NCBI GenBank assembly: GCA_003144275.1
Contig: NJBF01000007.1
Span: forward strand, 64,668-96,667
Direction of reading: 5' to 3'
Length of the DNA: 32,000 nucleotides
DNA from: Candidatus Heimdallarchaeota archaeon B3_Heim
Lineage (GTDB): Archaea > Asgardarchaeota > Heimdallarchaeia > Hodarchaeales > Hodarchaeaceae
Below are positions 1-32,000 of the stretch, piece after piece. The notes beneath the pieces are model-generated. The model did not search any database and was not told the origin of the DNA. It saw only the letters and a list, made by a program, of their open reading frames with translations. Within the stretch, counting starts at the first letter, position 1, and every line of letters starts with the position of its first letter. The translations under genes and the position numbers were made by a program.

Positions 1-203
1 ACCTGAATTTTGGAAAATTCCTGACCATTAAGCTCTTTAGCAATCATTTCTGAGGGGTTTACAAAATGATCACCAAAAGGCTCAAATCCTGTTAATAAGA
101 GAGTTGTCAATTTTTCACCGTGCTATCTTTGAAAGAAGTATGAAATTCTTTCTAGGAAAATTCATTATAGATATTATTCGTATATCTTCTAAAGGGCATT
201 AAG

Positions 204-827
204 ATGACTTCAGTAAAACCTGAATGGGATATTTATGCTAAAAATACAATGAATCCGATAATTCAGGCGCATTACTATTTTACTGTATGGAGAAATTATA
301 GATTATTATTACACGGATTAAAAATTCCACGAGGAACGCTCCTCGAATTAGGATCTTCAACAGGCCAAATTTCTCTTCGATTGTCTAGAATGTATAAGTT
401 ATCCCCTACTCTAGTAGATACATCGGCTCTTGCACTCACATTAGCAAGTCAATTTTATCGAAAAAAGGGAATCATTCCTATTATCATTAAAAAAAGTATT
501 CTCGACCTGAATCTAGGTCAAAAATATGATTTTGTTCATTCACATGGCTTATTGGAACATTTTATTGGTAAAAAGCAACAAAGGGCTATGGAAATACATA
601 TTAACCATGTTAAACATGGAGGATGGTTGATCTGCTGGATGCCCAGCCCTGATATATTTTATCGTCTTAATCGTTGGTATCTAGAACAAACTGGTAAATG
701 GATTTTTGGTTTTGAACAGCCACTTACTCTCAAAGATGTTTTATCGATTTTTCGTCAAGAAGTACTAATTATCCGAAAGATTCGTCATTTTCCAGGATGG
801 ATTGGAGTAGCTGCTCAACGGCAATGA
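204..827 (+). CDS. Class I SAM-dependent methyltransferase
   Basis: Motif I LLELGSSTG, acidic motif II (TLVDTS), motif III/IV YDFVHSHGLLEHF, post-motif VKHGGWL. Confidence 0.85.
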   Translation: MTSVKPEWDIYAKNTMNPIIQAHYYFTVWRNYRLLLHGLKIPRGTLLELGSSTGQISLRLSRMYKLSPTLVDTSALALTLASQFYRKKGIIPIIIKKSILDLNLGQKYDFVHSHGLLEHFIGKKQQRAMEIHINHVKHGGWLICWMPSPDIFYRLNRWYLEQTGKWIFGFEQPLTLKDVLSIFRQEVLIIRKIRHFPGWIGVAAQRQ

Positions 828-859
828 TCTTAGATACTCAGAATATTTAGCATTTCACC

Positions 860-2056
860 TTAAAAGCCTAGTATTCCTTTCAAGAATATCACAAAGACGA
901 ACAATTGGGCTATAGTAATGGTAAAACCTTCGTAAATATCTAATTTTTGATCGTCAGTCATTGAGGATTTTATCATAAACAGGAGTAACCACGCAAATCC
1001 AAATTGTACCAGTAAGAAGGGGACAGGTAGTTCACCTGTTCCCTGTACATAATGAATTAACGGGATCCCCTGTAGGCTATTACCTTCTATGCCAATTACA
1101 GCCCCTATATATGAAAATAATGAAACTAGCCCAGTCATTAATAACAAATTTTGCATTGTACCTGCAATTAGATTACCTAGACCTAATTCAATACCTCCTT
1201 CGTGTTTGACTGCTAATAAAGCAATTGCATGCTCAGGTATTGAAGCTGCGGCACCAATAAAGAACGCCAACTGAAACTCATTTAAAACAACCTCTTCTGA
1301 ATGTTCTAAGAATAGTTCTACCGATGAAGATATCATTTCACCAGCAAAAAATATCATTCCAAATGCCAAGAGAAGTGTAAAGACTACGATAGAACGTCCT
1401 CCATTTTTATGCTCAACAGACGTTTCTCTTAAAGCATTAAGATCACGACTCTTTAAATTATGACGAATGATGAAGAAAAGGTAGAAAAGATACACAATTA
1501 CAGTAATTACACTTGCTTCATAGGGAAGATGTGGGATTGTCCCTTCTCCACTCATTGCTAGTTCAAATATTTCAAGACAGAATAGAACAATTCCATAGAC
1601 AAATATAGATCCTACTATTACAATAGCAACACGTACTATTGGAACCTCAATGTCTATAACTTCTTTAGGAATGGTTATAGGCTCTTTACGTTGAAAATTT
1701 CCAAGCATTACCAAAATACCCAGCATCAAGATATTGAAACCAGTAGCGATTATAATAAATGCAATTGCAAATTCAACCTTTCCACTGAGTATTGCAAATC
1801 CACCAATAACCAATTCAGGTGAGTTACTAGCTAGGGAGGATAAAACTCCAGAGACATAGGGAGTTAAACCCATTCGTTTACCGAATATTTCAATTCCTAC
1901 AACAGCTTTTTCAGAGGCTAAAATCGCGATTACTAATCCAACAATCATAAATCCAATTAAGTAGAGAGTGGGTAAGGTGGTTTTAGTAAACCAGAAGATT
2001 ATAATCAGAATACCAAACACAGGAAAGAGTATTTTATCACGAGTACCGAATTTCAT
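860..2056 (-). CDS. Ca2+/cation antiporter (CaCA, Na_Ca_ex family)
   Basis: About 10-11 hydrophobic helices; two alpha-repeats, SLASNSPELVIG and GAAASIPEHAIAL, followed by GNLIAG; GGTGAG Shine-Dalgarno-like site just upstream of the ATG. Confidence 0.85.
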   Translation of the reverse strand: MKFGTRDKILFPVFGILIIIFWFTKTTLPTLYLIGFMIVGLVIAILASEKAVVGIEIFGKRMGLTPYVSGVLSSLASNSPELVIGGFAILSGKVEFAIAFIIIATGFNILMLGILVMLGNFQRKEPITIPKEVIDIEVPIVRVAIVIVGSIFVYGIVLFCLEIFELAMSGEGTIPHLPYEASVITVIVYLFYLFFIIRHNLKSRDLNALRETSVEHKNGGRSIVVFTLLLAFGMIFFAGEMISSSVELFLEHSEEVVLNEFQLAFFIGAAASIPEHAIALLAVKHEGGIELGLGNLIAGTMQNLLLMTGLVSLFSYIGAVIGIEGNSLQGIPLIHYVQGTGELPVPFLLVQFGFAWLLLFMIKSSMTDDQKLDIYEGFTITIAQLFVFVIFLKGILGF

Positions 2057-2174
2057 TTGCTCACCTGACCTAAATCTATTGAAAAAGCAATGATTTCATC
2101 TGAAATTATTAATTTTTGTTTGGCCAATTGATTTTCGATAAGATTGTAGTGATACATTCTGAAGTGAGTATATT

Positions 2175-3173
2175 TCATCTTTGCTCCTCAATGTCGGAGA
2201 AAATTGAAGGTTCATCTTCAGGATTGAAATCAAAGAAGTCTTCAAAGTCCAAAATTCGAGCAACTTTACCAGTTTTTCCGTGTATTGACGTCGGCATCCG
2301 TAATAATCGACGTAAATCTATAGTTACTTTATGATCTATCCGAGGAGCCCAGCGACGCAAGATCTCATCGTACTTATTTACACGAGCTAGGCTCAAATTG
2401 AAACTCCGAGCAAGATTATCATCTACGTATCCATCTTGATGTTTCAGCTGTCTTATTGTATTTGTAGCTACATTCCCACTTAATCCAAGTTCGACTAGAT
2501 CCTTCCGGCGAATATTCTTTAAATAGTATCTAAAGATCGTAGATTCAGTCCGTTTACGAAATTCATATTTTAATTGTTTTCTCTCCTGTACTCGTGCTGT
2601 TTCATCCTCACCCTTTATTATGGAAAGATAATCAATAATGGACTGACGCTGATCTCGATCAAGATCAAAGGTATTAGAATCGCGTACCCATCCATGAACG
2701 CCGCGTCGTCCTGAAAATAACCAGATGATATCGTTCATGCCGAAATCTCGACGCAAGGTCTCATCGATGAGGCTAATAGAGACATTTATCAATTGCCAGC
2801 ACCGTAAACATACTTGACCAGCACCAGTACAATCGCATACATACTTACGAACGGCATCATAGTCGTTTATATCAATATCAAAGACTAATTCATGTCCTAT
2901 CCACTCTAATGTATGGATAGGTCTTTTTCGGGAAGGAGGATTGTCATAAACAGCCCCGATATAGGCATCGGTTGGACACCGGTCTATTAAGAAATCTTGC
3001 AGGTCATCTGGTGTTTCAAATGCGATATTCCTGAAAAATTTACCATTTAGACTCACAAATCCAAACTCACGAGTAGAGAATGAAGAAAAATCAATAACTT
3101 GAGTCAGAGTATCTACATCAAATTCCGTTGCATAATAATCTCGAATAGCTATTCGACGTTTTGACATATTCAC
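2175..3173 (-). CDS. priS: DNA primase catalytic small subunit (archaeo-eukaryotic primase)
   Basis: ELVFDID (DxD), FSGRRGVH, RIDHKVTIDLRRLLRMPTSIHGKTG, and Zn knuckle CDCTGAGQVCLRC. Confidence 0.96.
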   Translation of the reverse strand: MNMSKRRIAIRDYYATEFDVDTLTQVIDFSSFSTREFGFVSLNGKFFRNIAFETPDDLQDFLIDRCPTDAYIGAVYDNPPSRKRPIHTLEWIGHELVFDIDINDYDAVRKYVCDCTGAGQVCLRCWQLINVSISLIDETLRRDFGMNDIIWLFSGRRGVHGWVRDSNTFDLDRDQRQSIIDYLSIIKGEDETARVQERKQLKYEFRKRTESTIFRYYLKNIRRKDLVELGLSGNVATNTIRQLKHQDGYVDDNLARSFNLSLARVNKYDEILRRWAPRIDHKVTIDLRRLLRMPTSIHGKTGKVARILDFEDFFDFNPEDEPSIFSDIEEQR

Positions 3174-3184
3174 GATATTATCTC

Positions 3185-4501
3185 CTACTCCTCCTTGGGT
3201 TTGTTTTCGGGTTCCTGTGGTGAAGAAAGACCTTCAATCTTAATTGCAAAACGTGTCCATTGAAGGGGATGAACAATTTTTCGGTAAAGGGATCGATTAT
3301 AAACTAAACGAAAATACTGAGAACAGGCTTGTGTAGGATTACTACTACTCACTGAAATTAACGAATTTAAGTGTGAATTCAGAATTTTCAATTTCTTTTT
3401 TGTCGTATAGTAATTCTCTTTTAAAAATTCTATTAACACTGCTGGAGCCAAGTGGACAAATGGACAAAAATATCCAGTAGCTATCGTTGAACATTGAGGT
3501 ACATTATAGTCTTTTTTTCCTCCTTCCAAACCGTATAAATGACGGATTTGATATCCTGAGGTTCGTTGGAACTCTGAAAAGGTTTGTCCAACATTATCCA
3601 CTGATTTGTCGTACCAGAAGTGGAGCTGTTCGTTTACAGACATTCCTAACCTCTTAAGGAAAAAACCCATTTGCAGTCGTTGAACATGAACTAATCGTCC
3701 TGTCTTTTCAAACTCAAAATAGATGCGCAACATACACGGTGGGAATATCTCGGGATGTAAAAATAAATCTTGCCCTTCAAGCTCCCCTCCACTATATTGG
3801 GAACGAATTTGCACATGTTTAGAAAGGTCTTGTTCAAGATCCTGTACGGCGTTATCAATATCCTCCCTTATGCCCAATAAATCCTGAGATTTAATTATTT
3901 CTTCTTCGAGTTTTTTCTCGAATGCTTTTTTCAACACCCCACGAAATGATGCTTCGTTTGATACGACCCATCCTTTTCTTAAATATCCTTTTCGCTTGGA
4001 TACCATCCATGGAACCTTTGAAAAATGCACACACAACAAGAAATCCCTTTTTTTTCTACTACGACTTGTATGATATTGTTGATAAAGCTCGGCTAGGTAT
4101 TCATTCTTCTCCTCGTCCATTCTGAGCTTAAATTCTTCGTATTTCAGAACGTTTTCTTCTCCAAAGACCTGTCGAAAGATTATAACTTTCTCATCTATTG
4201 TTTCTGTACGATCGTAATATAAACGCTCAAATAGATCCCCTTCAACTTCAATCAGCCACGATTCCAAACGACTATTAGTTGCAGCCACTAATCTAAGTAA
4301 ATATGCTCCTAATCGATAATCCTCATAGATTTGGTTGAGAGCTTCATCATATGAGGGAAAATAGTCACGAATAACTTGTGAAGGATTGTTGGGAAGCTTT
4401 TCTAACAATTGAACTCTATTCCATGCAAGATTTTTCCACGCTTTCACATCGATATTCAAGTTTGGAGGTGCCTGCAAAAGAAACCAGTTCGGGAGGAGCA
4501 T
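3185..4501 (-). CDS. priL: DNA primase large subunit with 4Fe-4S domain, eukaryotic p58-like
   Basis: FPPCM, [28 protein letters not shown], CPFVH and ACSQYF give four cluster cysteines; lies 11 bp upstream of priS on the same strand. Confidence 0.95.
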   Translation of the reverse strand: [438 protein letters not shown]

Positions 4502-4695
4502 TCTTCAAACCACTCTGCGATTCATTCAAGCTTAGTCGTTATAAAACTACATAAACACTATTGCATATGTGCTAAGAATCCAAGAACACATCTTTTTATT
4601 AGCCTAACGATATTTTTTTTATTGGTAACCAAAGAATGGAGAGAATACTTTGATTGCACATTTCATTTGTATTTTTAGAACTGATCCTTGAATGC

Positions 4696-5772
4696 TTAAA
4701 GAAGTGATAGATCATCTTCTAGATATGGTATTTCAATAGGGAGAGGGATGTGGTGTTCATTCATGGCATGAAAATTAACCAAAGAATGTAAAATTTTGAG
4801 TTCTTTTTTGAGTGTTTGTTTTCGCATTCTTGGAACCCAAATTTTCAATCCTGCTCTCAACGCGGTATGAATATATGGAATGGTCGCTCTTACAAGGATT
4901 TTAGACAACATAGGAGTATTATAATACAAATAATCGTATACTGGATTCTTTATTTTCTTGGGAGAATCAGGATTTAAATGGCGATGAATATCATATTGGA
5001 TATTGTAATCGAGGTTCACAAATAAGTAACGAAACCAATCTTCCCATATTTTATAGGTAGACCCCGTGCCTTTGAGCCTTATTTGATATTTTGAGGGTGA
5101 TTTCTTCACTCTATGCAGATAATCTAGGATATCATCTTCAGTAGTTCCCTCCACATAAGTATAACATCGTCCAACCATATTAGGTTGATGATTATCTCCT
5201 CCTGCTATACCAGGTAATCCGAACTCACGAGAAATTATTTGGGCAAGATAATTATGCCTTTTAGGTTGGAACCCATTAATAATTTCTATCATCCCTACAC
5301 GCTTCAGCACAGATGCATTGATTGTGTAAGTTTGTGAATCATACCCTCCTGCAGGTGCACTTTGAGAAAGATCAAACGGATGGGCTAAAATATACAGGGC
5401 ATTTGAATCATCAAGATACTCCAAGAACTCAGGTAAGGGGCGAAAACGAATTTGCCAGGGAATATTACGTAACCCGTAAACCAGAATATGGGCCCACCCA
5501 TGTCTATTTTTATCGTATTTCGTAACTTCTTGGCCCACAATTGGAATTATATCGGTGTATTTAGACGCATAATGTAAAAATGCTTTGATTCCATTCATAT
5601 TATTATGATCAGTAAGTGCTATCGCGTTGAGCTTCCTACGACGAGCGAGTTTGACCAACAATTTCGGTGATAAAGCAGAGTCTTGAAAAAAATGATTTCC
5701 CTTGAGTTTAGGTACTCGTAAAAGTGAGTAATAGGTATGAGAATGTAAATCAACACTCGTTAAATCACTCAC
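4696..5772 (-). CDS. PHP-domain metal-dependent phosphoesterase
   Basis: DLHSHT, LTDHN, GQEV, HILVYG, AHPF, IEIING and GGDNH motifs; GTG start with GGTGA upstream. Confidence 0.88.
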   Translation of the reverse strand: MSDLTSVDLHSHTYYSLLRVPKLKGNHFFQDSALSPKLLVKLARRRKLNAIALTDHNNMNGIKAFLHYASKYTDIIPIVGQEVTKYDKNRHGWAHILVYGLRNIPWQIRFRPLPEFLEYLDDSNALYILAHPFDLSQSAPAGGYDSQTYTINASVLKRVGMIEIINGFQPKRHNYLAQIISREFGLPGIAGGDNHQPNMVGRCYTYVEGTTEDDILDYLHRVKKSPSKYQIRLKGTGSTYKIWEDWFRYLFVNLDYNIQYDIHRHLNPDSPKKIKNPVYDYLYYNTPMLSKILVRATIPYIHTALRAGLKIWVPRMRKQTLKKELKILHSLVNFHAMNEHHIPLPIEIPYLEDDLSLL

Positions 5773-5948
5773 TTATTTTTTCACCTAGGGGAGGATGATC
5801 AGCTTTTTTTTTCCTTTGCCCCTCAATAATTTGCTCTTATTTTTTTCTTTATATCAAAGTAGCGATCTTTTGTTGATATTTAGATGATTTACTATCTATT
5901 GGTCTTTTATAAAAAATGTATGTAAATTCCTAGAAATCTGATAATTTA

Positions 5949-7106
5949 TTAAATCAAAGTACTAGAATCCTCAATATCTTGAGAAGTTACACGAGTTTTT
6001 CCTAAAATGTAAACTAGTAATCCAACCACTATTAAAAAATAAAATTTTACTAATTGGACAAGAATAGCACCTGAAAGTGCCATATCAGTACTGATACTCA
6101 AACCATATTCAATGAAAACTGATAATGAAATCTCTTTCAGTCCAGCCATTCCTGGAATTCCAACAGGGATTAGGTCAACAGTACCTCCCAGAAAATTTAC
6201 AGCAGCGACCTGGTCAAGAGAGATCGCAATATTGACAGAATGTAATATTAATAGAATTGACAACCAATGTGCTACCTGTGCAAAAAAGGCTAAAATCAGT
6301 GCAACAGATGAAATTAATTTATTTTTGGCTAAATACGAGAATTGGATACTAAAATCATCAACTAATTTATCTGAAGATAGTTTTTCAGAGTTAATACGAG
6401 TACTAACTAATGGTAAGGAGCTGAATCCTTGTAAAAAGGTATTCAGTATACTTTTCGCCTTATTCGGGCTAAGAGCTATCAATATAAATAGACCCACGAT
6501 TAAAACAGTTATTATTGAGATAAGTAATACGAAAATTAGATTAAATCCGTTTGGTAAGGGAGGATAGCCTAATTCGACTAATATAGCACTTAGATACTCA
6601 AACATTGATACAGCAATAAACGTGGATATCGGAATAAAAGCTAGTAGCCCACAGAGCTTATGAGCAACTACGCTAGATAATACTTCACCACTTGTGGCAT
6701 TTCTCCTTTCCTCTTCGTTAAAAAATTCTTGTGTACCCATAACAACTTTCATAATAGCTTCGACGGCTCCAGCACTTGGGATAAGCAAGCCATAGGAGAA
6801 CGAGGATAATTGAATCCGATAGGTTGTTTTTGTTGAAGGATAAATTCTAGATATTCCCAATAAAATTTTCCAGGCAAATGTATCAAGTAATACTGCAATA
6901 AACGTAAATCCTGCTCCGATCGTCAGTATAATTACATTTGCTCCAAGAAATGTATCAATCATTGAAAAAATACTAATATCTTCAAGAATAAAGTATAATA
7001 ATAAAACAAAAGCTGCAAATCCAAGCAAAATGATAGTTTTCTTGTCAAATGCTTCTTTCAAAGAAAGATTCTTTTGACTCAACTCTGGCTCAGATTGATT
7101 TTCCAT
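5949..7106 (-). CDS. Lysylphosphatidylglycerol synthase TM / flippase-like (UPF0104) membrane protein
   Basis: Multi-TM protein with family-like segments AWKILL, YGLLIPSAGAVE and VDLIPVGIPGMAGLKE. Confidence 0.8.
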   Translation of the reverse strand: MENQSEPELSQKNLSLKEAFDKKTIILLGFAAFVLLLYFILEDISIFSMIDTFLGANVIILTIGAGFTFIAVLLDTFAWKILLGISRIYPSTKTTYRIQLSSFSYGLLIPSAGAVEAIMKVVMGTQEFFNEEERRNATSGEVLSSVVAHKLCGLLAFIPISTFIAVSMFEYLSAILVELGYPPLPNGFNLIFVLLISIITVLIVGLFILIALSPNKAKSILNTFLQGFSSLPLVSTRINSEKLSSDKLVDDFSIQFSYLAKNKLISSVALILAFFAQVAHWLSILLILHSVNIAISLDQVAAVNFLGGTVDLIPVGIPGMAGLKEISLSVFIEYGLSISTDMALSGAILVQLVKFYFLIVVGLLVYILGKTRVTSQDIEDSSTLI

Positions 7107-7201
7107 AAATTAGACCTTCTTTTAAGGAATCGGATGGGAGCTTCATAAATTCTTTTCAGAATGAATTCTTTACCCTACATCTAAGTATTGGATGCTTTTC
7201 C

Positions 7202-7447
7202 GTGAATATTTCTGAATTAGTTTTCACATCTTTGGGGCCATTTCTTTATAATTTGTTATTTCTTGTCCTCTGGATTGATTATCATTATAAGGGAGCGCAA
7301 ATCCAAACAAGAAAATATTTTGAAAAGTATTTACGTGAAGAATTATTGTTTTATTTAATGACTGGATTATTAATCCTTTTGTTTCTCTTCCTTTTATTTG
7401 GCTACGCATTTGCTAATACCAAAATACAAGGATCAGGAATCGTATGA
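7202..7447 (+). pseudogene. Truncated 5' paralogous copy of the GT-C gene at 9095-10225 (first two TM helices only)
   Basis: Residues 1-73 align collinearly with the N-terminus of the 9086/9095 protein (SELVFTSLGPFLYNLLFLVLWI vs SELLFTNLGPLIYNLIFLSLWI; YLMTGLL vs FLITGLI; ANT/ANT), roughly half identical by hand count. Similarity stops at nt 7420, followed by 8 unrelated codons overlapping the next gene. Confidence 0.75.
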
Positions 7448-8662
7448 TGAATTAAACGAATTTTTACCATAATTTTTCTGTAACTTCAATGTCAACTTTG
7501 CAGGATCAGAAGAAGAGGGGAGTTTCCATGAATAAGGATGATTATTCTCAACTTGAACGATAAACCCTTTATCTCGCAGATAGAATAATCTATGTAATAA
7601 ATATTCAGAGTACACTCCTTTAATAAAGTGTTTTAATTTTGGATGCTTTTGAAGTTCTGGAGTAGTATAAACTTGATGGTCTCCAAGGACCTCAAGAATA
7701 TGGGGGTAAAATTCTCGTGCACGGCGCAGAGCAGATCCTTTAGTTATATTGTAAGATTTCACAAGTGAATCAAGAGCATTTTTCTTGTGCCATAATCCTA
7801 ACAATGGATCTTTAAAAGAAATTCTATTAAGATCATTATAATATTGAATAACGCCTCCTTGATATAAACGAAATATGTAGGCTCTACCATTATTATGAGG
7901 GATTGGTGGATAAGGAGTGTGATCATACCCTAGTTGATCACACAGTTGCATTACTCTTGTTAAAATTAATTCATTCTTTTGGGCAAAGAGTATTTGGTTA
8001 CTAACATTGCCATCATCCAGAAGAAAGGCAGTAAGAAATTGTATTTTCCAATTAAAATACTTTGAAGGTAAATCAATGACAAATTGCACGAATTTTGGAG
8101 TTTTCAGATCATGTGCAACAAGATCTGGGATAGCCATCATAATAACATATGTTAATCCTTTTGGATAATGAACTCTCTCACTATTACCGTCTGGTGAACG
8201 GCTTAATTTCCCTAATAGTGATCGCATGTTTTCTTGGTTCATACGTTTTTGAGTCCAGACCAAGGAGGGGAATGATTGCCGTTTATCAATAGTTCCATCG
8301 CCAATAATATGACAAATCACACGCCAAGCATAAATGTTCATATGAAATGGAAACGAAATTTTTTCTAATTTACCTTGAGGAGAATATCGTACAGCTTGAA
8401 CTGATTTTTGTATTGTCTTGAAATCTAAGTTAAGTTCTTGACAAAGCCTATATAGATTAGGTACTATAATGGTCTTATTAGGGGAGTCACGAATACCCAA
8501 TAAGACTTTATAAGAAATCTTCAGATTAGTAGATAACTTTGAAATGGTAGATCTTTTTAAAAAGGTGGACAAATAGAGCCATAAATTATAATTCAAGAGA
8601 ACATAAAACTTGGTTAAATCTTTTAATTGTACTGTATTGAAAGGGTCATTGTTAAACTCCAT
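7433..8662 (-). CDS. Free-standing LAGLIDADG (DOD)-type endonuclease-like protein with N-terminal HTH and C-terminal winged helix
   Basis: Two LAGLIDADG-like helices with acidic residues retained (VICHIIGDG; FLTAFLLDDG), each followed by a beta-strand (LVWTQK; ILFAQK). N-terminal TISKLSTNLKISYKVL is HTH-like; C-terminal LHRLFYLRDKGFIVQVE...YSWKL is wHTH-like. No intein splicing motifs. Confidence 0.75.
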   Translation of the reverse strand: MEFNNDPFNTVQLKDLTKFYVLLNYNLWLYLSTFLKRSTISKLSTNLKISYKVLLGIRDSPNKTIIVPNLYRLCQELNLDFKTIQKSVQAVRYSPQGKLEKISFPFHMNIYAWRVICHIIGDGTIDKRQSFPSLVWTQKRMNQENMRSLLGKLSRSPDGNSERVHYPKGLTYVIMMAIPDLVAHDLKTPKFVQFVIDLPSKYFNWKIQFLTAFLLDDGNVSNQILFAQKNELILTRVMQLCDQLGYDHTPYPPIPHNNGRAYIFRLYQGGVIQYYNDLNRISFKDPLLGLWHKKNALDSLVKSYNITKGSALRRAREFYPHILEVLGDHQVYTTPELQKHPKLKHFIKGVYSEYLLHRLFYLRDKGFIVQVENNHPYSWKLPSSSDPAKLTLKLQKNYGKNSFNSSYDS

Positions 8663-8851
8663 CTTGCTAAATCCAAGTCCAAGTAGAATTTAAGAACATA
8701 AATTCTCTTTAATAATGTAACATTAAGCCACTGTTTTAAATACTTTACTAAGCTATTAACGCTTAATTACTATGCATATACCCTGTTGTTAATAATGCAT
8801 TCTGATGGAATTACTGTACACAAAAAGCATAAGAATTGTTGAATTTATGCA

Positions 8852-9019
8852 ATGAAAGATGATGAAATGCCAAAATTACAAGAAAGAAAAACAAAGACTG
8901 GAACTACTTTTGTTATTACAGTTCCAAAAGAATATGTTGAAAAAATGGGTTGGAAGAAAGGAGATACCATTTTCTTCTCAATTCTGAGTGAAATGAGCTT
9001 AAAAGTTGAAAAAGGATGA
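8852..9019 (+). CDS. AbrB/MazE/SpoVT-family DNA-binding protein, 55 aa, missing from the ORF track
   Basis: My translation: MKDDEMPKLQERKTKTGTTFVITVPKEYVEKMGWKKGDTIFFSILSEMSLKVEKG, which carries the family pattern G-x-x-x-x-I-T-V-P-K-x5-G-W-x-x-G-D. Confidence 0.85.
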   Translation: MKDDEMPKLQERKTKTGTTFVITVPKEYVEKMGWKKGDTIFFSILSEMSLKVEKG

Positions 9020-9035
9020 CAATCACCAATTATTC

Positions 9036-9041
9036 TTTTTT
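9036..9041 (+). terminator. T6 run after the AbrB-like gene (candidate archaeal terminator)
   Basis: tttttt 17 nt after the stop codon; oligo-T tracts act as archaeal terminators. Confidence 0.3.
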
Positions 9042-9060
9042 CAAGCATCTTTAGATTTAA

Positions 9061-9076
9061 GAAAAACCTTATAAAA
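9061..9076 (+). promoter_or_regulatory. BRE-TATA promoter candidate for the GT-C gene
   Basis: GAAAAACC followed by TTATAAAA, about 20-26 nt upstream of the ATG at 9095, compatible with a leaderless transcript. Confidence 0.5.
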
Positions 9077-9094
9077 CAATGATAGATGATTAAA

Positions 9095-10225
9095 ATGGCT
9101 TTTTCTGAATTATTATTTACTAATTTAGGCCCACTTATATACAATCTTATTTTTCTATCGTTATGGATCCTATGGATACAGTATCATGGAGAAGAAGAGA
9201 ATGGCAGAATTCGTTCCATTTTCAGAAGTTATATAATGAATGAAAAGCTCTATTTTCTTATAACTGGATTGATAATCATCATTATCCTATATCTATTGTT
9301 CTCCTATGCAAATACGCACACAGACGTTGATGATGCCATAACTTCTGGAGTAGAAGCGTTTTTAGCTGGTCATAATCCCTACCAAGAGGACGTAGTAATT
9401 CATCATTTACCTTCAGGTATTACTTACGGTCGATATCATTATTTTCCGCCTGATTTACTCACCTATAGCGGTTTTTACATAATTAGTGGAGGAATTTTTG
9501 CTTTTCTAGGGACATATTGGTTCGTCCCCCTCCATCTCCTAATGTTGATCCCTGGTTACTGGTTCTTGACAAGGATTGTTGATTGGCCACATCATAAACT
9601 AATCCCTTTCTATATTTTACTGGTTACTCCATTCCTTTTTACGAATTCAATGTTGATGTGGTTTTTTTTCATCATTGGTTATTACTACTACGAAATAAGA
9701 AATAATCAAGATCTAGGAATGATTTTTTATGTCTTCGCAGCATCAGTGAAGTATTTAGTGGGATTTATTATTGTCTTTTATTTCTTTCAATCAATCCAAA
9801 CAATTGTGAGGGAGAAAAATAGAATTCAGCTTCGTTCTTTTATTATTAAAGAGATGAGACCTTACTTAATAGGGGGTTTGGCATTGGCAGTCATTTCTCT
9901 TCCATTTAATCTTATAGACGTAATTGTTTCTGTATTTCTTTATCAAGGAGATTTAGCTGCAAGGGGTGAAGTGGCTCAATTGGTTGGTCCTCTTCTCATC
10001 GAAATTTTAAAAATACTACGCCTTGAAAGTCTTTACATCCTGAGCGTTATTTTTATCATTATTCTATCCTTATTCCTGCTTAGAAGTCATACTACTTATG
10101 AAAAAATTATTCATATTTCCTTTATGTCAATGTTTATACTCCCTTTCTATGGAACAGAGTTATTTATTACTCTCCCTTTCTATTGGTGGTTTAAAGAGGG
10201 ATTACGTTCATATTCCAAAGAATAA
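9095..10225 (+). CDS. GT-C superfamily membrane glycosyltransferase (GT87/DUF2029-like)
   Basis: Polytopic protein with external loop TDVDDAITSGVEAFLAGHNPY...YHYFPP (D...G.NPY...Y.YPP pattern) and ASVKY. Start 9095 preferred over 9086 from alignment to the 7202 copy and promoter spacing. Confidence 0.7.
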   Translation: MAFSELLFTNLGPLIYNLIFLSLWILWIQYHGEEENGRIRSIFRSYIMNEKLYFLITGLIIIIILYLLFSYANTHTDVDDAITSGVEAFLAGHNPYQEDVVIHHLPSGITYGRYHYFPPDLLTYSGFYIISGGIFAFLGTYWFVPLHLLMLIPGYWFLTRIVDWPHHKLIPFYILLVTPFLFTNSMLMWFFFIIGYYYYEIRNNQDLGMIFYVFAASVKYLVGFIIVFYFFQSIQTIVREKNRIQLRSFIIKEMRPYLIGGLALAVISLPFNLIDVIVSVFLYQGDLAARGEVAQLVGPLLIEILKILRLESLYILSVIFIIILSLFLLRSHTTYEKIIHISFMSMFILPFYGTELFITLPFYWWFKEGLRSYSKE

Positions 10226-10290
10226 AATAGAATAAGATAGGAAAAATTACTTTTTCCTCCTCTCCCAAGTTAGATACTTTTCTATTCATT

Positions 10291-10533
10291 TTATCGTGGT
10301 TTGTCTGCTATCGTTGTAATCAATGAGATACTTCGAACAGAAAACCGTTCATCGACGTATAAAATCCGAACGTGCTTTTTTTCTGGATGATCAAGCCCAT
10401 GAACATCTACAACTTGGCATACACCAGAAATAGAAGATTTGTAATCATTTTTATTCATTTTCAATGGAATGGCTGTCTTACAAATTGTGCATGGTTCACA
10501 ATTTAGGGTAACTATATCGCCTTTGGTAGTCAT
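10291..10533 (-). CDS. Small putative metal-binding protein (80 aa)
   Basis: CEPCTIC, DVHG and HVRILYVDERFSVRS; GAGGCG upstream of the ATG. I recall this pattern from Asgard hypothetical proteins but could not verify it. Confidence 0.65.
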   Translation of the reverse strand: MTTKGDIVTLNCEPCTICKTAIPLKMNKNDYKSSISGVCQVVDVHGLDHPEKKHVRILYVDERFSVRSISLITTIADKPR

Positions 10534-10971
10534 CGTCTGATTCGCCTCGAAGCTCTTGTGAAAGAAATAACCTCAAAGCCCTCTCTTAAACCTTTGTAAA
10601 TTTAAATTATCATTCATACCTTATACGTTTACGGACGGAGAGGTATACAAATTTGACGCTTCTGTAACACCCATTCTACTAAGCCTAAAAGTGAATTATT
10701 TTTCGTAAAGTTTCATATTCTCTATTGTATATGATAGACACTTAACGGTTTTTATCACTTGATTATATCAGTAAATAAGAATCTTTCACTGATATGTTCA
10801 GCTACGCATTAATATATCAAGGAATACAAATTTTTACTGTGTTTTACGGATATTTATTACCTCTCCAGACAATAAATGCCGCTTTAAGGAAAGAGGGCTC
10901 TTTACTTTAGAAAGTTTTAAATGGGGGGAGAGTTTTTATTTTTCTATACTAGAGAATGAGGGCTTTATAGT

Positions 10972-11283
10972 ATGAGTTCAGAAGAACATGTTGTAGATAC
11001 TCCTTGGGGAAAACTCGTAACTGCTAAGGGCCTAGAGATTCTGATGTCTAGCTTCTCCAATGACATCAATCGATTATACAGTGCCATTACGAAATTAGAT
11101 GAAAGGTTAAATAAACTCGAAATGTCTATTTCGTCATCCCAAGGAGAAAGTATAGATCCATTAATTGGTTCTAGTTTATCATCATTAGAACAGAAGATTG
11201 AAGAGCTGAAAGAAGAGCAATCTCGTTTTGCACTTCATATGAAACAAACCTTGGAGCTATTCTATTCAAAGTTAGAAGAATAA
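10972..11283 (+). CDS. Small coiled-coil hypothetical protein
   Basis: Two heptad segments (INRLYSAITKLDERLNKLE; LSSLEQKIEELKEEQ) separated by a Ser/Gly-rich linker; GAGGG upstream. Confidence 0.7.
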   Translation: MSSEEHVVDTPWGKLVTAKGLEILMSSFSNDINRLYSAITKLDERLNKLEMSISSSQGESIDPLIGSSLSSLEQKIEELKEEQSRFALHMKQTLELFYSKLEE

Positions 11284-11294
11284 GAGAATTCCTG

Positions 11295-12860
11295 CTAAGA
11301 TTTTTTCTTTGAACTTTTCCTGAAAAAGCCATCTAATGTCGTATGCTGTTGTTTTTTCTGTGTATTATTAAGTAACTCAGGTAATTCTTCTTTGAGAAAT
11401 TGTTTCATCCGTTTGTCTTTTTGTTTAATTGCCCAGTACATCCCTTCATCTCTCGTACCCTTTGTTACAAGGTGAACAACGCGTGATTTTCGTTTTCTTC
11501 CTCTCCCACGGCGTTGGATAGCCCTAACAACTGATGGCACAGAATCATAAAAAATGACTAAATCACAGTTACCTACATCTAATCCTTCTTCACCCACAGA
11601 GGTACTGAGCAAAACCTTTATTTCTCCCTTTTTGAACTGATCAATTACTTTCAACTGATCTTTTTGAGATAATCCCTTATCCGTCTTTGAACTTGAATGT
11701 CCTATAAACACTCCAGTATTAATTTGAGAATTTGTTAGTTCTTCATGAAGAAAATGCACTGTATCTCGAAAATTACTAAATATAATGATTCGGGACTCAT
11801 TTTTTGAATCGTCTCTTAATTCCGCTCTCAAATCCGAGATCATGAATCCTAGCTTGGGGTGAATAAGAGGCTTATCACCGAGTGAGGTCTCCAGCTCGTG
11901 AATGATTGGATCCTCAAGGAAAAGCCGTAAAGCTTTGGAGCTTTTCTTTTGTCGCCATTTTTTGATTGTGTTCGCAACTTGAGGAAGCCCTTGGCTTTCT
12001 ACTAATTCTTTTAGGTGTTGTACTCTAATGAGGTTTGAGCTCGAGATCAATAAGTCACCATAGGATGAATCTTGTTTAGTCTGGAATACTATCTGTTGGT
12101 GGATAGCCAACGCTTCACGTTTCCCAAGATATTTGGATTTTTTTATACTTGAGAGGCGTTCTTTAAGTGTTGCGAGAAGTTCATCTTGTAGCTCCTGTAA
12201 TTTCGTCAATAAGGATCTATACTGGTCAGGCAAGTCAATCCAAATAACTTCGGGAGTGTGTACTGAAATGAAGTCTTGGACATCGAAATCAGCGGGATTT
12301 GTAACTGAAATTTTCCCAATCCTTAGATTCTCACAAACCTCAAGAATTTTTTCTGGATTATTGCCTGGGGTTGCCGTAAATCCTATTATTTGACATTTTG
12401 CTTCTTTTGCAATGCTGACGTAAGCATAATCACCTGTAGCTCTATGAACTTCGTCAATACATAATAATTGAACATTCTTGATTTCTAATCTTCCATAAAG
12501 CAAATCATTTTCAATAGTCTGTGGTGTACCAATAATAATTTTCGCGTTAGGATATTCTTGTCCCCGTTTAGCGGGTGGAATTTCACCAGAGACTTCTAAA
12601 ATTAAATCTGTACTCAAATTTCCGATGGAATCTGAAAACATGTTTTTAATTTGATGAACAAGTGGACGAGTAGGAGTGAGTATTAGTACTTGACGACCAG
12701 GAACCTTATTGAGACTGTAAGCACTGAGATAAGCCATAATAATCGTTTTTCCAAGGCCTGTCGGAAGAACAACCATCGTGTTCTTTGGATTAGTTACACA
12801 CTCGGAAAAAATGACCTGTTGATAGATCCTAGGTTCTGTATTAGGTAGAACTAATTTCAT
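11295..12860 (-). CDS. hef: Hef/FANCM/Mph1-family SF2 helicase, helicase-only (no ERCC4 nuclease domain)
   Basis: VLPTGLGKT, PTRPLVHQ, IDEVHRATGDYAY, GFTATPG, IIFSNFRDTV, LSQKDQ, STSVGEEGLDV, FYDSVPS and TKGTRDE motifs; the protein ends at 521 aa. Confidence 0.85.
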   Translation of the reverse strand: MKLVLPNTEPRIYQQVIFSECVTNPKNTMVVLPTGLGKTIIMAYLSAYSLNKVPGRQVLILTPTRPLVHQIKNMFSDSIGNLSTDLILEVSGEIPPAKRGQEYPNAKIIIGTPQTIENDLLYGRLEIKNVQLLCIDEVHRATGDYAYVSIAKEAKCQIIGFTATPGNNPEKILEVCENLRIGKISVTNPADFDVQDFISVHTPEVIWIDLPDQYRSLLTKLQELQDELLATLKERLSSIKKSKYLGKREALAIHQQIVFQTKQDSSYGDLLISSSNLIRVQHLKELVESQGLPQVANTIKKWRQKKSSKALRLFLEDPIIHELETSLGDKPLIHPKLGFMISDLRAELRDDSKNESRIIIFSNFRDTVHFLHEELTNSQINTGVFIGHSSSKTDKGLSQKDQLKVIDQFKKGEIKVLLSTSVGEEGLDVGNCDLVIFYDSVPSVVRAIQRRGRGRKRKSRVVHLVTKGTRDEGMYWAIKQKDKRMKQFLKEELPELLNNTQKKQQHTTLDGFFRKSSKKKS

Positions 12861-12953
12861 AAGTTAAGCTCCACACTTTGCTTGCATTTATTACACCTAT
12901 CTAAGATTTCTCCATAAGAATATAGTTCATTAAGAGAGTTGAGATAACCTAAT

Positions 12954-13406
12954 TTGGCCTTGAATGGAGTCTCTTTAACTGTGTTATCTCAGAAAAAAGT
13001 AGTCCTGTTCGTGTGTACACACAATTCCGCTCGTTCTCAGCTATCAGAAGCAATTCTTGAACAAAAATTTGGAGATCACTTTCAAACATTCAGCGCAGGG
13101 ACAAAACCCACGACAATTAATCCTTACGTAAAACAAGTTTTAACGGAAATGGGAATAAATACCTCCAACCTTAAAGCGAAGCATGTTAACGAATTTTTAG
13201 GTCAAGAAATAGACATAATTGTAACAGTTTGTGATTCAGCTAAAGAATCTTGCCCTTATTTCCTTGGTGCAAAACGTTATGAGCATAAAAGCTTCAAAGA
13301 TCCTAGTAATTTTACAGGAACGAATGATGAAAGGCTTAAAGCAGTGAAACGACTTAGAGACGAGATTTCTGAATGGATCGAAGAGGTATTCACTCCCAAG
13401 TCTTGA
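12954..13406 (+). CDS. arsC: Arsenate reductase, thioredoxin-dependent (LMW-PTP fold)
   Basis: P-loop VLFVCTHNSARSQ (CX5R), SAGT, VTVCDSAKESCP (redox Cys pair) and DP motif. The true start may be a few codons downstream. Confidence 0.88.
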   Translation: MALNGVSLTVLSQKKVVLFVCTHNSARSQLSEAILEQKFGDHFQTFSAGTKPTTINPYVKQVLTEMGINTSNLKAKHVNEFLGQEIDIIVTVCDSAKESCPYFLGAKRYEHKSFKDPSNFTGTNDERLKAVKRLRDEISEWIEEVFTPKS

Positions 13407-13528
13407 ATGCCTTGAATTGAGTAAATTCAGCTTTTCTATTTGAAATAATTGACATAATTTTTTAAATAGAAGATATCTTAGGGTTGCATAATTTATTAGA
13501 GACTTGAAAATATTATTCTCTTATACAA

Positions 13529-13535
13529 GAGGTGA
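13529..13535 (+). promoter_or_regulatory. Shine-Dalgarno site GAGGTGA
   Basis: Archaeal SD consensus 6 nt upstream of the ATG at 13542. Confidence 0.7.
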
Positions 13536-13541
13536 ATACGA

Positions 13542-14372
13542 ATGTCTGAACAAGAAGTTACACAAGAAAAATCACAAGCTTTACCGGAAAAAGAAAGGAA
13601 GATAATTGTTGATCTTTGGAAAACGAAGATGCATGGGGAAATTATCGGGATTAAACAGAAAGAAGAGCATATGGCTAAGTCAAGACAATTTAACCGAGAT
13701 TTAGAACTATTTGGAGAGGTTAGAGAGGTTAAAAAGGGAGAAGAAGAAACAGTTGGATATTTGGGCTATCGAAAAGGTCTTTGGGATGATGAGAAAGATA
13801 AACTAAATCGTAGATTGGTCATAAAGCTGTTTTCAAAGAGTATGTATTACCAAGGAACCATAGAAGAAATGATTGCCCGTGAATTTACACGCTCTTTAAC
13901 CTCACGAAGAGACTTTCCAAATTTTTACACGTTAATTGATGGTCATGATTATGTTCTATCTGTTAGCAAGATACGAGGCGGCCTATTCGTTCCTGAATGG
14001 TTTTCTTTCCGAGCACATTTTGATAAAGACAAGAAATTTTACCCAATCATTCTCAAACATAAAATGGGTCCGGGAATTGATTATCGAATAGTACACGGAA
14101 TTGGCGATAAAGAAATTGGTTTAATTAACGGGAAGAAATTTGACGTGGGTGGACGTTACGATATTGATATAAAATCATCCGATCCTAATCTGCTGTCCAA
14201 TGTAGTAGTGAGAACATTAATCCTCTTTGCCGCAACTCTTAAGTTTCATAAATCTATACACAAAAAGATCAAAAAGGGTACAAATTTAATGAAAAAAGGG
14301 AAGTGGACACCAGATCTCGTCAACGAAGAGCTCCTTCTTCATCGTAATCCGAGAGCTATATTGCGAAAATAA
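13542..14372 (+). CDS. Hypothetical beta-rich protein, possibly LURP-one/scramblase/tubby-like
   Basis: Strong GAGGTGA Shine-Dalgarno; many alternating beta-strands followed by one hydrophobic helix (VVVRTLILFAATL). The fold call is tentative. Confidence 0.75.
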   Translation: MSEQEVTQEKSQALPEKERKIIVDLWKTKMHGEIIGIKQKEEHMAKSRQFNRDLELFGEVREVKKGEEETVGYLGYRKGLWDDEKDKLNRRLVIKLFSKSMYYQGTIEEMIAREFTRSLTSRRDFPNFYTLIDGHDYVLSVSKIRGGLFVPEWFSFRAHFDKDKKFYPIILKHKMGPGIDYRIVHGIGDKEIGLINGKKFDVGGRYDIDIKSSDPNLLSNVVVRTLILFAATLKFHKSIHKKIKKGTNLMKKGKWTPDLVNEELLLHRNPRAILRK

Positions 14373-14382
14373 CTCTCCCTCC

Positions 14383-14390
14383 TTTTTTTT
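14383..14390 (+). terminator. T8 terminator candidate
   Basis: Pyrimidine tract with eight T's starting 10 nt after the stop of 13542-14372. Confidence 0.5.
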
Positions 14391-14435
14391 CCCTCTACAA
14401 GAAGTATTGTGAAAGCAGTTTATTCCTAGCCAGAA

Positions 14436-14585
14436 CTAGTTCTCCTCAAACGGAAAACTCTCTTCTAAAACATCGTTTAATGACCAATTGCGAAGAATTG
14501 ATCCAATTTGATTAGATATGTACTTTTTCCCGTAATTTAGTGCCGTCTTAACTAAGTCAGGCATTATATTAACATCAGTTTCCAA
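14436..14585 (-). CDS. Possible small protein (42 aa from ATG 14564, or 49 aa from TTG 14585)
   Basis: Minus-strand frame stop-free for about 86 codons; MPDLVKTALNYGKKYISNQIGSILRNWSLNDVLEESFPFEEN. No recognisable family. Confidence 0.35.
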   Translation of the reverse strand: METDVNIMPDLVKTALNYGKKYISNQIGSILRNWSLNDVLEESFPFEEN

Positions 14586-15216
14586 AAGTATCCCCTTTAC
14601 AAACTTTAAACTAATTGTTCCTATTAAAGAAATCGATGTCGGTATTGTATAACAAGAGTCTACTGAATTTTTCGTGTTAAAGCAACAAAAATGGTATTAA
14701 TTATTAACTTAAAGCTTCAAAAAAGCAAGAATTTCCTTAAAAGGATATGGAGCTCTAATTATATTTAGAAAATATTAGTTTAATCTGAATACAGCAATTT
14801 ATATGACCATAATCGTGAAAGTTACCAAATTGTGAAACTGGATTTGCTAAAAAATTAACTATGATAATTAGTTCGATAAGGAGTATTATCAAAAATTATT
14901 CCTTTGTATCGGATTCATGACATAGTTTTTAACTTTCAATTGGTTAAAAAAACGAAAAATGTGACTCAAACTGGTCGAATGCTTTATTTCTTAACGAATA
15001 ATATCGCGATTATATTGACAAAACTTTAAATCGAATAGCTCGAATTAGTTCGAACTGTCTATAATCCTTCTCAGTTTCCCCTACTGTAATTAGATGATGC
15101 TTTAAAATCTATGTTAGAGGGATAATCTGGAAGTACAGAAAGATTATGTCAGGATTTTACAATCAAAAGAAATGAAAAACTATCTATTGTTTCATGAAAC
15201 CTAGAGGAATTTTGAT

Positions 15217-16551
15217 ATGGCTGATGTGACCGACAAAATTAAAGAAGCTTTACAAGCTGGGAGATCGGGCCAAGTCAGTCGAAAAACCCCATATGAGCGA
15301 TTTGGATTCCAACAGAATCCTTTTCAGCTGAAATCTACTCATAGTATTGAAGAATCATTAATTATGCGTGAAGATGTATTAATTAACTTTGCCACACAAA
15401 TTGGCTATGCTATTCGATTGTTTGAAGAGGATTCTTCTTCACCATTCCGTCATCAACTTACCCATGGCATACATGGTAGTGGCAAAACCACTGTAGCACA
15501 GCATTTTACTGAAGAATGGGAAAAATTCGGTTTTAATGATTATGAAACGATATTTACCAGTTTAAAGAACTGGCGGGAACCTCAACAAGATCGTGGGTTA
15601 TATAGTGCCTCATCAAAAACTCTACAGACATATGAACGATTTCTTAATGAGATACTTCGTGCGACAAAACCACTTATAGTCTTCGTTGACGATTTTGACT
15701 ATACTGTTACAGGTACATCCGCTATTCCACGTTGTTCAGAATTTTTTGGTGATATCATATCTAGAGCCCCCTTCGGTGCAATTATTATCGCATTAGTTAG
15801 TAGTCTTACACTTATTGTTTTATCTGAAACTGAGAATACTAACCTATCTAGATCTTTCTATTCAAATTTCAATCCTGATCATTTCTTTTTCCCAGTATTT
15901 TCAAAAACAGAGGTTCGTCAATTGCTTACCAAGCGCCTACGGGACGTTCGTAAACCCATTGACCTTTTCTCTGTGAAATCTTTGGAAGTAATAGCTGATC
16001 ATAGTATGGGCCTTCCTACTATTGCATTGAAGATTGCGTCTGCATGCTTACATGAATTAATTACACAAAACATTGAAAGAGTTACCTCATCCTTAGTTAA
16101 GAATGTTATTAAGCAAGCAGGTTTTCGAAATGCTGTATCATTAATAGAATCTTTAGATCGTGATGAGGGAGATGAATCTGTCAATATTTTCACCCCAAAA
16201 AGACGTGATATAGTCATTTCTATCCTTCAACATCAAACACGTGAGAGGTTCTTTTTCCCACCGACTGGTGTTGATGGTCTAACGATATCAAACCTTGCCC
16301 AACAATTTGGTGTTAACTTATCAACTATGAATTATCACATTAAACCTCTAACACAAACCCTGCCAATCCCCATTCTTGAAAGTCAGGATGATGTTCATGA
16401 TGCTAGATCGAAAATTCTCAAAGTAGATATGAAAACACCCATTGCCAGCGCCCTTGAAATTTTGGCAGTCTACCATAGACTTCAACCCGAACGCTATCAT
16501 GTCAGTACACATTCGATACAAGTAGGACATAGGGAGGATGAAAAAACTTGA
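15217..16551 (+). CDS. AAA+ ATPase with C-terminal winged helix, divergent Orc1/Cdc6-like
   Basis: Walker A HGIHGSGKTT, Walker B LIVFVDDFD, Cdc6-like FPVFSKTEVRQLLTKR, helical lid MGLPTIAL and wHTH LTISNLAQQFGVNLSTMNYHIKPL. Confidence 0.7.
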   Translation: MADVTDKIKEALQAGRSGQVSRKTPYERFGFQQNPFQLKSTHSIEESLIMREDVLINFATQIGYAIRLFEEDSSSPFRHQLTHGIHGSGKTTVAQHFTEEWEKFGFNDYETIFTSLKNWREPQQDRGLYSASSKTLQTYERFLNEILRATKPLIVFVDDFDYTVTGTSAIPRCSEFFGDIISRAPFGAIIIALVSSLTLIVLSETENTNLSRSFYSNFNPDHFFFPVFSKTEVRQLLTKRLRDVRKPIDLFSVKSLEVIADHSMGLPTIALKIASACLHELITQNIERVTSSLVKNVIKQAGFRNAVSLIESLDRDEGDESVNIFTPKRRDIVISILQHQTRERFFFPPTGVDGLTISNLAQQFGVNLSTMNYHIKPLTQTLPIPILESQDDVHDARSKILKVDMKTPIASALEILAVYHRLQPERYHVSTHSIQVGHREDEKT

Positions 16552-16623
16552 ATACACCCCTTAGTGAAATTTTACAATATTTAATAACAAAAAAATCTCT
16601 GATAGAGAGTCCATTAAAATTAG

Positions 16624-17055
16624 ATGAAGGAATTAACCGTGCCAAGTAATCTAGAACTTTTACCTCTTAAAGACCTTACCACTGAATATTGTCGATTGCG
16701 TGGTCTAACTATCGATCAGAACACCTCACGGGCTAGTAATCGTCGTTGGGATTTTGTCATTCAAAATGGTGGCGATAAGGAAGGTATAGGAATTACAATA
16801 AAGGACTGGAGACGTGCAGTAGGTGTGGATATAATCATTCGTGCCGAACAATTAATGAAAGCCAGTCGCTTTGTTTCAAAAGTCTTACTCGTTTCCAATC
16901 ATTTTTCTGACCCCGCACGTTCTTTAGCGGAAAAAATTGGTATTTTTCTATTAACCAAGAATGATCTCATTGAGATTATATCAACATCGAATTCCCCTCA
17001 AGAGGAACCGTGGGCGGATCATTCAGACAATCATGAGAATATTGTCCTCCAATGA
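16624..17055 (+). CDS. Mrr-like PD-(D/E)xK restriction-endonuclease-fold protein
   Basis: WDFVI...GITIKDWRRAVGVDII...VLLVSNHFSDPARSLAEKIGIFLL follows the Mrr_cat pattern; the (E/Q)xK position reads TIK. Confidence 0.7.
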   Translation: MKELTVPSNLELLPLKDLTTEYCRLRGLTIDQNTSRASNRRWDFVIQNGGDKEGIGITIKDWRRAVGVDIIIRAEQLMKASRFVSKVLLVSNHFSDPARSLAEKIGIFLLTKNDLIEIISTSNSPQEEPWADHSDNHENIVLQ

Positions 17056-17062
17056 CTTTTAT

Positions 17063-17488
17063 TTACCTTTGAGAATCTATGGCAAATGTTAGGAATACCA
17101 ACGTAGGAATGGTCTTCTGTACTCGTTGGTAGTGGTAGACAAAATAATCATGCCGGGGAGTAAATATATCTAGTAAGAGCGGGGAAGTAGTGGTCAAGTC
17201 GAGAATTTTTTCAACTATCCACTTTTCTAGCTGCGCACCAAGAAGAATATAAAGCTGTTTTCGCTTCTGAAAAATTAATGGTAAATATAATTCTCCCCAA
17301 AGTGATGAGGGAAGAATTTCACACAGATAATCCAAGTCTATTCGATTAACTTCTGATATCTGATTATTTCTGATAGTAAAAGTCGGAGTTTCTAGTAGCG
17401 ATTCTAAAGACATCTTTTTACGGGGGAGAGAGCCATAGATTTTCTCTTTTTCAGCTTTCCACAAGCCATTAATTAGTCTCTTCGACAT
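17063..17488 (-). CDS. DUF61 (UPF0216)-family protein
   Basis: SLESLLETP.F..RN, LDYLCEILP...LYLPLIF and YILLGAQLEKWIVEKIL match the family as I recall it. Confidence 0.65.
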   Translation of the reverse strand: MSKRLINGLWKAEKEKIYGSLPRKKMSLESLLETPTFTIRNNQISEVNRIDLDYLCEILPSSLWGELYLPLIFQKRKQLYILLGAQLEKWIVEKILDLTTTSPLLLDIFTPRHDYFVYHYQRVQKTIPTLVFLTFAIDSQR

Positions 17489-17569
17489 TGAAATTACTTA
17501 CTTCCTATTGCATTATAATAGACTATAATTCCAATAGAGTATAACCTTAACGAATTGAAATATATATTT

Positions 17570-18292
17570 TTAACGTCTTCTTCTGAACTTGACGTCAGTT
17601 GATTCTTCAGGTTTCGTTTCAGGTGAATCACTTCCACGGGATTCAGCAAGTTCACGTAATTCTTTAAGCTCAGTTTTTCTCTGTTTAATGGATTTTTCTC
17701 GTCTTGAAATACTTGTACTATCGCTACCAAGTGCTTTCGTTCTTCTTCGAGAAGAAACAATAGCCCAAGATAATAGTCCTACAGCAACAATCGTTCCTCC
17801 TCCGCCAAAGATGAGAATATTACCAATATCAGCGAAAGGGTTACTAGCGGTAGTGGTGGTGGTAGTAGTTGTGGTAGTGGTGTCAGATTCACCACCAGAG
17901 GCATCATACCTTATTGATAACAATGTTACTTCAAAATAATAGTTTGTTCCTTGTTCTAACGCAGTAAATTTCTTTTTTTCATTCACGCTTAAACCAATTA
18001 TTCCTTCTTTGAATCCTAAAAAAAAGGCTGCTTCGGCTTCAGGATATAATGCAGCAACATCAGGTGGAACCACTGAATCTTGAGCAAGATATACATAATC
18101 AAAGCTGTTGTTTTCAACAATCTCAGTATAATCAGAGTACTCAAATCGTAAGTAATGAACATCAACTACGTCACCCCAGTCAGCAGTGACGGTTGCACTA
18201 GCTAATTCTGCAGTATTTATCCAAAAAGTTAGTAAGAGAACAAAAACGGCCGTTTTAGTTAGAGATCTTCGTTTAAATGATGAATAAAGCAT
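17570..18292 (-). CDS. Type I membrane protein with an external FKBP-like domain, Thr linker and basic cytoplasmic tail
   Basis: Signal peptide; GDVVDVHY, GFKEGIIGLSVNEKKKF and YFEVTLLSI (FKBP fold); Thr run; TM ILIFGGGGTIVAVGLLSWAIVS followed by RRR. Confidence 0.7.
   Translation of the reverse strand: MLYSSFKRRSLTKTAVFVLLLTFWINTAELASATVTADWGDVVDVHYLRFEYSDYTEIVENNSFDYVYLAQDSVVPPDVAALYPEAEAAFFLGFKEGIIGLSVNEKKKFTALEQGTNYYFEVTLLSIRYDASGGESDTTTTTTTTTTTASNPFADIGNILIFGGGGTIVAVGLLSWAIVSSRRRTKALGSDSTSISRREKSIKQRKTELKELRELAESRGSDSPETKPEESTDVKFRRRR
17849..17881 (-). repeat. Poly-Thr coding tract (11 ACN codons)
   Basis: Plus strand ggt agt ggt ggt ggt agt agt tgt ggt agt ggt corresponds to mixed ACC/ACT/ACA codons. 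Confidence 0.9.
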
Positions 18293-18521
18293 AAATATAG
18301 TAGTTTATAAAAAATCTATATCTTTTATGTTTGTACGCACAATTCTTCGTTCGCTGTTCTCAAGTGTCGAAGGATAAGTTAGCAGGGAAATCGATCATAA
18401 TACTTATCACAGAAGCTCTTTTAAGAATCGAATGCTGAAAATGAATAAATACTTCCAAATTAGATGGAACAGCTAAATCTTATTGAAGCTAGAAATAAAG
18501 ACCATAATAAGAGGTTTAATA

Positions 18522-19301
18522 ATGCACGATAAATCATCAGAATTAGTTATTCGAACAGATGCGGATCAAACCATTTGTGAATGCACCCGTGATATTTCCC
18601 CCGAATGGATTGTTGTTGGTTTTCCTGGTCACGGTTTGGTAGGTAATATTGCAGCTAAACACATCATTAGTGAACTGAATTTAGAGTGGATCGGTTCTAT
18701 ACGTTCTCCATTGATACCTCCAGTGTCTGTGTTCATTGATGGAGTACTGGCATATCCTTACCGAATATATGGTTGTAAAGACAAGGAAATTGGAATTCTC
18801 ATAGGCGAATCTCCCTGTCCTCCCCAGGCATATTACTATCTAGCACGAGCAATGATGCAATGGGCGAGAAGTAATGGTACCAAACAGGTTATTTGTTTAG
18901 ATGGATTTGTAGCTGATCCTCGTGAGAATAAATCAGACGAGGTTTATCTGGTTTGTGAACCTCAAGTCTATCAAGAGAATGAGGAGCTAAAAAACCATAA
19001 TTTCCCAAAACCACATACTGGTTTTATTTCTGGTTTATCAGGAGCAATTATGAATGAGGCTTTGCTGAGTCCTATTGAAGGGATTTCTCTTTTAACACCA
19101 ATCTCAACTCCTTATCCTGATCCTGGTGGAGCAGCCCGGCTTATTGAAGCATTAAGCAAGATTAAAGGGCTTAATATTGATGTTACAAAACTCTTAGGGG
19201 ATGCAGAAAAGATACAGAAATCTTTAATGGAACTCGCGGACAAGAATCGTCAAATTTCTCAACAAGAAACACTAGGCCCCAGTAAAGGCCTTTACGTTTA
19301 A
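18522..19301 (+). CDS. PAC2-family proteasome assembly chaperone
   Basis: VVGFPGHGLVGNIAAKHII, YPYRIY, ICLDGF, GFISGLSGAIM and YPDPGGAARLIEAL. ATG 18522 follows GAGGT and is preferred to TTG 18483. Confidence 0.9.
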   Translation: MHDKSSELVIRTDADQTICECTRDISPEWIVVGFPGHGLVGNIAAKHIISELNLEWIGSIRSPLIPPVSVFIDGVLAYPYRIYGCKDKEIGILIGESPCPPQAYYYLARAMMQWARSNGTKQVICLDGFVADPRENKSDEVYLVCEPQVYQENEELKNHNFPKPHTGFISGLSGAIMNEALLSPIEGISLLTPISTPYPDPGGAARLIEALSKIKGLNIDVTKLLGDAEKIQKSLMELADKNRQISQQETLGPSKGLYV

Positions 19302-19308
19302 TAGAAGG

Positions 19309-19824
19309 TTATTCCTCAGCCTTATGTGCCCAATTGGCAATTATTTCCCATTTGTCAAAATACGGGCATAAGGCCTTAACCAATTTAGATTTTAGATTCG
19401 TTTGTTTCTTTTTATCTAACTGCTGGAGTTCTGAATATGGAAGACTAAGAACCCAGTAATTTTCTTTGGATATAATTTTCTCTTTTTTCAATACTTCAAG
19501 AAATTGATCAGAGCCAATGATGAAATGATGCTTTTCTAAGGTTTCATCTTCAGTAGGTAGACGAAAACTCAATATTAAGAAGCTCTCATTGTTCATAAAA
19601 AAAGAAATTTCTAACTTCCACACAATTTTCTGTTTCTCTCTTCTCCCTGTACATACCTTAATATCCGCATACCTTACATGTTGATTTTTATCAGAGCGGA
19701 TAATCATATCTACTTTTCCTGTGCTAGCGTAAGGACTGAAAGATTCAACACCTAATTCAAATAGCTTGATCTGGGTATCTAACTCATCAAAACCTCCTGT
19801 TTCATAGTACACATTGTTTTCCAT
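19309..19824 (-). CDS. Hypothetical PD-(D/E)xK-fold protein
   Basis: ELD...LFELG...GKVDMIIRS...YADIKV resembles Hjc-like nuclease cores. The ORF-track extension to 20073 is low-complexity and probably not translated. Confidence 0.6.
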   Translation of the reverse strand: MENNVYYETGGFDELDTQIKLFELGVESFSPYASTGKVDMIIRSDKNQHVRYADIKVCTGRREKQKIVWKLEISFFMNNESFLILSFRLPTEDETLEKHHFIIGSDQFLEVLKKEKIISKENYWVLSLPYSELQQLDKKKQTNLKSKLVKALCPYFDKWEIIANWAHKAEE

Positions 19825-20069
19825 GAGAAAGAACGCCCCAAAGTAGTTTCTTCTAAGATTATACTTAATGATTTTATTTATATTCCAATTTGTATCAATG
19901 CCCCTTAATAGTACATTGACAAAAATAATCAAAAGAAGTAAAAATAAAAATCTTTTGAAATTATTTTCCTTTGAGGCTTTTTCGCTTCTCCAATTAATTG
20001 TAGGAGATATAACTTGGGCAAGAATCAGGATGAATAGATTATTTAGGGACAAATGTTGATTCGAAAGCC

Positions 20070-21038
20070 TCATCCAGGGTGCATTTTAATTCTTTGCTGA
20101 CACATTGGACACTGATTGAATACTTTTAACCATTCTAACAAGTGTGTTCGATGAAAGACATTTCTACATTCAGGACATGTCACTTTTTGTTCACGTGGGC
20201 CAACAGATCGCCGACATATTACACAATAATCTTGGGTTTCAGTAATACCCCCCCACGAATATGTATCTGAATTAACGTGAACTTGAACATCCCCCACGAC
20301 AATTATATTTTCTCCTGTATCATCTCGTTTCAGTGTTCCATGTAATTCCCCATTGTCAAGAGCATGTTTTATAACCCGTTGTACAATGGATGAGTCAACC
20401 ATTAATTCAGGAAGGTCTTTTTGAATACAATAGAATAAATATCCCAGTTCAACTTCATTTTGTGGACGACTTATTCGCTGATTAATACTCGAGAACAAAT
20501 GGTTTCTTGTTTTGGCTAATAATATAAGATTTTGGTGTTTTTTATCAATTTCAAGTAGGACATCCTCCGCAGAGTCGATTACAACTTGTAGGAGTTGTTG
20601 TACCTCAGAGGATTGAAAAGGATGTGCAGATAAATGCCTTTCACGTTTAGATTGCTCTAGGAAATCAGAGATCGTTTCATTATATCCCTGTACCTGACGT
20701 AACACTGTATCAACGTTCGCAAGTAACTGAAGGGGTTCAATCATATCTACTGAAACAAAAATTTGTTGAATATCTAACCTTCTGTCGTTGAGTTCCCCAA
20801 GATAACGTGACACTTCTGTGAAAAAAGGTTGGCGAAGAGATTGGTTAATTATATGGCCAAATATAACACTAAGAATTATTATTACTATTATTATCAATTG
20901 GTCATTGAACGTACTCATACCCGTATTAAAGAACATGAAAAGAAAAATAAGACCTGAAATTGTGGCTAAGAAAAGAATGATATTGCCTGTTGTCTTTTCT
21001 CGTGATAAACGGGATAGTTTACTCACACTAGTCGTCAT
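20070..21038 (-). CDS. Membrane-anchored RING-finger protein (putative E3 ubiquitin ligase)
   Basis: Two N-terminal TM helices; C-terminal CVIC-x12-CPEC-x4-H-x2-H-LLEWLK-x4-CPMC. ATG 21038 follows GGTGG. Confidence 0.8.
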   Translation of the reverse strand: MTTSVSKLSRLSREKTTGNIILFLATISGLIFLFMFFNTGMSTFNDQLIIIVIIILSVIFGHIINQSLRQPFFTEVSRYLGELNDRRLDIQQIFVSVDMIEPLQLLANVDTVLRQVQGYNETISDFLEQSKRERHLSAHPFQSSEVQQLLQVVIDSAEDVLLEIDKKHQNLILLAKTRNHLFSSINQRISRPQNEVELGYLFYCIQKDLPELMVDSSIVQRVIKHALDNGELHGTLKRDDTGENIIVVGDVQVHVNSDTYSWGGITETQDYCVICRRSVGPREQKVTCPECRNVFHRTHLLEWLKVFNQCPMCQQRIKMHPG

Positions 21039-21151
21039 GTAGCCACCGAATAGGTCTAAGGGAATGAGTCGAAGCTTCAAATAATAACTGCCATTGAATT
21101 AATAAAAAGTAGACTAGTTAATAATTCCGCAATAATTTTCATATTTTGAAA

Positions 21152-22126
21152 CTATTCACCCAGAAAAGACACACTGTGATCCGAAAGGACTAAAGAATAT
21201 GTTATGTCATGTTTTACAAATGAATTCGGGAGAACTACTGAATTTTGTACTTTTACTCCATCACTTATTGAACAAAAGTCTCCAATTACTGAATTTGTTA
21301 CTTTATTAGGCGTTGGGTTTTCTACCTCCTTTCCAATGAGATTACCATTGGAATCTTCTAATTCAACACTTTTTAAAAATTCGAGATTAGTGTTCCATAA
21401 ATCATAGGCATTACTGATGTGATAAACTTGTGATGCAATCTTTCCTCCAACTCTTTTGCCCAGATTAATTAGTTTCATGATTGCGGGAGCTAATTCGTAC
21501 TCATTTCGAATTGATTTGTCAGTTTCCTTTAATGCATCAAATATGGCAGGTGTAAAGATATAAAGAGCTGCTGAGCTTAAGTTACTCAATACTTCGGCCC
21601 TTGTCTGAGGTTTCTCACGAATATTCCACACACGTCCATTACTATAATCAACTGTGGAACTTTTACACATCTGTTCATAATTCATCTCCTCTAGTGATAG
21701 TGTGATAATATTACTTGCATTTAGATGAGTTTTTGATAACTTCTCTAAATAATCTGCTGAAAATAATGAATCACCAGCAAGCACAATGAAATTATCATAC
21801 TCTACATACTTCTCTATTTGAAGTACTGCATGTCCAGTTCCTAAGGGGTCTTTTTGTACAATAAAACAAAATTCTAGATCAGGATAGACCGTGTTAAGTA
21901 TTTTTTGAATTTGTTGTTCTTCTGGCTTAATAACAACTGAAATTTGGTTGATTCCAGCCAATAGTAACCTTTTAATGGAATGAATAATCATGGGAATGTT
22001 AACAATTGGAAGTAACGGCTTGCTAATCAACTGAGAAAAGGGATACATACGAGTCCCCCTTCCTGCAGCCAAAATATAAGCAGGAAGGTTACTTTTGCCC
22101 ATTCCTGCAAGAAAATTCATAATCAA
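21152..22126 (-). CDS. NDP-sugar synthase / sugar-phosphate nucleotidyltransferase with short left-handed beta-helix
   Basis: ILAAGRGTRMYP, KPLLPI, QKDPLGTGHAV, VLAGD, IREKP, RNEYEL and C-terminal hexapeptide repeats (SVIGDFCSISDGVKVQNSVV). Confidence 0.9.
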   Translation of the reverse strand: MIMNFLAGMGKSNLPAYILAAGRGTRMYPFSQLISKPLLPIVNIPMIIHSIKRLLLAGINQISVVIKPEEQQIQKILNTVYPDLEFCFIVQKDPLGTGHAVLQIEKYVEYDNFIVLAGDSLFSADYLEKLSKTHLNASNIITLSLEEMNYEQMCKSSTVDYSNGRVWNIREKPQTRAEVLSNLSSAALYIFTPAIFDALKETDKSIRNEYELAPAIMKLINLGKRVGGKIASQVYHISNAYDLWNTNLEFLKSVELEDSNGNLIGKEVENPTPNKVTNSVIGDFCSISDGVKVQNSVVLPNSFVKHDITYSLVLSDHSVSFLGE

Positions 22127-22215
22127 AAAGATTTAAGGGAATTGATTTAATATACTTACGTGTCTCCTTTTTCCAAAAATTCAATCATTCTCGATTGAAG
22201 GAGTCAAGAAAATTA

Positions 22216-22992
22216 ATGGTTCTTCTCAAAGCGGTCTATTTCATTACTGATGAAGGATTTAACATTTATAGTCAATCCTTTGAGTCAACGGATCGAGACC
22301 AAGATATGGTTAGCAGTCTAATATTAGCATTACAAACATTCGGGAAGGAAGTTATGTCTGAAAATGTTTTACAAACAGTGGGCTTTAGAGGTGCTCAAGA
22401 TGAAGATAACGAGGGGAAAGATATAGAAGGAACACGAATGATTCTTGAACAAGGGGATAGAGTAAACGCTATTTGCTTTGGAATTCTGGATAAGGATAAT
22501 ACGGAACGAGACGAATACAAGTTACGTGGACAACTGCGCGTAATTATAAAAGAAGTCGAAGGGCAATACGCAGAAGAATTAAAAGACCCCATCTTCAGAA
22601 AAAACGCTTTCACAGGATTAGAAACGCTCATCAATACCCGTTTCTTCCGTGACAAAATGTCTCGTATCTACAAGCAGCAATACGCTAGTTTAAATGAATA
22701 TTTAAAATATCCAAGATCCCTCCTATTCGAACTGACGCCAAGAGGAATAAAAACCTACAATTTCTACCGTGACTTTCCAGAAGTTCAACAAAAAATGAAA
22801 ATTATTGCTGTAGAAGAGTTAGATGGCCTTATTGATGATATAGAGGAACGGAGTAGTATGATATCCTTTCAAGATTGTATTGAACGCTTTGGAACTGATC
22901 GAAGCGGGGAAGTTTTTGAATTGCTGAAATTGCTGACAAGAAAGGGGGTATTTGACGCGTATAACTTTGAACGAGTGAGTATCACCGCGTAA
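22216..22992 (+). CDS. Longin-like N-terminal domain protein with C-terminal winged-helix-like region
   Basis: LKAVYFITDEGFNIYSQSF...DQDMVSSLILALQTFGKEV fits the first-longin-domain pattern (beta-beta-G-beta, then a helix ending ALxxF); C-terminal EVFELLKLLTRKGVF. Confidence 0.65.
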   Translation: MVLLKAVYFITDEGFNIYSQSFESTDRDQDMVSSLILALQTFGKEVMSENVLQTVGFRGAQDEDNEGKDIEGTRMILEQGDRVNAICFGILDKDNTERDEYKLRGQLRVIIKEVEGQYAEELKDPIFRKNAFTGLETLINTRFFRDKMSRIYKQQYASLNEYLKYPRSLLFELTPRGIKTYNFYRDFPEVQQKMKIIAVEELDGLIDDIEERSSMISFQDCIERFGTDRSGEVFELLKLLTRKGVFDAYNFERVSITA

Positions 22993-23005
22993 GTGATCAA
23001 GTATT

Positions 23006-23881
23006 TTATGATCCCCTCATATCCCTCGATGCCTTTAAGATAAGTGCAGTTGTTTTCTTGCTCTCCTTCTCCATTCCATCAATTACCGAAATCAACTTAG
23101 TATCGACAGCTAAATTAATTTCATTCTTTATAACTTCAGGTAATTGAGCAACGGACTGATTTAATCTCTCTACTACTTGAGAGAATCTTTGAATACTACC
23201 ATCTTGCACCACAAGTCGCTCGGTGACAGAGGTTTTAAGCTCATTGACGGAATTTTCTAGATTTATGTTAATATGATCACGTAGGGAGGCTAATTCAACT
23301 TGGATTATCGCACTCACCCTATCTCGAAGATCAGCCACTGTTGCCAGTTGATCAGTCTGATTTTCGATCAAAGAATTTAGATTACTTTCCATCGTTTTTA
23401 AGTCATCAGAGATTGAGACGAAACTATTAATGCTCACTTCATACTGATTACTTGTTTTTTCGGTGGAATTATGAACCATAGTGGTTAAACTCTCTGATAA
23501 TACCTTCATCCGTCCCACAACATCATCGACATATCCAGCTTTTATAGTATTAAGATCTTCTTCAATTTTCCTCTCTGTAGATTTGAAATTAGTCTCCAGT
23601 TCATTTAATGATGACTCCAGTGTGGCAAGAACAGGTGGTAGTTGAGCGATAGAGGCGAGAAGTTCTGGATTGAGTCCCTCATAGGACTCCTGCACATGTC
23701 GAATAATGGTTCGAGCAGATTCTTGGAATTTTTCATCAATCGCCAAGGCGACATCAGAAAAATTACGAATGGAGGTTTCAAGTTCTTGTCGGATTTGAGA
23801 AACATCCTGACTCTGTTGAAGCATTTGAAAGATCTTTATATTTACGTCATATATTAGTTTCAGGCTTTCTTCGATTCCCAA
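23006..23881 (-). CDS. All-helical coiled-coil protein (291 aa)
   Basis: Near-continuous heptad/amphipathic periodicity, no Trp or Cys, few Pro and Gly; TTG start with GAGTGA/GTGAG upstream. Confidence 0.8.
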   Translation of the reverse strand: MGIEESLKLIYDVNIKIFQMLQQSQDVSQIRQELETSIRNFSDVALAIDEKFQESARTIIRHVQESYEGLNPELLASIAQLPPVLATLESSLNELETNFKSTERKIEEDLNTIKAGYVDDVVGRMKVLSESLTTMVHNSTEKTSNQYEVSINSFVSISDDLKTMESNLNSLIENQTDQLATVADLRDRVSAIIQVELASLRDHININLENSVNELKTSVTERLVVQDGSIQRFSQVVERLNQSVAQLPEVIKNEINLAVDTKLISVIDGMEKESKKTTALILKASRDMRGS

Positions 23882-24038
23882 GTTCTCACTTCACTCTTCT
23901 ATCCCAATATTGTTTAGGAACAGATTGTGATTAATTTTACTAAAGGTGTATCTACAATAAGTTTTCTATTTATGATTGCACTAAGAAGAAATATAAATCC
24001 ATATTAGTGTGAGAAATAAGTATAAACCGTAGTAGATT

Positions 24039-25046
24039 TCATTTAAGTCGCCGTAGTAATACAATAAACCGATCATTCTGCAAAATAGCATCATTTAATC
24101 GATGAATTAACACAATGGTTTCTGAATACACGAATTGTCTGAAATCATTTCCTCTAGCAAGCTGAAATTCTTTTTGGATGTCTTTCACAACGGAAAAGGA
24201 TACATTTGGAATCCTAGATTCTAAATCACCTGGTCCTAGATTATATTGCTGGAGGACTGAAGTACTGATGCGTATTGTGTCCTGCAAAGTACGATTCCCA
24301 TTGAGATAGTCTGATGTATTTGATATATATTTTTTAATGATGTTTTGAATAATTAATTCTTCTGAAGCATCCAATTCTATCTTACTCTGTAATGGGAACA
24401 TCTTTTTTAAGTTCTGCAATAATCTCGCTGCAGGTGCTTCTCGTAGAAGCTTAAAAATCAAATCTTTAATTTTTATACATGGAAACTGTATGACTTCATG
24501 AGAATTAGGATGTGGAATCTCTTGTGTTAGAGCATATCTTTGAATTTCTTTACACCCATGGAGATAAAAAGTGGGGAATGCGAGATTGGATAAATTTGCA
24601 TAAGAATTCATTAGTGCTTCAACGGATTCAATTATACCCCATTTATCAATTAGACTTTCATACCTATTGAAACCTTTAATTATTTCTTTATTCTTTTCTA
24701 CTAGGGTGGAAGTATCATCAAATTGTTCGGTTTGATCGTTAGTATCAGATACTCCAATAATTTCAGTAAGTTTGAGATCTAATTTTTCTACAAGATCTAT
24801 AAAAACGGGTTTTGCTTCTTTTAACGTTAACAAATTTGGCAAAGCTGAATGAACTGTTCTTAGTTCCTTGTACAATCCATCAGGGATATTTTCTCGGTCA
24901 CTGATATACGAGCTGAGTGTAATAATCAAATTCAAACTGGTTAGATTTAAATTGATTAGGAAATCTAATTTGTTCTCTAGCACTTCAAGAGGTCTCTGAT
25001 TGGAAGAATGACCTTCTGGGGGATGTTGATCTTCATTAAAATTCAT
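24039..25046 (-). CDS. Hypothetical alpha-helical protein directly downstream of the tubulin-like gene
   Basis: 335-aa ORF starting 43 bp after the tubulin stop, with GAGGT SD; no recognised family. Confidence 0.8.
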   Translation of the reverse strand: MNFNEDQHPPEGHSSNQRPLEVLENKLDFLINLNLTSLNLIITLSSYISDRENIPDGLYKELRTVHSALPNLLTLKEAKPVFIDLVEKLDLKLTEIIGVSDTNDQTEQFDDTSTLVEKNKEIIKGFNRYESLIDKWGIIESVEALMNSYANLSNLAFPTFYLHGCKEIQRYALTQEIPHPNSHEVIQFPCIKIKDLIFKLLREAPAARLLQNLKKMFPLQSKIELDASEELIIQNIIKKYISNTSDYLNGNRTLQDTIRISTSVLQQYNLGPGDLESRIPNVSFSVVKDIQKEFQLARGNDFRQFVYSETIVLIHRLNDAILQNDRFIVLLRRLK

Positions 25047-25089
25047 AGTGATAATCTACCTCTTTACCTATCTATTCACATGATTTATA

Positions 25090-26469
25090 TCATTTATTTG
25101 CCTGGGTTTGTTCAGGTGTAATATAGTAACCAAACAATTTTTCGAGATCGCTTACAGCATCCTCTAATTCTTGTTTTGTTGTACCTTTTGAGCGTTTAAA
25201 CCAGTGTTGTTTCAATTCTGAATCACCACTGTGTAAACGTATCAACGATTTTGCTTCTTCTAATATATCATATAATTCTGGTATTCGTGGTAGGCCGAAC
25301 AACAACAAAAGAGAGGCTCGTGCTTTCTCATCATCATAAGCACAATAAGTTGGGGAAATACTTGCACCTTTAGCCAAAAAAGGACTAAGAGCTTTTTTCA
25401 ATAATGGATCAAATTCAACTCGTGCAATTTCTTTAGGTCCACTCAATACGGAAAATACTGATGAAGCAGCGGGGTTTGTTCCCATATTAGTTAAACTGCA
25501 ATGTGCAGCAGTATATTCAACTGCTGCGGCTAATTGATTCCCTACATCTCCTACTTCAGGGAAAATGGATAAATCATCAAACATCGCTGGAACAACCACA
25601 CTATCCAATTTGAGTGCGAAATCTCCGATATCTGTTGTAGGTAAGACCTCTTTACCTAGTTCAGGTACTCCTGGTGAGAGCATTTCTGCAATAGATTCAA
25701 GTGCTAGCGGATTTACAAGTTCAACAAATGCTTCTTCCATCTGAACGGGAAGAGGGGTGTTTGTTTGGCCTAAAACATTTGGTCTGGTCACATTACTATC
25801 TAATGCTGTAAGATCCAGGCCTTTCTCCCGTGTTATTAAATCAGCCGCTTCTCCCCTTTGCATACTTAATACACGACTCAACATAGTATTATTTGAAAGG
25901 AGTAGGATTAGATCGGGACCCATGTTTCCTTCCTCTAATTGTAATCGAAGGAGTTTAGATAAAGCCCATACGCTGTTCACAGCTTCAGATGATTGGTTTA
26001 CGAAAGGTAAAACTCCGAATACATAGATGAAAATTTTTCGCTTCTCTTGCTCTGCAAACCTTTTTCGCAATAAGCGAATTAAGGCAGGAGTGCCTCCACA
26101 ACCTGTTCCTCCTCCAAAGCTTGTGAAAATGCAAAAACCACTGATTCCTTCATAGCCTAATGCCTGCAATTGATTTAAAATTATATCTTCAGAGTCAATA
26201 ACTGATTCATAACCAGCAGAGAATTTTCCACCCACGCCAATTTCTGCATCAGAATAAAGCAGGGTACGCTTCGATGAAATAGAGTACTTTTTTCTCGCTT
26301 TTAATAGATCTCCCCTATCGGTATTCATCACTAAATATTCACGAATACGCGTAGGGAGTTCTCCTTTCTCAGATTTCGCCAAATAGCTACCTACCAGGTT
26401 GCTCCCGCATTCTCCAATTCCGATTGCGAATACAGATGCTTCTGATCCTTCTAATTTTACATCAGACAT
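25090..26469 (-). CDS. Tubulin/FtsZ-superfamily GTPase with a tubulin-like C-terminal helical hairpin
   Basis: GIGECGSN, MNTD, GVGG, signature GGGTGCGG, VLPF, EAVNS, LSNN, LVNPL, T7 loop TTDIGDF and C-terminal HWFKRSKGTTKQELEDAVSDLEKLFGYY; GGTGA SD at 26477-26481. Confidence 0.93.
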   Translation of the reverse strand: MSDVKLEGSEASVFAIGIGECGSNLVGSYLAKSEKGELPTRIREYLVMNTDRGDLLKARKKYSISSKRTLLYSDAEIGVGGKFSAGYESVIDSEDIILNQLQALGYEGISGFCIFTSFGGGTGCGGTPALIRLLRKRFAEQEKRKIFIYVFGVLPFVNQSSEAVNSVWALSKLLRLQLEEGNMGPDLILLLSNNTMLSRVLSMQRGEAADLITREKGLDLTALDSNVTRPNVLGQTNTPLPVQMEEAFVELVNPLALESIAEMLSPGVPELGKEVLPTTDIGDFALKLDSVVVPAMFDDLSIFPEVGDVGNQLAAAVEYTAAHCSLTNMGTNPAASSVFSVLSGPKEIARVEFDPLLKKALSPFLAKGASISPTYCAYDDEKARASLLLLFGLPRIPELYDILEEAKSLIRLHSGDSELKQHWFKRSKGTTKQELEDAVSDLEKLFGYYITPEQTQANK

Positions 26470-26686
26470 ATTTTAATCACCATCATCCTTACTTATAACA
26501 ATATTATCGTTGTGGTATCAAATTGAGGAAAATAATGTTGTTTTTTTCAGCAAAGAAACTCATTCAGCTTAGTGTTATTACTAAATTTGATAAATGTTTT
26601 GAAACCTTTTCTTTACCCAATTCCATCAAGCAGGCATTAAAAATTCAAATATTATGAGAATAAGATCACTGAAAACTATTTCTTCA

Positions 26687-29600
26687 TTATTTGCTAAATA
26701 TCTTTTCTATCTGTCGAATTGGTAATTTTGAAGGTCGTAAAACCCTTGGAATATTCCTATCATGATCAAGGAATTGTGTAAGGTATCTGAATCCACTACT
26801 CTTTAATGATTTCCTTTGATCATTGGTTAAAGAGGAGATATATTCTGTGTATACACCAATCATTACGTATTCTATTGTTTCATTTGATAGATTACCTTTT
26901 AATGAATAGATATTAGGTCTGTATTTTTGCAGTTTTAATTCAAAACCCGACCTATCTTTGATACCCCACTTCGCTTGAACTTTCTCCCATACATACTGGG
27001 GATATTCACGATGTCTAAAATCCTTTATCCTCTTCTTATTAAACAGAGTTGTAACGAAATCATCAAAATTACCAGAACTCAATAAGTGATCGCGATATCC
27101 TAAAGCATTCCACCTATCACTGTTTTTAACCATATACACCTTTTTGTGCTCTTTGGGTAAAAAAGTGTCAGTTGTCAGATCCACAATTAATCCTCTTGGT
27201 GTACCCCTGTTTTTTGGAGTAAGAACTTCTATCTGCTCAGTACATTCGAACCAATATCGCTGAAAAGCCAACCGACTACTTAAATTTCCTAGATTTCGTT
27301 TTAATTTTGAATACAACTGTGGTTCAAGAAGTTCAAGCAAGAGATTTCCTTTTGGTGGTAGAATAAATGCCAAATTCGGGATTTCTTGATCATCAGATAT
27401 TTCTTTCAATATCCTCAATTGACTCCGATCCCATTTAGGCCCTGATTTCAGTTTTTTATTTATGGAATCAAGAAAATTTTCAAATGAACCTAGTTTTTTC
27501 ACATCAAATTTTTGATTTTTGCTTGTGAATCTCTCATTTAAGGCATACAATGAAGGACGGAAGAGATTTGGTTGTAGTACAATTTTATCCTGAACTTGTT
27601 TTCTGATTTGTTCCCAAACGTGATTGGGAAAAGCAGAATTGTCACCAAAATCCCTTTGTGTTGACGTTTTTCTGAAACACAGATTTACAAAATCATCGAA
27701 TTGCCGTTCCGTCAAAAATTTGTCACTGTAGCCGCGAATATTCCATCTATTGCTATTTTTAATTAAAAACATTGTACGATGTTCTCTAGGTAAAAAAGTA
27801 TCAGAAGTCATATCAATGATAAATCCTCTTGGACCATTCTTATATCTTCTATCAATTACCTTTGACACTCCTGTACATTCATTCCAAAAATCACGAAATA
27901 ATGGTTTCTCTTCCAACTGTCTCTGGATTAATTCCAATGATGTGGTAGGATCTTTAGCTTGTTTATTCATATTTATGTCAAGAGATCGTATAGAATCAAG
28001 ATTGATCTTATTTTCCTTATAATTTTGAATTAAATTTGCCTCTATCCCTGAATTTACGCCTCCAATCTCCGCATTGTTATTTTGAAAATGTACCCTGAAG
28101 TTTTCAATGATATTAACAACTAATTCTGCTGGATTGTCAGCCCATATATTCTGAAGCTGTTTTAGCATATTCTTCTCATCTTCTCTGTAAGATTGAGGAG
28201 TCTTGCTAAGATAATCTAATGCTTTTTCAAAAGCTTCTTCACCAGTATATCCAGCATCATAAGCTAGTCTGAGTGCGCTAAAGAGTTCTCCAAATTTACT
28301 AATACCTTCAGTATTATCCCAAATACCAATAGTAATGATTCCGACATTGTTTTGTGTCAGATTTGGATGGGATTTCATGTCATACACACTTGTTAAATCC
28401 ACACCATTAATGAGATGTATAGTAATGTTCTCAAAATTGTCTGATTTTCCGAAAAACGATTTAAATTGGTCATATATAACTAGTTCTTTTTTATTTTGGT
28501 CAAAACACTTGCCTAAATCCTTGATTTGAACATTTATTGGTTTATGCGTATGAATCTTCAAATCTGAATAAGCTATATTTGTTGCACCAGAATTAACTCT
28601 CTCAAATCCAGATGGGGTGCATTCTGTGTCACTAGAAAATTTATGCCCGAAGTAATTATTTAATGCATTTAACACATTTTTATTCTCAAAAAAGGCTTCT
28701 AGTATTGCATTGATTCCATAAGTGTTATTCTCACTCATTAGATGAGCAATACTATCAAAATTTATGTAACGAGTAGCTCTAGCCTCATTCACGCCCCACA
28801 TTAATCCATCAATTGCCTTAGATTGAAGAATTTCGTTATCAATGATCCAAGACCGATATATCCTGTTTATGGCATAATTGGTGGTAGTTCCTTTTATCTC
28901 ATCCATTGCATCTAGAAAGCGTGCAAACGCCCTTCCCTTGTTTACTACCCTAATAATGAACTTTTGACCTATATAATTGGGATCTACGATAGTTGGATAA
29001 ACGCCTGTGGCTTTTTTTTTCATGAATTGTAGTAAGTTATTGTATCCCCATTGTTTCATATTTCTCCTCCCAATTCGGTCTAAACCATGATAATACTTCC
29101 AAAATATTCCTGTTAAAGCATGTTCGATGTTTTCTCTTGTGTACTCGTGTTTCAAAGCAAACAATGCGGGTCTTTTCGTGGTTTTCAGAGCGATATCTTT
29201 CTTGAATACCCTCTGGAACTCTCTCCACACATTATTCATTTTTTTCTGGTAGGTAAAGTCCTTTACATTTTCAAAATCCGAAAATGATGCTCGCTTTCCA
29301 AATAGCGTATCTATAAATTCTCTAATATTCTTGCTATGCAATTCTCGTTTTGTTGGTGCTAGTGTATTCCAAGTATACGTATTTCTAGCAAGGTATATTC
29401 TCCGCATACTTGCTGGAAGCTCTTGTTCTTTTGATAAATCTAATAAAAACAGTTTCCGACCCTGTTCTGTTGGTTTCATCTGGTTTATTCCTTCAAACCA
29501 TAACCGTTGCCATTCTAATCTAAAATTCCCTAATTTCTGATTATCTATAAGTTTATCATACAATCGTCGATCTAGTATCTCCACTGATTTGTTCCCATCT

Positions 29601-30295
29601 CCCTTGTATACAAAGGCAATATTGGGATAAGAACCATCAGTATTAAGGGTGTTAAGGTAAGTATATGTTTTGGTATCTAACTCACGTCCTGCTTGCAGTT
29701 GTGTGTTTAGTTCTTTAATTAACGTATTTATATCTTGAATTTCTTTGACTTGTTCTGTTTTTTGCTCTAATCTCTCATCTAATGAAATTTTTACTTTTTC
29801 CTCCTTATGAGTGGTGGATTGATCTCCTGTATCTGTTTCCCTGATTATTGTTTGATCATTGTAATCCTCATGTGTTAATACCAGTTTTCTCATCAATGTA
29901 TTTTCTTCTTCCTCCTCCTTACTGTCCTCCTCTCCTTTCTGTCCTGTTTCTCTGTTTAACTCTCTTTCTGTCTCATTCTCCTTTATTTCTAACCCATCTT
30001 CAGCTTCTTTTTCCTTTTGTTCACATAATTGTTTCTGATTTTGTTCTTTTAGGTTATTAAATGAAATTTCCTCAATTTTATCCTCCTCTACTACTAACTG
30101 ATCGGGGTAATTTTCTATCGCCGCAAGTATTTGTGAATCTCCTGTATTTTCATTATTGATTACGATTTGATCATTGTATGGTTCCTCTGCTAGCAATTTT
30201 TCCTCTATTTCATTGAGTGTTTCCCTCCGATCCTCCGTTTGTTCTTCTGAGTGTTCCTCCCTTTGCTTCCACTTCATATTCTCTTCTGATGACAA
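26687..30295 (-). CDS. 1202-aa multidomain protein: acidic N-terminus, three copies of an unrecognised domain, central PD-(D/E)xK-like motif
   Basis: Internal repeats at aa 190-425, 798-920 (partial) and 939-1176; SDLKIH-x6-VQIK at aa 577-592. Confidence 0.85.
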   Translation of the reverse strand: MSSEENMKWKQREEHSEEQTEDRRETLNEIEEKLLAEEPYNDQIVINNENTGDSQILAAIENYPDQLVVEEDKIEEISFNNLKEQNQKQLCEQKEKEAEDGLEIKENETERELNRETGQKGEEDSKEEEEENTLMRKLVLTHEDYNDQTIIRETDTGDQSTTHKEEKVKISLDERLEQKTEQVKEIQDINTLIKELNTQLQAGRELDTKTYTYLNTLNTDGSYPNIAFVYKGDGNKSVEILDRRLYDKLIDNQKLGNFRLEWQRLWFEGINQMKPTEQGRKLFLLDLSKEQELPASMRRIYLARNTYTWNTLAPTKRELHSKNIREFIDTLFGKRASFSDFENVKDFTYQKKMNNVWREFQRVFKKDIALKTTKRPALFALKHEYTRENIEHALTGIFWKYYHGLDRIGRRNMKQWGYNNLLQFMKKKATGVYPTIVDPNYIGQKFIIRVVNKGRAFARFLDAMDEIKGTTTNYAINRIYRSWIIDNEILQSKAIDGLMWGVNEARATRYINFDSIAHLMSENNTYGINAILEAFFENKNVLNALNNYFGHKFSSDTECTPSGFERVNSGATNIAYSDLKIHTHKPINVQIKDLGKCFDQNKKELVIYDQFKSFFGKSDNFENITIHLINGVDLTSVYDMKSHPNLTQNNVGIITIGIWDNTEGISKFGELFSALRLAYDAGYTGEEAFEKALDYLSKTPQSYREDEKNMLKQLQNIWADNPAELVVNIIENFRVHFQNNNAEIGGVNSGIEANLIQNYKENKINLDSIRSLDINMNKQAKDPTTSLELIQRQLEEKPLFRDFWNECTGVSKVIDRRYKNGPRGFIIDMTSDTFLPREHRTMFLIKNSNRWNIRGYSDKFLTERQFDDFVNLCFRKTSTQRDFGDNSAFPNHVWEQIRKQVQDKIVLQPNLFRPSLYALNERFTSKNQKFDVKKLGSFENFLDSINKKLKSGPKWDRSQLRILKEISDDQEIPNLAFILPPKGNLLLELLEPQLYSKLKRNLGNLSSRLAFQRYWFECTEQIEVLTPKNRGTPRGLIVDLTTDTFLPKEHKKVYMVKNSDRWNALGYRDHLLSSGNFDDFVTTLFNKKRIKDFRHREYPQYVWEKVQAKWGIKDRSGFELKLQKYRPNIYSLKGNLSNETIEYVMIGVYTEYISSLTNDQRKSLKSSGFRYLTQFLDHDRNIPRVLRPSKLPIRQIEKIFSK
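26768..29728 (-). repeat. Three diverged intragenic domain repeats (29728-29021, 27904-27536, 27481-26768)
   Basis: WQRLWFEG/FRDFWNEC/FQRYWFEC; LLDLSKEQELP/IIDMTSDTFLP/IVDLTTDTFLP; RNTYTWN/KNSNRWN/KNSDRWN; VWRE/VWEQ/VWEK; RPALFAL/RPSLYAL/RPNIYSL. Confidence 0.9.
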
Positions 30296-30738
30296 CTTCT
30301 TATCTCTCCTCGATTTCTCCCTCTGGAAGTGAATATTTATTCTACTATGGATTGTTTCTTTACCTTAAATACTCACAAAAAAAGTTGTGTATTTTTGACT
30401 CTTAAAGAATACGGTTTTATACAGGCAATTCTATTGAACAATGGACTTAGTATTAAATTTCACGACTAAGGACTGGAACAGTGGTGATATAATTTTTCAT
30501 ATATCAATAGATCTTCGACAGGAGAACAAAAAATATAATTACTCTAGGGGATTCAATAGATCCTGTTTTGATTTCTAAGAATTTTCACTTCTTTAATATA
30601 AAAGGAGGAATTAGCTTCTATAATACAAATGATCCTGAGCAACTGAATGATCTAAGATTGCATTATTTTCATGGGGGAATGGCGAGAGGGCAAAAATTTC
30701 GCTTTCTGTCTCTTCCATTGTCATTTCTGATCCACCTA

Positions 30739-32000
30739 TTATTTTAACACCATGCCAGATTTAATTTCAATAAATAATTTCATCACTAATGATAAATACG
30801 CTCCAATGACCTTGTTATGGGGATAAGTCTCCATAATCTTCTTGGATATCTCTTTAAATTGTCTTTTATTCTCTTCACTGTTATCTGTGGGTAAGTAGCG
30901 GGCACGAAACATTCGAAAAGCACTATGCCATCGATTTAATTGAATAGACACCTTTTCCCACTCCTCCCGCTGGCTTTCAATTCTCGGGAAAAGATCTAAT
31001 ATATATCGTAAATCATGTGAATTCAATAAGTCTGCTCGATCTTCAATCAATTTTGACAAAGGATATATTTTCTCCGATGCTTCATCGGAATACTTTTTGA
31101 AAACCTCTTGAATGTTTGAATAATAGTCTAAAATCCCTAATTTGGTCTGTAAATTCGCATTTAGATCTTTTTCAAATACTTTCATTATTTCAACTACAAC
31201 AGCCCTTACTTGACTTAGTCTGATAATTGCCTGAGTCAAATGATGGACATTATTAGTGGTAGCAATTCGTTGGAAATCACTTAAATAGCCAAAGTCAATT
31301 CGGTCATCTGTTCGTATGTCAATCTGAAAAGAAGCGAATAAATACTCAATTGTGTCTTGGATCTCTGCAATATATCGCTCTCCAGTTGTACGAATTGTAT
31401 TACATGCATTATTATCATTTTGTAACTTATCTATTTCCACAAAGACCTCAGTAATCTCTCTCAGATGGACATCTTCCTGATGTTTAACTATGACTTGTGA
31501 AAAAGCTTCAATATATCCTCCAACAAACTCAATTATATTGATACCTACTTCTTTGAGGTCATTAACATTTTTTAGGACTTTTCGTGATTCTGAGACTCCA
31601 TGGGATAATAAAACAGCAATAATTTCTGTATCATAGAAATATATCAATTCCCTCAGATTATGGGCTAACCTCTCATGAGAAACTTCTTCTGGTTCAAAAT
31701 TGTAGATTTTTTGTTCTGCTGCAAAAACACTATCACTGAGTGGAGAGATTTCATGAATTCGAGGAAGACTTACTCTTAACCAATTATAGAGATTCTGGTG
31801 TAATTTTGTAAGAGAATCCTTGGCTAATTGCATGCTTTCGAGACTGTAACTTTCATAACTATCAACTAAACGTACGATATCTTTGTGTGTTTTTATTTCC
31901 TCTAATTTTTTCTTCATCAGCCCAAGTGGTTCTTCGAAAAATGCAGAATATTGAGGGGGGAGTTTGGAATAATCCTGTATATTCGATGTTATTTCTCGAT
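30739..32000 (-). CDS. Large alpha-helical hypothetical protein, 5' end outside the window
   Basis: The frame stays open upstream of ATG 31917 to the window edge (REITSNIQDYSKLPPQYSAFFEEPLGL-MKKK...), so the 392-aa ORF is only the C-terminal part. Confidence 0.75.
   Translation of the reverse strand, partial: REITSNIQDYSKLPPQYSAFFEEPLGLMKKKLEEIKTHKDIVRLVDSYESYSLESMQLAKDSLTKLHQNLYNWLRVSLPRIHEISPLSDSVFAAEQKIYNFEPEEVSHERLAHNLRELIYFYDTEIIAVLLSHGVSESRKVLKNVNDLKEVGINIIEFVGGYIEAFSQVIVKHQEDVHLREITEVFVEIDKLQNDNNACNTIRTTGERYIAEIQDTIEYLFASFQIDIRTDDRIDFGYLSDFQRIATTNNVHHLTQAIIRLSQVRAVVVEIMKVFEKDLNANLQTKLGILDYYSNIQEVFKKYSDEASEKIYPLSKLIEDRADLLNSHDLRYILDLFPRIESQREEWEKVSIQLNRWHSAFRMFRARYLPTDNSEENKRQFKEISKKIMETYPHNKVIGAYLSLVMKLFIEIKSGMVLK

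What the first reader, a model, noticed from the sequence alone, without database searches (positions are those of the whole stretch)
23006..26469. Candidate tubulin operon with two uncharacterised helical partners
Seen: three co-oriented genes: tubulin-like, then a 43-bp gap with GAGGT SD, a 335-aa helical protein, a 157-bp gap, and a 291-aa near-continuous coiled coil. Known: prokaryotic tubulin-family genes are often encoded beside their accessory factors (BtubC, TubR/TubY). Inference: these may be an undescribed filament-binding or anchoring module. The 157-bp gap could hold a separate promoter, so the third gene is less firmly linked.
Basis: inference. Interest (0 to 1): 0.68.

Follow-up and report, generated by a model that had tools for sequence, protein, structure and literature searches.

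The report
Asgard tubulin-like operon, partners re-assigned
The three genes are real, but the conserved unit in Asgard archaea is a different trio: a giant helical rod protein, the tubulin-like GTPase and the 335-aa helical protein; here a selfish DNA insert cuts off the rod gene, and the 291-aa protein is a single-genus add-on.

Summary
Observation confirmed. Three co-oriented minus-strand genes of 459, 335 and 291 aa are separated by 43 bp (with GAGGT) and 157 bp.

Interpretation partly supported. The 459-aa protein is an intact tubulin/FtsZ-superfamily GTPase. It is closest to archaeal CetZ and probably belongs to the published but untested "Asg.Tub" group.

The 335-aa protein (P2) is a genuine partner.
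- It lies directly downstream of the tubulin-like gene in every Asgard family sampled.
- It co-occurs with that gene in 121 of 128 positive genomes out of 400, and is not found in families that lack it.

The 291-aa protein (P3) occurs only in one Hodarchaeales genus. It sits behind a conserved TATA-like box, so its link is weak.

In all 35 other loci examined it abuts the tubulin-like gene upstream. Here a 4.3-kb insert carrying a 1202-aa ORF separates the two genes and replaces the tubulin gene's first codons. The window also ends inside Big.

Big and P2 match no Pfam family and no solved fold above noise.

Most likely this is a three-part filament module (polymer, rod-like scaffold, adaptor). 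The roles are inferred, not shown.

This scan has already reported the same trio from other genomes. New here are the split operon, the status of P3, and a Big-Tub duplication.

The parts
30739..32000 (-). 3' part (last 419 codons) of 'Big', the 1173-aa all-helical rod protein; the gene runs off the window (whole gene = L038:9407-12928, minus strand)
   Evidence: Its homologue abuts the tubulin-like gene in all 35 other loci. An AlphaFold2 model of an 896-aa orthologue has pLDDT 86 and is all long helices. The protein has internal repeats.
30687..30722 (-). Stranded original start of the tubulin-like gene (12 codons, MTMEETESEIFA), 14 nt after Big's stop codon
   Evidence: Comparison with the uninterrupted locus of a relative whose tubulin-like protein is 96% identical, L037.
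26470..30686 (-). About 4.2-kb insert carrying a 1202-aa orphan ORF (30295..26687) plus the 217-bp region now upstream of the tubulin-like gene. The insert also supplies the gene's new first ~14 codons, so its true 3' edge lies a few codons inside 26469..26428
   Evidence: Absent from every other locus, including the closest relative G013. The ORF has no Pfam or NCBIfam family.
25090..26469 (-). Tubulin/FtsZ-superfamily GTPase, CetZ-like (probable Asg.Tub), 459 aa, with a chimeric N-terminus
   Evidence: PF00091 at 61.2 bits. Family profile against PDB: CetZ1 4b46 at 1e-13, ahead of beta-tubulin at 4.5e-7. The G-box GGGTGCGG and the T7-like T-D-x-G-D-F motif are invariant.
25047..25089 (-). 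43-bp spacer with GAGGT 11 nt before the P2 start
24039..25046 (-). P2, the 335-aa helical partner conserved across the phylum: a variable N-terminal helical part and a conserved C-terminal domain (residues 120-335)
   Evidence: Adjacent to the tubulin-like gene in all families sampled. Co-occurs with it in 400 genomes. AlphaFold2 model. No known fold or family.
23882..24038 (-). 157-bp spacer with a genus-conserved TATA-like box (about 23935-23945) and a purine-rich stretch before the TTG start
23006..23881 (-). P3, a 291-aa helix-rich acidic protein restricted to one Hodarchaeales genus, with a nearly invariant core at residues 165-225

Best explanation
The window holds a disrupted copy of an Asgard-wide three-gene cytoskeletal module with the gene order Big, Tub, P2. 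Big is an elongated rod of antiparallel helical bundles. Tub is a CetZ-like tubulin-superfamily GTPase. P2 is a small helical protein with a conserved C-terminal domain. Proposed mechanism: Tub polymerises with GTP into protofilaments. Big binds along or between filaments as a scaffold, cross-linker or ruler, much as EzrA, MAP65/PRC1 or spectrin-type rods do for other filaments. P2 acts as a stoichiometric adaptor or assembly regulator. P3 is a late accessory or mere neighbour specific to one Hodarchaeales genus, probably with its own promoter. In this genome a selfish 4.3-kb insert landed 12 codons into Tub, supplied a substitute start, and cut Tub-P2-P3 off from Big and its promoter. Shown here: gene order, conservation, co-occurrence, co-phylogeny, intact GTPase motifs and helical architectures. 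Inferred: polymerisation, physical binding and the role of each partner.
For: Synteny: Big-Tub-P2 occurs in the same order in all 35 loci from 9 families. Spacers are mostly under 45 bp or the genes overlap, while all other flanking genes differ between families. Co-occurrence in the same 400 Asgard genomes: Tub in 126 and P2 in 123, with both in 121. The 7 discordant genomes are mostly gene fragments at contig ends, and neither gene occurs in families lacking the other, for example 0 of 135 in f20. The Tub and Big trees show the same family-level clades, and a Big-Tub pair was duplicated as a block inside Hodarchaeales. Tub keeps the T1 motif G-E-C-G-S-N, the G-box GGGTGCGG and a T7-like T-D-x-G-D-F that aligns to the same motif in CetZ 3zid; 84 columns are invariant across families. 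The Big model has pLDDT 86 and pTM 0.39, consists of helices of about 40 residues, and the protein has internal repeats (hhalign probability 97%). The Big family has only 48 representatives among 1.84 billion proteins. The P2 C-domain has pLDDT above 90 and invariant E-A-P-x-A-R-L-L and G-x-x-x-L-E-x-R motifs. The insert junctions were read directly.
Against: No fused Tub-partner proteins were found (weak evidence). Big's fold matches are generic helix bundles: best Z 11.8 to a designed 5-helix bundle, and EzrA at Z 9.0 with rmsd 9.9 A. The scaffold role therefore rests on shape alone. None of the proteins has a transmembrane segment, so no membrane anchor is evident. The Hodarchaeales paralogous Big-Tub pair lacks P2, so P2 is not indispensable to every Tub. 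P3's linkage rests only on adjacency within one genus.
Confidence: 0.68

Rival explanations
1. Big and P2 are folding or assembly cofactors (chaperone-like, as tubulin cofactors A-E and prefoldin are for tubulin). On this view they handle Tub monomers and are not stable parts of the filament.
For: Partners encoded in strict 1:1:1 gene order also fit obligate handling factors. P2 begins with a helical-bundle segment, and Big is a large all-helical protein, as tubulin cofactors A and D broadly are (the comparison itself rests on general knowledge). The partners evolve much faster than Tub: 42-51% identity for P2 and 60-71% for Big's C-terminal part, against 81-84% for Tub within the genus.
Against: There is no sequence or fold match to TBCA, TBCD, prefoldin or any chaperone. 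Prokaryotic tubulin-family proteins studied so far fold without dedicated cofactors (general knowledge).
Confidence: 0.12
2. Only the tubulin-like gene matters, and the neighbours are conserved by descent without a shared function. This remains a live option for P3 in particular.
For: Within the genus the whole region is syntenic (longin-like gene, NTP transferase, RING, RAP, PAC2), so adjacency of P3 is uninformative. P3 has a conserved TATA-like box of its own and is absent outside the genus.
Against: For Big and P2 this is excluded. Adjacency survives across 9 families in which every other neighbour has changed. Presence and absence are tightly coupled, and the Tub and Big trees are congruent.
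Confidence: 0.15
3. The module is a TubZ/PhuZ-type DNA-segregation system of a plasmid, virus or integrated element.
For: Tubulin-family genes with small partner genes are typical of such systems. Language-model features also place TubZ-like and viral clusters near Tub (scores 0.91-0.93). A selfish insert sits in the locus.
Against: The module is a single chromosomal copy in a stable housekeeping context. Its inheritance follows family-level taxonomy. No DNA-binding domain of the TubR winged-helix type occurs in any partner. The insert is unique to this genome and targets the gene rather than carrying it.
Confidence: 0.03

Closest known systems
Asg.Tub, the 'CetZ-like group in Asgardarchaeota' of Santana-Molina, del Saz-Navarro and Devos 2023 (PMC9871819)
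   Same: An Asgard-only tubulin-superfamily clade that sits between CetZ and tubulins. Its C-terminus matches no other family. Its neighbours were described as unknown, mostly coiled-coil genes. My profile ranking agrees: CetZ first, then tubulins, with only the N-domain aligned.
   Different: The paper calls the genome contexts 'unknown and unrelated' and does not describe a conserved Big-Tub-P2 cassette. I could not check accession numbers, so identity of the two groups is probable, not proven.
Archaeal CetZ (H. volcanii CetZ1/CetZ2, PDB 4b46/4b45; M. thermophila 3zid)
   Same: Best sequence matches in PDB (1e-13, 9e-8 and 2e-8). T1, G-box and T7 motifs are shared. The nearest protein-atlas clusters carry CetZ_C.
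   Different: The Pfam CetZ_C domain is not detected. Only residues 15-175 align significantly. Published CetZ neighbourhoods (type IV pili, cofactor biosynthesis; PMC9856176) are unrelated to this trio.
BtubA/B-BtubC and TubZ-TubR-TubY operons
   Same: A tubulin-family polymer encoded beside its dedicated accessory proteins.
   Different: There is one tubulin-like gene, not a heterodimer pair. No TPR/kinesin-light-chain-like partner and no winged-helix DNA-binding partner were detected.
EzrA (FtsZ regulator built of spectrin-like repeats) and MAP65/PRC1-type rod-shaped filament cross-linkers
   Same: Big is a long chain of antiparallel helical bundles encoded with a tubulin-family polymer. 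EzrA appears among the structural matches (Z 9.0), and P3 has a sub-threshold Pfam EzrA hit (20.1 bits).
   Different: The matches are at noise level for helical proteins (rmsd 9.9 A for EzrA; PRC1 at Z 6.1 with rmsd 24 A). There is no transmembrane anchor and no sequence homology.

Membership tests
Tubulin/FtsZ superfamily | Tubulin/FtsZ GTPase domain (Pfam PF00091) above the curated cut-off | tested here: met
   61.2 bits against a cut-off of 33, residues 13-173; 63.8 bits in the genome search.
Tubulin/FtsZ superfamily | Glycine-rich nucleotide-binding signature (GGGTGSG type) and a T7 loop with acidic residues for polymer-dependent GTP hydrolysis | tested here: met
   GGGTGCGG is invariant in 18 sequences from 9 families. 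T279-D280-x-x-D283-F is invariant or nearly so, and aligns to T-D-L-G-D-F of CetZ 3zid. Catalysis itself was not tested.
CetZ family (sensu stricto) | CetZ-type C-terminal domain (Pfam CetZ_C PF21011) | tested here: not met
   No CetZ_C hit at E up to 1. The PDB CetZ alignments cover only the N-terminal domain with significance.
CetZ family (sensu stricto) | Placement inside the canonical CetZ clade in a phylogeny with FtsZ, CetZ and tubulin references | not tested
   No reference sequences could be brought in by reference. The literature places Asg.Tub outside canonical CetZ at an unstable position (PMC9871819).
Eukaryote-type tubulins (alpha/beta/gamma, BtubA/B, OdinTubulin, AtubA/B) | Full-length similarity including the Tubulin_C domain (PF03953) | tested here: not met
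   No Tubulin_C hit. Tubulin matches are at 4.5e-7 or weaker and limited to about residues 70-200.
Asg.Tub three-gene module (Big-Tub-P2), as seen here and in earlier reports of this scan | Tub flanked upstream by the rod protein and downstream by P2, on the same strand | tested here: met
   P2 follows after 43 bp. Big lies upstream but is separated by the 4.2-kb insert, and the original junction (14 nt between Big's stop and the old Tub start) is still readable.
BtubC / TubR-TubY type accessory proteins | TPR (kinesin-light-chain-like) repeats, or a winged-helix DNA-binding partner | tested here: not met
   No such Pfam or NCBIfam domains in Big, P2 or P3.
EzrA | Pfam EzrA (PF06160) above cut-off and an N-terminal transmembrane anchor | tested here: not met
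   P3 scores 20.1 bits against a cut-off of 39.6. No hydrophobic segment reaches 1.6 on a 19-residue Kyte-Doolittle window in any of the proteins.
gamma-tubulin complex proteins (GCP/Spc97-98) | GRIP1/GRIP2 helical domains | tested here: inconclusive
   No Pfam GCP hit. The only structural trace is a human gamma-TuRC chain (7as4_H) at Z 6.2 over 80 residues, which is within noise. Single domains were not folded separately.

The most novel reading that the evidence does not exclude
Big-Tub-P2 is a self-contained Asgard-specific cytomotive filament system. On this reading a CetZ/tubulin-intermediate polymer has two dedicated binding proteins of previously unseen folds: a rod-like filament-associated protein and an adaptor. 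That would be a prokaryotic forerunner, by analogy, of the tubulin-plus-MAP organisation. In Hodarchaeales it has been elaborated further by a block duplication of Big-Tub and by the lineage-specific additions P3 and the 311-aa protein beside the paralogue.
Probability: 0.35. Interest if true: 0.8.

Novelty: new variant of a known kind. Interest (0 to 1): 0.6.

Why it matters
[quoted passage not shown] Eukaryote-type Asgard tubulins occur in only about 1% of genomes (PMC13394414). This CetZ-like family, with its two fixed partners, is present in about a third of the Asgard genomes sampled here. That includes Hodarchaeales, which now has cultured strains (bioRxiv 10.1101/2025.02.26.640444). The trio therefore gives a concrete, small and testable candidate for an Asgard tubulin-family cytoskeleton. 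For this genome specifically, the operon is split by a selfish element that rebuilt the gene's 5' end. That amounts to a natural test of whether Tub-P2 can be expressed apart from Big.

Tried and rejected
1. Pfam and NCBIfam scans of Big, P2, P3 and the 1202-aa ORF found nothing above cut-off.
2. A P2 profile against PDB sequences gave a best E of 0.3.
3. P2 model: Foldseek best E 0.21 and VIA best Z 7.6, on the low-confidence N-terminal helices only. The atlas structure search used a poor model and gave TM 0.31 or less.
4. Big model: Foldseek best E 0.047. VIA wide and second-look searches returned only generic bundles. I looked for GCP/gamma-TuRC, PRC1, EzrA, spectrin, vinculin/talin and tubulin cofactor D. 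Those that appear at all are at noise level.
5. I asked whether P2, P3 or the paralogue's 311-aa neighbour are pieces of Big or related to each other. hhalign gave probability 26% or less for every pair.
6. A search for fused Tub-partner proteins found none (weak evidence).
7. A search for transmembrane segments found none.
8. Other neighbours are lineage-specific and unrelated in function. These include an ADP-forming acyl-CoA synthetase-like gene, a WD40 protein, CDC48, a MoCF gene and Arf- or Rag-like GTPases.
9. The sigma-70 promoter scan was not used, because the organism is an archaeon.
Full report
OBSERVATION

The minus strand carries three consecutive ORFs:
- 26469..25090, 459 aa, called Tub here.
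- 25046..24039, 335 aa, called P2.
- 23881..23006, 291 aa with a TTG start, called P3.

The spacers are 43 bp and 157 bp. GAGGT sits 11 nt before the P2 start. The P3 TTG start is supported by an N-terminus that is invariant in eight orthologues. All three genes have conserved homologues in other genomes. The description is therefore correct and is not a chance pattern.

THE TUBULIN-LIKE PROTEIN

Tub hits Pfam Tubulin/FtsZ at 61.2 bits against a cut-off of 33, and hits neither Tubulin_C, FtsZ_C nor CetZ_C.

A profile of 18 family members from nine Asgard families was searched against PDB:

| Match | E-value |
|---|---|
| CetZ1 (4b46) | 1e-13 |
| CetZ (3zid) | 2e-8 |
| CetZ2 (4b45) | 9e-8 |
| beta-tubulin | 4.5e-7 |
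| OdinTubulin | 1.3e-6 |

Only the N-terminal domain aligns in these matches. Language-model features also place Tub nearest to CetZ clusters (0.94).

The family is strongly conserved. Hodarchaeales and Thor-type members are 53-56% identical, with 84 invariant columns. The invariant columns include the T1 motif G-E-C-G-S-N, the G-box GGGTGCGG, and a T-D-x-G-D-F motif that aligns with the same motif of CetZ 3zid, which is the T7 position. Tub therefore has what a GTP-dependent polymer needs.

Source names identify the organism as Hodarchaeales, within Asgard. The family fits the "Asg.Tub" CetZ-like group named by Santana-Molina et al. 2023. That paper described its neighbours only as unknown, mostly coiled-coil genes in unrelated contexts (PMC9871819). 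I could not compare accessions, so the identification is probable rather than proven. I found no bench work on the family, and no description of a conserved cassette, in the searchable papers.

THE REAL OPERON

I compared the locus with 15 loci from the same order. In every other genome a large gene lies immediately upstream of Tub. This includes a relative whose Tub is 96% identical. The window holds only the last 392-419 codons of that gene, at 30739..32000. Extending the contig gives the complete gene: 1173 aa, all helical, called Big here.

Between Big and Tub this genome alone carries about 4.2 kb with a 1202-aa orphan ORF. The junctions can be read directly:
- The old Tub start (12 codons, 14 nt after Big's stop) is stranded at 30722..30687.
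- The present gene begins with about 14 substitute codons.
- Homology to the uninterrupted relative resumes at the A-I-G-I-G-E-C-G motif.

An earlier report of this scan on the insert reached the same junction (e1-5444889). I had seen the displacement independently.

PHYLUM-WIDE TEST

Tub is present in 126 of 400 sampled Asgard genomes. These lie in nine families, including a large Thor-type family, and Tub was not found in the others, for example 0 of 135 in f20.

I fetched 20 further loci from seven more families and classified all ORFs with iterated profile searches. Every locus has Big (870-1310 aa), then Tub (440-465 aa), then P2 (290-380 aa), on one strand. Spacers are mostly under 45 bp or the genes overlap. 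The genes beyond the trio differ from family to family.

A P2 profile searched over the same 400 genomes finds P2 in 123 genomes, as a single copy, and with few exceptions directly beside Tub. Both genes are present in 121 genomes. Five genomes have Tub only, mostly as fragments at contig ends (G330 has a near-full-length gene on what may be a short contig). Two have P2 only, and one of those has a Tub fragment. No family has one gene without the other.

The Tub and Big trees recover the same family-level clades. Both place a second Hodarchaeales Big-Tub pair (about 55% identical) inside the Hodarchaeales clade. This indicates a duplication of the pair as a block. That paralogous pair lacks P2 and P3, and is instead preceded by an unrelated 311-aa acidic protein.

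THE PARTNERS

Big:
- It has no Pfam or NCBIfam family.
- Only 48 representatives match its profile among 1.84 billion proteins.
- It has conserved N-terminal (about 360 aa) and C-terminal (about 540 aa) parts. A variable, repeat-expanded middle is present in Hodarchaeales.
- It contains internal repeats (hhalign self-match, probability 97%).
- The AlphaFold2 model of an 896-aa orthologue has pLDDT 86 but pTM 0.39. It is built wholly of helices of about 40 residues in antiparallel bundles, that is, an elongated rod.
- Structure searches return only generic helix bundles. EzrA, PRC1, vinculin and a gamma-TuRC chain appear only at noise level.

P2:
- It has a variable N-terminal helical segment and a confidently modelled C-terminal helical domain (pLDDT above 90).
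- It carries invariant motifs and a conserved C-terminal end.
- No sequence or fold match rises above noise.

P3:
- It is acidic and helix-rich, with a nearly invariant core at residues 165-225.
- It is found only in one Hodarchaeales genus: 20 of 22 genomes there and 0 of 378 elsewhere.
- All 127 homologues among 5.8 billion proteins are close relatives, and the locus tags of named ones sit two genes from Tub.
- In the sister family the gene after P2 is a DUF790 protein instead.
- The P2-P3 spacer holds a genus-conserved TATA-like box about 59 nt before the start, and a purine-rich stretch next to it. P3 probably has its own promoter.

Big, P2 and P3 are not detectably related to one another. 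None has a transmembrane segment, and all are acidic.

INTERPRETATION

The best reading is a three-component filament module. Tub is the GTP-driven polymer. Big is a rod-like scaffold or cross-linker. P2 is an adaptor or regulator. P3 is a late, weakly linked addition.

The module itself is shown by synteny, co-occurrence and co-phylogeny. The individual roles are inferred from motif conservation and shape only. No binding was tested, multimer modelling was unavailable, and no fused forms were found.

Three rivals remain:
- Big and P2 may be assembly cofactors rather than filament components. This cannot be excluded.
- The neighbours may be conserved by descent without shared function. This is excluded for Big and P2 but open for P3.
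- The module may be a TubZ-like DNA-partition system. This is unlikely, given the chromosomal, vertically inherited context and the absence of a DNA-binding partner.

STANDING OF THE FINDING

The idea needs two corrections. The main partner, Big, lies upstream and is split off here by a selfish insert. P3 is genus-specific.

Earlier reports of this scan on other genomes reached the same three-gene reading (e1-5649291, e1-5541051, e1-5454709, e1-2514607). I saw those reports only after my own synteny result. The trio is therefore not new to the scan, though I found no paper describing it.

Specific to this window are four things: the broken operon with a rebuilt 5' end, the characterisation of P3 and its promoter-like box, the duplication of Big-Tub as a block in Hodarchaeales, and the genome-by-genome co-occurrence count.

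Noticed in passing
window 26470-30722 (ORF 30295..26687): A 4.2-kb insert with a 1202-aa orphan ORF sits 12 codons into the tubulin-like gene. It supplies a substitute 5' end whose sequence resembles the displaced one (S-E-A-S-V-F-A against T-E-S-E-I-F-A), much like a homing element that carries a flanking exon copy. The stranded old start reads on into a short ORF of about 37 codons.
   Followed up: partly
L024:9327-13747, L031:3551-9320, L032, L035 and L036 (other genomes of the genus; not found in this genome): A second Big-Tub pair, about 55% identical to the first, occurs in at least 9 genomes of the genus. It has no P2 or P3. It is preceded by an unrelated acidic 311-aa orphan and followed, convergently, by a 725-740-aa RagA/Gtr1-like GTPase protein.
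   Followed up: partly
L038:16492-17427 (G000:C96, just beyond the window's end): A 311-aa Arf-family small GTPase with a C-terminal extension of about 130 aa lies three genes upstream of Big. It is conserved at that position in the genus.
   Followed up: no
L025:5884-6738; proteins P0200, P0206, P0276 and P0279: Some P3 orthologues end in a short zinc-ribbon (Pfam PF13240; C-P-Q-C-G motif) that the window's P3 lacks.
   Followed up: no
G387:C69:11301-21918: In one Thor-type genome Tub and P2 lie 8 kb apart on the same strand. This may be another insertion into the operon, at the Tub-P2 junction.
   Followed up: no
window 22195-22992 (+): The convergent 265-aa gene downstream of P3 has no Pfam family and is conserved in the genus. 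Another first-stage note reads it as a longin-like protein.
   Followed up: no
L060:10358-10969 (family f12): In family f12 a 203-aa coiled-coil plus winged-helix protein lies convergent to P2. It has sub-threshold intermediate-filament and HTH_27 hits.
   Followed up: no
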